Source: a virus (lineage: Duplodnaviria; Caudoviricetes). Taken from it: a DNA stretch of 59,648 bases. The translations under genes and the position numbers were made by a program. The DNA lies in the IMG/VR virus record IMGVR_UViG_3300017761_004576, positions 1-59,648 of that record; one strand, 5' to 3'. Below, one piece after another: positions 1 through 59,648 of the stretch (within the stretch, counting starts at the first letter, position 1; each line of letters opens with the position of its first letter). The notes below the pieces were generated by a model, which was not told the origin of the DNA, did not search any database, and was given only the letters and a program-made list of their open reading frames with translations.

Positions 1-12
1 ATCGAAAAAGAC

Positions 13-843
13 ATGACTGTGCTCAGTGCCAATTTGGGCCGGGTCAAAGTTGTGCTGAGCACAGCTGATACCATCAATATTCTAGCACAGCCTGGCAGCT
101 ACAGCATACAGCGCACCGCCGGCAACTATGTGCAGGCAGCATTTACAGATGACAATTCTGGTGCCAGAGCCGACTGCGACATTGTGGATTCGGTATTGCC
201 CGAATTCATGGCCAGTCAACCTGTCACAATTCCCACAATTTATGGTAAAAATTCTTGGCCACAGCCGGGACCACAATCATGGCCGGACTGGGCACTGCAA
301 CCACAACCACAGTCTCGCAACTACTTGACCGAATACTATTCCAGCGAAATCAACACCACTGGTGCCAGTTTGACCACAATCAAGTATGATCTTGTGCATT
401 ATACCGGCACAGTAAAAGTACAAGCTGCCCAGGATTATGAATCCGTTTGGATGGATGTTACAGAAAGTCGTGAGTACTTTGACGAAACCAGCACACAGTA
501 TATCAATGTAGTGGGATTTCATCCCCTGCTGAGATTGGGGCTGAACAACAGTCAAGGCTATGGTGCCTCGGCCACTGCTCAAGTGGTTGACGGTGTGGTC
601 ACCAGTGTGTCAATTACCAACGCAGGCCTAGGATACATGGCTGCACCTTATGTGCAATTGTTGGGCAATGGTGCTGGCGCCACAGCCATTGCCGCACCAT
701 TTGTAGGCCCCAGTGGCATTGGTGCAATCACTGTGACCAACGGTGGATCCGGATACTTGCCCCTGAACTTTGGCGGAACCGAAGCACAGGCGGTGACTGT
801 GCTGATCACAACTGGCTACGTTACCAATATCTTTTATCGTTAG
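13..843 (+). CDS. Virion structural (tail/baseplate-associated) protein, possibly 5'-truncated
   Basis: Gly/Thr/Ala-rich repeats (ITNAGLGY, VTNGGSGY) typical of phage tail/baseplate proteins. Confidence 0.55.
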   Translation: MTVLSANLGRVKVVLSTADTINILAQPGSYSIQRTAGNYVQAAFTDDNSGARADCDIVDSVLPEFMASQPVTIPTIYGKNSWPQPGPQSWPDWALQPQPQSRNYLTEYYSSEINTTGASLTTIKYDLVHYTGTVKVQAAQDYESVWMDVTESREYFDETSTQYINVVGFHPLLRLGLNNSQGYGASATAQVVDGVVTSVSITNAGLGYMAAPYVQLLGNGAGATAIAAPFVGPSGIGAITVTNGGSGYLPLNFGGTEAQAVTVLITTGYVTNIFYR

Positions 844-846
844 GCA

Positions 847-881
847 TTGCATTTGCGTGACAAATCTGTTAAACTGTACAG
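847..881 (+). promoter_or_regulatory. Sigma70-like promoter (TTGCAT-17-TAAACT) for primase, overlapped by a LexA-box-like CTGT-N8-ACAG
   Basis: TTGCAT 847-852, TAAACT 870-875, CTGTTAAACTGTACAG 866-881, ATG at 882. Confidence 0.55.
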
Positions 882-1889
882 ATGCTTGATGTCCTTGCTT
901 ACCTACCTGCAAAAAAGAAACCCACACCCTCTGGTTGGTTGAGTTTCAATGCGGTATGTTGTCAACACACAGGCGGCACACAGGACCGAAGAGGACGTGG
1001 CGGACTCAAGGCCACTAACGCGGGATGGAGTTATCACTGTTTCAATTGCAGTTACACTGCCAGTTTTATCTTGGGTCGTGCCGTAAGTTATACGGCACGC
1101 CGGCTCTTGGGCTGGTTGGGGGTTCCAGAATTAGAAATTGAGATGTTGAATATGGAGAGTCTGCGGCATCGTAGCATACATGGCGTCTTGGAAGATCGAC
1201 AACAAACCTGGAATACTCTGACAGGCATCACATTCGAAGAACGAGACCTGCCACCACATGCCGAATTGTTGATGCCCGAACACACCCGATACTGGGAGTA
1301 TGTGCGTGGTAGACATGTGCCTGAAGACTTTCCTGCCATGGTACAGTTAAAAAATGATGGGGTACATTGGATTCGTCCACACGTGGTGATACCTTTCACA
1401 CACAACAACAAAATTGTAGGATATACCTGTAGATTTTTAGACAACCGGCAGCCCAAGTTTATCAGCGACAGTCAACCAGGATATGTGTTTGGCACAGACC
1501 TGCAACCGTCAGACTGGCAGCATGTGATAGTTGTGGAAGGCATATTCGATGCACTCAGCATTGGTGGTGTGGCGGTGATGCACAACACTGTGTCAGATGC
1601 ACAGGCCAGATTGATACGCAGCCTGAGTCGAGAAATCACAGTGGTGCCTGATCAGGATCAAGCCGGCATTGATTTGATTGACCGTGCAGTAGAACTGGGT
1701 TGGGCAGTGAGCATACCTGAATGGCCTGCAGGCTGTAAAGATGTCAACGATGCAGTGATAAAGTTGGGACGTCTAGGCACCCTACTAATTATAATGCAAT
1801 CAAGAGAAACCAGCCGAATCAAAATAGAAATAAAGAAAAAACAACTTGTTAAAAAAAACTTAATAAAATTAAAAAATGACCTTAGATGA
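882..1889 (+). CDS. DNA primase (T4 gp61-like; Zn finger + TOPRIM)
   Basis: N-terminal Cys/His Zn ligands (CC...HCFNC), TOPRIM VVEGIFDAL, DQD and KDVND motifs; upstream of helicase. Confidence 0.9.
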   Translation: MLDVLAYLPAKKKPTPSGWLSFNAVCCQHTGGTQDRRGRGGLKATNAGWSYHCFNCSYTASFILGRAVSYTARRLLGWLGVPELEIEMLNMESLRHRSIHGVLEDRQQTWNTLTGITFEERDLPPHAELLMPEHTRYWEYVRGRHVPEDFPAMVQLKNDGVHWIRPHVVIPFTHNNKIVGYTCRFLDNRQPKFISDSQPGYVFGTDLQPSDWQHVIVVEGIFDALSIGGVAVMHNTVSDAQARLIRSLSREITVVPDQDQAGIDLIDRAVELGWAVSIPEWPAGCKDVNDAVIKLGRLGTLLIIMQSRETSRIKIEIKKKQLVKKNLIKLKNDLR

Positions 1890-2490
1890 TATAAACGGAT
1901 TAATATGCATTGATCTTTGGGAAAAAATGCCAAATGATAAAAATGTAACGCCACAACAATTAATTTGGTTGGATCAACTAAGTCAAAATCTCAGTCAATA
2001 TTCTTGGCATAGTATTATAAATGCATCATATCACACCAAAATTGATTATTCAGATCCAAGTATCTATAACACACTGCTGTGTTATAATTGGAGCAAATAT
2101 GATGCAAATGTTATGTCGGAGTTGGTAAGACAATGCAATAATTATGTTATGAGTCAGCACATGATTGACAGAGTGTTTGGCCCAAGTACATTTGCTTTAT
2201 ACAGCATTGACAGTTTTATCAAGCATCATACTACATTGGTCCCACATGTCAAGTCCTGGTTAGTGGTAGGACAGGCCTGGAATTGTTGTGTTCACGCAAG
2301 AAGTATTGGATTACTTAACTTGTGCAAGGTTGCAGAACAACTGGGAATTTGTATATATGGAACTCCCAGTGGATTTTTACATCTAGATAACAAATCACAA
2401 TGTGATGATGCTGATTTACTCAATGATTCATTGATAACTTGGACACACATAGACAATGACATATTTCAAGCAACAGTTAAAACAAAATAA
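1876..2490 (+). CDS. AT-rich hypothetical protein, isochorismatase/cysteine-hydrolase-like; paralog of 19005..19616
   Basis: LICIDLWE ... VGQAWNCCV motifs. Confidence 0.5.
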   Translation: MTLDDINGLICIDLWEKMPNDKNVTPQQLIWLDQLSQNLSQYSWHSIINASYHTKIDYSDPSIYNTLLCYNWSKYDANVMSELVRQCNNYVMSQHMIDRVFGPSTFALYSIDSFIKHHTTLVPHVKSWLVVGQAWNCCVHARSIGLLNLCKVAEQLGICIYGTPSGFLHLDNKSQCDDADLLNDSLITWTHIDNDIFQATVKTK

Positions 2491-2501
2491 AGGTTGTCAC
2501 A

Positions 2502-3929
2502 ATGATAAAAGATTACGGAATTGAGTTCCAAAAAATATTTTTACAAATGATGTTGGAAGATGCACAGAGTTATGTTCGTGTGCAAAATATTTACAACCCA
2601 CAAAACTTTGACAAAAATCTACGCTCAGCTGCCGAACTTATAAAATCCTACTCTGACAAATACACCACGCTACCCACCAGGACACAGATTCTAGCCGAAA
2701 CTGGCATCAACATTGATTCTATACCCGAGGAATTAAAAGGGGAAAATCATCAGGCTTGGTTTTTGGAAGAGTTTGAAGCGTTTACCAGACGTCAAGAACT
2801 TGAACGTGCTATCTTAAAGGCAGCAGACTTGCTGGAAAAAGGTGAGTTTGATCCTGTGGAAAAGTTAATCAAGGATGCTGTGCAGATCAGTTTGACCAGG
2901 GACATGGGCACAGACTACTTTGCTGATCCCAGTGCTCGTATCAACAAGTACTTTAATTCGGGCGGACAAGTGTCAACCGGGTGGCCACAAATGGACAGGC
3001 TATTGTATGGTGGGTTCAGCAGAGGTGAACTAAACATCTTTGCTGGTGGGTCGGGATCAGGTAAGTCATTGGTAATGATGAACATCGCACTGAACTGGTT
3101 ACAACAGGGCTTGAGTGGTGTTTATATCACACTAGAACTCTCAGAGGAACTCACAAGTTTACGAACAGATGCCATGTTGACCAACATGAGCACCAAGGAC
3201 ATTCGCAAGGACATAGACACAACAGAACTCAAGGTCAAGCTGGTGGCAAAAAAATCCGGCAACTATCAAGTCAAAGGCTTGCCTGCACAAAGCAACATCA
3301 ACGACATACGGGCATACCTGAAAGAATATCAAATACAAACAGGCAAGCGTGTGGACTTTGTGATGATCGACTACTTGGACCTGCTGATGCCTGTGAGTGC
3401 AAAAGTTTCGCCCAATGACTTGTTTGTGAAGGACAAGTATGTGAGTGAAGAACTGCGCAACTTGGCCAAGGAGCTGGGATTCTTGATGGTAACTGCATCA
3501 CAGTTGAATCGGTCAGCTGTGGAAGAAATTGAATTTGATCACAGTCACATTTCAGGTGGTATATCTAAAATCAACACAGCAGACAATGTGTTTGGTATCT
3601 TTACTTCACGTGCTATGAAAGAGCGTGGCAAGTATCAGATACAGTGTATGAAGTCTCGAAGCTCAACCGGCGTTGGTCAAAAAATTGATCTGGAGTACAA
3701 CATTGAAACCATGCGCATTACTGACGAAGGCGGAGAAGATGGAGACACATATTCAAAGAAACCATCTGCTTCAATCATGGACTCAATCAAAGCCCGCAGC
3801 CAAGTTAGCTCGGCTGGTGATGACTCAAACAGCACTCCATGGGACAGTGCGGAACCAGTTGCAAAAGCCACAGCAGACGTTCAAAGTGCCAAACTAAAAC
3901 AACTGCTAGGAAAAATTAAACAGTCATGA
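2502..3929 (+). CDS. Replicative DnaB-like helicase (T4 gp41-like)
   Basis: Walker A GGSGSGKS, IDYLDL, ASQLNR motifs. Confidence 0.93.
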   Translation: MIKDYGIEFQKIFLQMMLEDAQSYVRVQNIYNPQNFDKNLRSAAELIKSYSDKYTTLPTRTQILAETGINIDSIPEELKGENHQAWFLEEFEAFTRRQELERAILKAADLLEKGEFDPVEKLIKDAVQISLTRDMGTDYFADPSARINKYFNSGGQVSTGWPQMDRLLYGGFSRGELNIFAGGSGSGKSLVMMNIALNWLQQGLSGVYITLELSEELTSLRTDAMLTNMSTKDIRKDIDTTELKVKLVAKKSGNYQVKGLPAQSNINDIRAYLKEYQIQTGKRVDFVMIDYLDLLMPVSAKVSPNDLFVKDKYVSEELRNLAKELGFLMVTASQLNRSAVEEIEFDHSHISGGISKINTADNVFGIFTSRAMKERGKYQIQCMKSRSSTGVGQKIDLEYNIETMRITDEGGEDGDTYSKKPSASIMDSIKARSQVSSAGDDSNSTPWDSAEPVAKATADVQSAKLKQLLGKIKQS

Positions 3930-3996
3930 CTTTAATTAACAATTGTATTGTGCTTCAACTGGGTAAGGAAGCATGTAGATCGGATGGAATTTGCAA

Positions 3997-4773
3997 ATGA
4001 TTTTTATAGATTACCCACCAGGTGGACTTGGCAATTTTCTAGCACAAATTTTAACAAGCGAGAGTGATGCGGCACTTGGCGATCAACTTTCTTTTCATCG
4101 TAATCCAAACAAAAAATATTCTACATTAACGCCTGAATCAGGTGAGCAATTTTGTCAACGAATAAAATTATTCACGCCCAGTCGAGAAGTAACGGTAGTA
4201 CATTCATTTGGCAATCTTAATGAACTACGAACTCGTTGGCCAACTGCAACAATAATACAAGTTGTTGTTAGACAAGAAATTGCAATACTACTTAATAATA
4301 TGTGGAGGAAAGCTGCTCCAGATAATCCCAATTCTAAAACAACAATGTCGGACAGATTGGTTCAACATTACGAAAAAGATACAGAGGCAGTACAGAGAGA
4401 AAACTATGCACTTTCTTATTTGTATTTTAAACAAAATTCTGGATATCATAATACTCGGCATCCGGCAACTGACATAGAAATCAATTTTGATAACTTATAT
4501 CACGGCCCCGATGCTATGCACACAGAATTTTTGAAAATCAAGAAAGATGTCGATGTAACAAGAATTAACAACGTTTTTCAGTCAACGCAACACACAATAA
4601 TACAAAAAAATAATCTATATAAAAAATTAGTTTCAGGATCTATATCTTGGGAACAAAGCAAGCATCATTTTGACACACTCGATCACGGGCTAATATGTGG
4701 TATACTCCAGGAAAAATATAATAAAGAATTTTTCCTACCAAATCAAGAACATTTTGAATTGGTTATGCCATGA
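3997..4773 (+). CDS. AT-rich hypothetical protein (possible P-loop/sulfotransferase-like fold)
   Basis: Long ORF coupled to radical SAM gene; N-terminal IDYPPGGLGNF. Confidence 0.45.
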   Translation: MIFIDYPPGGLGNFLAQILTSESDAALGDQLSFHRNPNKKYSTLTPESGEQFCQRIKLFTPSREVTVVHSFGNLNELRTRWPTATIIQVVVRQEIAILLNNMWRKAAPDNPNSKTTMSDRLVQHYEKDTEAVQRENYALSYLYFKQNSGYHNTRHPATDIEINFDNLYHGPDAMHTEFLKIKKDVDVTRINNVFQSTQHTIIQKNNLYKKLVSGSISWEQSKHHFDTLDHGLICGILQEKYNKEFFLPNQEHFELVMP

Positions 4774-5777
4774 TAGATTTTAACAGTATTCGTGACATTC
4801 ATTTAGAAATCTCTAGTTTGTGTAATGCTAGTTGTCCCTGGTGTCCTAGAACATTCTGGGGTTATCCCTACAACGGCGGCTATCCGGAAGTCAATCTTTC
4901 ACTTGAGCAAGCACAAAAAATACTCCAACCTGCTTTGTTAAATCAATTGACTAGCATTCGCATCAATGGAAATTTTGGAGACATTGTAATGAATCCAGAA
5001 GGGCCGGATATTGTTGAGTATTTTTTCAGCGTGAATCCTGATTTGTATATTTCTATCAGTACCAATGGCGGTGCAAGAAATAGCAAATTTTGGTCTCAAT
5101 TGGCGCAAACATCAGCCATAGTGTCGTTTTGCTTGGACGGGCTTGAAGATACACATCACTTGTACAGACAAAACACTGTGTGGTCCACGGTGATTGCTAA
5201 TGCACAAACGTTTATTTCGGCCGGGGGCCAAGCCGTATGGAAAATGATAAAATTTGATCACAATCGGCATCAGATCGATGCATGTCGGGACCTGAGCAAA
5301 AGTATGGGATTTACAAAATTTGACCTAGTTAATGATGGAAGAAATACAGCACCGGTATTTAACAATCTCGGAGAACTCACACATGTGCTGGGAAACTACA
5401 CCGGTGAACAAGATTTCAAAGTACTGTTTCATAAAAAAACAACTGACCAAATTTTATTGACAGATATTATAAACGATAGGCTGCCTAGAAATAATGTTTC
5501 ATGCAAGACCATAAAATCAAAATCTATATATATATCTGCAAACGGTGATGTTAGTCCATGTTGTTGGACTGGATTTCATCCTAAAACATATGGTGCCGGA
5601 CAGTATCATCAAGCAGCCAACGCCCAACTAGTGCCATTGATATCAAAAAATAATGCGTTAGAATACTCTCTAGAAGAATGTATCAACTGGTTCGGGTCAG
5701 TAGAAACATCCTGGAAGATTGACACTTATGAACAAGGGCGCCTAGTTATTTGTGATGACAATTGCGGATGTGATTAA
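4770..5777 (+). CDS. Radical SAM protein with SPASM/twitch domain
   Basis: CNASCPWC (CxxxCxxC), C-terminal GDVSPCC and CDDNCGC. Confidence 0.9.
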   Translation: MIDFNSIRDIHLEISSLCNASCPWCPRTFWGYPYNGGYPEVNLSLEQAQKILQPALLNQLTSIRINGNFGDIVMNPEGPDIVEYFFSVNPDLYISISTNGGARNSKFWSQLAQTSAIVSFCLDGLEDTHHLYRQNTVWSTVIANAQTFISAGGQAVWKMIKFDHNRHQIDACRDLSKSMGFTKFDLVNDGRNTAPVFNNLGELTHVLGNYTGEQDFKVLFHKKTTDQILLTDIINDRLPRNNVSCKTIKSKSIYISANGDVSPCCWTGFHPKTYGAGQYHQAANAQLVPLISKNNALEYSLEECINWFGSVETSWKIDTYEQGRLVICDDNCGCD

Positions 5778-6610
5778 GACGCTGTGGTCACAGCAGTCCA
5801 GCCAGTGGTACCATTGGTGTTGACATACATTCTGGTACTGGTTGAGCTGCCGTCTGTACGCAGATACAAACTTCCTTGTGCCGCACTCAATGTGGGCGCA
5901 CCAGATCCAAAAAACACACCAAGATTGGCAGTGCTGGACATTTTTAAACCAGCACCGGTTGTGCCGCCTGAGGGCACAGCAGTACCGCTCAGTACGGTGG
6001 CATTGCCCACAACAGTGACTGAATTGGTGTAGTAATTCAACGGGCGATTTAGATCAAATATTGTGATGGTGGTTCCGGCGTCAACTGTTTCAAAATCAAA
6101 TTCATATGTGCCAGTGGCCGCAAATGTGATTGTATTGGCACTATATCCTTGAATGCCAGTGGTGCCCACGCTGACTACACTGGGCAGGGTCACAGTGTAG
6201 GCTGTGTTTGATATGATCAATCTCAGTCGCATGAGTCCTGCTGTGCCTGACCTTGGAAAGTTGACAAAACTCAAGCTGATGCTGCCTGTGGGCACTATGG
6301 TTTGATAGTGTCCAGCACTGTAATCCACTGCTATGCTGCCGCTGGTGGCAGTGATGGCCACAGCAGTGGCTGAAAAATCTTGGATCAAGGCAGCATAGAT
6401 CAACTGGTCGCCCATGTTGTTGTCCAGGGTAGTGCCTGTGAGCGCAGCCTTGAGTACCGCTTTGATTTGTAAATCAGTTATCTCATCTGCGGCATATTGG
6501 AAATTGGTTTTGGTATTGGTAAAATTATCTCTAAAACCCTGAGTGTTATTGGGCTGGTTGGCCACGGGATAATTGCCGACAATGTTGTTGGGATCGATTG
6601 CACTAGTCAT
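5774..6610 (-). CDS. Virion structural/tail fibre-associated protein
   Basis: QGFRDNFTNTK N-terminal motif, Thr/Gly-rich, GSGAPT..AQGSLYLRTDG fibre-tip motif; TAAATA upstream on minus strand. Confidence 0.6.
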   Translation of the reverse strand: MTSAIDPNNIVGNYPVANQPNNTQGFRDNFTNTKTNFQYAADEITDLQIKAVLKAALTGTTLDNNMGDQLIYAALIQDFSATAVAITATSGSIAVDYSAGHYQTIVPTGSISLSFVNFPRSGTAGLMRLRLIISNTAYTVTLPSVVSVGTTGIQGYSANTITFAATGTYEFDFETVDAGTTITIFDLNRPLNYYTNSVTVVGNATVLSGTAVPSGGTTGAGLKMSSTANLGVFFGSGAPTLSAAQGSLYLRTDGSSTSTRMYVNTNGTTGWTAVTTAS

Positions 6611-6680
6611 TGGATGTCCTTGCTATGATGAGATATTTATCGCAAGCCCAAATCAGCTAAATAATACAAAGGTTGGAGAA

Positions 6681-6929
6681 ATGCAGAAAAAAACCCGCAG
6701 CATATTGGAAGAACTTGACAGCTTGTATGTAGAACGCGATCGTCGATTGTTGATCGAAAATCGTGCGGCAACTTTGATTGAAAACGCCATACGACTAATG
6801 GATCAGATTGAAGTTGAATATTCGCCAGAACAAGCCGAAAATCTACAGAGAAAATTGTTCAATGCCATACGCACACGGGACACTGGCAAGTTCTCCCGTT
6901 CCATAAGGAAAACTCATGTTGATATATGA
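6681..6929 (+). CDS. Hypothetical late protein
   Basis: TAAATA + GGAG RBS before ATG 6681. Confidence 0.6.
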   Translation: MQKKTRSILEELDSLYVERDRRLLIENRAATLIENAIRLMDQIEVEYSPEQAENLQRKLFNAIRTRDTGKFSRSIRKTHVDI

Positions 6930-8052
6930 AATAACCTGGGCTAGTACCAAGGCCGCAGCGTCCAATGCAGCCTCAGCATGGAAATCACAGGCAGCCGCTG
7001 TGGGTCGAGGCCTTGGGGGAATTGCTGCACAAGGCATCAACAATGCACTGGGCACTACAATTGGGCAAAACCCCTATGCTGGTGGCACTGCTTCACAAAA
7101 AGCCTCGTCCATGGCAGCACCCTTGGTAAAAGATCAAGCTGAAACAAATGCTCGGCAATGGGAAAATGCAGTGGGACAGGCCATGAAACGTGAAAATGTG
7201 TCCACGCCCCGGATGCTTAGTCAAACCAGTATTCAAACATTGAAACAAAATTTGTTGCAGCAGGTGCACAACAATCTCTTGCAACGAATGCTGGGCAATG
7301 ACTACAATAAATTGGCCACAATATCGGATGATCCTGCAGTGAAACAACAGGCACAGGTCATAGTCAAAACTATTACTGATGCTGTCAACACCCTAACAGG
7401 CAGTGTGTCTGCTGCTGCTCAACAACCAGTGGCTCAAAAACCGGCCATGCCAAATTATGCGTCGGGCGTGGGCCCGGGGGTAAAACCACAAACGTCAGTG
7501 GTTCCATCTTCGGTCACTGGAACATCAACTATAAAACCATCGGTGGCGCCAACAAAAAAATTACAACCTATCAGTGTAGGCGGCCAAAGAATTGACCCTA
7601 GTGATCCTGCGTATGCTGCTATAATGAAAAATGCACCTGTGACTGAGGTATTTGATCGATTTGCTGTGCCTGCTGAAACCAGAAAAATCTGGGCGGATAC
7701 CTGGCAGAAACTCAGTCAGGCCACATACAATGCCATGAACTTGATTCAGTTCAATCAAGAAAAATTGACAAACAACAGATCTACATTGAGTGCAAGACCT
7801 GCACCAGTGATCATTCAGAACAAGAATAGCCAGTATCAAATTGGCCGTACCTTGATTGACCCATCAAAAACAACCATGCAAGACGTCAAAACGTTTATAG
7901 ACAATGAAAAAAACAAAACAGGCCAGATTCCAAAAATTTCTATCACACCTGCTGGACAAATCACAGTTGGCAAACTCACACTGGATGAAACGGATCCAGC
8001 CGAAAAAGAATTAATTGGCATCATCGAAAAAGAAATGGGCATTACAACATGA
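6916..8052 (+). CDS. Hypothetical Ala/Gln-rich protein, probable internal head protein
   Basis: Long ORF, MLIYEI N-terminus, overlapped with neighbours. Confidence 0.5.
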   Translation: MLIYEITWASTKAAASNAASAWKSQAAAVGRGLGGIAAQGINNALGTTIGQNPYAGGTASQKASSMAAPLVKDQAETNARQWENAVGQAMKRENVSTPRMLSQTSIQTLKQNLLQQVHNNLLQRMLGNDYNKLATISDDPAVKQQAQVIVKTITDAVNTLTGSVSAAAQQPVAQKPAMPNYASGVGPGVKPQTSVVPSSVTGTSTIKPSVAPTKKLQPISVGGQRIDPSDPAYAAIMKNAPVTEVFDRFAVPAETRKIWADTWQKLSQATYNAMNLIQFNQEKLTNNRSTLSARPAPVIIQNKNSQYQIGRTLIDPSKTTMQDVKTFIDNEKNKTGQIPKISITPAGQITVGKLTLDETDPAEKELIGIIEKEMGITT

Positions 8053-9971
8053 AAAGCCTGCGCACACTGTTAGAAGGCGGCAATGTATTCAAAGACGCAG
8101 ATGGCCAGCCACTCACGGGTCGAATCAATCAAAGTGATGTGCCTGCCACAGTGGCCTGGATTGAACAACTCACAGGATTGCAATTCCCACGTGAACGTTG
8201 GCTGGGCAGCACAGGCAAGGCTGCCACGTCAGGCGACATAGATTTGGCAGTGGACACCAGCGAAATCTCCAAAGACCAGTTGGCGGCCAAATTAACACAG
8301 TGGATTGTGAGCCATAAACTGCCACCTGCAGAGCGGATCAAAAAGGGCGGCGAAGTTCATTTGAGAACACCCATTCAAGGACGTCCTGACTTGGGCTATG
8401 TACAAACTGACTTCATGTTCTTTCCCAACTTGGACTGGGGCACATTCTTTTATTCGGGTGGCGAGGATTCGGCCTACAAAGGCATGAATCGCAATGTGTT
8501 AATGAGCAGCATTGCCAAACAGCTGGGACTCAAAGTGGGCGCTAATGGCATGTTCAGTCGTGCCACAAATCAACTGGTTGACGGTGGCATGGACCCTGAC
8601 TATGTGGCACAGACGTTGTTGGGCCGTGGGCGCACAAAGAAAGATCTCAAGAATGTAGAAAGTATTTTTGCTGCTTTGATACAAGACAAGGACAAAGAAG
8701 CCAAGGTCCGAGACTTTCGTGACTACTTAACCAAAGAAGGTCTACAGCAGCCTGACGCTGTGACGGAAGATGCAGACACCTACTTTCTGGCACGACTGCG
8801 TGATAGAATTGTGAACCAGGGCATGCAGCCCTTGGTAGAACGTGAAAGCGCCAATACTTATCAACTCTACGAAGCTGAAGAAGCAGGTGTAGGCGGCAAA
8901 GCCAAGGGTATTGAACACTTGGAAGACTATGTGTTCCGTAATGGTCTGCCGGGTGTGACCAAGGCCTTGCAGATTGTTCAAGCAGCAGCAGATGCGCCTG
9001 CCAAGACCACTACTGTGAAATGGGACGGTAAACCTGCTGTGATATTTGGACGCAAACCTGACACCGGAGAGTTTGTGCTCACAGACGGTTCGGGATTTGA
9101 AGCCAAGGGCTATGATGGCCTGGCCACAAGTCCACGCATGATGGCCGACATACAAAGCACACGGTCTGGCGCCAGGGGCGAGCTGATTCAACTGTATACC
9201 ACATTGTGGCCCAAGTTAGAAGCTGCCTTGCCCGCAAACTTTCGTGGCTATGTCAAAGGCGACTTGTTGTATATGGATACGCCGCCATTAGAAGCTGGGA
9301 ACTATGTGTTCAAGCCCAACACAGTGCAGTACAGAATTCCAGCCAAAACTTCCTTAGGTCAACGCATAGGCGCCAGCGACACAGGCATTGCCATGCATTC
9401 CATGTACGCAGACGCAGGTGACGCACGTCAACCACTCAGTGGCGTGCGATTCAATGAAGTGCCTGGCCTGTTGTTGATTGAACCCATTGGCGGCAAAGAA
9501 ATTGCGCCCGATGCTGCTCTAATTAGCCAGATCAAATCTGTGGCCAACAGTGGAGATGGTCGTGCCATTGCCACCTTGTTCAACCCTGCAGAATTGCGAG
9601 CACAGCAGATAACAGACCTGGCAAAACTGTGTGTGGACTACATCAACTACAGAATCAAAACCAGCAGCAACTTTGACAACTTGTTGTCTGGCTTTGGCGA
9701 ATGGCTGCAGACCAAAGTCACCCCCAAGAAATTTGGCAACATTGTGGAATATCTAAACAGTCCAGCCAGCAACGCAGGTGCACTGGCAGCGGCATTTACC
9801 TTGTTTTTGCTGTTGCATAACTTGAAGCTGGATATCTTGCGCCAGCTGGACTTGAAGGACCCTGGGCACGAAGGCTGGGTCATGGCCACCGATGCAGGCT
9901 ACGCCAAAGCTGTCAATAGATTTGACTTCTCAGCTAGAAATGCCGCTCAAAACAATCCGCCAGCCGGCTGA
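8049..9971 (+). CDS. Fusion: Pol-beta-type nucleotidyltransferase + ATP-grasp ligase-like (KWDG) domain
   Basis: GSTGK..SGDIDLAVD and VQTDFM in N-half; IEHLED, TVKWDGKPAVIFG, KGDLLY, HEGWV in C-half. Confidence 0.65.
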   Translation: MKSLRTLLEGGNVFKDADGQPLTGRINQSDVPATVAWIEQLTGLQFPRERWLGSTGKAATSGDIDLAVDTSEISKDQLAAKLTQWIVSHKLPPAERIKKGGEVHLRTPIQGRPDLGYVQTDFMFFPNLDWGTFFYSGGEDSAYKGMNRNVLMSSIAKQLGLKVGANGMFSRATNQLVDGGMDPDYVAQTLLGRGRTKKDLKNVESIFAALIQDKDKEAKVRDFRDYLTKEGLQQPDAVTEDADTYFLARLRDRIVNQGMQPLVERESANTYQLYEAEEAGVGGKAKGIEHLEDYVFRNGLPGVTKALQIVQAAADAPAKTTTVKWDGKPAVIFGRKPDTGEFVLTDGSGFEAKGYDGLATSPRMMADIQSTRSGARGELIQLYTTLWPKLEAALPANFRGYVKGDLLYMDTPPLEAGNYVFKPNTVQYRIPAKTSLGQRIGASDTGIAMHSMYADAGDARQPLSGVRFNEVPGLLLIEPIGGKEIAPDAALISQIKSVANSGDGRAIATLFNPAELRAQQITDLAKLCVDYINYRIKTSSNFDNLLSGFGEWLQTKVTPKKFGNIVEYLNSPASNAGALAAAFTLFLLLHNLKLDILRQLDLKDPGHEGWVMATDAGYAKAVNRFDFSARNAAQNNPPAG

Positions 9972-10036
9972 TTTTTTCCCAAAAGACTAAATAAAAGCAG
10001 GTCCAACAAGACCACTTAACCTAAAGGAAAAAAATC

Positions 10037-10447
10037 ATGGCACAGTTTACAAAAGTAAATGGAACTACACAACCAGTATTCGCACTGGACGTGGCAAACG
10101 GTAGTATCGTAGGAACAGCAAACGTTGCGGCCCAAGGCCCAGTAATGTTGTCTGGACCACAACTGCAATTCTTCTCATTGACAGCAAACGCTGCACTTAC
10201 CAATGCTGGTAATGTCAACGGTTACTTGAACAATGTGTTGCAAGCAGTTCAACAGACTGGCACAATTGCTTTTTATCAAGCAGGTGCAACAGCTGGCACA
10301 ATCAACTTGGCTATCTATCCAAGCGGTGCTTACACCACAGCTACCTTGGTTGCTGCTGCTCAAACAGCCAAGGCCACAGGCGGCCTGAATATTGGTATCC
10401 CAACTGGTAACGTCACTGCAACAGCCAGTTTCACTAATTTGGCATAA
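10037..10447 (+). CDS. Small Ala/Thr-rich virion protein (decoration-like)
   Basis: TAAATA, strong AAAGGA RBS, own terminator, biased codons. Confidence 0.55.
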   Translation: MAQFTKVNGTTQPVFALDVANGSIVGTANVAAQGPVMLSGPQLQFFSLTANAALTNAGNVNGYLNNVLQAVQQTGTIAFYQAGATAGTINLAIYPSGAYTTATLVAAAQTAKATGGLNIGIPTGNVTATASFTNLA

Positions 10448-10466
10448 TAACTAGATAGTGAAAATT

Positions 10467-10500
10467 AACCCTGGACGTAAAAAATCCAGGGTTTCTTTTT
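10467..10500 (+). terminator. Rho-independent terminator
   Basis: AACCCTGGA-loop-TCCAGGGTT followed by T-tract. Confidence 0.75.
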
Positions 10501-10519
10501 GGCCGTAAATATGCACATA

Positions 10520-10963
10520 ATGAAAGTCATGTGCCGCACCCTTTTTGATTGTACCCACACTGGTGTCACAGGACATTTTCGTCCCCAACAGCTGCCTTAC
10601 ACCACCAAGTCGGGCATGAGACTTGAAACTCCTGAACACTGGAATCAGGCCAGAAATCAACAACGCAACTGGGAAAGTCTATTGCAAATCGTCAGCCTGA
10701 GAACACAACCCATGAATGTAGTGTTGCCCAAAAAGCAACCGGATGGCTGGCACTTTGAATTTGAAGTAGAAGCTGAAGGAGTACTCAGCAGCAGCATTGA
10801 CAGTGATGACCTTGCAGGACTTGTGGCTGACTGTGAAGGTGTGCCCATGGTCACCGGACTGGGCGAACACACAATTGACACCGCCACACTGCATGCTCAA
10901 GGTGTGAATCAGAACATTTGGTTCTCCGCCATAAATACGCCATTGGAGCCTGAACATGGTTGA
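10520..10963 (+). CDS. Hypothetical protein
   Basis: ORF after TAAATA (10506); start 10511 or 10520. Confidence 0.6.
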   Translation: MKVMCRTLFDCTHTGVTGHFRPQQLPYTTKSGMRLETPEHWNQARNQQRNWESLLQIVSLRTQPMNVVLPKKQPDGWHFEFEVEAEGVLSSSIDSDDLAGLVADCEGVPMVTGLGEHTIDTATLHAQGVNQNIWFSAINTPLEPEHG

Positions 10964-11222
10964 TACTACAGATATTGAAAAGAAAAGTCTCGAAGCTCAC
11001 GTTGAGTTGTGTGCAGAACGTTACCGCATGCTGGAACTCAAAATAGAAACAGTGGAACAAGAAGTTGGCCATGTCAAACACATGGTCACTGAAGTTCATG
11101 GTATTGTGCGCCAAATGGGCGAAAAACGCAACGATCAAATCATTGCCTGGGGCATTGGTATTATTGGTGCATTGCTGGGCACTGTGGCGTGGCTGGCCAC
11201 CCACTATATAAAAACACTATGA
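10956..11222 (+). CDS. Coiled-coil + C-terminal TM protein (holin/XhlA-like possible)
   Basis: Heptad-like N-half, hydrophobic IIAWGIGIIGALLGTVAWLA. Confidence 0.5.
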   Translation: MVDTTDIEKKSLEAHVELCAERYRMLELKIETVEQEVGHVKHMVTEVHGIVRQMGEKRNDQIIAWGIGIIGALLGTVAWLATHYIKTL

Positions 11223-11671
11223 CTCGTGATCAAAAATTAGAACGTTTTGCCGAACGTGAACTCAAACGTGTGTATACCAAACTCATCATTGACGATGAAC
11301 ATGGCGGGTATGTTGCGTTTGGACGCTATCATGTAAAACCCGAAACAGCTGGATTTGCAGTGTATCACAGCGATGATCTTGTGAGTGTATTTGGCAGTAA
11401 ACGCACAGCCATGTCATATTGTGTGGCAGATCACTTGCGCCAGTATCGTCTGGCAGAAAACATTCGTATATTGGACAACAAAAAACAATCACTCACTGAT
11501 GATATCCATTGCCGGCGAGGGCAAGCTGAGCGCAGCAGTCGTCCTGAATTCCGTGAAACAGTGCGCACTAAACTTGCACCCAAAATTGAAAACCTTACAC
11601 TGCTGAATCAAGAACTCGAAAAATGTTTAAATTCGGCTAAATATCTACAACTAAGAGGATTTGCCAAATGA
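11219..11671 (+). CDS. Hypothetical protein
   Basis: ATGA-coupled ORF in operon. Confidence 0.6.
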   Translation: MTRDQKLERFAERELKRVYTKLIIDDEHGGYVAFGRYHVKPETAGFAVYHSDDLVSVFGSKRTAMSYCVADHLRQYRLAENIRILDNKKQSLTDDIHCRRGQAERSSRPEFRETVRTKLAPKIENLTLLNQELEKCLNSAKYLQLRGFAK

Positions 11672-12549
11672 AATTAACTGAACTGGCCACGCCAAAAAAG
11701 AGCCGCCAAGTAGTCAAGGTATTTGAAAGTTACTTTGGTACAAAAATGCCTGTAAACAAACTCACAGTGCGCGAAGCACAGGCCATGCTGGAACGTGTGC
11801 GCAATGTAATTGCTGAACACCAGCGTAGTAGTACTCGTCACACCAGCGAGCGCAATCCTGCTTACTTGAAACTGGTCATGATGGAACAAGCACTTGCACA
11901 TCGTGTGAGCGAAGAAATGGTACCTCCTGCAGGTGCTGTGGCAAAACCCAACCCAGCTGCTATGGCCAAACTCAAAACAGCCAAAGACAAACTGTCAAAA
12001 GGTCAGACTCCTTCTCCTGAAGAACAAGAATTAATCAATGCTCAGGCCACCTTGACTGCAGAAAGTCGCTTGCGCCGAGCATACCAGTTTTTGAAAGAAT
12101 CAGAAGTTCAACAAGCACAGGTAGTTCTGGCTGCACAAGACATGGTAGACAAAATGCAATCAATGTTGGAAGACACCACAGAGATGCAATTCAAAGAACT
12201 GCCTGCTTTGGTAGATTCAATCCGCAATCAAATTGGCATGGAACAAGCCACACAGTTCAACACTGATGTTACTGGGGCATTGCAAGGCCTTGTGCAAAAC
12301 CTACAAGGTGCCAAGCAACAACTGGAAACAGCCTTAGGTGTTGTGACCGGGCAACCTGCCGCACTAGACACCAGCATGGCTGCCAGTGGCATGCCAGGCA
12401 CTGCACCTGCTCCAATGCCAGGTGCTGAAATGGGTGCTGATATTGGTGCTGAAATGGGTGCTGATATTGGTGCTGAAATGGGTGCTGATATTGGTGCTGA
12501 AGAAGAGCCCACAACCCCCAAGGCTGCTCTGGGTCGAGCACGTAGATAA
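11668..12549 (+). CDS. Probable prohead core/internal head protein
   Basis: MKLTEL start, multiple L/I-x-E sites, acidic repeat, C-terminal LGRARR. Confidence 0.55.
   Translation: MKLTELATPKKSRQVVKVFESYFGTKMPVNKLTVREAQAMLERVRNVIAEHQRSSTRHTSERNPAYLKLVMMEQALAHRVSEEMVPPAGAVAKPNPAAMAKLKTAKDKLSKGQTPSPEEQELINAQATLTAESRLRRAYQFLKESEVQQAQVVLAAQDMVDKMQSMLEDTTEMQFKELPALVDSIRNQIGMEQATQFNTDVTGALQGLVQNLQGAKQQLETALGVVTGQPAALDTSMAASGMPGTAPAPMPGAEMGADIGAEMGADIGAEMGADIGAEEEPTTPKAALGRARR
12421..12501 (+). repeat. 24-bp coding tandem repeat (GAEMGADI x3)
   Basis: ggtgctgaaatgggtgctgatatt repeated 3 times plus partial copy. Confidence 0.95.
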
Positions 12550-12902
12550 TGAGAATCGACGAAGTCGAAAACTCAAGTTCACTGGATCCAAACAAACTGA
12601 TGGGTCTGGTAAATTTTCTTTCTGGCAGGGCCAATGATGAAAATGCACAAAAGCAAATCAGCACTGATGCATTTATATCTACTGCACGTAGTTTAGGATT
12701 TCCAGTAAATCAAAAAAACATTGTGAGTGTGGTAAGCCAGGCTCCATTGGATAGTGTGTTAGAGCCCATAGATCCCAACAATCCCAGTGTGATCAAGTAC
12801 AAAGGTGCCAATACTGGTGCAACCCAAATGCCTGTCAACAAGGCACAAGACATTGTGGCCGCCTCGGCCAAACAAGCTGCTGGCAAAGACCGCGGCGTAT
12901 AA
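12549..12902 (+). CDS. Hypothetical protein (head-associated?)
   Basis: Coupled ORF, MRIDEVE start. Confidence 0.6.
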   Translation: MRIDEVENSSSLDPNKLMGLVNFLSGRANDENAQKQISTDAFISTARSLGFPVNQKNIVSVVSQAPLDSVLEPIDPNNPSVIKYKGANTGATQMPVNKAQDIVAASAKQAAGKDRGV

Positions 12903-12911
12903 TCATTCTTA

Positions 12912-12940
12912 TTGACACTTGTTAGTAAATATGCTAAAAT
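12912..12940 (+). promoter_or_regulatory. Sigma70 promoter with nested TAAATA late-like motif
   Basis: TTGACA-17-TAAAAT; TAAATA 12926-12931. Confidence 0.65.
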
Positions 12941-12956
12941 TAGCAAAGGAAATCAC

Positions 12957-13340
12957 ATGGCCTATTCAGAAAAAGTAATTGATCACTATGAAAATCCACG
13001 CAACGTGGGCAAGTTTGAACTTGACGACACCATCGGTACCGGCATGGTAGGAGCACCGGCCTGCGGCGATGTGATGAAATTACAAATCAAAGTCGAAAAC
13101 GGAATCATTGTAGATGCTAGATTCAAAACATACGGATGCGGAAGTGCCATTGCCTCATCCTCTCTTGTTACCGAGTGGGTTAAAGGACGAACGCTTGACC
13201 AGGCCGCAGCTCTTAAAAATTCAGAGATTGCTCAAGAACTCGCACTGCCACCAGTCAAGATTCATTGTTCTATTCTTGCTGAAGATGCCATAAAGGCCGC
13301 TGTAGAGGACTATCGCAAAAAGCATGATCTCAGTAACTGA
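12957..13340 (+). CDS. iscU: Fe-S cluster scaffold IscU
   Basis: MAYSEKVIDHYENPRNVG, GAPACGDVM, GCGSAIAS, LPPVKIHCS. Confidence 0.97.
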   Translation: MAYSEKVIDHYENPRNVGKFELDDTIGTGMVGAPACGDVMKLQIKVENGIIVDARFKTYGCGSAIASSSLVTEWVKGRTLDQAAALKNSEIAQELALPPVKIHCSILAEDAIKAAVEDYRKKHDLSN

Positions 13341-13647
13341 CAAAGCACGGGCCAAAATTAAAAAATTAGTCGAGCTCAAAGGCTATGCCGGCATACGGCT
13401 GGGTGTGAAAACCACAGGTTGCTCTGGTTTGGCTTATGTGTTGGAGTACGTTAAAGAATACTGTGCAGATGAGAGTACCATAAACTATGCTCACAGTGAC
13501 TTTTGTGTAATAGTTGATAAAAAACATGATGTGTATCTGCGTGGCACACAAGTAGATTATGTGCGCCAAGGTCTCAATGAAGGTTTTGAATTCACCAATC
13601 CCAATGAACGTGACCGCTGTGGATGTGGAGAAAGTTTTCGAATATAG
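13324..13647 (+). CDS. iscA: Fe-S A-type carrier IscA
   Basis: TTGCSGLAY and RCGCGESF. Confidence 0.95.
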   Translation: MISVTDKARAKIKKLVELKGYAGIRLGVKTTGCSGLAYVLEYVKEYCADESTINYAHSDFCVIVDKKHDVYLRGTQVDYVRQGLNEGFEFTNPNERDRCGCGESFRI

Positions 13648-13696
13648 TTGACAATTGGACTATAATCGACTATAATCAACTATAATCATGTATAAT
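13648..13696 (+). promoter_or_regulatory. Consensus sigma70 promoter within four TATAAT boxes at 10-bp period
   Basis: TTGACA 13648; TATAAT at 13661, 13671 (17-bp spacer), 13681, 13691. Confidence 0.8.
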
Positions 13697-14404
13697 CCAA
13701 AATTCAACTATCAACCTATTCCCCGAGAAAACGTCAATGGCCGTAGACTGTATGCCACACCTGATGGCAAAAAGTTACCATCAGTGACCACAATCTTGGA
13801 AGCCACCAAGAGTGAAGAAAAAAAAGCGGCCTTACAAAACTGGCGCAATCGCGTGGGACATGAGCAAGCACAGGCCATCACAACAGAAGCTGCCAATCGT
13901 GGCACAAGGATGCACACCTATCTTGAACAGTATGTGCAAGAAGGTGTGATCAAAGAACGCGGTACCAACCCATTTTCGTGGGCCAGTCATGCAATGGCAC
14001 ATGTGGTTGTTGAACACGGCTTGAAAAATGTAAGTGAGTTTTGGGGTATCGAAGTTCCATTGTATTTTCCCGGTATCTATGCAGGCACAACAGATGGTGC
14101 AGGCATGCATCTAAATGACGAGGCCATTCTGGATTACAAACAAACCAACCGGCTCAAAAAGCGTGAGTGGATTGACGATTACTTCATGCAATTGTGTGCA
14201 TACGCAGAAGCACACAATGAACTGCACGGTACACGCATCCAAAAAGGTGTAATTTTGATGTGTGTCAAGCCCGAATTTGACGAGCAAATGAACATGATCA
14301 AGCCGCCTGAGTACCAGGAATTTGTGCTAGAGGGCAGAGAATTTGAGCACTATCGTGACCAATGGTGGAAAAAGGTCGAACAGTATTACTTGCTAAATAT
14401 GTGA
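13688..14404 (+). CDS. PD-(D/E)XK exonuclease (Cas4/RecB-like phage exonuclease)
   Basis: LPSVTTIL, RGTRMH, AGTTD, LDYKQT, QLCAY. Confidence 0.85.
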   Translation: MYNPKFNYQPIPRENVNGRRLYATPDGKKLPSVTTILEATKSEEKKAALQNWRNRVGHEQAQAITTEAANRGTRMHTYLEQYVQEGVIKERGTNPFSWASHAMAHVVVEHGLKNVSEFWGIEVPLYFPGIYAGTTDGAGMHLNDEAILDYKQTNRLKKREWIDDYFMQLCAYAEAHNELHGTRIQKGVILMCVKPEFDEQMNMIKPPEYQEFVLEGREFEHYRDQWWKKVEQYYLLNM

Positions 14405-14423
14405 TACCCGAAGGAATCACACT

Positions 14424-16238
14424 GTGGCAATTGTACAAATATCACGCATAACACAACGCAAAGGTCTTGAAGTAGACTTACCGCAACCACTGGCCGGTGC
14501 AGAGCTGGGGTGGGCCACGGACGAACGCAGACTGTTCATTGGCAACGGCACCCTGGCTGATGGTGCCCCTGTTGTTGGCAACACTGAAATTCTAACAGAA
14601 TACTCAGACATATTGGGATTCTCCACTGCCTATACTTATCAAGGCAAAGCTGGTGGATATGTGGTACAGACTGGAGCCACTGCGGGCAGTCCAGTGTCAC
14701 AAAGTTTGCAAAATCGTTTAGACAGCTATGCTGTGATCTCTGACTTTGGTGCCACTGGCGACGGAGTCACTGACGTCACTGCCAATATCAATCGTGCCCT
14801 GAATCAAATTTATTGTCAAGATGTCAACCCTCAGGTGCGCAGAGGTTTGTATTTTCCAGCTGGCGTATACTTGATATCTGATACCATTGCCATTCCCACT
14901 TATGCTTATCTCTATGGTGATGGTGTGCAGAGCAGTATCATTAGATTCTCAGCTGCGGCCTGGACCAATACCATACCATATGGTGCAGGTATTTTGGTAT
15001 CGTCAGGCGGACTGTACTATCGCAGTCAAATGTCTGTGCCCATTGGTGCTTCTTTGACAGATTCTGCACCCAGCGGATTTTATTGGTTGCAAGAAGCCCT
15101 GCCAGAATATGTGGTGCGCACCGCTGACAGTTTGCAACAGACTGGAGCAGACATTGCCACCAACGGTGCTATACCACCACAAAACATTACAGTTTCCAAT
15201 ATGGCATTTGAAACACAGGTCTATGGCAATGATTCCAGCGTGAGTCATAACATTTGCTTGATTGACCGAGCGCAGGCCGCAGATTTTTCTGCTGTTGGTT
15301 TTTCGGGACCATTTGTCACTGCCAATGGGGACACTGCTGCTGAAGCATTGAATTGTGTACAATTTTCCAGTAGTGGTAGTTTGATCTGCACACAAATTTC
15401 ATTTGATCAATGTCAATTCACTGGTGCTTCGTATGCTATCAACACAGACGAGCAGGTGCAAGGTTGCACTGTGAAAAACAGTGTGTTTGACACACTTTCG
15501 CAAGGCATAGTGCTGGGCAGTGCATCACCAGTCAACGGTGGACCTCTGGGTTTCCGCATAATTGAAAACTTGTTTGACAACATCTACAATCAAGGCATTG
15601 TGATAGATTCTGTAAGTTTAAATTTGTCAGCCTACAACACATTTTTGGATGTGGCCAACCACTATCTTGGCAATGCCTATGCTGCTGCCCCAGTCATAGA
15701 TATTAAAACCACAAACAATGTCAGCATTGGTGACATGTTCCAGCGTACCACTGCACAGACCTTGCGCAGTGGCACTTATTATCCCAGAGTCGAACTTACA
15801 AATACCAGTTCGGTGGCCTTGGGCATGAACAACACACCGGCTGTGCAATACACCATAAACAATGTGGTTAATAGCACAATTGCCAATCAATCGGCACTGG
15901 GAACCTATGTACGGGAAGCCGGTGTTAGCAATGTGATCACAAACAATGCTACCAGAACCATGTTCACTGTTGATACCACAGTGGTACAGGCGTTTTGTAT
16001 GAATTATACCATGTTGAGAAACACAGCCGTGAGAACTGGAACATTGACTGTGGTACGTGGCAAAAGTGACGCATCGGGCGGGTTCAGTTTTGTTGACAAC
16101 TATCAAGAAAATGCCAGTACTGGCGTGACCTTGACTGCTGCCGACGATGGCGCTGGTGGTAATGTAACTGTGTCAATCACTGCCACCAACACAGGCATAT
16201 CAGGAACAATCAATTACAGTGTGACCCATCTAGCCTGA
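14424..16238 (+). CDS. Tail fibre/tailspike with pectate-lyase-like beta-helix
   Basis: GAELGWATDERRLFIGNG N-terminal fibre anchor; DFGATGDGVTD..LYFPAGVY beta-helix start. Confidence 0.75.
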   Translation: MAIVQISRITQRKGLEVDLPQPLAGAELGWATDERRLFIGNGTLADGAPVVGNTEILTEYSDILGFSTAYTYQGKAGGYVVQTGATAGSPVSQSLQNRLDSYAVISDFGATGDGVTDVTANINRALNQIYCQDVNPQVRRGLYFPAGVYLISDTIAIPTYAYLYGDGVQSSIIRFSAAAWTNTIPYGAGILVSSGGLYYRSQMSVPIGASLTDSAPSGFYWLQEALPEYVVRTADSLQQTGADIATNGAIPPQNITVSNMAFETQVYGNDSSVSHNICLIDRAQAADFSAVGFSGPFVTANGDTAAEALNCVQFSSSGSLICTQISFDQCQFTGASYAINTDEQVQGCTVKNSVFDTLSQGIVLGSASPVNGGPLGFRIIENLFDNIYNQGIVIDSVSLNLSAYNTFLDVANHYLGNAYAAAPVIDIKTTNNVSIGDMFQRTTAQTLRSGTYYPRVELTNTSSVALGMNNTPAVQYTINNVVNSTIANQSALGTYVREAGVSNVITNNATRTMFTVDTTVVQAFCMNYTMLRNTAVRTGTLTVVRGKSDASGGFSFVDNYQENASTGVTLTAADDGAGGNVTVSITATNTGISGTINYSVTHLA

Positions 16239-16669
16239 TGTGGCCTAGTAATTTTAGTGAAAGACTCAACAGTTGGGCACAACTGCGTGAACAGTCTGCG
16301 GCAACCAATGTTGAATCAGCATTGTTGTCAATCAATCAGTGGTGGTTTCGAGCACCTTGGTCAGCATACCATTTGCACTGGGATGATCGGGCTGATTGGC
16401 CAGATCCTTGGCAGTTATTGAGTGACAACATTTACTGTCCGGTTGCTCGTGGGCTGGGAATACTGTATACTATAACACTGTTGGATCTGCCTGATCTGCA
16501 GGATGCTCTGATGATTGAACACATGGGAGACAATTTAGTCCTAGTGAGTCAAAAGAAATATATACTGAATTGGGATCCGGACCAAGTGTTAAATATCAGC
16601 CTAGGTGTATCAAAACCCAAGCACCAGATCAGTCAACAAGAAATAAAACAAAAATATTCGTTAGGATGA
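16238..16669 (+). CDS. Transglutaminase-like/cysteine protease-fold protein (tail-associated)
   Basis: DWPDPWQLL..YC..RGLG motif; coupled to tail gene. Confidence 0.45.
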   Translation: MWPSNFSERLNSWAQLREQSAATNVESALLSINQWWFRAPWSAYHLHWDDRADWPDPWQLLSDNIYCPVARGLGILYTITLLDLPDLQDALMIEHMGDNLVLVSQKKYILNWDPDQVLNISLGVSKPKHQISQQEIKQKYSLG

Positions 16670-16670
16670 G

Positions 16671-18992
16671 ATGAAAAGCATTACAGTTGTAAAACGTAGT
16701 GGGCGTCGTGACCCATTGCAAATTGAAAAATGGCAAGCACAAGTGGCCAAGGTGTGTGCCGGAATAGCTGACGTAAGTCAGAGCATGATAGAAATCAAAG
16801 CACAGTTGCATTTTTATGATGGTATTACCACCAAAGAAATTGATGGTATTACCCTACGTGCCATTGTGGACTTGATTGACGTGGAATCTAACCCTGACGT
16901 GGGGCATACCAACTATCAGTTTGTGGCAGGCAAACAGCGACTCAGCATGCTACGCAAAGATGTGTACGGCTCATACGATCCCCCACATTTGTATGAAATT
17001 GTAAAAACCAATGTGGCCACTGGCCTGTACACTCCTGAACTGCTGGAATGGTACACAGAAGATGACTGGAACCGCATGAACGACATGATCGATCATGCCA
17101 AAGATGAATCATACAGTTATGCCGCAGTGGAACAGCTGATTGAAAAATATCTAGTAAAAAATCGATCAACAGGAAAAACATATGAAACCCCTCAAGTCAG
17201 ATACATGGTGGCAGCTGCCACTGTATTCCATAAGGAAGAACCTAACAGTGCCCGCATGCGCTATATTAAAGAGTATTACACAGCAGCCAGTGATGGCCTG
17301 TTTACTCTTGCTACTCCTGTGCTTGCTGGTCTTGGGACTCCTACTAAACAGTTTAGTAGTTGCGTACTTATCCGCAGTGACGATGATCTGGACAGTATAT
17401 TTGCTTCAGGTGAAATGATGGCCAAGTATGCCAGCAAGCGAGCAGGCATTGGTTTGGAGATAGGACGACTACGTCCGCTAGGCAGTCCCATCCGTGGTGG
17501 TGAGATCATGCACACAGGTATGATACCATTCCTAAAAAAATGGTTTGGAGATTTGCGCTCATGCTCACAGGGAGGTATCCGTAATGCAAGTGCTACTGTA
17601 TTTTATCCTATTTGGCATCTTCAGTTTGATGATCTTATTGTACTTAAGAACAACCAAGGAACAGAAGAAACCCGAGTCCGTCATATGGATTATGGGGTTG
17701 TGCTTAGTGCTTTCTTCTGGAGACGATTTAAAAACCGAGAAAACATAAGTTTTTTTGACCCCAACGAAGTTCCTGATTTGTATGAAGCGTTCTACACAAA
17801 CACTGCACTGTTTGAAGAACTGTATGTCAAATACGAAAAGCAGGGTGGACTTCGAAAGAAAGTAATGGCTGCGGAAGAAGTGTTCAAGGGTGGCATATTA
17901 AAAGAGAGAACAGATACAGGACGTATCTATCTAGTGTTCATTGACAACGTGCAGAATCAAGGCCCATTTGACCCTAAGTACCATACCATCTACCAGAGTA
18001 ATCTTTGCTGTGAAATACTTTTACCTACTAAGTCCTTTAAACGTCTGGATGACAGCAATGGTCGTATCGCACTTTGCACTCTGGGCTCAATCAATTGGGG
18101 TGCGTTCCGCAATCCAGAAGACATGCGCCGTGCTTGCCGTATACTGCATCGTAGCCTCAACAACATTCTTGACTATCAAGACTTTCTTTCCATCCAGTCT
18201 AAACTCAGCAATGAGGAAATTAGACCGCTGGGAATCGGTATCACCAATCTCGCCTACTGGCATGCCAAGCGAAGTCTCAAGTACGGTGAGAAGGAAGCTC
18301 TAGGCGAAGTCAAGTCTTGGATGGAACATCAGGCCTACTACCTGACCGAAGCGTCAGTTGAGCTGGCTCGAGAACGTGGCCGGTGCGAAGGTAGTGATTG
18401 CACACGTTACGGCCAAGGTGTGTTTCCTTGGGAACTACGAGCCAAGGGGGTGAACGAACTCACAGACTTCACTCCTGATTCAGGGCTAGACTGGAACACC
18501 TTGCGTGGCAACATGCGAGCATATGGTGTACGCAACGCCACCTTGATGGCTGTGGCGCCTGTGGAAAGTTCAAGTGTTGTGATCAACTCAACCAACGGCA
18601 TTGAAATGCCCATGAGCCTGATTTCAGTCAAAGAAAGCAAAGCAGGTAGTTTGACACAGGTGGTGCCCGAATATCACAGACTCAAAAACAAGTACCAAAT
18701 GATGTGGGCGCAAAAAGATTGTGTGGGCTATTTGAAAACCGCCGCTGTGTTGGCAGCATACATCGATCAGTCAATCAGCACCAACACATTCTATAATCCT
18801 GCACACTTTGCAGATCGTAAAGTACCTACCACGTTGATTGCTCGAAATCTTATGCAAGCACATCACTGGGGCATCAAGACATTCTACTACAGCTTGATCA
18901 ACAAGCAAGGCTCTCGTGCAGACAAGGAAGCTGCTCCATTAGAAGCAATTGATTTTGATGATGTGGAAGATTGCGAAAGCTGTAAACTTTAA
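16671..18992 (+). CDS. nrdA: Ribonucleotide reductase class Ia alpha subunit
   Basis: ATP cone, QFSSCVL, SNLCCEI, TFYY, C-terminal CESCKL. Confidence 0.97.
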   Translation: MKSITVVKRSGRRDPLQIEKWQAQVAKVCAGIADVSQSMIEIKAQLHFYDGITTKEIDGITLRAIVDLIDVESNPDVGHTNYQFVAGKQRLSMLRKDVYGSYDPPHLYEIVKTNVATGLYTPELLEWYTEDDWNRMNDMIDHAKDESYSYAAVEQLIEKYLVKNRSTGKTYETPQVRYMVAAATVFHKEEPNSARMRYIKEYYTAASDGLFTLATPVLAGLGTPTKQFSSCVLIRSDDDLDSIFASGEMMAKYASKRAGIGLEIGRLRPLGSPIRGGEIMHTGMIPFLKKWFGDLRSCSQGGIRNASATVFYPIWHLQFDDLIVLKNNQGTEETRVRHMDYGVVLSAFFWRRFKNRENISFFDPNEVPDLYEAFYTNTALFEELYVKYEKQGGLRKKVMAAEEVFKGGILKERTDTGRIYLVFIDNVQNQGPFDPKYHTIYQSNLCCEILLPTKSFKRLDDSNGRIALCTLGSINWGAFRNPEDMRRACRILHRSLNNILDYQDFLSIQSKLSNEEIRPLGIGITNLAYWHAKRSLKYGEKEALGEVKSWMEHQAYYLTEASVELARERGRCEGSDCTRYGQGVFPWELRAKGVNELTDFTPDSGLDWNTLRGNMRAYGVRNATLMAVAPVESSSVVINSTNGIEMPMSLISVKESKAGSLTQVVPEYHRLKNKYQMMWAQKDCVGYLKTAAVLAAYIDQSISTNTFYNPAHFADRKVPTTLIARNLMQAHHWGIKTFYYSLINKQGSRADKEAAPLEAIDFDDVEDCESCKL

Positions 18993-19004
18993 CAAAAAAA
19001 CGAA

Positions 19005-19616
19005 ATGAGTTTAGACAATAATTTTCCTCCCGGTATTGCAATTTTGATAGATTGTTGGGAACATTGTACCCAGTATGATCCAATCTATGAAACCACTTGG
19101 AAAAATATTGAATTATCCCTACAAGAAAAAAATATTCAAACAGTAGTGCTGGCAACACACAGTTATGATATCACCACTCATTGGCCGACTCAATGGTTTA
19201 CAAATACTCATCAGATTTTCTTTGATGAAAACAAAAATAAAAACTCATGGGTACAAAGTTTGCCTCAATATATAGGAACTGCTCCTGGGTACATATATCA
19301 AACAGCTGACTCTATTTTAAATATCAAAACTGATGCATTAAAACTAATGATTCATGATTCGGACCAGCTCATTTGGTATCTCACTGAAATAGTTCCGCAT
19401 CTCAAAGTTGTTTGGTATTTTGGAATTCACTGGAACATGTGTTTAAAAAATCGAAATATAGGTTACAATAACTTAAAATTTGCCCTTGCTCAAAGAGGTT
19501 GTGAAATATTTACTGACACAAACTCCGTTGTTACAATAGAAAATCAAAGACCTGATTCAGCGGACATGACAGGTTGGCAACATGTAGTTGACACTATATA
19601 TAAACTCAAAGTATAG
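19005..19616 (+). CDS. AT-rich hypothetical protein, cysteine-hydrolase-like; paralog of 1876..2490
   Basis: AILIDCWE ... FGIHWNMCL. Confidence 0.5.
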   Translation: MSLDNNFPPGIAILIDCWEHCTQYDPIYETTWKNIELSLQEKNIQTVVLATHSYDITTHWPTQWFTNTHQIFFDENKNKNSWVQSLPQYIGTAPGYIYQTADSILNIKTDALKLMIHDSDQLIWYLTEIVPHLKVVWYFGIHWNMCLKNRNIGYNNLKFALAQRGCEIFTDTNSVVTIENQRPDSADMTGWQHVVDTIYKLKV

Positions 19617-19622
19617 TCATAA

Positions 19623-19775
19623 TTAGACTTTGAAGGCAACATTGCCTACAATATAGTTGGAATTAAAGGACACGGTGTTGTGGCTATTGACACCACACCG
19701 TGATGTGCTTACAAGCACATAGAGAAGTTAGAACAAATTTGCAAGATAGTACTTGCATCAGGAAAATATAAATGA
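19623..19775 (+). pseudogene. 3' remnant of a class II aldolase/adducin-family gene
   Basis: Reads LDFEGNIAYNIVGIKGHGVVAIDTTP*CAYKHIEKLEQICKIVLASGKYK*; in-frame TGA 19701; stop overlaps nrdB ATG. Confidence 0.7.
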
Positions 19776-20881
19776 GCCAAGCACAATACAACTTAAAAAC
19801 AAAAACAGATTATCTCAATCGCAAGATGTTTCTGGATCCTGCCGGACCGGTCACAATTCAACGCTTTGAAGAAGTCAAGTACAACAAACTTGTGAAATTT
19901 GAGCAAGAGGCACGTGGCTTCTTTTGGATCCCCGAAGAAGTGTCCTTGACCAAAGATGCCAACGATTTTAAAGAATCGTCAGACACAGTCAAACATATTT
20001 TTACGTCAAATCTACTGCGTCAAACAGCCCTGGATTCATTGCAAGGTCGTGGACCGGCACAGGTGTTTACTCCTGTGGTGGGTATTCCTGAACTGGAAGC
20101 ACTAATGTACAACTGGAGTTTCTTTGAAACCAACATCCACAGTCGTTCATACAGCCACATCATTCGCAACATCTACAACGTGCCCAAGGATGTGTTCAAC
20201 ACTATTCACGACACCCGAGAGATTGTGGACATGGCATCAAGTGTGGGCCGGTACTATGATGATTTACACAAATTAAACTGCATCAAAGAAACAGATGACG
20301 ATCCAAATAATTGTCCAGAAGAGTCACATATTAAAGCAATCTGGCTAGCACTCAACGCAAGTTATGCCTTGGAAGCATTCAGATTCATGGTATCGTTTGC
20401 CACAAGTTTAGCCATGGTAGAGAACCGTATTTTCATTGGCAACGGCAACATCATTAGCCTGATTCTGCAAGACGAAATCCTGCACCGGGACTGGACCGCT
20501 TGGATGATCAATCAAGTGGTCAAAGAAGATCCGCGCTTTGCACAAGCCAAACAAGAATGTGAAGCAGAAGTATACCAGTTGTACCTGGATGTGATTCGTG
20601 AGGAAAAGGCCTGGGCCGATTACTTGTTCCAGAAAGGTCCTGTGATCGGACTCAATGCCAACATTCTCAAGGACTTTGTGGACTACACAGCAGTGGGCGC
20701 ACTCAAAGAAATTGGTGTCAAGTATCAGGAGCCTGCACCACGTAGCACCCCTATTCCTTGGTTCATGAAGCATGTGGACACCAGCAAGAAACAAACTGCA
20801 CTGCAAGAGAACGAATCAACTAACTATGTTATTGGCGTCATGAGTGATCAGCTGGACTACGACGAATTACCCAATTTATAA
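19772..20881 (+). CDS. nrdB: Ribonucleotide reductase class Ia beta subunit
   Basis: FFWIPEEV, LDSLQGR, ETNIHSRSY, DEILH, QENESTNY. Confidence 0.97.
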   Translation: MSQAQYNLKTKTDYLNRKMFLDPAGPVTIQRFEEVKYNKLVKFEQEARGFFWIPEEVSLTKDANDFKESSDTVKHIFTSNLLRQTALDSLQGRGPAQVFTPVVGIPELEALMYNWSFFETNIHSRSYSHIIRNIYNVPKDVFNTIHDTREIVDMASSVGRYYDDLHKLNCIKETDDDPNNCPEESHIKAIWLALNASYALEAFRFMVSFATSLAMVENRIFIGNGNIISLILQDEILHRDWTAWMINQVVKEDPRFAQAKQECEAEVYQLYLDVIREEKAWADYLFQKGPVIGLNANILKDFVDYTAVGALKEIGVKYQEPAPRSTPIPWFMKHVDTSKKQTALQENESTNYVIGVMSDQLDYDELPNL

Positions 20882-20891
20882 AGGAAAAAGT

Positions 20892-21803
20892 ATGAAAAAG
20901 CTATTAGTTATATTAAGTTTGGTCGCATTAGCGGCTTGTACAAAGACCACAAGTGAAGCACCCAAAGCCGGTGCAGTAACACCGTCGTTTGTCTTAGATT
21001 ACACTGCAAATTGCACCGCCGGTGGTGCACCTGTCATCAGTGGCAACTCTGTAACATTTGGGTCTGGTACACAATGCCAAGCAGGCAGAATTGTTGCAAC
21101 ACAGAGTTATGCCAATATCACTGAATTTAGAGCCACTGTGGATCTAAGCAAGTTGTCCAACAACTATGTGAATGCCAGCATCTACATGGTGCAGAATCCC
21201 ACCAACCCAACTGCACAGCCAATCGGTACTGCATACTGTGATGCAGGTGGCAACAACAATCAATGGAACTGTAGAGAAATTGATTTCATGGAAACCAACG
21301 GCAACAAACTGTTTCAAACTACACTGCATCTAGGCACCGGTGGCAGCTCAGCACCACAGCGTTATGAATATGCATATGCCAGCACAGCACTGAACAACAC
21401 ATGTTTCAACAGTGCCAACATGAAGAACGATCCTGCCAATGGGTTGCACAACGCAACTGGCATTGACATGACCAAGCCGTTTGACATGGTTGCAAGTATC
21501 ACATATGACACACCTAGAATGACACTAACCTATCAACAAGGTTCCACAATAGTTGTGGTCTATGACACCAACAATGGATCAGGCGCACAAGGCAGCGGCA
21601 CAGTGGACATGACTGACTTGGTAGCCACAATGAAGAATGGCTACTGGCCTGTTATCTCATTCTGGCAAGGCTACAGCCCCACTGGGCCTGGCTCTGCACC
21701 ATGGTGGAATGGCAGTTGCAGCTGGGGTGCGCTGTGCAACAACACCAGCTCATACTGGAGTGTGAGCAACATTCAAGTGACCACTGCTGCCGCAACAAAA
21801 TAA
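20892..21803 (+). CDS. Lipoprotein glycoside hydrolase, clan GH-B (GH7-like)
   Basis: Lipobox LAAC; VDLSKL..NASIYMV, YCDA..C-REIDFMETN, IDMTKPF, MKNGYWPVISFW, VSNIQV. Confidence 0.7.
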   Translation: MKKLLVILSLVALAACTKTTSEAPKAGAVTPSFVLDYTANCTAGGAPVISGNSVTFGSGTQCQAGRIVATQSYANITEFRATVDLSKLSNNYVNASIYMVQNPTNPTAQPIGTAYCDAGGNNNQWNCREIDFMETNGNKLFQTTLHLGTGGSSAPQRYEYAYASTALNNTCFNSANMKNDPANGLHNATGIDMTKPFDMVASITYDTPRMTLTYQQGSTIVVVYDTNNGSGAQGSGTVDMTDLVATMKNGYWPVISFWQGYSPTGPGSAPWWNGSCSWGALCNNTSSYWSVSNIQVTTAAATK

Positions 21804-21813
21804 GGAAAAACAA

Positions 21814-22038
21814 ATGAAAGCCATAGTATGGTCCAAAGACCAATGCGCCTTCTGCGAACAGGCCAAGGGCTTGTTAGAAAGTCGAGGCATAGAATATGAA
21901 TTCCGCAACATCAGTCACGATTGGACTCGCGAACAATTATTAGAAGCAGTGCCAACTGCCAGATCAGTACCACAAATCTTCTTGGATGAAGAATATGTAG
22001 GTGGATTCAACGAACTCAGAAAGAAACTCAATGATTGA
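21814..22038 (+). CDS. grx: Glutaredoxin
   Basis: CAFC, SVPQIF, YVGGF. Confidence 0.93.
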   Translation: MKAIVWSKDQCAFCEQAKGLLESRGIEYEFRNISHDWTREQLLEAVPTARSVPQIFLDEEYVGGFNELRKKLND

Positions 22039-22327
22039 AGCAGGAAAAACATACACCATGCGCATGGGCTATGGTGAAGAGATAGTGGCAAAGATTGTGA
22101 GTATTGGAACAGATACTTACACAATCAGCAAGCCTGTGGCAGTGGTGCCGGGACAGCAGGGCATACAGTTGATGAACTCATTGTTCACAGCAGATCCTGA
22201 GTCAGATGTCACGGTAAATATATCCAGCGTGGCCATGATTGCTCCTGTGCGCGAAGATGTGGGCGACAGTTACCTAGAAGCCACAACAGGTATCAAGCCT
22301 GTGCGCAGCAAAATTTTGATGGGATAA
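22031..22327 (+). CDS. Sm-like small beta-barrel protein
   Basis: GEEIVAKI..YTISKPV pattern common in T4-like phages. Confidence 0.55.
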   Translation: MIEAGKTYTMRMGYGEEIVAKIVSIGTDTYTISKPVAVVPGQQGIQLMNSLFTADPESDVTVNISSVAMIAPVREDVGDSYLEATTGIKPVRSKILMG

Positions 22328-22328
22328 C

Positions 22329-22613
22329 ATGCCAGCAGTGCAACGACAAGGAGATCCAAACTCATCAGGTGGTGTCAACACTTCGGGAGTGGCATCTGTG
22401 CGTGTGAATGGTCGTCCCATTGTGGTGCCTGGCATTTCAGTCTCACCGCATCCCTGTTGTGGTAAAAAAGGCTGCGGCATACACTGTTCAGCAGTGACGT
22501 CGGGTGGCTCTGGTTCAGTACGTGCGGGCAATAAGCCTGTGATACGCAATGGCGATGCGGACACTTGTGGCCATCCCAGAGTGGCCGGTAGTGCCACAGT
22601 GAGAGCAGCATAA
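22329..22613 (+). CDS. PAAR-motif spike tip protein
   Basis: MPAVQRQGD, VNGRP, H/C metal ligands, RNGDADTCGH. Confidence 0.9.
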   Translation: MPAVQRQGDPNSSGGVNTSGVASVRVNGRPIVVPGISVSPHPCCGKKGCGIHCSAVTSGGSGSVRAGNKPVIRNGDADTCGHPRVAGSATVRAA

Positions 22614-23794
22614 TGGCAGAGTCTGTAGCAACACCACTACAACTCACCGCAGGTGTGGGATTTTACGCAGGCAACGCCATCACTGCCAACACCAACTTGT
22701 CCAACAACATTGCCAGCTACGATGCATTGGCACCCATTGCCAATTTGTTGTTCACCATCAATGCGGCAGTGAGCAATGTGAGTCTGAGCATCAGCGCTGG
22801 TACAATAGCCAATCTCAAAATATTGGGTGCCAATGTTGCAGGCAACTACTGTCCTGCCCTGGGAGATTCAGTGCCCAGCAATATAGCCTGGACAGTGGGC
22901 AACACTGGATACACCGGTACCATAACCAGCAGTGCTGCCACATATCTTGGAGGTGGCGACTTTGGAAAATTTGCTCAGGCATTTGGAGCCGCACAGGGCT
23001 ACATCAGTCTCACCAACGCAATCATCAACAGTGTAGTCAACGCCAACAGCACAGATTATCTTGGTCCCACGTTTACCAACATGAACAATCTGATCACTGG
23101 AGACATTGCCAAGATCAACTTGGCGTTTCCTGCATTTGGCGCAGATCTTGCCTTGACCGGCGACTTGATTGACTTTGAGAACGTTGACCGCTTTGGTACC
23201 CCGGCTGCATTGTTGCATCAGTTGGCTGTGAAAGGCAATATTCAAAATGGATCAACCCCGGCTGTGACTGCGGCCCTGCAAGCTCAAGGACTTACCAATC
23301 AGAACATAGCTGATCTTGTGAATCTCAACCAACAAAGTTTGTTCAATCCCGCTGGCCTCACAGACAATCAATTTGATCGTTTACAAAAGGCAGCTTATCC
23401 TGGATTGCTTGCAGTGACTGGCGCTGATTTGCAAACAGTACTGGATATTCTGAACTGCACCTTGCCCAATATCACTGCCATGTCTGATTTGCTGAATCCT
23501 GTGAATATATTTCCAACCAGCTATCCCAGTCTCACACTGCCGACTCCCAACGGCCCGGTACTGATCTATAATACAAACATTGACACAGCCACAGGAGTTG
23601 CAGGAGCCACAGTTAACAGTGCAGTCGCTCCCATACTCAACTCGGGCACACTTACTCCTTTGGGTTGTGATGAGTTGGGCAAAATTGTGCCACAGGAACA
23701 GGCCGCAGCCAGTCGTGCCTTGCAAATTGCATTCCAGCAAGTAAAAGGCGTCTCCAATACCACTGCTGCACAACTGGCGGCCATACTGCAATGA
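22613..23794 (+). CDS. Baseplate/tail structural protein (hypothetical)
   Basis: Ala/Asn/Thr-rich, coupled to PAAR. Confidence 0.5.
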   Translation: MAESVATPLQLTAGVGFYAGNAITANTNLSNNIASYDALAPIANLLFTINAAVSNVSLSISAGTIANLKILGANVAGNYCPALGDSVPSNIAWTVGNTGYTGTITSSAATYLGGGDFGKFAQAFGAAQGYISLTNAIINSVVNANSTDYLGPTFTNMNNLITGDIAKINLAFPAFGADLALTGDLIDFENVDRFGTPAALLHQLAVKGNIQNGSTPAVTAALQAQGLTNQNIADLVNLNQQSLFNPAGLTDNQFDRLQKAAYPGLLAVTGADLQTVLDILNCTLPNITAMSDLLNPVNIFPTSYPSLTLPTPNGPVLIYNTNIDTATGVAGATVNSAVAPILNSGTLTPLGCDELGKIVPQEQAAASRALQIAFQQVKGVSNTTAAQLAAILQ

Positions 23795-24639
23795 CCACAA
23801 TCACACAAACAGCCGCAAAAACTGTGGCATACTCACAAAAACTAGGCACAATGAAAGGCCTAGACCTGGCAGCCAATACCCCTACCCCTATACCTGCTGC
23901 GGTGACTGCCTATTATCAAAGCACATTGGCCAAAGGCTCGGGACCCAATGGCACATATTTGACCACAGACTTTTTTGGATCAGCTGCCGGTATTCCTTAC
24001 AACGATTATTTGACTTCTGTGACTTCCACCATCTCGGCACAACTCACAGCCGGCACACTGACCACACTCAATACCATATATTCTTATATGAAGACCCTGG
24101 TGTCTACCAACACTTACGGTGCGCCACCCACGATTGTTCTTCCTGCTCCTTACAACACACCAACCTATGCCACATATGATGCAGCCTTGACTAGATTGAT
24201 CACTGAGGCCAATGCTGCCATTGGCACAGCCATCACTGCCATGGGCTCGGCTACTACCACCTTGAACACTGCCTGGACTGCAATGGTACAACACAGCGCC
24301 AACGAAAGTATCTTCCAAACTCAAGCCAGCATTGACTACGCCACACTCACCGCCGGCGCACAACTGCCCATCACTGCTTTTATTCCTGCCCTGGCCGGCT
24401 ACGGACAAGAAACACAAACTGGCATGGCTGCTGAATTTTTAGAAGCCATTGCCAACACTGCCAACCAGTCGGGCCAGGCCATGGTGGGTGCCTTGCGTGA
24501 AGGACGCAACACCGCAGGTCTTGATGCCATTGGTCTAAAGTCTGACAACGATGTGCCCAGTCAGCCCAATGCTGTCTCCCCGCAGGCCACCTTGAGCAAC
24601 TCAGAATACACAGTGGCCGAAGCCCGTGCGTTGTGCTAA
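23791..24639 (+). CDS. Baseplate/tail structural protein (hypothetical)
   Basis: Ala/Thr-rich, coupled; GQAMVGALREGRN. Confidence 0.5.
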   Translation: MTTITQTAAKTVAYSQKLGTMKGLDLAANTPTPIPAAVTAYYQSTLAKGSGPNGTYLTTDFFGSAAGIPYNDYLTSVTSTISAQLTAGTLTTLNTIYSYMKTLVSTNTYGAPPTIVLPAPYNTPTYATYDAALTRLITEANAAIGTAITAMGSATTTLNTAWTAMVQHSANESIFQTQASIDYATLTAGAQLPITAFIPALAGYGQETQTGMAAEFLEAIANTANQSGQAMVGALREGRNTAGLDAIGLKSDNDVPSQPNAVSPQATLSNSEYTVAEARALC

Positions 24640-24645
24640 AAAACT

Positions 24646-24690
24646 AGTACTAGAGTAGTACTTGACCAATAATTCCCAATTTGCTATAAT
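24646..24690 (+). promoter_or_regulatory. Early promoter cassette: palindrome + TTGACC-17-TATAAT
   Basis: AGTACTA-GAG-TAGTACT abutting TTGACC 24662, TATAAT 24685. Confidence 0.85.
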
Positions 24691-24721
24691 ATAGGCATAG
24701 AGTAGCAAAAAAGGAGCCAAA

Positions 24722-24997
24722 ATGTATTACATTGTTTCAAAAGGTACTGGACTTATTGTAACAGATGGTCCTATGAAAACCCGTGCATATAAAACGTTCG
24801 GTGCCGCACGTGCCACCCGCACTCGTCTTTGCCGCAAAGCAGGGTGGGCTGTGGATCAACTCAGCATCATTGCCACCAAGTACTACAAACCCCGCATGGT
24901 AGAACGTGTCAACCTAATGACTGGCAAAGAATTCCTGGAAGATGTCAACACTCCCAACTGTTGCTCACCCGCCAGCGAAACTTTCTGGAGCATGTAA
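24722..24997 (+). CDS. Early hypothetical protein
   Basis: AAGGAG RBS; NTPNCCSPASETFWSM C-terminus. Confidence 0.75.
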   Translation: MYYIVSKGTGLIVTDGPMKTRAYKTFGAARATRTRLCRKAGWAVDQLSIIATKYYKPRMVERVNLMTGKEFLEDVNTPNCCSPASETFWSM

Positions 24998-25051
24998 TAC
25001 TTGAGTATTACCTTTTTGGTGGTTGACCAATAATTGCCAAAATGCTATAAT
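24994..25051 (+). promoter_or_regulatory. Early promoter cassette: palindrome + TTGACC-17-TATAAT
   Basis: GTAATACT-TG-AGTATTAC; TTGACC 25023; TATAAT 25046. Confidence 0.85.
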
Positions 25052-25081
25052 ATGGACATATTGTAACAAAAGGAGCCTGAA

Positions 25082-25363
25082 ATGACATACGCAACAATCC
25101 AAGAAGTCAACACTGCAATCATGTTTGGCAATTTTACAAACGACCAACTCACCAGCATTGTGAATGCGGTGCAGTATGCTCGTGCCCAGTTAGGCAAGCA
25201 AAAAATCCGTGAGTTCACCAAAGGTGACACAGTGAAGTTTCACAGCACCAAACGTGGTTTCACTGTCACAGGCACAGTGACAAAGGTGGCCATCAAGTAT
25301 GTCACAGTCAAAGACGGTGTGACGCTGTGGAAGGTGCCTGCTAACATGTTGGAGGCCGCATAA
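25082..25363 (+). CDS. Early protein with SH3/KOW-like C-domain
   Basis: KGDTVKF...GTVTKVAIKYVTV; ends LEAA. Confidence 0.7.
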   Translation: MTYATIQEVNTAIMFGNFTNDQLTSIVNAVQYARAQLGKQKIREFTKGDTVKFHSTKRGFTVTGTVTKVAIKYVTVKDGVTLWKVPANMLEAA

Positions 25364-25488
25364 TGGTCACATATCAAGGTCAACAGTATTTTGTGATTTC
25401 TACATATGGAGAGATAATAGAGATTGCGCCTACCCGTCACGGTGCCGGGTCGTTCATGGTGCACCAAGACTTTTTGAAGGCTGCATAA
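25363..25488 (+). CDS. 41-aa small ORF (not in ORF track)
   Basis: GGAGG RBS, TAATG coupling both ends; MVTYQGQQYF...FLKAA. Confidence 0.6.
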   Translation: MVTYQGQQYFVISTYGEIIEIAPTRHGAGSFMVHQDFLKAA

Positions 25489-25706
25489 TGAATGAATGGA
25501 TATTGATCGTTGCTATGCTCAGCCCCGGTGGCAACTTCATAGACAAAGTGCCTGTGACCATGCCTACCAAAACTGCATGCGAGCGAGCAATCAAAACACT
25601 GCCCAAAAAAGGTGAGCACCCAATGGGTGTGCAGTACCGAGGCGTGTGTGTCACACAGGCACACTGGACTGGTACTGAGCCAATGAAAAATGTTGCACTT
25701 GATTAA
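25488..25706 (+). CDS. Small Cys-pair hypothetical protein
   Basis: Hydrophobic N-terminus, TACE..GVCV. Confidence 0.6.
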   Translation: MNEWILIVAMLSPGGNFIDKVPVTMPTKTACERAIKTLPKKGEHPMGVQYRGVCVTQAHWTGTEPMKNVALD

Positions 25707-25717
25707 CGGAGAGACAC

Positions 25718-26143
25718 ATGGGACTTGACATGTACGCATACGTGGCCGCTCGGGCAGGCCAGCAAGAAGAATTTTACGAGGGTGCAGAGTGGGACAATGA
25801 AATAAAAGATCACCGCAACCCCAACGTCAACCGGCCAAGAGAAATTGCCTACTGGCGCAAACACCCTAACCTGCACGGATGGATGGCCCGACTGTGGTTA
25901 GCTCGTGAAGGCAATGAACTGCGTGAAGTTGACAACTTCAACGGTATTGAACTGGAACTTGATGCTGACGACTTGGAGTTGCTGGAGTATGTAATAAAAG
26001 AACGTGAACTGCCGGGCACATCGGGATTCTTTTTTGGCAACGATGCGGATGACTATTACTACAATGATGATTTAAAATTCATCCAGATGGCCCGTGCAGA
26101 AATGTTCATGGGTTTCAAAGTATTCTACAACAGTTCATGGTAA
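25718..26143 (+). CDS. Conserved phage hypothetical protein
   Basis: MGLDMY, YWRKHPNLHGWM, GFFFG, FYNSSW. Confidence 0.75.
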   Translation: MGLDMYAYVAARAGQQEEFYEGAEWDNEIKDHRNPNVNRPREIAYWRKHPNLHGWMARLWLAREGNELREVDNFNGIELELDADDLELLEYVIKERELPGTSGFFFGNDADDYYYNDDLKFIQMARAEMFMGFKVFYNSSW

Positions 26144-26155
26144 CCCTGTAAATAT

Positions 26156-27532
26156 ATGAATGACATTGACTTTGCCCACAAACAATTCAACGGTATCACT
26201 GTGGCAGCTGATTGGATAAGAGACCTTGAAAGTTCTGACAGTCGCTTGCACAAAGAACGAGTGATTGAAAAAGCCTTGATGGCTTCAAAACTGGGCAGTG
26301 CCAATGCACAGTGTTTTTTGTTCAACTGCTATCAGGCCTACAATCCTTATTATACATTCCATGTGAAACAGGTGCCTGAAAGTTCTGGCATTGAACATGC
26401 CGAAAACCCTTGGCCTGTGTTCTGGGGATTGCTGGAAGGCCTACGCACACGATCGTTCACCGGCCATCGTGCTAGAGATGCCATCTTAGAAACAATGAAA
26501 CGCTTTGATTCCTTAGAATGGAACAATCTTTGTAGGCGTGTTATTACCAAAGACCTGCGCTGTGGTATTTCAGAAAAGACCTTGAACAAGGTGCTGGGCC
26601 GGACCGCCTGGCGGATTCCTGTGTTCAGTTGCCAACTGGCACAAGACTCCACAGACCAACCCAAGAAGTTAAAGGGCATCAAACGCCTGGAATGTAAACT
26701 GGATGGTGTGCGTGTGTTGGCAGTGGTACAAGGTACCAGCGTTACATTGTACAGCCGCAATGGCAAAGAGTTTGAAAACTTTCCGCAGATTGTGCAAGCC
26801 ATAGAAGACAACAGCAAGGCATTTTTTGCTACTCACTACTATGGTGGCCGTTTTGTACTGGACGGTGAGATTGTGGGAGAAAGTTTTCAGAAGTTAATGA
26901 AACAAGCACACCGCAAATCGGATGCTGTCACAGACGGCATGGTGTATCACGTGTTTGATATCATACCGCTGGATAGTTTTATCGAAGGCCACTACAACGC
27001 ACAACAACACAAACGCATTGAAATGTTGGAACGTGTACGTGCCAAATTGCCCGACAATGGGCCTATACAGATCATGAACGGCCTGGAAGTGGACCTTGAC
27101 ACAGCCGAAGGGCATGACATCATGCAACGCTATGCCGAAGCCGCTGTAGAGGGTGGATTCGAAGGCATCATGATCAAGAGCATGGATGCTCCGTACCTGT
27201 GCAAACGCACAGATTCCTGGATGAAATGGAAACCCACAATCACAGTTGATTTGAAAATTGTGGGTTTTGAACAAGGGACTGGTAAGAATGAAAACCGGTT
27301 GGGTGCTATAATTTGTGAAGGAGAAGACAATGACCGTAGAATTCATGTTAATGTTGGCAGTGGGTTTAGTGATGCTGTTCGTGATGAGTATTGGGCCAAT
27401 AGGGATCAGTTACTTGGTCACTTGGTTGAAGTCCAAGCGGACGCAGTTACTCAAAACCAAGACGGATCGTACAGTCTGAGGTTTCCAAGATTTTTACGTT
27501 TTAGAGATTTCGAAGCAGGCAATAAAATTTAA
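26156..27532 (+). CDS. lig: ATP-dependent DNA ligase
   Basis: KLDGVR, LDGE, FDI, EGIMIK, WMKWK, SLRFPRF. Confidence 0.95.
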   Translation: MNDIDFAHKQFNGITVAADWIRDLESSDSRLHKERVIEKALMASKLGSANAQCFLFNCYQAYNPYYTFHVKQVPESSGIEHAENPWPVFWGLLEGLRTRSFTGHRARDAILETMKRFDSLEWNNLCRRVITKDLRCGISEKTLNKVLGRTAWRIPVFSCQLAQDSTDQPKKLKGIKRLECKLDGVRVLAVVQGTSVTLYSRNGKEFENFPQIVQAIEDNSKAFFATHYYGGRFVLDGEIVGESFQKLMKQAHRKSDAVTDGMVYHVFDIIPLDSFIEGHYNAQQHKRIEMLERVRAKLPDNGPIQIMNGLEVDLDTAEGHDIMQRYAEAAVEGGFEGIMIKSMDAPYLCKRTDSWMKWKPTITVDLKIVGFEQGTGKNENRLGAIICEGEDNDRRIHVNVGSGFSDAVRDEYWANRDQLLGHLVEVQADAVTQNQDGSYSLRFPRFLRFRDFEAGNKI

Positions 27533-27546
27533 TCAGGAGAATTCCC

Positions 27547-28995
27547 ATGTTGAAACTTGTAATCCCCATGTTGTTGGTGGCTCTAACAGGTTGCGGTGGA
27601 GGCGGTGGTGCAACCTCCACTGTTGCCATCAGCAACAATGCTGACTATTCAGTTGGCAGTAAAGAATCGGTAGCAGTGACTATCAACGGTTCCCAACAAA
27701 TAGTTGCAACCACTGCGCCAACTGTCTCGACTACTACGCCAACTGTCTCGGCCACTGTCTCGGCAGTTACCAGAGTCCTGCTGAGTTCCATAGGCTCAGT
27801 CTCAATAAAAACTTTGATTCCATCCTTGGCATCGGCCAAGTTTGATGGCATTGGCGGACAATATGTGATTTTGTCTGGATGGTATGCAGGCAGTTTAGAT
27901 GCCCCGCCAGTGAAAATTTATCGCATTGCCACAACAGGAGACTCTGAAGATGTGACCTCTACTGTGTTGGGCAGTAATTTTGCTATATCAGTCAATTACC
28001 CCTTGATTGCTGATTTCAATGGCGACGGAATTGATGATGTGTTTTTTCCCGGCTTTACTGATGAACCGGGCATACTTGAAAATCCTTCAGTGGCGTTTTT
28101 GAGTCGCTACGGGCAAGCTCATGAAAAAATTCAACTTGATGGCCTGACCTGGACTCATGGTGCCACAGTGGTTGATGTCAATCGTGACGGCTGGCCAGAT
28201 GTGGTAACACAACAAGGCAACATGTGGATCAACAATCAAGGCCGTGGATTTAGCTATCGCGAACGTACAATTGGCAAAAACGTTGTTGGTAGTGGAATGT
28301 GTTCGGGCGACTTTGATGGCTCGGGTGATGTGCAAATTGTAGTCACAGATGTCATGAATCAGTCAGGTGGCTTGCCGTTGAATGATACCTGGATTGTGAA
28401 ATACAATGCTGATTTGACCCCACGCCGAGTTGCTACATTACCAGTTCCTTATTTTGACCGAAACAGTGTCACCAACGAACGCAGTCATGATGTCAGCTGT
28501 ATGGTAGCAGATTTAAACAACGATGGTCGTCAGGACCTAGTGACCATAAGTTATTTGTTTGAACAAGACAGTATCAAAGGCGCACAAAGCTATGTGCAAA
28601 TTTATCTCAATCAGGGAAACTTTGAATTTACTGAGTCCACACTGCCAGGTTACGATCAAGTGGTATTAGCTGCCTACACTCCAAAAATTGTTGACTTCAA
28701 TCAAGATGGACGCCCTGACATATGGCTAATGAACACCGCCCAATCAGGTGCAAGTGCCAACCAAATATGGATCAACAACGGGGCAGGTGGTTTTGAACAG
28801 CGAAGATCTGCAGAGATTGAATCCCTACTTTTTGATTTTAGAACGTTGGTCAACGGTGATCTCAATGTAAAAGGCATAATGTTGCCAGTCAAAGTTGACA
28901 ACAAATGGAACTTTTTTGTGACCAGTTTGACTGGCACATACAACAATTATCGAGTGCATATGGGATATGCAAAAACACAATGGAGTATACAGTGA
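27547..28995 (+). CDS. FG-GAP/VCBS-repeat lipoprotein
   Basis: Lipobox LTGC-GGGGG; repeated D(F/V/L)NxDGxxD Ca-binding blades. Confidence 0.85.
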   Translation: MLKLVIPMLLVALTGCGGGGGATSTVAISNNADYSVGSKESVAVTINGSQQIVATTAPTVSTTTPTVSATVSAVTRVLLSSIGSVSIKTLIPSLASAKFDGIGGQYVILSGWYAGSLDAPPVKIYRIATTGDSEDVTSTVLGSNFAISVNYPLIADFNGDGIDDVFFPGFTDEPGILENPSVAFLSRYGQAHEKIQLDGLTWTHGATVVDVNRDGWPDVVTQQGNMWINNQGRGFSYRERTIGKNVVGSGMCSGDFDGSGDVQIVVTDVMNQSGGLPLNDTWIVKYNADLTPRRVATLPVPYFDRNSVTNERSHDVSCMVADLNNDGRQDLVTISYLFEQDSIKGAQSYVQIYLNQGNFEFTESTLPGYDQVVLAAYTPKIVDFNQDGRPDIWLMNTAQSGASANQIWINNGAGGFEQRRSAEIESLLFDFRTLVNGDLNVKGIMLPVKVDNKWNFFVTSLTGTYNNYRVHMGYAKTQWSIQ

Positions 28996-29462
28996 CTAAA
29001 AAAATCTACTACGAAAAGCGTGGCCGCAAGTATGTGCCTGTGAGTGAATACGACAGCGAGTACCTGGACAGTTTCTCTCAGGGCACACATATTGTGATGT
29101 GCTATCCTGGTGGTCAAAGTCGTCGTTACAACATTGACCCCAACTATGCGGCCATGATTGCCGCTGGTCGTGTTGCAGAAGATGCTATACGCCGTGCTAT
29201 TTCAAAAGCTGCCGAACTTCGTCCTCCACGTACTGCCATTACCAAAGAGCAGAAAAAAGCCTGGGAAGCATTGGCGGCGGCGTTTGGAGATGAGCTTTGC
29301 ACACTACAAGGTCTTAGCATACACGATTGTGCTGAAGCTGGAGTCAAGGCCATGCAAGCAGAAGCAGAAAAACTCATGACCAATCCTGCTGTGCAACTGG
29401 CCTACGAGCAGTTTCTCCTGGTGTGTGAATTAAGTAAAATACAAGTTGACAACGCCCGATAG
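28992..29462 (+). CDS. Conserved phage hypothetical protein
   Basis: GTG start after GGAG; YEKRGRKYVPVSEY. Confidence 0.7.
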   Translation: MTKKIYYEKRGRKYVPVSEYDSEYLDSFSQGTHIVMCYPGGQSRRYNIDPNYAAMIAAGRVAEDAIRRAISKAAELRPPRTAITKEQKKAWEALAAAFGDELCTLQGLSIHDCAEAGVKAMQAEAEKLMTNPAVQLAYEQFLLVCELSKIQVDNAR

Positions 29463-29474
29463 TCACAGTATAAT
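29446..29474 (+). promoter_or_regulatory. Consensus sigma70 promoter
   Basis: TTGACA-17-TATAAT. Confidence 0.85.
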
Positions 29475-29480
29475 AGCTAT

Positions 29481-29662
29481 GCATGACCAGGGAAATTGGG
29501 TGGCTTGATGGGCAGAGCAGGAAAAGATCTTTAACCGGTCCTGCTCGGCGCCGTGGCATTTGAAGCAGAAATCCCGTAGGATGAGACACTGGCTAGACCT
29601 GGCAACAGGTCAAAACACTGGCTGGTAACCAGTGGAGTATGCCTAGTAGATAAAAACAGTGT
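29481..29662 (+). ncRNA. Candidate structured RNA / long 5' leader
   Basis: Stems GAGCAGGA/TCCTGCTC, GACCTG-GCAA-CAGGTC, CACTGG/CCAGTG, ACACTG/CAGTGT. Confidence 0.55.
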
Positions 29663-29673
29663 AAAGGATAGTA

Positions 29674-29991
29674 ATGTCTGTTGAAATTGAAACCTCTGCG
29701 TTGAGTATGTTTGAATCCCTTGACTCTCTTAAATCAACGCCCTTGGTCATGCACCGTATTCAGATTGAGTTACGCACTGTCAAAGACTGGTATGCAGTGA
29801 TTCGCGAACTCAATCAAGTGGTTGGCGCCAACAACTGGAAGGGTCAAAATCATGTCAAACGCCGACTGGAAAATTTAATGTGGGACAATGACAAATCCAT
29901 ATGGGTTTGGTTTAACGTACCCGATCAGAAGATTGCCACATGGCTGGCTGTTAAACTAGCTGTGCAAGTTCGTATAAAACCCAATAAATAA
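29674..29991 (+). CDS. Hypothetical protein
   Basis: AAAGGA RBS; ends VWFNVPDQKIATWLAVK. Confidence 0.65.
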   Translation: MSVEIETSALSMFESLDSLKSTPLVMHRIQIELRTVKDWYAVIRELNQVVGANNWKGQNHVKRRLENLMWDNDKSIWVWFNVPDQKIATWLAVKLAVQVRIKPNK

Positions 29992-29995
29992 ACCT

Positions 29996-31546
29996 ATGTT
30001 CCTCAGTTATTTCACATTGTTAACCGCTCTTTCATTGAGCGTGGTTGCGGCCTGGTACAGTATACTGGGCCTTACTGCTATTTTTGCTTCGGCAGTCATA
30101 CCCATCATCATCATGGGATCCATTCTGGAAGTGGCCAAGGTCACTGTCACAGTATGGTTGCACGAATACTGGGACCGTTGCCGACTGCTGATGAAAATAT
30201 ATCTGGTACCAGCAGTGGGCATGCTCATGGTGATCACGTCAATGGGTATCTTTGGTTTCTTATCAAAGGCACACAGTGACCAAAACTTGATCAGCGGTGA
30301 CGCACAAAGCAAGATTGCAATATATGATGAAAAAATCAAAACCCAAAAGGAAAATATTGAAGCAAACCGTAAAGCACTTAAACAAATGGATGAGGGAGTG
30401 GACTCGGTATTGGGCCGCTCAGCAGATGAAAAAGGTGCCGACAAGGCTGTGGCTCTGCGAAGAGCCCAGCAGAAAGAGCGTGTTAGACTTCAAGCTGAAA
30501 TATTACAGTCGCAGAAGTCCATTGCAGAACTTAGTGATTCCCGTGCGCCTATTGCCGCCGAGGTACGCAAGATCGAAGCTGAGGTTGGGCCAATTAAGTA
30601 TATCGCGGCGTTCATCTACGGTGACAACCCAGATGCCAATCTATTAGAACGTGCTGTGCGTTGGGTTATAATCATATTGGTTGTGGTGTTTGATCCCCTA
30701 GCCATCATGATGGTGCTGGCCGCTACAGAAAGCATGAAGTGGCAGCGTGAGGCCAGAGCCGCTCGCCCTGCCTACGAGGCCGATGATGGCCCATTGACAC
30801 CAGAGCAAATTGACCAACTACGTGCGACAGCGCAGCCAGAATTGCCCACAGGTGAGATTGTCAAGACCAGTCAACTGTTCGACGATCCTGGTGAACATCC
30901 TGTCGACACGTTTGATCATGAAATTGAGGTGGAAGATCCAGCTGATCCACATCCGCCAGGTTGGATGTATGGTGACTTGGAAAGCAATCCGTTGACTGAA
31001 AAGGAAGTGGAACAGGTCATTGCTGAATTTGATCAGGCCCGTCACACCCGGCCTGTGGAATTCAATCAGGACTATCTAGATAAACTGGCACAAGATGTTG
31101 AGCATCAGGCACTTGACTCTATCAATGAAGATGACCCAATAAAAAAAGCCATAAAAGACTGGAAAGACGCCAATCCCGGTAGCACTCTCAAAGAACAACG
31201 TGCTAGATTTGCTGTGGGCAAAATTGCAGAATTGCCCTGGATGAGTCTGATGGCAGACAATGATCTCAACAGACAACCCTTGTCGGGGTTTGGCACTGTT
31301 TTTCCAGACAATGCCATAAAAGGCGACATATTCATGCGTGTGGATCGCATGCCCAATGTGCTGTACAAGTACAATGGACAAAATTGGATCATTGTGGACA
31401 AACATCTCACTGATAACTATACCTACGACAATGCATACATTGAGCATCTTATTGCACAATTGGAATCTGGCGAATACGACCCTGACATGTTGAGTGACGC
31501 AGAAGCTGATGCTATTGCTCGTCGTGTAAAATCTATTAAAATATGA
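29996..31546 (+). CDS. Multi-TM membrane protein with coiled coil and acidic C-domain
   Basis: 3 N-terminal TMs, coiled coil, TM with VFDPLA; coupled to clpX. Confidence 0.7.
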   Translation: MFLSYFTLLTALSLSVVAAWYSILGLTAIFASAVIPIIIMGSILEVAKVTVTVWLHEYWDRCRLLMKIYLVPAVGMLMVITSMGIFGFLSKAHSDQNLISGDAQSKIAIYDEKIKTQKENIEANRKALKQMDEGVDSVLGRSADEKGADKAVALRRAQQKERVRLQAEILQSQKSIAELSDSRAPIAAEVRKIEAEVGPIKYIAAFIYGDNPDANLLERAVRWVIIILVVVFDPLAIMMVLAATESMKWQREARAARPAYEADDGPLTPEQIDQLRATAQPELPTGEIVKTSQLFDDPGEHPVDTFDHEIEVEDPADPHPPGWMYGDLESNPLTEKEVEQVIAEFDQARHTRPVEFNQDYLDKLAQDVEHQALDSINEDDPIKKAIKDWKDANPGSTLKEQRARFAVGKIAELPWMSLMADNDLNRQPLSGFGTVFPDNAIKGDIFMRVDRMPNVLYKYNGQNWIIVDKHLTDNYTYDNAYIEHLIAQLESGEYDPDMLSDAEADAIARRVKSIKI

Positions 31547-32751
31547 AATCATCAGACACATTAGATACCTGTAGTTTTTGCGGCAAACACAAAGATTCAG
31601 TGGCCAAACTCATAGTAGGCAGCGAAGTCTCAATCTGCAACGAGTGTGTGGACTTGTGCCAAACATTACTCAAAGAAGAGTTGCCCAACAAGAATAAAGA
31701 AATCATTGATGACACCTTGGATCCCAAGACCATCAAAGAACATCTTGATCAGTATGTGATAGGGCAGGACCATGCCAAGATAGTGCTGAGTGTGGCCATT
31801 GCCAATCATTACAAACGCATAGCCAATGCAGATGCTGACGTGGAGATTGAAAAGGCCAACATACTCATGCTTGGCCCAACAGGGTCAGGTAAAACGCTGT
31901 TGGCACGTACTGTGGCACGTTATTTGGATGTGCCGTTTGTGATTGCTGACGCCACCAGTTTGACCGAAGCAGGATATGTGGGCGATGATGTGGAAAGCCT
32001 GATCACCAGATTATACACAGCCTCAGGCAGTGATGTGGCCAAGACACAGCGTGGCATTGTGTTTATTGACGAGATTGACAAAATTTCACGCCGCAGCGAG
32101 AGTGCCAGTATCACTCGAGATGTGTCAGGAGAGGGTGTGCAACAGGCCTTGCTCAAACTGGTAGAGGGTACCCGATGCAGAATCACTCCTCAAGGAGGTC
32201 GCAAACATCCTGCAGGCGAAACTGTGGAAATTGACACAGCCAACATCTTGTTCATTGCCGGCGGTGCATTTGTTGGACTAGATAATATTGTAAAAGGCCG
32301 AATAAAAGGTACTTCTATTGGGTTCAATGCCAACGTCAACAATGACAAGAACGCACACTTGGATCAAACCACACCTGAAGACCTAATCAAGTTTGGCATG
32401 ATTCCAGAATTTGTGGGACGTTTCCCCAGTTGGGTTGCGTTGGAAGAGCTCACTAAAGAATCCTTGATACGCATCTTGCAAGAAGTCAAACACAGTTATG
32501 TCAGCCAGTATCAATGGTTGTTTCAGCGAGATCAAGTGGAATTGCAATTTAGCTCGGACAGTTTGGAATTGATTGCTGAACGCACCATTGCCAACAAAAC
32601 TGGTGCTCGTGGCCTGCACTCAGAATTAGAACGTGTGTTGTTGCCACACATGTACAACTTGGCTCGATATCGCAAACACGGAATCCGCACAGTGTCTATT
32701 GATACCCAGCAGGTAAATATTCCCAAGGAGCTCAAAGAGATAAATGAATAA
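31543..32751 (+). CDS. clpX: ATP-dependent Clp protease ATPase ClpX
   Basis: C4 Zn finger, [26 protein letters not shown] loop, TGARGL. Confidence 0.97.
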
Positions 32752-32968
32752 GAAGCATGCTAGATCAGTGTTGGTACAAGACAACAACATAGAAAAAGCT
32801 CTTCGCAAATTCAAGAAAAAAGTTCAAGATAGTGGTGTGCTGAATGATCTCCGTGAACGTGAATTTTACATCAAGCCCACCACAGCTCGTAAACTCAAAC
32901 GCAGTGCTGCCAAGAATCGCTGGCGCAAACAGCTTGAGAGTCAACAACTACCTCCACGCACACACTAA
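32744..32968 (+). CDS. rpsU: Ribosomal protein bS21
   Basis: NIEKALRKFKKKV..LREREFYIKPT. Confidence 0.92.
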   Translation: MNKKHARSVLVQDNNIEKALRKFKKKVQDSGVLNDLREREFYIKPTTARKLKRSAAKNRWRKQLESQQLPPRTH

Positions 32969-33636
32969 TGGATTATTTGGTTAATTTTGGCGACAGTTGG
33001 GCAGCCGGAAATAATTTAGAAAACCCAATACAACAGGCATATAGCAATCTACTGTCACAACAATTAGGCATCTATTGTTTGGATTTTGCAGTAGGCGCCA
33101 CTAGTTTACCGCACTTGATTTTGCAGTTTCAAAATTTTATAGATACAAGATATCATCCTAAGCATAGATACCATGCTTTGTTTTTTTTAACTGCCCGAGC
33201 CAGGACTTTTTTGTATAATAACAGCACAGATGAAATCATACACTGTTCACCACAAACAGCAATAACTGGTGGTCCACAAGAAAATGCCTATTACAGATGC
33301 TACACCGACTCTCTAGGAGACTTCAATCTTAATGTCACGGTGTTGGCATTGCAGAGATTGTGCAGTTTGTACAACATCAATGACTATTACATGTTTGGAT
33401 GGGAAACTGTACCATTATGGAAAAGTGTGGATGCCAATAAATTTTATAACAATGGCGAATTTGCAATCACTAGAGAATTTTATCCAGAACATGAACACCG
33501 AAGTCTTCAAGAATTAATAAATGATAAAAATCCCTGTGTATGGACCCTTGCTCAGAGCGGTCACCCAACTAAATCAGGGCATGAAAAAATTGCCAAAGCA
33601 CTACGAAAAATGATCAAAATAATTGACACCAAGTAA
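32968..33636 (+). CDS. SGNH/GDSL hydrolase-like protein
   Basis: FGDSW block I and GHPTKSGH block V. Confidence 0.75.
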   Translation: MDYLVNFGDSWAAGNNLENPIQQAYSNLLSQQLGIYCLDFAVGATSLPHLILQFQNFIDTRYHPKHRYHALFFLTARARTFLYNNSTDEIIHCSPQTAITGGPQENAYYRCYTDSLGDFNLNVTVLALQRLCSLYNINDYYMFGWETVPLWKSVDANKFYNNGEFAITREFYPEHEHRSLQELINDKNPCVWTLAQSGHPTKSGHEKIAKALRKMIKIIDTK

Positions 33637-33718
33637 AATTTCTGTTATAAATATACATGTAGTGCCCATGGTGGGGCTACATTTCAAAAGTCATCTTGCT
33701 TAATAAAGGAGAAAACAA
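33623..33718 (+). promoter_or_regulatory. hsp20 promoter (TTGACA + TATAAATA) and 5'UTR with ROSE-like thermometer
   Basis: Hairpin ATGTAG..CTACAT then TCTTGCT-TAATAA-AGGAGA pairing over the SD. Confidence 0.65.
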
Positions 33719-34180
33719 ATGACAAAAACTCTAACCCTTCGCACATTCGATCTTCCTGCAATTCACAAATTTGGTATCGGTTTTGATAACATGTTTGATG
33801 AATTCATGCGTGTGAGTGCTCAACAAGGCAACAACAACTATCCACCTTACAACATTGTGCAAATCAATGATGATGAGTACATGATCAGTTTGGCTGTGGC
33901 CGGTTTTGGACATGACAACCTTTCAGTTACCAAGGACAAAAAATTCTTGATTATTGAAGGCACACACAGTGTAACAAAGCTGGCAGATCAAGATGATGCC
34001 AACTACACATATCTACACAAAGGCATCAGCGAAAGAAGTTTCCGCAGAGAATTTCAATTGGCTGACCATGTGGAAATCAGCAATGCACATCTTGAACTGG
34101 GTATCCTTAGCATTCACTTGAAACGTGAAGTGCCCGAAGATGCCAAACCAAAGACCATTGCGATCTCGTACAAAGAGTGA
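33719..34180 (+). CDS. ibpA: Small heat-shock protein Hsp20 (IbpA-like)
   Basis: NYPPYNI, LAVAGF, YLHKGISERSFRREFQLA. Confidence 0.95.
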   Translation: MTKTLTLRTFDLPAIHKFGIGFDNMFDEFMRVSAQQGNNNYPPYNIVQINDDEYMISLAVAGFGHDNLSVTKDKKFLIIEGTHSVTKLADQDDANYTYLHKGISERSFRREFQLADHVEISNAHLELGILSIHLKREVPEDAKPKTIAISYKE

Positions 34181-34193
34181 TATAATGTAAATA

Positions 34194-34219
34194 CAGTGAC
34201 AGCAATCCTGCTGTCACTG
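34194..34219 (+). other. Perfect 11-bp hairpin between hsp20 and clpS
   Basis: CAGTGACAGCA-ATCC-TGCTGTCACTG directly after TAAATA. Confidence 0.7.
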
Positions 34220-34245
34220 ATTGAGTAAAAGCGCAAGGAATAGAA

Positions 34246-34557
34246 ATGGCACAGAGCGACACACGCACCAGAATCAAACCATCAGAGGCCGTCAAAGAGC
34301 CGCCTATGTTCAAAGTTATCTATCTAAACGATAATCAAACCACAATGGAATTTGTGGTAGAGAGTTTGATTGAGTATTTTGATTACACCGCAGCCACAGC
34401 TGAACAGATCACTGTGGACATTCACGAAGCAGGGCAGGCCACTGTGGCAGTGTTACCTTATGAAATTGCCGAACAAAAAGGCATTGAAGTTACACTCAGC
34501 GCACGATCACAGAGCTATCCACTGCAAATCAAGCTGGAACCCGAAACTGTAAATTAA
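34246..34557 (+). CDS. clpS: N-degron adaptor ClpS
   Basis: PPMFKVIYLNDNQTTMEFVV, IHEAG, EIAEQK, YPLQ. Confidence 0.93.
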   Translation: MAQSDTRTRIKPSEAVKEPPMFKVIYLNDNQTTMEFVVESLIEYFDYTAATAEQITVDIHEAGQATVAVLPYEIAEQKGIEVTLSARSQSYPLQIKLEPETVN

Positions 34558-35342
34558 ACATCTATCACAATTCGTAACGGATGATATACATATTTCCGCC
34601 ATTTGGTATCTCCACGTCCTCGACAGTTGTTGACAAAACGCACATTGTGTCGAATCTGATCTGCTGATCCATGGTAATGACCAAAACACCAGGTGTGAAT
34701 TTTGTGTTCTGTGTCTGCACTCAGTACCTTGGTCATGAATCTGTTGCCCATGGTATTGAATCGTATGCTGCCATCAAGATCCATGTCGTGTGCAATTAAC
34801 TGTGCATCGGGCACTGTGTGAGTCACACATATAATTTTTTTAACATCATTGTGAGTTTGCAAACTTTTAACACTGTTGATCATGTATGTGGCATCATTGG
34901 TGGCCAAACGTCCCACAGTTTTGGCCACTTGGCCACTAACTTGACATTGTTCTTGAAACCACAGTGATGTTTGTTCAGCATCTATGCCCTGGTCAAAATC
35001 ATAAGTCCACCAACCATTTGTGCCCAGTATGGCCACACCATCTACCACTGCAACATTGTTTTGCAAAAATACAAGATTGGGTATTTTTTTTATTGTCTGA
35101 ACTAGATCAGCATAACTGCTGTTTAGATCATCATAAAAATACCGATGTTCGTCATTGCCGTCGATATAAAAAACAGCCTGATAGCATTGCGCAAGATGTA
35201 TCAAAGTTTCTAACAACACAGTTCGATCACGTGCAACATCTCCGGCCACTATGGCATAAGGACTGGTAGCCTGTCCTGACCAGTCAAAGTTTGGCCAGGT
35301 CTCAACGTGTAAATCAGAAATTAAATCAAATGCAATACTCAT
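34554..35342 (-). CDS. Calcineurin-like metallophosphoesterase
   Basis: SDLH, AGD, GNDEH, THTVP, FGHYH. Confidence 0.85.
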   Translation of the reverse strand: MSIAFDLISDLHVETWPNFDWSGQATSPYAIVAGDVARDRTVLLETLIHLAQCYQAVFYIDGNDEHRYFYDDLNSSYADLVQTIKKIPNLVFLQNNVAVVDGVAILGTNGWWTYDFDQGIDAEQTSLWFQEQCQVSGQVAKTVGRLATNDATYMINSVKSLQTHNDVKKIICVTHTVPDAQLIAHDMDLDGSIRFNTMGNRFMTKVLSADTEHKIHTWCFGHYHGSADQIRHNVRFVNNCRGRGDTKWRKYVYHPLRIVIDV

Positions 35343-35366
35343 GATACATATTTAAAAGGAATTACC

Positions 35367-35723
35367 ATGAAGATTATTTTTAATCAAGACATCAACGAAT
35401 TCGCTGACAGATTTATTCTGTTAGAATTAGACTCATTCATTGACCAAGAAAAAAATCAACTTGCGCCGGCCTACTGTTTGATTGAACAAATTCCCATGGA
35501 TGAATATGCCACCCTGGAGGCCTACAAAGAAACACATCATAATTTGTTGTGTTATTATCGACAAAGACACTGGACCTACTGTGAACACGCAATAGAAAAG
35601 CTCATGGGAAAATGGAATGGTGAATTAGACAGTTTTTATAGCAATTTACTAGAACGTATACAACAGCACCAGGCCAGTCCACCGGATGATCAATGGACTG
35701 GTTACATTGAGAAAACTTTTTAA
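35367..35723 (+). CDS. Stand-alone TPR-like domain resembling adenylate-cyclase C-terminus
   Basis: YRQRHW..Y..LLERI..PPDDQWTG. Confidence 0.5.
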   Translation: MKIIFNQDINEFADRFILLELDSFIDQEKNQLAPAYCLIEQIPMDEYATLEAYKETHHNLLCYYRQRHWTYCEHAIEKLMGKWNGELDSFYSNLLERIQQHQASPPDDQWTGYIEKTF

Positions 35724-36016
35724 ATTTTAGGTTTGCTGTCTGTCCGGTTCTCACCAGCACCCAGTACACATGCTATTTTAGCGCCATATTCTATCATGGT
35801 CCAGGAACCAGTTGCTGAATTTATCAACAATGTTATATGGGTGTCGTGTACTGATTTGCCAACCCAAACTGGTATTTCTTTGTGTATGTCTACAAAATAG
35901 TTCATGACTACTTGTGCATCTGAACACTTCAAGGGCTTTTGTAAATCTATAATTTCCTGGGCGTGGGCTATAGAGCTGATTAGGCAGAATAACAACGCCA
36001 TTGCTTTATTATGCAT
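35720..36016 (-). CDS. Small secreted protein with Cys pair
   Basis: Signal peptide AHA-Q, PLKC...ACVLGAG; CAGGAG RBS. Confidence 0.65.
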   Translation of the reverse strand: MHNKAMALLFCLISSIAHAQEIIDLQKPLKCSDAQVVMNYFVDIHKEIPVWVGKSVHDTHITLLINSATGSWTMIEYGAKIACVLGAGENRTDSKPKI

Positions 36017-36038
36017 AATGGCTTCTCCTGTTGCATAT

Positions 36039-37040
36039 TTATGACACAACAGGTACCAGATTGTCTCTAAAAATTTCCCAGGCTCGATCCCATGACCAAC
36101 GAGCACTACCGTTCCAGACCAGTTTACGATCCAGCATGAGAGCATCGTTGACTGCTTGTTTTAGATCGTCATTCAAACATCCAGTCACACCCTCGTCAAC
36201 CACATCCAATGGGCCTTGCACAGGAAAAGCAGCAACCGGCGTTCCACATGCCATGGCTTCGATCATCACAATACCAAATGTTTCCCACTCACTAGGAAAC
36301 ACAAACACTTCTGCATTGGCATAGTAGCAGGCCAGATCCTGGCCTGTTTTGAACCCTGTGAAATGCACATCAGGGTATTGTTTCTTGTAGGTCTCTAACA
36401 TGGGACCATCGCCTACCATGACTTTAAGATACCCAGGATAATCCAGCTCAAAGAATGCTTCGAGATTCTTTTCTTTGCTCACACGGCTCACACACAGCAG
36501 GTATCTGCTGGTGGTTTTTGCTCGGTGTGCAGGATGAAACACATCACGGTCCACACCCCGGGTCCAGGGAATCACTTCGCCATCAAACCCATGTGCTTGT
36601 AATTCTGTTACCATGCTGTCCGTTGTGGTCAAAACCTTGCCACTATGCTTGTGAAACCAGCGAACAAATCGCCAAGTGACACACTCAGGTATGCCAAAAA
36701 GTTTCTTAAGTCCTTCTGGAAACTTAGTATGATAAGCGGTATTGTGGCAAATACCAGCCAGTGAAAGATATGCTCGAGCCCACAGACCCAAAGGACCCTC
36801 TGTGGCGACATGGATATAATCCGGAGATATCTCCTCAATCTTCTGGCCGAGGTTCCGGGGATAGGCAATCTTGACTTCGTTGTAGCCAGGGCAATCAATG
36901 TAGCGGAACCGCCTGGGATCCAGCACCACAAAGTTATAACCGTCACGAACAGCACACGCCTCAATATTTTTGTAAGTGGTAACCACGCCATTGATTTGAT
37001 CCGGTAAGTTGTCAGTTATGATCAATATCGTCTTTGACAT
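36039..37040 (-). CDS. agt: GT4 glycosyltransferase, Agt-like (glycosyl-diacylglycerol synthase)
   Basis: ILIITD..QINGVVTT, HVATEGPLG, YHTKFPE, ETFGIVMIEAMACGTPVAAFP; overlaps plcP-like gene. Confidence 0.8.
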   Translation of the reverse strand: MSKTILIITDNLPDQINGVVTTYKNIEACAVRDGYNFVVLDPRRFRYIDCPGYNEVKIAYPRNLGQKIEEISPDYIHVATEGPLGLWARAYLSLAGICHNTAYHTKFPEGLKKLFGIPECVTWRFVRWFHKHSGKVLTTTDSMVTELQAHGFDGEVIPWTRGVDRDVFHPAHRAKTTSRYLLCVSRVSKEKNLEAFFELDYPGYLKVMVGDGPMLETYKKQYPDVHFTGFKTGQDLACYYANAEVFVFPSEWETFGIVMIEAMACGTPVAAFPVQGPLDVVDEGVTGCLNDDLKQAVNDALMLDRKLVWNGSARWSWDRAWEIFRDNLVPVVS

Positions 37041-37791
37041 TGTCGTGCTCCTGTGTCCAAGTTATGATTTCCCACTTGCCATTGTGGTGCTCTACCAAGG
37101 CTGTGCATGACTCTACCCAGTCGCCATCGTTCATGTATGTGACACCATCTATTTGTTTTATTTCGGCATGATGTATGTGTCCACATATCACACCATCAAA
37201 GCCACGTTTTTTGCAGTAGCCAGCAAGATTGTGTTCAAAGTGAAATATAAAGTCTACTGCTTTTTTGACCCGGTGTTTAAGGAACAGGCTAAGGCTAAAG
37301 TAACCAAAACCCATACGATGACGAATCCAATTGATCCGAGTATTGAGCCCAAGGATGAAGTCATATGCTTTGTCTCCCAATATTGCCAACCACGGCGCCA
37401 ATCTAGTGATGCCGTCAAACAAATCTCCGTGTACCACAAGATAGTGCCTGCCGTCAGCACCTATGTGTTCAGTTTGATTTACCAATTCAATTATACCAAA
37501 CCCAATGCCATACTGCATGAAGGGTCTAAGAAACTCGTCGTGATTACCAGCCACATATACAACCCTAGTACCGCGCTTGCTATGACCCAGCACACGGCGA
37601 ATAACATTGGTGTGACTCTGTTTCCAGCGCCACTTGTTTTGTTTGATTTTCCAAGCATCAATGATATCTCCCACTAGATATAGCGTTTCGCAGGTGTTGT
37701 TTTTGAGAAAGTTATTGAGTCGTGCAGCCTGGCAGTCTCTTGTGCCGAGGTGGCAATCGCTGATGAAAATTGAGCGATAGGTTTTTTGCAT
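37012..37791 (-). CDS. plcP: PlcP-like Mn-dependent phospholipase C (LpxH-like metallophosphoesterase family)
   Basis: SDCHLG, VGDIID, GNHDEFLR, HGDLFD, CGHIH, NDGDWVESCTALVE. Confidence 0.8.
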   Translation of the reverse strand: MQKTYRSIFISDCHLGTRDCQAARLNNFLKNNTCETLYLVGDIIDAWKIKQNKWRWKQSHTNVIRRVLGHSKRGTRVVYVAGNHDEFLRPFMQYGIGFGIIELVNQTEHIGADGRHYLVVHGDLFDGITRLAPWLAILGDKAYDFILGLNTRINWIRHRMGFGYFSLSLFLKHRVKKAVDFIFHFEHNLAGYCKKRGFDGVICGHIHHAEIKQIDGVTYMNDGDWVESCTALVEHHNGKWEIITWTQEHDNVKDDIDHN

Positions 37792-37809
37792 CCAGTATTT
37801 AAAGCTAGA

Positions 37810-37840
37810 TGTGTTACAGTTGTGTTACAAATTTATGTAA
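37810..37840 (-). promoter_or_regulatory. Pho-box-like 11-bp direct repeats upstream of plcP-agt
   Basis: Minus strand TTACAT-AAAT-TTGTAAC-ACAA-CTGTAAC. Confidence 0.65.
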
Positions 37841-37842
37841 GT

Positions 37843-38001
37843 CTAAATTCTAACCAGGGTCCATTTTGTATCAAATGACTTGCCCTCAGCTCGGCGTTTA
37901 GCAATCTTCCGGAACTCCTTCATGCGCAGGTCCTGAATAGTTTTCTCGTCGTGGTCAATGCAAGCACGATACAATTTGGAAATCAATTTCCGTTGTTTCA
38001 T
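37843..38001 (-). CDS. Small basic hypothetical protein
   Basis: GGAGG RBS, TAAGTA upstream. Confidence 0.6.
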
Positions 38002-38055
38002 AGCCCACCCTCCATTAGTGTACATATACTTATACTAGATCACACAAATTGTGAT

Positions 38056-38376
38056 CTAATTTTGCAATGTGTCTTGCCTAGAAGCCTGCAGTTCTCGACG
38101 CAAGGTGTTGTAATCTTCCAGCGTGGCAATGGAAGGCACAGTGGATTTCATGTAGGCCGGCGGTGTAGCCTGCCATTCAGATTCACTCACACCAGCCACA
38201 ATCATGGCATGGTATTCGTGTCCGTCACTGGTGTGCAGTTGCACTCGTTCAAACCCTTGTGGAGTTTTGGCCGCGTTCATACATGCCTGTGCCAGTGCTC
38301 TAAGAGCCGCTGGGTCTGCTATGATATGTAAATCTTGTCGGGGTTCGCTGTGAGGGTATATGTGTAGTCTAGCCAT
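38056..38376 (-). CDS. Hypothetical protein coupled to dnaE-like gene
   Basis: TAATG overlap with polymerase stop. Confidence 0.65.
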   Translation of the reverse strand: MARLHIYPHSEPRQDLHIIADPAALRALAQACMNAAKTPQGFERVQLHTSDGHEYHAMIVAGVSESEWQATPPAYMKSTVPSIATLEDYNTLRRELQASRQDTLQN

Positions 38377-40052
38377 TATGTTATGTGCTCAATGTCCTGT
38401 AATTTCATGCGTTTGCTTTTGTACACTTTAACACATTCTGAACTGTTTGCATAGTCCAAACGGCCCTTGCCCCACAAGATTGGTTGATCGCTGAAGGACA
38501 TGGCATGTGGCACTATCACATCTAGATAACGGCCGTTGCCAGTGCCCAGAGTGGCAAAGGTTATGTAGTCTTTGGCGCCACTTTTGAACACACGATAATT
38601 GGCCACCAGACCCAAAAACTCCACTTCTCCAGGTCGTCTTATTTCAGTGCAGGCCGGAATAAAATTACTGCTGCTCCAACGACCAGTTCTGGCCAGTTCA
38701 GCACACTCACCACCTTGGCTGGGCGAAGGCACAGCCCCGGCCAGTTTGGCTTCTTGATAATACACCCAACTGCTGTAACTGCCTTGGCAGTGTTTCAAAC
38801 AGGCTCGCCAGAAAGCCTCAGGATTGTGTGCCTTTTGATAGGCCAAGGCCCAGATCAATCGACCCAGATTGGTGGCATGAGCTCGACACAGGCCAAAGTG
38901 ACTGAGTTCACGTAGCGACGCCAACACACGATCACGTTTGGGGTGATCACCAATCAACTGCATAAACTCATAGATCTTGTCTTCATTGCGTTTGGCAAAT
39001 GCTCTGCGCCACATGTCAGCAGTGTACATGTCACAGTCCAGGATGTCAGCAATCATGGTAATAGCATCATCCTCAAACACCACTGTGTCTTGCTGTATGG
39101 TATCTGCTGACCAGTCTTGAAACGCCGATGCTTTGCGGCGACCTTGTGTGGCCACTGGACGGATCAAGGCCGTGGCCAAGGTACAGTCGCTCCGACTCTT
39201 GACTTTGAGTGCTCTGAACAGTCGCTTCATGGCAGGTGATTCGCCTTGGGTCACACCCAACACATCACCACGACCCAGCAGATCACTGGTCTTTTCATCC
39301 AGTTCAGGATAGTCTGTGAGTGGACGTTGGTCTATTTCCCACAACTGGCTCAGTCCACGATTGGCCAAGATATCTATTTTGAAATGTTCAAGATCTTCTG
39401 TTTCGTATTTGTCCAACAAGATTTGATTGTCACCATTGATCAGGCTTTTGGGCACGGCACGATCAAAAATCAAGATACCACCACAGTGTTTGGATATGCA
39501 GCGTTTTTTGCCCATGAGTTTGGCTGTGACTCGTTCGGCTTCTTTTATTTCTTCTGGAGGCAGTACCTGGCTGAATTCAAATCCACGTTTGAGTGTGCCT
39601 TTGGCTCCCAGTCGCTTGGCCGCTTCTCTCTTGGCAGACTTTTCTTTGTACATCACATAGTTTGAGACTCTAGCACTTTGTCCAGGCCAACGACGGAATA
39701 TGCGATTCATCACAGTGGCCTGTTGCCAGTGCGGAAAATCCAAGTCAATGTCGGGCAAGTCGTCACGTTTGGGATTCATAAAACGTGCTATGGGGATATT
39801 TTCCGCCACAGGATCAAGATCGCTGATGCCCATGAGCCAACACACCAAGCTAGATCCTGCTGAGCCTCGGGTGATGTGTGGAATGTCTGTGGTGAGATCC
39901 AGTATTTCTCTCACACGCAGGAAATGTCGGGAAAAGTTTTGATCTCTAATTAGTTCTAGTTCTTCTGCCAGTCTGTCTGCGTATTTGGGATCTTGTGGTA
40001 ATTCTCTTCTAAATTGTTTTACTAGTTGTTCAAGTTCTCGATATCTGTCCAT
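38376..40052 (-). CDS. dnaE: Compact family C DNA polymerase (DnaE-like, no PHP domain)
   Basis: RGSAGSSLV, PDIDLDF, SKHCGG, KIDIL, FGLCRAHA, C-terminal OB-like region; only 558 aa. Confidence 0.85.
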   Translation of the reverse strand: MDRYRELEQLVKQFRRELPQDPKYADRLAEELELIRDQNFSRHFLRVREILDLTTDIPHITRGSAGSSLVCWLMGISDLDPVAENIPIARFMNPKRDDLPDIDLDFPHWQQATVMNRIFRRWPGQSARVSNYVMYKEKSAKREAAKRLGAKGTLKRGFEFSQVLPPEEIKEAERVTAKLMGKKRCISKHCGGILIFDRAVPKSLINGDNQILLDKYETEDLEHFKIDILANRGLSQLWEIDQRPLTDYPELDEKTSDLLGRGDVLGVTQGESPAMKRLFRALKVKSRSDCTLATALIRPVATQGRRKASAFQDWSADTIQQDTVVFEDDAITMIADILDCDMYTADMWRRAFAKRNEDKIYEFMQLIGDHPKRDRVLASLRELSHFGLCRAHATNLGRLIWALAYQKAHNPEAFWRACLKHCQGSYSSWVYYQEAKLAGAVPSPSQGGECAELARTGRWSSSNFIPACTEIRRPGEVEFLGLVANYRVFKSGAKDYITFATLGTGNGRYLDVIVPHAMSFSDQPILWGKGRLDYANSSECVKVYKSKRMKLQDIEHIT

Positions 40053-40170
40053 TAATTTGCTGCCTTAGTTTGTTTTAGGAAAATACTTATGGTATGATAT
40101 GCTACCATAGGAAGATTTCGATCAAGCGTACAGGATATAAATCTGTAATTTATGCGTTTATAAATACACC

Positions 40171-40842
40171 ATGAAGTCCACTATAGCCCTATTTCAAGAT
40201 GATCGAACCAAGGCAGCAATTGCAATGAGTGATGGGTTTCTTCATATATTATCTCCACATTATAATATTAAAATTTTTAGAAAAGAACAATGTAACGCAG
40301 AAACATTTTCTGGTGTGGACATGTTAATATTTCCTGGCGGCGCCATCGGTGGTGCAGATGATTACTTTCATATGTTTCCAAGAAAGAATGCCAATGCAGT
40401 AGCAGAGTTTGTTGCCGCTGGCGGCGCATATCTTGGTGTATGTGTTGGTGCTTATTGGGCTGGCCCAGCCTACTTTGACATATTAAAAGGTGCTGAGCCG
40501 GTTCAATACATAAAAAGACCCACTGCTGATATCATGAGAAGTTGTAACATTGCGGCTCATTGTGTATGGAAAGGCGAAGAAGAACAAATATTCTTCCGTG
40601 ATGGTTGTACCTTTGTTGGTGACCTCAGTCATTCAGAGATAGTGAGTACGTATTTCAACAAAGAACCAATGTGTATTACACAAGATAAAATTGGCGTGAT
40701 GGGTGCTTGCTTGGATTCTTTAGAGTGGTGGTATGATAACAAAACTCTAAAACAATATTGGCATCAAGGCCGACATCACAAATTATTACTTGACTTTGTA
40801 GAGGAATTGGTTAATAAAAAAGCACCCCTCAGGGTGCTTTGA
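40171..40842 (+). CDS. Class I glutamine amidotransferase-like (BPL_N family)
   Basis: IFPGG, GGAYLGVCVGAYWA; TATAAATA upstream. Confidence 0.75.
   Translation: MKSTIALFQDDRTKAAIAMSDGFLHILSPHYNIKIFRKEQCNAETFSGVDMLIFPGGAIGGADDYFHMFPRKNANAVAEFVAAGGAYLGVCVGAYWAGPAYFDILKGAEPVQYIKRPTADIMRSCNIAAHCVWKGEEEQIFFRDGCTFVGDLSHSEIVSTYFNKEPMCITQDKIGVMGACLDSLEWWYDNKTLKQYWHQGRHHKLLLDFVEELVNKKAPLRVL
40816..40840 (-). terminator. Hairpin terminator (minus strand, possibly bidirectional)
   Basis: AAAGCACCC-CTCA-GGGTGCTTT with A-tract on left. Confidence 0.65.
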
Positions 40843-40855
40843 AACAATCTTGATA

Positions 40856-41167
40856 TTAGGCTGCAAGACGTTGTGGTTCTAAAAATTGCACCACTGGTGT
40901 GCCCATGCTGTCTAGGCCGCCTTGAGGGAAAGGCCAGCTGGCTTGTGCAGTTTCTTGTTGCTGGTCATGTGCAGTATCTTCAAAATCTTCTTCAGGTTCA
41001 TCGTCGTCATAAGGTGTAGAAATCACAGACAAGTTTACATGATCATAAACTTTTAGTTCTTCCAGTAAATTTTTAACATTTTGCAACACTTCTAATGTGT
41101 CAAAGTTGTCGTCGTCATTCATTTCCAATCGAACATCCAAATCGTATATACGCATTTCTAATTTCAT
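40856..41167 (-). CDS. Acidic hypothetical protein
   Basis: AAAGGAG RBS before MKLEMR; SWPFP motif; ends QRLAA. Confidence 0.7.
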   Translation of the reverse strand: MKLEMRIYDLDVRLEMNDDDNFDTLEVLQNVKNLLEELKVYDHVNLSVISTPYDDDEPEEDFEDTAHDQQQETAQASWPFPQGGLDSMGTPVVQFLEPQRLAA

Positions 41168-41225
41168 GGCTGACTCCTTTATGGTTATGAACAGTGGTCT
41201 GTTCGTATTATTTACAGTGTAAACC

Positions 41226-41243
41226 ATTACAAGCACATGACTG
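41226..41243 (-). promoter_or_regulatory. Pho-box-like site
   Basis: Minus strand CAGTCAT-GTGC-TTGTAAT upstream of 41167 start. Confidence 0.5.
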
Positions 41244-41247
41244 CCAT

Positions 41248-41271
41248 AAAAAAAGACCCTTTCGGGCCTTT
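41248..41271 (-). terminator. Rho-independent terminator of porin gene
   Basis: Minus strand AAAGGCCC-GAAA-GGGTCTTTTTTT. Confidence 0.8.
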
Positions 41272-41329
41272 AGTACTGGTTACGAGTTCCAGCGCCGCTC
41301 CATCTTTGCGGTCGATTTTCAAATACTGA

Positions 41330-41884
41330 TTAGAAACTGCGAGTGTACGCCAAACGCACTGCGTCTTTTTCTTCGTCACCGTGACTACGGCTCCAACGAA
41401 CTCCTACTGCGTCTTGTTTGGTAAGTGCATAACCCACTGCAACATGACCGCGTGTGGTTTCATACAACTTGCCAGATTCAAATGCATTGCGGTAACGAGC
41501 ACCAACATCTGCTGTGAAACCAGCCGCCAGCGGAAACTTCACACCAGAATCAATTGCATAGTAACTGAAATGTGTGGAACTGGTCATTCTTTCACCCACA
41601 CGACCACCAAAGTACACTGCGCCAAAACTTTTTCTTGCACGAAGTTCTAGTGTTTGAGTGATTGATCCGCTGCCAAGTTCTGTTTGGCTGTTGGCCATTT
41701 TGACGCTGTAGTCGACGCCATCCATCTTGCCGCCGACGGTCAGGCCTGTGTTGATGTTTTCTGCACCGGTCTTACGATTGCTTTCATCGTTGTAGTCTAT
41801 TGTTGCATAACCACCTGCTGCCAGGGCTGAAGTTGCTGTTACAGCCACAAATAATGCGGCAGCGATTGTGTTAGTTAATTTCAT
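41330..41884 (-). CDS. Small outer-membrane beta-barrel (porin-like)
   Basis: Signal peptide ALA-A, alternating beta strands, C-terminal LAYTRSF BAM signal. Confidence 0.8.
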   Translation of the reverse strand: MKLTNTIAAALFVAVTATSALAAGGYATIDYNDESNRKTGAENINTGLTVGGKMDGVDYSVKMANSQTELGSGSITQTLELRARKSFGAVYFGGRVGERMTSSTHFSYYAIDSGVKFPLAAGFTADVGARYRNAFESGKLYETTRGHVAVGYALTKQDAVGVRWSRSHGDEEKDAVRLAYTRSF

Positions 41885-41969
41885 AGTTTCTCCTTTGTAA
41901 ATTACTACTAGACTAGTATATAGTATTTTTACTGATCACACAATATTTTTTAATCTGTATATAACCGAT

Positions 41970-43250
41970 TCACAACTTATTTAATTTTACATCTGTGACA
42001 GCAATATTACATTTTTTGCTTTTTTGATCTTGCAACCACCGCCAAATTTTAACAACATCTTCACGTGTTTCTCTAAGATCACCAAGGCTGGCACGATCAC
42101 GCATGTAGGCTTTCCAAAATGTGCCATTGGCATGCTGCCCCATAATTTTCACAGCTTGATCAAGATTGGTCTGATACTCACCCATAACCCGGCGGTGAAA
42201 CTCCGCACTGAAAAACCAACGTTGATTGTGAGTGCAAATGTCCTGAACTTTTGACAGTATATCTTCACCTTGTGATCTGCGTTCAAGGTCTTTCATCAAT
42301 TCAACAATGGCTTCCAATCTTGCCACAGGATCGGTAATCTTGTCGTAGCTCTCGTCCCAGACACTGTCAAACGTTTGAAATCCATAACCACGTAAATATT
42401 CCAAACTGCCAGGTGTGGCAGCCAGGAGAAAAGGTTGGGCACATGCAATTGGACGCAGAGTCTTTTCGGTAAGGTGCCATCTTGAATCATCAAACAGTGT
42501 TTCCAATACTACTTCTATGCCAGTGGTTTGATAGTCGCTGGACTCATAATCTGCGCTAGCATGACTGGGAGCATCATTTATTGGAAAATGTTGTTCTATT
42601 TTATAAACATTTTTGTATTTCACCTGCAATCGAGGATTTTGACAAACATATTCAAAATAGTATATGCCGTTGTCTGTGGGATTAAAACGCATGGCGCAAC
42701 TGTTGACCAAGTTGTTTTCCTGAATCATCTCAGTAAATCTTAATCTATACTCCCTAGTGCCCGACCAGGCTCGATTGTATACCAAGAACAAATTTTTAAG
42801 ATTTTTTGGTTTTCTTAGATTGGGATCAAGTGCGGCATACCTGAACCAGTCCTGGGCAATTAGGGCATGGCTCCAATAGTACACACCCACAACCCCGTGC
42901 TGTTCAAATTTCTCTAGTTCTCGACTGTTCAATTCTGAATGACACAGCATGATACGATCATGCAACATCCATGGTGATTGAACCAAATTCCTCAATTGCG
43001 AAAATGGCACCCCTGTGATATCAAAATTTCCTGGAGTTGATGTACCAAAATCGTCGAATCGTAATGGTTCTTGATCATGGCATACAATTGGCATTTTTGT
43101 AAGTTGTTGAAGGTATGAATGTGCTACATCAATCAAGGGTTTGCAATCCTCTTTTTTTCTTGAGCCATGAGGCGTCCAGCGATAAATTACTACATCATGG
43201 TCGCTGACATCATGTAAAAAGTTATATAATCTATCTAAAGGAACTGTCAT
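41970..43250 (-). CDS. Glycosyltransferase-like protein (GT10/fucosyltransferase-like C-domain)
   Basis: VVLET..LTEKTLRPI..PFLL..LEYLRGYGFQTF..WDESYD. Confidence 0.55.
   Translation of the reverse strand: MTVPLDRLYNFLHDVSDHDVVIYRWTPHGSRKKEDCKPLIDVAHSYLQQLTKMPIVCHDQEPLRFDDFGTSTPGNFDITGVPFSQLRNLVQSPWMLHDRIMLCHSELNSRELEKFEQHGVVGVYYWSHALIAQDWFRYAALDPNLRKPKNLKNLFLVYNRAWSGTREYRLRFTEMIQENNLVNSCAMRFNPTDNGIYYFEYVCQNPRLQVKYKNVYKIEQHFPINDAPSHASADYESSDYQTTGIEVVLETLFDDSRWHLTEKTLRPIACAQPFLLAATPGSLEYLRGYGFQTFDSVWDESYDKITDPVARLEAIVELMKDLERRSQGEDILSKVQDICTHNQRWFFSAEFHRRVMGEYQTNLDQAVKIMGQHANGTFWKAYMRDRASLGDLRETREDVVKIWRWLQDQKSKKCNIAVTDVKLNKL
41995..42012 (-). promoter_or_regulatory. Pho-box-like site upstream of porin
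   Basis: Minus strand ATGTAAT-ATTG-CTGTCAC. Confidence 0.6.
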
Positions 43251-44501
43251 ATGAAAAAAATTGGATTTATTGGAATTGGTAAGTTGGGACTTGACTGTGC
43301 TGAAGTGATGGCACAAAAGTATGAAGTACGCGGTTATGATATTTACCCACGCACAAGTGACTTGGTAAAAGTTTGTGATATTGCAGAACTTATAAACAAA
43401 AGTGAATGGATCTTTATTGCAGTGCCAACACCACATGCTGAAGGTTACGATGGATCAGTGCCTAGCTCGCACATGGAGCCTCGAGACTTTGGCCATGACG
43501 CTGTGATTGACGCCATCAACAATATCAACAAGTATGCCAAGGGCTCTAAAAAAATTGTGTTGATCAGCACAGTGTTGCCCGGCACCACACGCAAAAAGTT
43601 TGTGCCGTTACTGGATCCCAAACATCAATTTTTGTACAATCCCTACTTGATCGCCATGGGATCAGTGAAATGGGACATGGCCAATCCTGAGATGGTCATA
43701 ATTGGTACCAAAGATGGCAATCCCACTGCCTTGGCCGGCGAGCTGATTGATCTGTACAAGCCTATTATGGAGAACAGTCCCAGATACGAAATTGGTACCT
43801 GGGATGAATGCGAAGCTATCAAGATTTTCTACAACACGTTTATTTCAGCCAAGGTGGGCCTGGTAAACATGATTCAAGACTTTGCATTGAAAATTGGCAA
43901 CATCAATGTGGATGTTGTGACCACTGCACTGGCCAACAGTACCATGCGTATCATGGGTCCAAAATACATGACAGCCGGTATGGGCGATGCCGGCGCTTGC
44001 CATCCCAGGGACAACATTGCACTGCGTTGGTTGGCCAAGGAATACAACATTGGATATGACTTGTTTGACACAGTGATGCATGCCAGAGAATTGCAGGCCA
44101 AGAACATGGCTCAATTCTTGATATATCATGCCAACAATCACGTGGTTGGCAAGGTATTACCCATTGTGATTCACGGCAAGGCCTACAAACCTGATGTTGA
44201 GTATTGCATTGGATCATACAGCACCCTGGTAGGATACTACATCAAACAGATGGGATATCATCTCATGTATGTGGATCCCTTGGCTGATGACAAAACAGAC
44301 GTGGTCAATTTGGTTGGTGTTCCGGCAGTTTATTTGTGGGCACACAATCGCAAGATCACTTACGAATACACCGGAGATCAAGAAGACACCAAGGCCTACT
44401 GTGACATTGTTCCTGGCAGTGTGATTGTTGATCCATGGCGTAAACTGGAACCAATTGAAGGCATTGATGTGATTCATTATGGCAACACACGCGGTTGTTA
44501 A
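43251..44501 (+). CDS. ugd: UDP-glucose/GDP-mannose dehydrogenase family
   Basis: GIGKLG Rossmann, IAVPTP, ISTVLPG, KIFYN, GACHPRD, AYKP. Confidence 0.88.
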   Translation: MKKIGFIGIGKLGLDCAEVMAQKYEVRGYDIYPRTSDLVKVCDIAELINKSEWIFIAVPTPHAEGYDGSVPSSHMEPRDFGHDAVIDAINNINKYAKGSKKIVLISTVLPGTTRKKFVPLLDPKHQFLYNPYLIAMGSVKWDMANPEMVIIGTKDGNPTALAGELIDLYKPIMENSPRYEIGTWDECEAIKIFYNTFISAKVGLVNMIQDFALKIGNINVDVVTTALANSTMRIMGPKYMTAGMGDAGACHPRDNIALRWLAKEYNIGYDLFDTVMHARELQAKNMAQFLIYHANNHVVGKVLPIVIHGKAYKPDVEYCIGSYSTLVGYYIKQMGYHLMYVDPLADDKTDVVNLVGVPAVYLWAHNRKITYEYTGDQEDTKAYCDIVPGSVIVDPWRKLEPIEGIDVIHYGNTRGC

Positions 44502-44997
44502 ATCGCATATAACCCGGTTCTGGAATGATGAATTCAAGAACTTGGTATATGTCAATGAATCATTCAATGACAACGTCAACGTGGCACGTTGGTTGGAACA
44601 AGGCTATGCCAATAAATTTACCGGTGACATGTGTGACATGCGTAGCCCGCAACCCAGTTGGAATCATTTGTTTGTAAAGACCTTTGAACAACAGGGTTGG
44701 CAGGATGTCAGTACCAGCTACTATAGAATGAGCACCGGCACCATACTGCCTACTCACGGCGATCTTTATCTGCGTTACATAGATATGTTTGGACTGCAAG
44801 GCCAGGAACATACCATCCGACGAGCAGTGGTTTTTTTGGAAGATTGGCAACCAGGACACTATGCTGAATACATGAATCGGCCCTACACTGCCTGGCAAGC
44901 AGGCGACATAGTGGAGTGGACATATGACACACCACACATGGCAGCCAACATGGGACCAACTCCGAGATACACACTGCAAATCACAGGACACAAATGA
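44479..44997 (+). CDS. 2OG-Fe(II) oxygenase/cupin-like protein
   Basis: LPTHGD (HxD), distal H (PHMAAN), RYTLQIT. Confidence 0.7.
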   Translation: MATHAVVKSHITRFWNDEFKNLVYVNESFNDNVNVARWLEQGYANKFTGDMCDMRSPQPSWNHLFVKTFEQQGWQDVSTSYYRMSTGTILPTHGDLYLRYIDMFGLQGQEHTIRRAVVFLEDWQPGHYAEYMNRPYTAWQAGDIVEWTYDTPHMAANMGPTPRYTLQITGHK

Positions 44998-45911
44998 TCA
45001 GTACCTACAACGAATGGGATCCACTACGACGTATTGTGGTGGGTCGTGCCGACACAGCCAACTGGCCCATCAATGATCCTGTGTTCAAAAATGAAGGAGA
45101 GAAAACCACTTGGAAAGAAACTCCTGTACCACGTGGTGCTGTACCTCAATGGATCATAGATGAAGCCAACGAAGACCTTGAGATATTGACTTGCACACTG
45201 CAAGATTTAGGTGTTGTGGTAGAGCGCCCGGATCCTTGCCTAAACTTTCAAGCACATGATGGACTCTCCAACTACTGCCCAAGAGATCGATTGCTGGTAT
45301 ACGGGTCCACTATTGTGAATCCTGTGATGATGTATCCCTGCAGAGACATGGAATCACAATGTTACCACAACATTATTGACGAAGTCGACCACTACCTGCA
45401 CATGCCCAGACACGAAGGCATGGTCCTGGAAGCAGCCAATGTGTGCAGACTCAATGATGCCTGGTTGGTATTGGAAAGCGCCGGGTGTAATGCACCTGCT
45501 TTGGCCTGGTTACGTGAGCAGTTTCCCAAAGTCACAATAGAATCCTGCAACTTCTATGCTGGTGTGCATATTGACTCGACCATTGTGCCCATACGTGAAG
45601 GGCTTGTGCTGTTGAATGGTGCCAGAGTAACCGATGCCAACTGTCCCAAGGTGTTTGACAATTGGGATAAAATTTACGTGGACGATGTGGTTGCACAGGG
45701 ATTCCATGAATATCCCTATGCATCAAAATGGGTGGGCATGAACATGCTGGCTGTGAATCCCAACACAGTGATCATGGACCGGAACCAGCCCAACCTAATT
45801 GCCCAACTAGAACAACGCAACTTCACAGTGATTCCATTGGAATTACGCCACAGTCGCACCCTGGGCGGTGGATTTCATTGTGTCACCCTGGATTTGATAC
45901 GTTCAAACTAG
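44994..45911 (+). CDS. Amidinotransferase (glycine/inosamine-phosphate type)
   Basis: NEWDPLR, YCPRD, HIDST, GGGFHCVTLD. Confidence 0.9.
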   Translation: MISTYNEWDPLRRIVVGRADTANWPINDPVFKNEGEKTTWKETPVPRGAVPQWIIDEANEDLEILTCTLQDLGVVVERPDPCLNFQAHDGLSNYCPRDRLLVYGSTIVNPVMMYPCRDMESQCYHNIIDEVDHYLHMPRHEGMVLEAANVCRLNDAWLVLESAGCNAPALAWLREQFPKVTIESCNFYAGVHIDSTIVPIREGLVLLNGARVTDANCPKVFDNWDKIYVDDVVAQGFHEYPYASKWVGMNMLAVNPNTVIMDRNQPNLIAQLEQRNFTVIPLELRHSRTLGGGFHCVTLDLIRSN

Positions 45912-45940
45912 TTGACCAATAAAGACTTTTTGTGTATAAT
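45912..45940 (+). promoter_or_regulatory. Early promoter, leaderless uvsE
   Basis: TTGACC-17-TATAAT, ATG 6 nt after -10. Confidence 0.8.
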
Positions 45941-45946
45941 ACACAC

Positions 45947-46975
45947 ATGACTACACCTCGAATTGGCTTTTGTTGCAAGTGGCTGAATGATCCGTCTGAA
46001 TGCGGCGGCATGAAGGTCAATGCAAAGGACCGTGAATTGAACGGCAGATCAACCACCATGAGATGGCTGCGCGAACATGCGGCGGAAGCAGAACAGCGCC
46101 AGTGGGACATCATGAATCACAATGCCTCGGCCGCTGTGCGACTGATCGAGCGTGTGGGCTCACTACCGCCCGAACGGCGCATGGTACGTCTGGGCAGTGA
46201 AATGCTACAAGGCTATACCGAAAAAGACTGGATTGACTGGTGGCAACGCCCCGAAATTCAAGAACACTGTGCAAAAATTTTTGCACCTATTGGCGAGACT
46301 GCTCGTCGCCTGGGTGTGCGCATATCGTTCCACCCTGGACAGTTTTGTGTGCTGGCATCAGAGTCAGACGAGATTGTGGAACGCAGTATACAGGAATTTG
46401 AGTATCATGCAGACATGGCTCGCTGGATGGGCTTTGGCGCCACATGGCATGATCATGGTTTTAAAATCAATGTGCATTTGTCTGGCAAAGGTGGGCCGGC
46501 AAAGTTCCTGAAAACTCTAGGGCGACTCTCGCCCGAAGCCAGGAATCTTATTACCATCGAGAATGATGAGATGACAAATGGTTTGGACGTTACTCTTGCT
46601 GTGGCTGACAGTGTGGCTCTTGTTTTGGATATTCATCACCATTGGATCAACACAGGCGAATACATTGAGCCTCGGGACCCACGTGCTCAACGGGTTGTTG
46701 AGTCTTGGCGTGGTACTCGCCCTGCTCTTCACTACAGTGTCAGTCGTGAAGATGTTGTTGTGGGACACAATACCTTTGTTAGACCAGACCTCTCAGCCTT
46801 ACTCGCTGCAGGCTACAAAAAGCAAAAGTTGAGAGCGCATTCAGACTTCATGTGGAACACCGCAGTGAATGAATGGGCACTGACATTCGCTGATCAGTGG
46901 GACATACAGGTTGAGGCCAAAGGCAAGAACCTGGCCAGCGAAATGCTGTACAACCAATGGCGGGCCAATGTATAA
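45947..46975 (+). CDS. uvsE: UV damage endonuclease
   Basis: RIGFCC, SFHPGQF, INVHL, IENDE, DIHHH, HYS, AHSD, EAKGK. Confidence 0.92.
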   Translation: MTTPRIGFCCKWLNDPSECGGMKVNAKDRELNGRSTTMRWLREHAAEAEQRQWDIMNHNASAAVRLIERVGSLPPERRMVRLGSEMLQGYTEKDWIDWWQRPEIQEHCAKIFAPIGETARRLGVRISFHPGQFCVLASESDEIVERSIQEFEYHADMARWMGFGATWHDHGFKINVHLSGKGGPAKFLKTLGRLSPEARNLITIENDEMTNGLDVTLAVADSVALVLDIHHHWINTGEYIEPRDPRAQRVVESWRGTRPALHYSVSREDVVVGHNTFVRPDLSALLAAGYKKQKLRAHSDFMWNTAVNEWALTFADQWDIQVEAKGKNLASEMLYNQWRANV

Positions 46976-47261
46976 CGTACTAACAGGAATTTTTGATTGG
47001 ATACACAGTGATTACAAAACTAATCGCGTTAGATTTTGTGTGGAAGTGCTGGCTTGGGGTGTTAGCATTGGGTGTGCTATCACCATGGCTGCCACTGTTC
47101 CAAATCCCCCTTTACTGGTCATGTATCCTATATGGATTGCAGGGTGTGCTATGTATGCTTGGGCTAGTTATACTCGCCGATCGTTTGGTATGCTGGCCAA
47201 CTACGTCTTGCTCACGACAATAGACACAGTTGGCCTGGTGAGGATGCTGCTGTTAAGTTGA
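46968..47261 (+). CDS. Small 3-TM membrane protein (PnuC/SemiSWEET-like size)
   Basis: Three hydrophobic helices. Confidence 0.6.
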   Translation: MYNVLTGIFDWIHSDYKTNRVRFCVEVLAWGVSIGCAITMAATVPNPPLLVMYPIWIAGCAMYAWASYTRRSFGMLANYVLLTTIDTVGLVRMLLLS

Positions 47262-47597
47262 TGACTTTTTGGCAGATGCTTTTTTGGCTGCTGGCTTTGG
47301 GTCAGCGGCTTTTTTAGCGGGCGCTTTTTTGGCTGCTGTTTTCTTGGCTGGAACAACTTCTTGCGCCGCAACAGGTTCGGCAACTGGCACAACTGCAACT
47401 GGTGCAACCTCAGCAACTGTCTCGTGAATTGTACCTTCACTGACTTTGCCACCGGGAAATGGCCATGATTGGTCTTCTGCCTTGGGCGGTTGCCAACTGT
47501 CAATAGCGCGGTCTGATTCTGTTTTTTTGGTCTTTACATACCCACTCCACAACAGGGCCGCAACCACAACAACTGCTATAAAAATAATAATTTCCAT
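47253..47597 (-). CDS. Membrane-anchored protein with H1-like Lys/Ala tail
   Basis: N-terminal TM, SWPFP, AKKAPAKK repeats; AGGAG RBS. Confidence 0.7.
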   Translation of the reverse strand: MEIIIFIAVVVVAALLWSGYVKTKKTESDRAIDSWQPPKAEDQSWPFPGGKVSEGTIHETVAEVAPVAVVPVAEPVAAQEVVPAKKTAAKKAPAKKAADPKPAAKKASAKKSST

Positions 47598-47651
47598 TTT
47601 AGATCTCCTATGAAATATTTAGTAGTGATTTACTACAAAAGAATAAAAAAT

Positions 47652-47668
47652 ATGTTGCAACGCAACAT
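47652..47668. promoter_or_regulatory. PhaR-like operator palindrome
   Basis: ATGTTGC-AAC-GCAACAT upstream of phasin-like pair. Confidence 0.55.
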
Positions 47669-47747
47669 AAATAATGTTACAATAGATCAACAAGATGCTG
47701 CATGGGGCGGGTCTTGTGTCTACTAACTCGCTGTCAAGGAGAACACG

Positions 47748-48053
47748 GTGATCAAGCAAGCAAGTCTAACCATAGACACAATACAAAATGGTAAAAAACA
47801 ATTTATCGACAAGTACATTGATAATCCAGTTTTGAACAAGGCCTGGCACAACTTTGTGGCCAAACAAACGGCTTTTTGTCAAGCCGCACTGGAAACTCAG
47901 TTGGAAATGGTATCTGAAGTCAGCAAAACGCTGATGGATACCAAAGTACGCAAATTGGTAAACCCATTCAACATTGACTGGTTTGATGCTGGCTGGGAAG
48001 CCCTGGTTCAACAAAACATAGCCGAAACAAACAAGGAGAAAAAAAATGTTTAA
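47748..48053 (+). CDS. Phasin-like helical protein
   Basis: IDTIQNGKKQFI amphipathic helices; paralog of next gene. Confidence 0.5.
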   Translation: MIKQASLTIDTIQNGKKQFIDKYIDNPVLNKAWHNFVAKQTAFCQAALETQLEMVSEVSKTLMDTKVRKLVNPFNIDWFDAGWEALVQQNIAETNKEKKNV

Positions 48054-48309
48054 TTCTGTAATCGACGCAGTTCAAACTGCACAAAAAACTTTTGTCAATA
48101 CCGTTGTGACCAACGAAGAAATTGCCAAGCCCATGGTCCAAATGATCGATAGCCAATGCGAAACAGTGAAGTTGACTGGCAAGGCCATCCTGGATATCAC
48201 CACCACCATGGCATCGGCCACTACCGCAAAAGTACAGGAAGCAATGAAGTTTAACTTTACCAAATACGCTGACGCATTTAAACCAGCCACTGCTGCCGCT
48301 AAAAAGTAA
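48046..48309 (+). CDS. Phasin-like helical protein
   Basis: IDAVQTAQKTFV, Ala/Thr/Lys-rich amphipathic helices. Confidence 0.5.
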   Translation: MFNSVIDAVQTAQKTFVNTVVTNEEIAKPMVQMIDSQCETVKLTGKAILDITTTMASATTAKVQEAMKFNFTKYADAFKPATAAAKK

Positions 48310-48385
48310 TACTTAGGTACTACTTATTGATAACCCTGCTTGATGCAGGGTTTTTCTTGACCAGAATTAGCCGATCTGCTATAAT
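48304..48385 (+). promoter_or_regulatory. Palindrome + terminator + early promoter cassette
   Basis: AAGTAATAC-TTAG-GTACTACTT; AACCCTGC-TTGAT-GCAGGGTTTTT; TTGACC-17-TATAAT. Confidence 0.8.
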
Positions 48386-48391
48386 TTGGGT

Positions 48392-48625
48392 ATGAAAACA
48401 AAAATTGATGAAATATTACAGTGGTCCGGAGCAGTGTTTATCATTGCTGGTCACAGTCTCAACGCCGTGGGCCCTGAAGCCTACCCCTGGAACATTCTTG
48501 CATTTTTTGTGGGCACCGTATTGTTCATGGCCTGGACAATACGTGTTGCAAACAAGCCACAGTTCATGGTGAATATTGTGGCACTGGCTATTGGAGCATC
48601 TGGATTGTTCAAGGCATTTGGTTGA
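48392..48625 (+). CDS. Small 3-TM membrane protein, leaderless
   Basis: YPWNI motif, three TMs; ATG 6 nt after TATAAT. Confidence 0.65.
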   Translation: MKTKIDEILQWSGAVFIIAGHSLNAVGPEAYPWNILAFFVGTVLFMAWTIRVANKPQFMVNIVALAIGASGLFKAFG

Positions 48626-48650
48626 CCAGAATTAGCCAATCTGCTATAAT
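48622..48650 (+). repeat. 29-bp promoter direct repeat (copy of 48357-48385)
   Basis: TTGACCAGAATTAGCC(G/A)ATCTGCTATAAT, 1 mismatch. Confidence 0.9.
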
Positions 48651-48656
48651 TACAAC

Positions 48657-48806
48657 ATGAAAACACTCAGCTTCACTGTACAACTTCCTCGCCAGCGCCG
48701 ACGTGCGGTGGAGTTGTACAGTCGCGACACTCCGTTTAAACCCAAAGTAGAACAGAACCGGACAGTGTACAACCGCAAAGTCAAACACCGAGCTCGAGAT
48801 GAATAA
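48657..48806 (+). CDS. 49-aa ArfA-like basic peptide (not in ORF track)
   Basis: PFKPKVEQNRTVYNRKVKH resembles ArfA FRQRVEKNK..Y.RKGKH; leaderless start. Confidence 0.55.
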   Translation: MKTLSFTVQLPRQRRRAVELYSRDTPFKPKVEQNRTVYNRKVKHRARDE

Positions 48807-49050
48807 ACTCATTACAACTATTCTTGTTATCACAGTCACTGGTTGTGCCGTGCCTGGACCACCAGATTATGCGTCAGCCGCGGCGGCCATGCCCAATGAC
48901 TGTGCTAATAGAAATGCCATTATTCGTTGGCTTGAAACCCAGGCCTCGATACCCCGTCAACCCATGGAATCGGAAACACAATATGCCAATGCTCGCTCGC
49001 AAATTCGCTCTCGTATTTGGGGTGTCCGTTATGCTTGCCAGCCTGTGTAG
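48799..49050 (+). CDS. Small lipoprotein
   Basis: Lipobox VTGC. Confidence 0.65.
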   Translation: MNKLITTILVITVTGCAVPGPPDYASAAAAMPNDCANRNAIIRWLETQASIPRQPMESETQYANARSQIRSRIWGVRYACQPV

Positions 49051-49318
49051 CGGATGTGCAGTACAACCCAGACCTGACCGTGTGCCAATGAGTGTCCAAG
49101 ATCTCAATTGGTTTCAAGTGGATTGTCGTCGCAAGACCGAACAAGTGGCCATGTTGCAGAGTATGAGGCAAACCACAGATGAATTGATTGCATCAAAGCT
49201 AAGATTGGCTACACAACCTTGGACTGCTGGAGCCGGAGTCAATTATGACTATGTGTCAGGCAATCCAAACAATTATATAAACTTTCATTTGAATCGACTC
49301 AAATTATGCCCACCATGA
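48983..49318 (+). CDS. Small lipoprotein
   Basis: Lipobox CSGC; Cys pair like previous gene. Confidence 0.55.
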   Translation: MPMLARKFALVFGVSVMLASLCSGCAVQPRPDRVPMSVQDLNWFQVDCRRKTEQVAMLQSMRQTTDELIASKLRLATQPWTAGAGVNYDYVSGNPNNYINFHLNRLKLCPP

Positions 49319-49875
49319 AAAGATTACTGATGCTTGCACTGCTTCCTGCCACCGTCATGGCTGGCGAATGTGTACTACAAGATCGCACTGTGAGTCGTTC
49401 AACCGTTACCATTGCAGAACGCAGTCTAGTCACCCCCCAGGTGGTGCCCAGCATCAACAACGGTCGGAAATGTATGGTCACATTTCGTGTACGCATTGGC
49501 GCAGACTGGCACAGTGCTCATGGTGAATATGAGTGGCCCGGAGATCGCCCTCGAGAAGAAGCCTGTGCTATGGCAGTGAGTCGTGCTGAGAATTCTGTGC
49601 GTGAACGTGTGGGCCGAACCCAAACTGTGAGTGAAAAGACCATGGTGTGCTCAGATCGCCCAGACCTGGACGCACTGCGCAGTACCAATCCAGGCACTGT
49701 GGCTGAACTGCACCAATTTCGACCACATCCAGACTATCCTCGAGAATTTTGGCATAATGGTGCACCCTGCAGATATTTTTTGGACAGTGCATACGTTCGA
49801 TCGGATGTGCGCACCTTTCAAGGAGTAATCTGCAAGATACATGATTCCAAATGGGTCGTGGTGGACAAATGGTAG
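49315..49875 (+). CDS. Secreted Cys-rich protein
   Basis: Signal peptide VMA-G, six Cys. Confidence 0.65.
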   Translation: MKRLLMLALLPATVMAGECVLQDRTVSRSTVTIAERSLVTPQVVPSINNGRKCMVTFRVRIGADWHSAHGEYEWPGDRPREEACAMAVSRAENSVRERVGRTQTVSEKTMVCSDRPDLDALRSTNPGTVAELHQFRPHPDYPREFWHNGAPCRYFLDSAYVRSDVRTFQGVICKIHDSKWVVVDKW

Positions 49876-49937
49876 TTGACCATGAATTCAATCTGTGTTA
49901 AACTTGTGTTATCGTTAAAACTGTTCAAAGGAACGTC

Positions 49938-50537
49938 ATGAAAAAAGTGTTAGCAATCGTCCCCTTAATAGCTCTTGTGGCCTGTAGTGCAACCAAGCCT
50001 GCACCCATCAGCAATGCACCTGTATTGCCCACCGAGCAATACGACAATCGTGCGGCAATGGCGCAGATCAATCGCGAAGCACAGGTCAATCGAGCCATTT
50101 CGCAAGCTCCTGAGTGGATGAGCAAGCTACCCGAAAGCACCAGTGCAGTGTACGCTAGTGGATCGGCAGTGAGCTCGGACATGAGCATGGCCGACTACAA
50201 GGCCAAACTGTTTGCATTTGGCAATATCTGTATGGCAGCTGGTGGCAAGGTTAGCCAGCAGGCCAAGGTGTTCATGCAAGACACCACAGAAGCCAGCATG
50301 GAAATTTCTGAATTGGCCATCAAGAGCATGTGCCCCAGTGTTGACATCACCGGTGTGGAGATCAAGGAAATCAAACGCACAGCCGAAGGCAGCCGATTCC
50401 GCAGTTACGCCCTGGTTGCCCTGCCCACAGGCGACGCCAATGCACTGCAAACACGCAAAGACCGACTGAAATTGCGTGATCGTGCAGAACAACGCAGTCC
50501 CGACGCATTCAAAGAACTTGATGCTGTTGTACAATAA
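49938..50537 (+). CDS. LPP20-like lipoprotein
   Basis: Lipobox LVAC; APEWM..VYASGSAVS; promoter TTGACC-17-TAAACT at 49876. Confidence 0.7.
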   Translation: MKKVLAIVPLIALVACSATKPAPISNAPVLPTEQYDNRAAMAQINREAQVNRAISQAPEWMSKLPESTSAVYASGSAVSSDMSMADYKAKLFAFGNICMAAGGKVSQQAKVFMQDTTEASMEISELAIKSMCPSVDITGVEIKEIKRTAEGSRFRSYALVALPTGDANALQTRKDRLKLRDRAEQRSPDAFKELDAVVQ

Positions 50538-50542
50538 CGGCG

Positions 50543-50573
50543 TATAAATAAAAGCGGCCTCCGGGTCGCTTTT
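50543..50573 (+). promoter_or_regulatory. T4-type late promoter TATAAATA followed by hairpin
   Basis: TATAAATA then AAAGCGGCC-TCCG-GGTCGCTTT. Confidence 0.6.
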
Positions 50574-50583
50574 CTCACTTTAT

Positions 50584-51153
50584 ATGATCACAGAAACCGA
50601 AACACCACAAACCCACAGCCAGGCTCTGCAAGAAAATGGCATGTATGTCTTCATGGGCGAAGTCAACAATGAAAACATCTCACCCATTGTGGAGTGGGTG
50701 TTGCACGAAAACTTTGTGGTCAAGAAAAAACGCAAAGAATTACTGTTGATGATCTGTTCAGAAGGTGGGGACATGGGTGCTGCCTTTGCTCTGATAGATG
50801 TCATGCGTAGCAGTCTCATACCGATCAAAACAGTGGGCCTGGGCATGATTGCCAGTGCAGGCTTGTTGATCTTCATTTCAGGCTCTCCGGGCAGACGTGT
50901 GCTCACACCCAACACGTCAATCTTGAGCCATCAATTCTCTTGGAGCAATGAAGGCAAGGCACATGAACTGTTTGCCACCATGCGCGAGTTCGAACTCACC
51001 CAACAACGCATGTTGGCACACTATCAACAGTGTACAGGATTATCGGAAGATGAAATTAGAAAGAACCTGTTGCCGCCGCATGACATTTGGCTCAGTGCCC
51101 CAGAAGCCATGAGTCTAAATGTGTGTGATCACATTTCAGAACTTGTACGTTAA
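50584..51153 (+). CDS. clpP: Divergent ClpP-family protease
   Basis: ICSEGG, IASAG (Ser), SHQF (His), HDIWL. Confidence 0.85.
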   Translation: MITETETPQTHSQALQENGMYVFMGEVNNENISPIVEWVLHENFVVKKKRKELLLMICSEGGDMGAAFALIDVMRSSLIPIKTVGLGMIASAGLLIFISGSPGRRVLTPNTSILSHQFSWSNEGKAHELFATMREFELTQQRMLAHYQQCTGLSEDEIRKNLLPPHDIWLSAPEAMSLNVCDHISELVR

Positions 51154-52376
51154 CGGCGGTTTCTTCCCAAGGTGGCTGTGTCAGTTTTAGGTTTTGATTG
51201 GACCTTGGCAGCTCGGGCACCTGGACCGGTCAGTCTTTTCTGCGTGACCTGATCCAGCTGGTCTGTGTTGCCCTGGTCCACTGTGGCAGATGCAGACGAA
51301 GCGGCTCCACTGCCACCAACACCACGAGTGCCTTTGCTCAACGTGACTTTCATTGCATTGCTCTGTGTGTCAGACCAACTGGGAAAAGCAACCACTAGGC
51401 TGTTGCTGGCAGATTCCATGTCTTCGGGCGATCCTATGTACAGGAACTTGGTGATGTTTTCGTCCATGATTATGATACCATCAAATCCCTTGGCTGCTTT
51501 GTACACGTTGAAGCTGGCCTTGAGCATTTCTTTTTTGAGCTCTTGACCATTGATTTGGCCGCCAGATCCTACCACACTGTTGGCAATATTTTTGACATCC
51601 ACACCTTCAGGATAGTGCATTTCCAACATATAGGCCAAGGCAGTCTTGACCTTCTTGGCATCGCCATCAAAAAATTCCGTAAACTCAGACATGTTTTGTT
51701 TGGGGTTGAACACTGTGGGGTCTGGAATAGGTTTGCCTGGCATGAGTTTTGTCAACACAGGTATATACTCTCTTTGGAATCTACCAGCCAGGCTCTGACT
51801 GCCGGCCGGTCCAATACGCCCATTTTTGCCGGCCTTGAGTTCAACCTTGGTGCCGTCAATGTCCAAATCACCTGGAGCTCCGCGACGATTGACCATGGGA
51901 CTGAGAATGTCCAAAAGATACTCGCCCTTGCCTACATCACCCATTTCTCCAATCTTGCCTGAAATGTCAGTAAACACCGGCATCTTGATGGCATTGAACA
52001 CACCTTCGTAGGTTCGATCAATGAGGTCATTGGTGGTGTGGACCTGGCCGGGTGTGAGCAAGCGTTTTTCGTCCAGTATGCCATCGGTACTGAGCTTGTT
52101 AAGAAACTTTTTGATCTGACTGTCAGGGAGATCCGCATCGGCCAACGCTCGTAAAAATACCGAACTCACTAGGTCTTTGTAGTTTCTCAAGGTAGTGAAT
52201 TTTTCCACATCTTTTTTCAGAGTGTATTTTTTGGTAAATTTTAGCACATCAACAAGATCTTGCTCGCCAGGTATCTTGTCAATGCGTTGACGAATAGCGT
52301 CTCGAACTTCGGCAGGCGCTTCTTCCAGGTCCTGGCGTTCTAAAATTTTGGTCAGTCGATCTATGATATCACGCAT
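51150..52376 (-). CDS. PD-(D/E)XK-like nuclease-fold protein, probable head-packaged
   Basis: [20 protein letters not shown]; N-terminal ILE site; C-terminal LGRNRR. Confidence 0.5.
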
Positions 52377-52428
52377 TTGCTTTTTCCCTAAAGATATGTT
52401 ATACTTATGCTTTCAACAAGGAGAACCC

Positions 52429-53016
52429 ATGCCAAATCTAGTACCCATAGTTTTAGAACACACCCAGAAAGGTGAACGCAGTTACGATATCTACAGTAGA
52501 TTATTGCGAGATAGAGTGATCATCATGGACGGTGAAGTTAACTCAGCCACCAGCAGCCTGATCACTGCACAGTTGTTGTTTTTGGAAGCAGACAACCCAG
52601 ACAAGGCCATTTCACTGTACATCAACTCGCCCGGCGGATCAGTCACAGCAGGCATGGCCATCTATGACACCATGAACTTTATCCGGCCCGAAATTCACAC
52701 CATTGTGATGGGGCAGGCAGCTTCAATGGGTTCTTTGTTGGCCACAGCAGGCACCAAAGGGCATCGTTATATCTTGCCCAATGCCAGACACATGATTCAT
52801 CAACCCCTGGGCGGAGCATCAGGACAGGCCACAGATGTGGAAATTCAAGCTCGAGAACTTCTACGTTGGAAAAAGGCGTTGACTGATATCTATGTACAGC
52901 ATACCGGCCAGGACTTTGACACTCTGCGCAATGACATGGAACGCGACAATTTCATGACTGCTGGTGAAGCAGTTGAATACGGTCTGGCTGATAAAATCTT
53001 GGTCACAAGGGATTAA
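52429..53016 (+). CDS. clpP: Canonical ClpP protease
   Basis: [33 protein letters not shown]. Confidence 0.96.
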
Positions 53017-53111
53017 AGATACCAGGTACGGCTGGCTCGACTCTTTCTGTACTGATATACAGTTTCGCCCCAGGACACCAGTATTTCAAACACACGATTT
53101 AAAAATTTCAT
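53013..53111 (-). CDS. 32-aa small ORF
   Basis: ATGA-coupled to upstream small ORF; [24 protein letters not shown]. Confidence 0.5.
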
Positions 53112-53269
53112 ACTATACTCCGTTGTTGGTCTTGCAGGTACTGGCGTTCCCAGTGTTCTACGTCAGCGGTGCTTTGTGGATGACGATTGGCAATGTACTG
53201 CTCCAGTCTGCTTTGATAATTGCTTTGTGGGAACATTTCGGCCAGGCGTTCTAGTAATTTTTCTAACAT
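53108..53269 (-). CDS. 53-aa small ORF
   Basis: TAAATA + AAAGGA RBS; LEQYIANRHPQSTADVEHWERQY. Confidence 0.65.
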   Translation of the reverse strand: MLEKLLERLAEMFPQSNYQSRLEQYIANRHPQSTADVEHWERQYLQDQQRSIV

Positions 53270-53344
53270 GATTTTTCCTTTGTTGTAGTAATATTTATCT
53301 CGTGGTTTCTACTGAGTACTACTTTGTTACTACTTTTGGGGCGG

Positions 53345-53373
53345 TTGACCAATAATTGCCCAAATGCTATAAT
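53345..53373 (+). promoter_or_regulatory. Early promoter, near-copy of 25023 promoter
   Basis: TTGACCAATAATTGCCCAAATGCTATAAT. Confidence 0.85.
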
Positions 53374-53404
53374 TGTGGCATACAAACAAACAAAGGAGCA
53401 AGAT

Positions 53405-53635
53405 ATGAATCTCAAAATCAAAGCAGCCGCAATCGTGGTAGGTATTTTTGTTGCGGGTTTTGCAATACAAGGTGCGCTGATACTGGCAGCAGAAACATAC
53501 GGAGCCCAGGCACTTCTTAATATTGTGATAGGTGGTATAATGGTGTTTTTGATCTATACAATGTATACCATGGTATTGGCATCGCTAGAACGTGATAAAA
53601 AAATTGACAAATTGTCAAATAAGGAACCATCATGA
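53405..53635 (+). CDS. 2-TM membrane protein
   Basis: AAGGAG RBS; two hydrophobic helices. Confidence 0.65.
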   Translation: MNLKIKAAAIVVGIFVAGFAIQGALILAAETYGAQALLNIVIGGIMVFLIYTMYTMVLASLERDKKIDKLSNKEPS

Positions 53636-53745
53636 ATTACACAATTCGTTGGACTCAACCCCTGACGGGTTGGGAACCCTTGGAATTTGAAATCCGGGAC
53701 TTGACCCAGGCTCGTGCAGTGTTAGCAAGGATCATGGCATTATGA
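53632..53745 (+). CDS. 37-aa small ORF
   Basis: AAGGA RBS; ATGA-coupled both ends. Confidence 0.55.
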   Translation: MNYTIRWTQPLTGWEPLEFEIRDLTQARAVLARIMAL

Positions 53746-54092
53746 AATGGTTTGCTGAGACTACAGAATGGGCCGGTGCCACTGCACCCAACCATGTGTA
53801 CTTGTTGGACGACTCAAAGAGCAAGATGTACGCCTACGTGAAGTTTGGCACAGGCCGTCCTGAAAAATTCAGCAAACCTATTCGCATTGACATCCGTGGA
53901 CGCAAATTCAAGGTCAATCCCGAACAGTACCAAGTTGATGTTGATGCTGAAGTGCCGGAAGGGCGTGTGATTGAAGTGCAAGGCAGCAAGGGTGATGTGT
54001 ACCGGGTGACCGAACTGCGCGGAGAATACTCATGCACTTGTTCAGGATTCAAATTCCGTGGTGATTGTCGACACATCAAAGGTGTGCAATAA
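53742..54092 (+). CDS. SWIM zinc-finger protein
   Basis: CTCSGFKFRGDCRH. Confidence 0.8.
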   Translation: MKWFAETTEWAGATAPNHVYLLDDSKSKMYAYVKFGTGRPEKFSKPIRIDIRGRKFKVNPEQYQVDVDAEVPEGRVIEVQGSKGDVYRVTELRGEYSCTCSGFKFRGDCRHIKGVQ

Positions 54093-54198
54093 CAGTTTGG
54101 CAAAACTGATCACCAAAACATGTTGCATGGTAATACAAACTCATGTATACTTGTGGAATGCTGTATGTTACAGCTAATTTTATTTAAAGGAGTATTTT

Positions 54199-54468
54199 AT
54201 GACGCATTTCAATCCCGAAACTAAGACCTACAAACTGTTTCACGCCATGTACAACGGCGAAGCAGTGAGTGCCAGCCAAGCTGAAAAACGTTTTGGCATC
54301 AAGAACATTTCAGCTGAAGTCAGCCGTGTTCGCCAAGCTGGTTATGCAGTGTATGCCAACAGCCGCAAAGCTGGCAATGGCGTCAAAGTCACAGAGTATG
54401 TGATTGGTAAACCCAGCCGCCGATTGGTTGCCGCTGGTTACAAAGCCATGGCACTTGGTTTGGTCTAA
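54199..54468 (+). CDS. Winged-helix DNA-binding protein
   Basis: RFGIKNISAEVSRVRQAGYAVY. Confidence 0.7.
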   Translation: MTHFNPETKTYKLFHAMYNGEAVSASQAEKRFGIKNISAEVSRVRQAGYAVYANSRKAGNGVKVTEYVIGKPSRRLVAAGYKAMALGLV

Positions 54469-54504
54469 ACCAACTCGCTGTTCTAATCAAACAGAACACA
54501 CCTG

Positions 54505-54562
54505 AAAAAACCCTGCACCCTGCAGGGTTTTTCTTGACTGCAAAATCCCTATCGTGTATAAT
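54505..54562 (+). terminator. Terminator fused to early promoter (leaderless next gene)
   Basis: AAAAACCCTGCA-CCC-TGCAGGGTTTTT, TTGACT 54534-17-TATAAT 54557. Confidence 0.8.
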
Positions 54563-54567
54563 ATATT

Positions 54568-55026
54568 ATGATTAAAAAACTCTTCCGACGCTGGGATCGG
54601 CACCGTGTGATCATGGACCGAGTGCATGACCAACCCTACCTGGAACGCTACTACGTGTTTTTAAAAGATCGCAAGCAATTTCCATTCAATGTGTTTGTGC
54701 ATAAATTTCTCAAGTCAGATCCAGACGATGTACATGATCATCCCTGGCCCTTTCTTACCATAATCCTTCGGGGCGGCTACTATGAGTGGCGTCCGCAGTT
54801 TGACGGCCGGGGCCAAAAGATTGGTGAAATTGCTCGCTGGTGCGGTGCCGGCAGTGTTCGTTGGGCCAGTGCTGACACCTATCACAGAATTGAATTGGAT
54901 CCAGAAGTGACCTGTTGGACCTTGTTCATGCCCGGACGCAAACAACGTGACTGGGGATTCTTGGTCAAAAATCGATGGGTGCAGTGGCAAGATTATTTGA
55001 CCCAGCGCCGAAGTCAATCAACTTGA
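54568..55026 (+). CDS. Cupin-fold protein
   Basis: HDHPW..GGYYE..YHRIEL..WTLF. Confidence 0.75.
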   Translation: MIKKLFRRWDRHRVIMDRVHDQPYLERYYVFLKDRKQFPFNVFVHKFLKSDPDDVHDHPWPFLTIILRGGYYEWRPQFDGRGQKIGEIARWCGAGSVRWASADTYHRIELDPEVTCWTLFMPGRKQRDWGFLVKNRWVQWQDYLTQRRSQST

Positions 55027-55036
55027 AAGTAAATAT

Positions 55037-55444
55037 ATGACAGACATAGGACAGTTTCTCATGGCATTTGGCGACTTTTTGATTTGGTTTGGCTTGGCAT
55101 ATTTTGCGATTACCATAACATCTGGTCTGCTGAAGGCCTGGTTGATGTACCGGTTTGAACAGTACATCAGCCAAGAACTCACATCAGTAGGGCAGGCCTT
55201 GGATGAAGAACGGCTGATTGCACTCACAGTAGAAATTGATGACAATCAATATTTCTGTTATAATTCAATCACAAAAGATTTTGTGTGCCAAGGCTCGGAC
55301 TTGACGGAAATACGAAAACGATTTCGTGAGAGATATCCCAACAAGGATGCGGCCATATATGATGGTGACCAAACAGCAGTGGCCACACTGAAATCACAAC
55401 TGCAAGAACTAAAGAAACAAAATGAAAATAGCATTGGCATCTGA
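55037..55444 (+). CDS. Membrane-anchored hypothetical protein
   Basis: N-terminal TM; FVCQG motif. Confidence 0.65.
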   Translation: MTDIGQFLMAFGDFLIWFGLAYFAITITSGLLKAWLMYRFEQYISQELTSVGQALDEERLIALTVEIDDNQYFCYNSITKDFVCQGSDLTEIRKRFRERYPNKDAAIYDGDQTAVATLKSQLQELKKQNENSIGI

Positions 55445-56255
55445 CGTACACCTAGAATTTGGTGACCTGGACTTTGACAATACAGACAACGCTGATGTGT
55501 TGATCCTGGGCGGTGACATATGTGTGGGTTCAGACATGGCCCAGCGTGATCCCTACAACACCATGGGCGAAGAATATCGTAGCAATCGATTCCATGCATT
55601 CTTTGAACGATGCTGTGATCGTTTTCCTCATGTGATTTTCGTTGTGGGCAATCACGAACACTACAATGGTGACTTTGTCAAGACTGTGCCACACATCAAA
55701 GATGTACTGGGTTATTTGACAAATTTGCACATCCTGGAGAAAGAAACTTTTGTGCTGGATGATGTCACGTTCATTGGCGGTACCTTGTGGACTGACATGA
55801 ACCGAAGAGATACCAGGACCTTGCATGCAATTTCTGGTATGATGAATGATTTTCGATGTGTAAGCAACAGTGCCAAACCGGCGGATCAACGCGGATGGAA
55901 CGGCCGTTTTACTACCACAGACGCCGCAGACGATCACGACGCCATGGTAAAATATATCCGCTTGATGATCGAAGGCAAGTGGGATCAGAAGTTTGTGGTA
56001 GTGGGGCATCATGCACCCAGCAGGCTCAGCACACATCCACGCTGGGCCCATGAAGCCATAATGAATGGTGGCTACAGTTCAGAATTGGATGACTTTATTT
56101 TGGACCATCCGCAGATCCGATTGTGGACACATGGTCACACACACGAGGATTTTGACTACTGCATTGGCAGCACTCGAATCCTGTGCAATCCAAGAGGTTA
56201 CATCAACTATGAAGAAAGGGCAGACACATGGCAGCTGAAAACGGTAGAAGTATAA
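55422..56255 (+). CDS. Calcineurin-like metallophosphoesterase
   Basis: SDVH, GGDI, GNHEHY, GHHAP, HGHTH, NPRGY. Confidence 0.9.
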   Translation: MKIALASDVHLEFGDLDFDNTDNADVLILGGDICVGSDMAQRDPYNTMGEEYRSNRFHAFFERCCDRFPHVIFVVGNHEHYNGDFVKTVPHIKDVLGYLTNLHILEKETFVLDDVTFIGGTLWTDMNRRDTRTLHAISGMMNDFRCVSNSAKPADQRGWNGRFTTTDAADDHDAMVKYIRLMIEGKWDQKFVVVGHHAPSRLSTHPRWAHEAIMNGGYSSELDDFILDHPQIRLWTHGHTHEDFDYCIGSTRILCNPRGYINYEERADTWQLKTVEV

Positions 56256-56437
56256 AAAACTGGTTGCGTTATTCGGGATTCAGTGTTATAATACTAGGGA
56301 ATCCTGTTCATTGGAGTGTGCTGCCTTGGTGGCGACGCGAAGCCAATGACGGATGGCCCAGTCCCAACGAACGCACATACAGTGTGGGCTGGATTTTTTT
56401 AACCTTGAGAATATGGATTGATGATGGAAGCTGGTAA
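56228..56437 (+). CDS. Small hypothetical protein
   Basis: Fills gap in operon; Trp-rich. Confidence 0.45.
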   Translation: MAAENGRSIKNWLRYSGFSVIILGNPVHWSVLPWWRREANDGWPSPNERTYSVGWIFLTLRIWIDDGSW

Positions 56438-56630
56438 CACAAAAACTCGTTTTGACATGGAACAAGAGATCATGCAGGCCTGGCAAGTGCTGGAGGATAT
56501 CCGAATGTTGAGTGCCCGCGAAGGCACAACAAAAGCAGACTGGGACGCAGTGACTCGACTGTATAACATACGTTTTGAAACCTTGTTTGAAACATTTGAA
56601 CAAATGATCAAAGATCGCGTGATATTGTGA
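56418..56630 (+). CDS. Hypothetical protein
   Basis: RFDMEQEIMQAW..YNIRFETLFETFE. Confidence 0.65.
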   Translation: MMMEAGNTKTRFDMEQEIMQAWQVLEDIRMLSAREGTTKADWDAVTRLYNIRFETLFETFEQMIKDRVIL

Positions 56631-56824
56631 TGCGCAGAATGAGCCTGACCCGCCGCCAGTGGGAACAGGTCAGCGTGTGGGTGGCCTTGAATCAACAGGT
56701 GAACGAAGTAGAAATTGTGGAATCAAAGACCACGGGCATTGGGCTTGATCACACTGCCAAGTTCTTTCACAAAGAACACATACTGTTGAGTGAGATGGAC
56801 ATAACTGATACGTCAACTTGGTAA
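56627..56824 (+). CDS. Hypothetical protein
   Basis: GTGA-coupled; TTGIG..DITDTSTW. Confidence 0.6.
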   Translation: MMRRMSLTRRQWEQVSVWVALNQQVNEVEIVESKTTGIGLDHTAKFFHKEHILLSEMDITDTSTW

Positions 56825-56833
56825 GGATTTGAT

Positions 56834-57046
56834 ATGAATGATAAATTCAAACAGTTGGCTCTCGAGGCCAAGATGGCGACTGCTGACTTTGATGTAGGCT
56901 CATACTATGTGGCCACGCCAGACCGAATGCAGAAACTCTGCGAATTGATTGTGAAAGAGTGTGCCCGACTTGCCGATGAAGAAACAAGTTTGCCATATGA
57001 CTCTTACGGCGAAAAGATTAAACAAAATTTTGGAGTTGATGAATAA
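56834..57046 (+). CDS. Conserved small phage protein
   Basis: KQLALEA..ELIVKECA..IKQNFGV. Confidence 0.7.
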   Translation: MNDKFKQLALEAKMATADFDVGSYYVATPDRMQKLCELIVKECARLADEETSLPYDSYGEKIKQNFGVDE

Positions 57047-57768
57047 AAGTTTATATCAGCGAATATCGAGATCATTGGATCTCACCTTACACCATGCTAG
57101 ACTACATGTTCTTCTGGACTGACTGGTCCAAGTGTGCTCGTTGGACTGTGAAACAATCACTTGAAGATCATCGTCGAGAAAAATCTTTGTTTGTGGAACG
57201 TCCAGACTGGTGTGAAAAGTGGAGTGACCGTCTCACACCCATCAGCCGTGGCATCATGTGGGTGCTGGATCGTGTGCATCCAGCCATCAACTATGTAAAG
57301 ATTGACCGTTATGACACCTGGAGCATGGACCATACTCTAAGTCCTATTATCTTGCCCATGTTGAAGCAACTGAAAGAAAAAAAGCATGGCGCACCGTTTG
57401 TGGATGACGAGGATGTGCCTAACGAACTAAAGAGCACCGCCGCGCCGCCCAAAGAAAATGAGTGGGACACAGATGCCAATCACTTTCTTCGTTGGGACTG
57501 GGCCATGGACGAAATGATCTTTGCGTTCGAATGCAAAGTTGACGACTCCTGGCAAGATGCTTTTCGTTCAGGCGAACATGATATCTTGTGGGTGCCAGTA
57601 GATAAAGATGGCAACGAAGTCGCCAAGGGCGAGCACAAGTACTATCAAATGGGACATGGTCCCAAAGACACCTACAAGTGTGACTACGAAGGTATGAAGG
57701 TGGTAGAAGCTCGTATTCAAAACGGCTTCAGACTGTTTGGCAAATACTACCAGGGTCTCTGGGACTGA
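57043..57768 (+). CDS. Conserved phage hypothetical protein (probable ATA start at 57043; first ATG 57094)
   Basis: IDRYDTWSMDHTL, WDWAMDEMIFAF, GFRLFGKYYQGLWD. Confidence 0.75.
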   Translation: MKVYISEYRDHWISPYTMLDYMFFWTDWSKCARWTVKQSLEDHRREKSLFVERPDWCEKWSDRLTPISRGIMWVLDRVHPAINYVKIDRYDTWSMDHTLSPIILPMLKQLKEKKHGAPFVDDEDVPNELKSTAAPPKENEWDTDANHFLRWDWAMDEMIFAFECKVDDSWQDAFRSGEHDILWVPVDKDGNEVAKGEHKYYQMGHGPKDTYKCDYEGMKVVEARIQNGFRLFGKYYQGLWD

Positions 57769-57769
57769 C

Positions 57770-58024
57770 ATGAGCAATAATGTATTTGAGAACATGACTG
57801 CACATTTAATGGCAATTGACAACAAAGTCAACCGCGCATACAGCATTACTGAAGCAGAATACAGTGAGTGGAAGCAAGCATTTACATTCGAAGGTATCAA
57901 AGGATTAAGATACGGTCAGAGTTTTTGCAATCATTTTAACATAACAGATTACGTGCTGTTTTACAAATTGGACTGGCATAGTGCTGACCAACACATAAGG
58001 ACAGTGTATCTTGCGAAACCCTGA
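57770..58024 (+). CDS. Hypothetical protein
   Basis: RYGQSFCNHF motif. Confidence 0.6.
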   Translation: MSNNVFENMTAHLMAIDNKVNRAYSITEAEYSEWKQAFTFEGIKGLRYGQSFCNHFNITDYVLFYKLDWHSADQHIRTVYLAKP

Positions 58025-58241
58025 ATACTCACATGGCATGACCTTGACCTGGCATGATGACTACAATGAGATGTTGCGTTGGAATGAAATGCTGGCTCGT
58101 GTGGTCGAAGTGTTTGGCCTGCCCGGCGCCAGATACATCACAGATGTCAATGCTGACAACATGACTTTTTGGTTTCGCGATCACCGCGATGCTTTGTTAT
58201 TCCGACTATGCCATGGACACGCTGAATTACATTCGGCTTGA
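58011..58241 (+). CDS. Small protein, FxFxDxxDAxxFxL family
   Basis: MTFWFRDHRDALLFRL. Confidence 0.6.
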   Translation: MRNPEYSHGMTLTWHDDYNEMLRWNEMLARVVEVFGLPGARYITDVNADNMTFWFRDHRDALLFRLCHGHAELHSA

Positions 58242-58440
58242 TTGCGGCTCGCAACAGGCCTTGGCATACAAGCACCAGTTGGATCTAGACGGACTCATTG
58301 TGAATCAAGACTATACCTGGCGCTATCAAAAATCTGTGTACAATGATTTTGCTTGGACAGATAGTGAAGTCAGCCATGTGACCTTTACATTTCGAAATCC
58401 TGTACTGGCCACATTTTATCAACTCAAATGGTCGAGATAA
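58213..58440 (+). CDS. Small protein, same family
   Basis: VTFTFRNPVLATFYQLKW. Confidence 0.6.
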   Translation: MDTLNYIRLDCGSQQALAYKHQLDLDGLIVNQDYTWRYQKSVYNDFAWTDSEVSHVTFTFRNPVLATFYQLKWSR

Positions 58441-58475
58441 TAAAATTTGCAAGACACACAATACCTCAATAACTA

Positions 58476-58718
58476 ATGTTGATGAAGAAACATCGACCCA
58501 TTGGTACCATACGGCTCGGCGAAAGTTTTAACCACGCCCAAGAAATTGCACGAACTTTTGGCCAAGTTGATCGAGTGATCGAGTGGTGTAAAACCGAACT
58601 CACAGGTGAGTGGCGCTGGCAAGTGGTCGCATCCAGCAGTGACCGTGCCCCAGGACGCTATGTCTTCTACTTTGATTCAGACCGCGATGCCGCTGCCTTT
58701 GCACTGTTCTGGACATAA
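58476..58718 (+). CDS. Small protein, same family
   Basis: YVFYFDSDRDAAAFALFW. Confidence 0.6.
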   Translation: MLMKKHRPIGTIRLGESFNHAQEIARTFGQVDRVIEWCKTELTGEWRWQVVASSSDRAPGRYVFYFDSDRDAAAFALFWT

Positions 58719-58795
58719 AAACCAATACTTTTTGCTGACTTGACTGAATATTGCTGATCTGCTACACTACGGGTATTGTATTGCAAAGGATTGAC

Positions 58796-59032
58796 ATGAA
58801 TGAGTGGGACCGTAACAACCTGCATTTTATCCTGGATTCGGATGAGGCCACGCTGGAGGACTTTTATTCCTGGGCCACAGAAGATGACTTGGCCTATGCC
58901 TTGAGTCTGGTGCGCGAAGCCAAGACAGAATTACTGATACAAGAAGCCGACATTCTGGACGAACTGTTGACTGCGGCCACAGCGGCGGATGTCTCAGACG
59001 CCAACCGCATGTTAAAGCAGTTTCAACTATGA
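58796..59032 (+). CDS. Acidic hypothetical protein
   Basis: AAGGA RBS; promoter-like TTGACT..TACACT upstream. Confidence 0.65.
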   Translation: MNEWDRNNLHFILDSDEATLEDFYSWATEDDLAYALSLVREAKTELLIQEADILDELLTAATAADVSDANRMLKQFQL

Positions 59033-59364
59033 GCCATCAGTTTTTGATTGTGTGGGACAACCTAGGCCTTGAGTGTTGCATAGACATCACTGAGGACGAG
59101 CAACGGCGCATGTGGCAAACACTGCGGGGCGAGCTAGTGAGTGAGACTACAATTCCCAATCTCAATCACATCATGCTACGTGCCAGGCTCAACAGCCACC
59201 GCCACTATGAGATCTACACTTGTGAAGCCACAGATGGTATCACTGCCGAAGATATTCGAGCGATGTTTGAAGTCAGTCCGCAGACCGCGGCTGACACAAT
59301 TCGACGCTTGGGACACTGTTTGCACAGTGACCGAGCTGAAAAGAACCGGGTGTTGATCACCTAA
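59029..59364 (+). CDS. Hypothetical protein
   Basis: WDNLGLE..LRARLNSHRHYEIY. Confidence 0.65.
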   Translation: MSHQFLIVWDNLGLECCIDITEDEQRRMWQTLRGELVSETTIPNLNHIMLRARLNSHRHYEIYTCEATDGITAEDIRAMFEVSPQTAADTIRRLGHCLHSDRAEKNRVLIT

Positions 59365-59371
59365 CTGAACG

Positions 59372-59584
59372 TTCCGGGTGTCTCCGGATACTGTGACCCG
59401 CAGGATGAGAAGTACAATGACATGTACGGGTGGTAGTCTTTGAACCGAAAGGCCGCTGGCAATGCGAGAACGGACCCTGTCGGGAAGCGGGTGGAAGGTG
59501 TGTGTTACAAGGCATTGAACCAAACGGGGAGCCAAAGTAACAACGGTGCGAGCTGACACACTAAATTACCGCCGGGGGTTGCAG
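59372..59584 (+). ncRNA. Candidate ~210-nt structured ncRNA
   Basis: GC-rich intergenic; closing stem CTGTGACCC/GGGTTGCAG, GNRA hairpin, nested stems. Confidence 0.6.
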
Positions 59585-59594
59585 AGCATCATGA

Positions 59595-59623
59595 TTGACC
59601 AATATTTCCCAATTTGTTATACT
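59595..59623 (+). promoter_or_regulatory. Early promoter (family of 24662)
   Basis: TTGACCAATATTTCCCAATTTGTTATACT then AAGGAG at window end. Confidence 0.8.
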
Positions 59624-59648
59624 ACAAACATCTTAACCAAGGAGCCAG

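What the first reader, a model, noticed from the sequence alone, without database searches (positions are those of the whole stretch)
59372..59584. Large structured intergenic RNA candidate
Seen: about 210 nt of GC-rich non-coding sequence in an otherwise gap-free operon. It has long-range closure CTGTGACCC(59391)/GGGTTGCAG(59584), hairpins TCCGG/CCGGA, GTACA/TGTAC and CC-GAAA-GG, and nested GTGT/ACAC, TGTTAC/GTAACA and GGC/GCC pairings. I could not match it by eye to tRNA, tmRNA, RNase P, intron or known riboswitch cores. Inference: possibly a new ncRNA or ribozyme class.
Basis: seen in the sequence. Interest (0 to 1): 0.72.

Follow-up and report, generated by a model that had tools for sequence, protein, structure and literature searches.

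The report
New structured RNA of jumbo phages
The gap holds a gene for a roughly 225-base, intricately folded RNA that many freshwater giant phages carry once per genome, usually inside their tRNA gene clusters, and that matches no described RNA family.

Summary
Window 59367-59593 (+) is one copy of a structured RNA family. Two capped IMG/VR pattern scans gave 181 loci with the element.

**Structure.** Covariation supports eight helices, a pseudoknot and a kissing loop. On 81 sequences 94.8% of cells pair, 33 of 48 pairs change on both sides, and 0 of 500 shuffles reach this. On 49 distinct further sequences the figure is 98.2%.

**Not a known family.** No Rfam 15 family matches. It is absent from 50,697 isolate phage records and from 185,579 prokaryote species genomes.

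**Context.** 168 of 181 loci hold tRNAs, and all 2,507 tRNAs lie on the element's strand. 95 of 170 complete copies start within 20 nt of a tRNA 3' end. There is one copy per genome in 5 of 5 records. In two relatives of the window the tRNA array lies about 100 kb away.

**Expression and coding.** Freshwater metatranscriptome contigs cover the element with no differences. The antisense ORF shows no coding signature.

**Best reading.** A trans-acting stable RNA cut out of longer transcripts. Its target is unknown, possibly tRNA or translation. Ribozyme activity is untested.

The parts
59367..59593 (+). The whole RNA element. The mature RNA is probably about 59367 to 59591.
   Evidence: Covariance model R1 matches here at 206.2 bits, E 1.7e-64, over model positions 1-205. 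It is the only match in the window.
59373..59388 (+). Hairpin Pa (59373-77 with 59384-88). Its loop takes part in the kissing loop PK2.
   Evidence: All 5 pairs change on both sides; 93.8% of cells pair.
59391..59403 (+). Hairpin Pb (59391-94 with 59400-03), with a near-invariant loop GACCC.
   Evidence: 3 of 4 pairs change on both sides; 100% of cells pair. The outer pair is CG 45, GC 35, UA 1.
59396..59431 (+). Pseudoknot PK1: the Pb loop ACCC (59396-99) pairs with GGGU (59428-31).
   Evidence: 100% of cells pair. 2 of 4 pairs show a double change, AU to GC and CG to AU, in 2 of 81 sequences each. Support is moderate: few events.
59379..59422 (+). Kissing loop PK2: the Pa loop UGUC (59379-82) pairs with the Pc loop GACA (59419-22).
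   Evidence: The central pair is GC 24, AU 20, GU 4 with 0 unpaired of 48 in A4, and GC 57, AU 16, GU 2 with 6 unpaired of 81 in A3. This helix was not part of the model used to align A4.
59412..59427 (+). Hairpin Pc (59412-16 with 59423-27).
   Evidence: All 5 pairs change on both sides. One homologue (L076) carries a 178-aa ORF inserted in this hairpin.
59436..59453 (+). Hairpin Pe (59436-41 with 59448-53), with invariant ACC in its loop.
   Evidence: 5 of 6 pairs change on both sides.
59454..59466 (+). Hairpin Pf: a 3-bp stem (59454-56 with 59464-66) and a 7-nt loop UGGCAAU.
   Evidence: The inner pair is CG 63, UA 18. The last loop base covaries with an A at 59470: UA 114, CG 8 of 122.
59473..59580 (+). 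Long arm. It is made of Pg (59473-78 with 59575-80), 2 bp (59481-82 with 59573-74), Pj (59487-90 with 59569-72) and Pi (59497-503 with 59556-62). Between them lie the conserved bulges GU and GGAA and the internal loop GUGGAA/AAAUUA.
   Evidence: Pg: 6 of 6 pairs change on both sides. Pj: the pair 59488-59571 is CG 29, UA 10, AU 7 with 0 unpaired. Pi: 4 of 7 pairs and 6 of 7 pairs change on both sides. RNAalifold finds all of these on its own.
59504..59555 (+). Variable peripheral domain at the tip of the long arm. The window has the long form.
   Evidence: Most homologues carry a shorter hairpin here, which I read as preceded by a k-turn-like tandem G.A motif (my reading of the alignment, not a tool call). 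Only 5 of 81 sequences share the window's form.
59581..59591 (+). Conserved 3' tail GCAGAGCAU.
   Evidence: Nearly invariant in the alignment. In 54 of 170 complete copies a tRNA starts within 20 nt after the element.
59595..59623 (+). Sigma70-like promoter for the next gene. It is not part of the RNA.
   Evidence: TTGACC-17-TATACT, 10 of 12 matches. Relatives L003 and L004 have similar hexamers at this place, by my reading.
59029..59364 (+). Upstream 111-aa ORF with no family assignment. The RNA follows it directly.
   Evidence: ORF list. No Pfam match. Homologues in 6 viral loci, of which 3 have the RNA directly downstream.

Best explanation
The stretch is a gene for a stable, compactly folded, trans-acting non-coding RNA of about 205-227 nt. 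It is a single-copy gene of a group of freshwater jumbo phages.

**How it is made (inferred).** The RNA is transcribed as part of a longer transcript. In most phages that transcript is the polycistronic tRNA-array precursor; in the window's lineage it is the tail of an operon of small genes. The RNA is then cut out by host RNA-processing nucleases. Where tRNAs flank it, RNase P cutting at the next tRNA's 5' end would make its 3' end, and the tRNA 3'-end nucleases would make its 5' end.

**What it does (inferred).** Five hairpins and one long bulged arm are tied together by a pseudoknot and a kissing loop. Variable peripheral helices hold nearly invariant loops and bulges in place: GACCC, the ACC loop, UGGCAAU, the GGAA bulge, GUGGAA/UAUAAUUA and the GCAGAGCAU tail. 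These form a binding or catalytic site for a conserved partner. My guess for that partner is a component of the tRNA or translation apparatus.

**Shown:** the family, the strand, the fold, the tRNA-array context, one copy per genome, and presence in RNA libraries.

**Inferred:** the processing route, action in trans, and the partner.
For: **Family.**
- Two capped IMG/VR pattern scans each stopped at 120 stretches.
- nhmmer finds the element in 181 of 182 loci examined. That set includes the last 10 kb of the window and two contigs counted twice.
- R1 hits all 58 new loci of the second scan; 4 of those copies are cut by contig ends.

**Structure.**
- On A3, 48 pairs give 94.8% of cells paired, 33 pairs with changes on both sides, and 0 of 500 shuffles as high. 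Slid controls pair 37.8-47.0% of cells.
- On A4, 98.2% of cells pair, 24 pairs change on both sides, and 0 of 500 shuffles reach this.
- RNAalifold on its own predicts 39 pairs, 27 of them with compensatory changes.

**Strand.**
- Frequent G-U pairs (for example GU 80 of 81, UG 62 of 81) would be A-C mismatches on the other strand.
- All 2,507 tRNAs in 168 loci lie on the element's strand.

**Processing context.**
- 95 of 170 complete copies begin within 20 nt of a tRNA 3' end.
- 54 of 170 are followed by a tRNA within 20 nt.

**Trans action.**
- R1 finds exactly one copy in each of 5 records, including one that is 100% complete with terminal repeats.
- In two relatives of the window the RNA lies about 93-105 kb from arrays of 28 and 33 tRNAs, yet keeps the same core.

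**Conservation pattern.** Unpaired positions vary less (mean entropy 0.330) than paired ones (0.631).

**Expression.** RNA-library contigs with 0 differences cover 59425-59587 (X18) and 59385-59571 (X20).
Against: - No experiment or raw-read data define the RNA ends. The RNA runs were available only as contigs, and DNA carry-over in RNA libraries cannot be excluded.
- The window has no terminator after the element on the + strand. In this lineage the RNA could therefore stay part of a longer transcript.
- Nearness to tRNAs may reflect only convenient co-transcription. Weinberg et al. make this point for GOLLD and ROOL (PMC5737381, passages read). It does not by itself point to tRNA as the target.
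- No partner protein was found. L7Ae, RtcB, the CCA-adding/PolyA_pol family and TROVE are each absent from 5 of 5 records.
- Both baits were exact words, so the sampled family is biased towards close relatives. The conservation of the core is overstated in each set for the baited part: only 69 of the 120 stretches of the second scan carry the exact 17-mer of the first bait.
- The single-sequence fold is not better than shuffles.
Confidence: 0.55

Rival explanations
1. A decoy or inhibitor RNA. It would bind and neutralise a host tRNA-directed defence nuclease, or another host RNA-binding factor. This is a special case of trans action.
For: The RNA sits in phage tRNA arrays. It is limited to phages: it is absent from 185,579 prokaryote species genomes by a 20-mer scan. 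The loops are invariant while the helices vary. From recall, not from a call here: tRNA arrays in phages have been interpreted as counter-defence against tRNA-cleaving host systems.
Against: I recognised no tRNA-like module: no 7-nt anticodon-type loop with U at position 2 and no GGUUCGAAUCC T-arm (my reading). ARAGORN calls nothing inside the element. No defence or anti-defence gene is linked to it.
Confidence: 0.15
2. A ribozyme: self-cleaving, so as to free itself or the neighbouring tRNA, or acting on tRNA in trans.
For: The features resemble those of catalytic RNAs. There is a compact pseudoknotted core, invariant purine-rich bulges, variable periphery, and tolerance of a 178-aa ORF inserted in a peripheral hairpin, as group I introns show. 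Many copies start 1-2 nt after a tRNA CCA end.
Against: No match to any ribozyme family in Rfam at E up to 10. The ends abut tRNAs, which host RNase P and the 3' nucleases already process, so self-cleavage is not needed. The window lineage keeps the RNA far from any tRNA.
Confidence: 0.1
3. A building block of an RNA-only multimeric assembly, as found for the tRNA-island RNAs ROOL and GOLLD.
For: It shares the genomic niche: phages, near tRNA islands. That niche is described for ROOL and GOLLD in 10.1101/2024.12.08.627333 (passages read). No partner protein was found.
Against: It is much smaller, about 205 nt against 581 nt for ROOL (PMC5737381, passages) and often over 800 nt for GOLLD (10.1101/2024.12.08.627333, passages). 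There is no sequence or model similarity. The palindromic AACGUU in the 5' leader, which could dimerise, is lost in several subgroups.
Confidence: 0.08
4. A cis-acting element of the transcript: a riboswitch, an antiterminator or processivity signal, or an mRNA 3' stabiliser.
For: In the window it lies at the 3' end of an operon and has no terminator of its own. Long untranslated tRNA arrays could need protection from premature termination (my own reasoning).
Against: It is not upstream of any consistent gene, and a promoter separates it from the next gene. Its position within arrays varies: near the array start in L008, near the array end in L122. It is kept when moved about 100 kb from the array.
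Confidence: 0.07
5. The region encodes the antisense 127-aa protein (59176-59559, - strand).
For: The ORF exists. 64 of 122 homologues have a stop-free frame over at least 90% of the element, 62 of them on the - strand.
Against: Variation has no 3-base periodicity (0.515, 0.462, 0.517). Lengths differ by non-multiples of 3 (47, 44 and 31 of 122). Changes are compensatory for + strand pairing, with G-U pairs. In most loci the element is flanked within a few bases by tRNA genes of the + strand.
Confidence: 0.01

Closest known systems
ROOL and GOLLD RNAs (large phage and prophage RNAs often near tRNA islands)
   Same: Phage-encoded, highly structured with pseudoknots, often next to tRNA genes, function unknown (10.1101/2024.12.08.627333, passages; PMC5737381, passages).
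   Different: No Rfam match to either family. About 205-227 nt against 581 nt for ROOL and often over 800 nt for GOLLD. Seen only in uncultivated freshwater viral contigs. Oligomerisation is unknown.
Phage T4 species 1 and species 2 RNAs (rnaC, rnaD)
   Same: Small stable RNAs of unknown function that directly follow a tRNA in a phage tRNA cluster. That cluster also holds a GIY-YIG homing endonuclease gene, segB (T4 record annotation). This is the same kind of niche and, I infer, the same processing route.
   Different: Not homologous: R1 scores at most 2.7 bits anywhere in the T4 tRNA region with filters off. The T4 RNAs are 139 and 119 nt.
Candidate structured RNAs (csRNAs) mined from IMG/VR (PMC10690425)
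   Same: Same data source and the same type of evidence. That study reports 8,495 covarying intergenic motifs in IMG/VR contigs (passages read).
   Different: Those motifs are 29-151 nt, so at most a part of this RNA could be among them.
Bacterial RNase P RNA catalytic domain
   Same: Acts on tRNA precursors and is a pseudoknotted RNA with conserved purine-rich joining strands. This resemblance is of theme only and comes from recall.
   Different: No match to any RNase P family at E up to 10. The helix that would stand for P4 (my Pg) varies freely in sequence, whereas P4 is nearly invariant in RNase P (recalled). No pairing of the 5' and 3' ends.

Membership tests
Any Rfam 15 family (4,227 models, including tRNA, tmRNA, RNase P, SRP, 6S, group I/II introns, riboswitches, self-cleaving ribozymes, GOLLD, ROOL, drum, raiA, HEARO) | Score at or above the family's gathering threshold | tested here: not met
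   0 matches in the window. The best sub-threshold matches in 59300-59648 are Ysr100 at 14.9 bits (cut-off 47) and CRISPR-DR36 at 11 bits (cut-off 38). Of 163 matches in 11 homologous loci, the 150 listed are all tRNA and none overlaps the element; 13 lower-scoring ones were not shown.
tmRNA / permuted tmRNA | tRNA-like acceptor/T-arm domain plus a tag reading frame; an ARAGORN or Rfam call | tested here: not met
   ARAGORN finds no tmRNA in the window. In 123 loci the features nearest the element are all tRNAs. tmRNA_permuted scores 18.8 bits against a cut-off of 47 on L008. That match starts in the neighbouring tRNA 3' end and uses model positions 36-93 only.
T4 species 1/2 RNAs (rnaC/rnaD) | Sequence and structure homology to the T4 genes | tested here: not met
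   R1 with filters off over the T4 tRNA cluster gives a best score of 2.7 bits, E 0.58.
tRNA-island-associated phage structured RNAs (a loose class defined by context: GOLLD, ROOL, T4 species 1/2) | Phage-encoded, structured, located in or beside tRNA gene clusters on the tRNA strand | tested here: met
   168 of 181 loci hold tRNAs; 2,507 of 2,507 tRNAs are on the element's strand; 156 of 181 loci have a tRNA within 300 nt. Covariation.
Self-cleaving or other ribozyme | Catalytic activity | not testable with these tools
   It needs in-vitro transcription and cleavage assays. There is no similarity to known ribozyme families.
Protein-coding gene (antisense 127-aa ORF) | Frame kept across homologues and codon-periodic variation | tested here: not met
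   Lengths mod 3 are 47, 44 and 31 of 122. Entropy by phase is 0.515, 0.462 and 0.517.

The most novel reading that the evidence does not exclude
The RNA is a new class of phage-encoded catalytic or tRNA-binding RNA. Its invariant bulges and loops, held by a double tertiary lock (pseudoknot plus kissing loop), would act directly on tRNAs or the ribosome during takeover of host translation. Examples are processing, protecting or sequestering tRNA 3' ends, or blocking a tRNA-cleaving host defence. That would make it the first functionally defined member of the enigmatic RNAs of tRNA islands.
Probability: 0.2. Interest if true: 0.9.

Novelty: categorically new. Interest (0 to 1): 0.74.

Why it matters
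Large, highly conserved, pseudoknotted RNAs with invariant loops have often turned out to be ribozymes, riboswitches or cores of ribonucleoproteins.

This one has several useful properties:
- It is single-copy, limited to giant freshwater phages, and embedded in their tRNA arrays.
- It is present in metatranscriptome contigs.
- At about 205 nt, with a well-defined covariation-supported fold, it is tractable for structure probing, crystallography or cryo-EM, and for cleavage and binding assays.

It adds a compact new class to the unexplained RNAs that live in phage tRNA islands (GOLLD, ROOL, T4 species 1 and 2). It could help explain why jumbo phages invest so heavily in their own translation-related RNA genes.

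Tried and rejected
**Searches and tests that led nowhere**
- Single-sequence folding gives no signal: z = -0.30 on + and 0.13 on -.
- blastn against 50,697 isolate phage records found nothing for the window copy. A majority-type copy gave only a 19-nt chance match at E 8.
- A 20-mer scan of 185,579 prokaryote species genomes gave 16 stretches. None shares more than 17-36 nt with the element; they are mostly GC-rich actinomycetes.
- Candidate partner proteins were absent from all 5 whole phage records searched: L7Ae (for the k-turn-like motif), RtcB, CCA-adding/PolyA_pol and TROVE/Ro60.
- Flanking proteins are not shared beyond synteny among relatives. The window's neighbours have no Pfam family.

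**Structural ideas I dropped**
- An early model paired GGUA (59432-35) with UACC (59567-70), which would cross Pg. I dropped it because position 59571 covaries with 59488 (CG, UA, AU). That places ACCGCC in helix Pj.
- A 7-bp 'acceptor-like' stem GGGUGGU/ACCGCC is contradicted in the same way.
- Dimerisation through the palindrome AACGUU in the 5' leader is not conserved in several subgroups.

**Resemblances I could not support**
- Local word resemblances to the T-box sequence, 4.5S RNA and 5S rRNA were noticed from memory only. No such Rfam family scores at E up to 10, so I make no claim.
- An antitermination role does not fit, because the position within arrays varies.

**RNA runs**
- Parts of the stretch without contig cover in the RNA runs are not interpreted, and depths are not used to rank expression.

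- Four full-text searches found no description of this RNA.
- The supplements of PMC10690425, which list its csRNAs, could not be seen.

Full report
**What is at the site.** The window is a whole IMG/VR virus record of 59,648 bases that CheckV rates 17% complete. It is therefore a fragment of a jumbo phage. Its large ORFs match ribonucleotide reductase, DNA polymerase, DnaB-like helicase and DNA ligase families. The 111-aa ORF at 59029-59364 (+) ends at a TAA stop. A sigma70-like promoter, TTGACC-17-TATACT, lies at 59595-59623, followed by a Shine-Dalgarno sequence at the window's end. In between lie about 230 non-coding bases at 55.1% GC, against 45.4% for the window. ARAGORN finds no tRNA or tmRNA in the window. 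Rfam 15 gives no match at gathering score and only noise in E-value mode. On its own the sequence folds no better than shuffles: z = -0.30, and 72 of 200 shuffles fold as well. The window alone therefore cannot show structure.

**Homologues.** The upstream protein has relatives in six viral loci, and three of these carry the element right behind the gene. A 17-letter word from the conserved core was scanned against IMG/VR. blastn showed that nearly all are true homologues. That bait fixes part of the core, so I ran a second, independent bait from the 5' half. All 58 are hit by my covariance model R1 at E of 2.8e-22 or better. Only 7 of these 58 carry the exact first bait, so 69 of the 120 stretches of the second scan do. 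The core is thus very conserved but not invariant. In all, nhmmer finds the element in 181 of 182 loci examined. That set includes the window's last 10 kb, and two contigs are present twice. The one locus without it, L110, is a chance word match.

The element was not found in 50,697 isolate phage records. It was also not found in one genome each of 185,579 prokaryote species: 16 word matches, none extending beyond 17-36 nt. The runs that hold the window's stretch are all labelled freshwater or lake metagenomes. Nine runs from nine studies hold half or more of its sampled words.

**Structure.** Positions below are window coordinates. An 81-sequence MAFFT alignment (A3) and a 58-sequence alignment from cmsearch (A4, 49 distinct rows) support the following elements.
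- Hairpin Pa: 59373-77 with 59384-88.
- Hairpin Pb: 59391-94 with 59400-03, loop GACCC.
- Hairpin Pc: 59412-16 with 59423-27.
- Hairpin Pe: 59436-41 with 59448-53.
- Hairpin Pf: 59454-56 with 59464-66, loop UGGCAAU.
- One long arm made of Pg (59473-78 with 59575-80), two further pairs (59481-82 with 59573-74), Pj (59487-90 with 59569-72) and Pi (59497-503 with 59556-62).
- In that arm the 3' strand 59569-80 is paired throughout. The 5' strand carries bulges GU and GGAA, and an internal loop GUGGAA/AAAUUA lies before Pi.
- Two tertiary pairings tie the 5' hairpins together. The Pb loop pairs with GGGU at 59428-31 (PK1). The Pa loop pairs with the Pc loop (PK2).

The counts are as follows.
- On A3, 94.8% of 3,880 cells pair and 33 of 48 pairs change on both sides. 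None of 500 shuffles reaches any measure, and slid controls pair 37.8-47.0%.
- On A4, 98.2% of cells pair, 24 of 48 pairs change on both sides, and 0 of 500 shuffles reach this.
- Pj, PK1 and PK2 were not in the model that aligned A4, so their counts are not fitted to it. The Pj pair at 59488-59571 is CG 29, UA 10, AU 7 with none unpaired. The PK2 central pair is GC 24, AU 20, GU 4 with none unpaired.
- PK1 rests on two double changes, seen in two sequences each, so its support is only moderate.
- RNAalifold, run without my structure, recovers all the nested helices: 39 pairs, 27 with compensatory change.
- Many G-U pairs fix the strand as +.
- Unpaired positions are more conserved than paired ones: entropy 0.330 against 0.631.

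The tip of the long arm is variable. Most members have a short hairpin that I read as preceded by tandem G.A pairs and a 3-nt bulge, which is k-turn-like. This is my reading, and in some members the G.A pairs are replaced by Watson-Crick pairs. The window and four others of the 81 aligned sequences carry a longer branched form.

Three of its hairpins are real. Its long-range closure and its CC-GAAA-GG hairpin are not: both strands of the 'closure' pair elsewhere with strong covariation. Its inference of a new structured RNA survives all three of its own refutation tests. The antisense 127-aa ORF exists, and 62 of 122 homologues have a - strand frame that stays open over at least 90% of the element. 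I put this down to base composition, for three reasons: variation has no codon periodicity, lengths fall in all three classes mod 3, and the substitutions are compensatory for + strand pairing.

**Context.**
- 168 of 181 loci contain tRNA genes, up to 42 in one locus.
- All 2,507 tRNAs lie on the element's strand.
- 95 of 170 complete copies start within 20 nt of a tRNA 3' end, most often tRNA-Tyr (36) or tRNA-Ser (20).
- 54 of 170 are followed within 20 nt by a tRNA.
- 156 of 181 have a tRNA within 300 nt.

In many loci the element begins directly after the encoded CCA. R1 finds exactly one copy in each of five whole records, including a 352,754-base genome with terminal repeats.

The window's lineage is the exception. 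There is no tRNA within 3 kb. In two relatives the arrays of 28 and 33 tRNAs lie about 93-105 kb from the RNA gene. The core is nevertheless kept, which argues that the RNA works in trans and is not merely a spacer or processing signal of the array.

One homologue (L076) carries a 178-aa ORF inserted in Pc. Its N-terminus reads like a GIY-YIG motif, which is my reading only. Pfam gives just a sub-threshold NUMOD3 match at 18.5 bits against a cut-off of 20.4.

**Expression.** Four metatranscriptome runs, held as contigs, were laid on 58600-59648.
- In X18 a 163-nt contig covers 59425-59587 with no differences.
- In X20 a 187-nt contig covers 59385-59571 with no differences.
- In X12 contigs cover 58957-59407 and, from relatives, the core. 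One of these contigs replaces the window's variable domain by the short form.
- X16 covers only 58643-58858.

Contigs cannot give ends, strand or level, and DNA carry-over is possible. This shows presence in RNA libraries of three studies and no more.

**Mechanism.** I commit to a stable trans-acting RNA excised from longer transcripts. Where tRNAs flank it, the tRNA-processing enzymes would trim it; this step is inferred from the 1-5 nt spacers. The variable helices form a scaffold that presents the invariant loops and bulges to a conserved partner. The partner is unknown. I guess the tRNA or translation apparatus, from the genomic niche and from the large investment of these phages in tRNAs. 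The niche alone is weak evidence, as Weinberg et al. note for GOLLD and ROOL (PMC5737381, passages). Rivals, with my odds, are a decoy against tRNA-directed host defences (0.15), a ribozyme (0.10), an RNA-only assembly (0.08), a cis element (0.07) and an antisense protein (0.01).

**Comparison with what is known.**
- The closest things by context are ROOL and GOLLD (passages) and the T4 species 1 and 2 RNAs. The T4 RNAs follow tRNA-Arg in a cluster that also holds the GIY-YIG gene segB.
- None is homologous: there are no Rfam matches, and R1 scores at most 2.7 bits on the T4 cluster.
- A survey of IMG/VR reported 8,495 covarying motifs of 29-151 nt (PMC10690425, passages). Part of this RNA could be among them, but the lists are in supplements that I could not open.
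- Four full-text searches found no description of it.

**Verdict.** This is a real, widespread, single-copy structured RNA of freshwater jumbo phages. It has a well-supported pseudoknotted fold and matches no described family. Its function is open. It is a strong candidate for experimental study.

Noticed in passing
L076:1481-2017 (+), inside the element's Pc hairpin: A 178-aa ORF on the RNA's strand is inserted between the two halves of the RNA gene. Its N-terminus reads like a GIY-YIG homing-endonuclease motif (my reading). Pfam gives only a sub-threshold NUMOD3 match at 18.5 bits against a cut-off of 20.4. T4 likewise has the GIY-YIG gene segB in its tRNA cluster.
   Followed up: partly
A3 columns 75-134; for example L071:3988-4257, L038:7089-7372, L037:854-1110: 6 of 81 aligned sequences carry an extra 50-60 nt between GGGUGGU and hairpin Pe. 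By eye it forms one or two more hairpins, so this looks like a second site that tolerates insertions.
   Followed up: no
L008:1433-1670 and equivalent places: Two further conserved non-tRNA modules follow the RNA in some arrays. One contains AGTCAAGCATCGATA (18 of 182 loci) and the other AGGGTCGTAGCGGTT (19 of 182 loci, always 20 nt after the RNA's end). There is no Rfam match at E up to 1. They may be further small RNAs or odd tRNAs.
   Followed up: partly
window 58740-58768 (+): A second sigma70-like promoter match (TTGACT-17-TACACT, 9 of 12) lies just before the 93-aa ORF at 58751-59032. It could drive the transcript that carries the RNA.
   Followed up: no
A3 columns 205-305 (tip of the long arm): In most members Pi is followed by a 3-nt bulge and tandem G.A/A.G pairs (UGAUG...UGA), which look like a k-turn. 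In other members the same positions form Watson-Crick pairs (GAGG/UUUC). No L7Ae-family protein is encoded in the 5 records searched.
   Followed up: partly
window 55422-56255, 16671-18992, 38376-40052, 2502-3929, 26156-27532: The window is a replication and nucleotide-metabolism module. Matches are to metallophosphoesterase, ribonucleotide reductase large subunit, DNA polymerase, DnaB-like helicase and ATP-dependent DNA ligase. Most of the small ORFs next to the RNA have no family.
   Followed up: partly
L091:7291-7629: A homologue of the window's 111-aa upstream protein lies about 430 nt before the RNA in a divergent member, with two extra small ORFs in between. The protein-RNA neighbourhood is therefore syntenic in part of the family but not fixed (my comparison by eye).
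   Followed up: no
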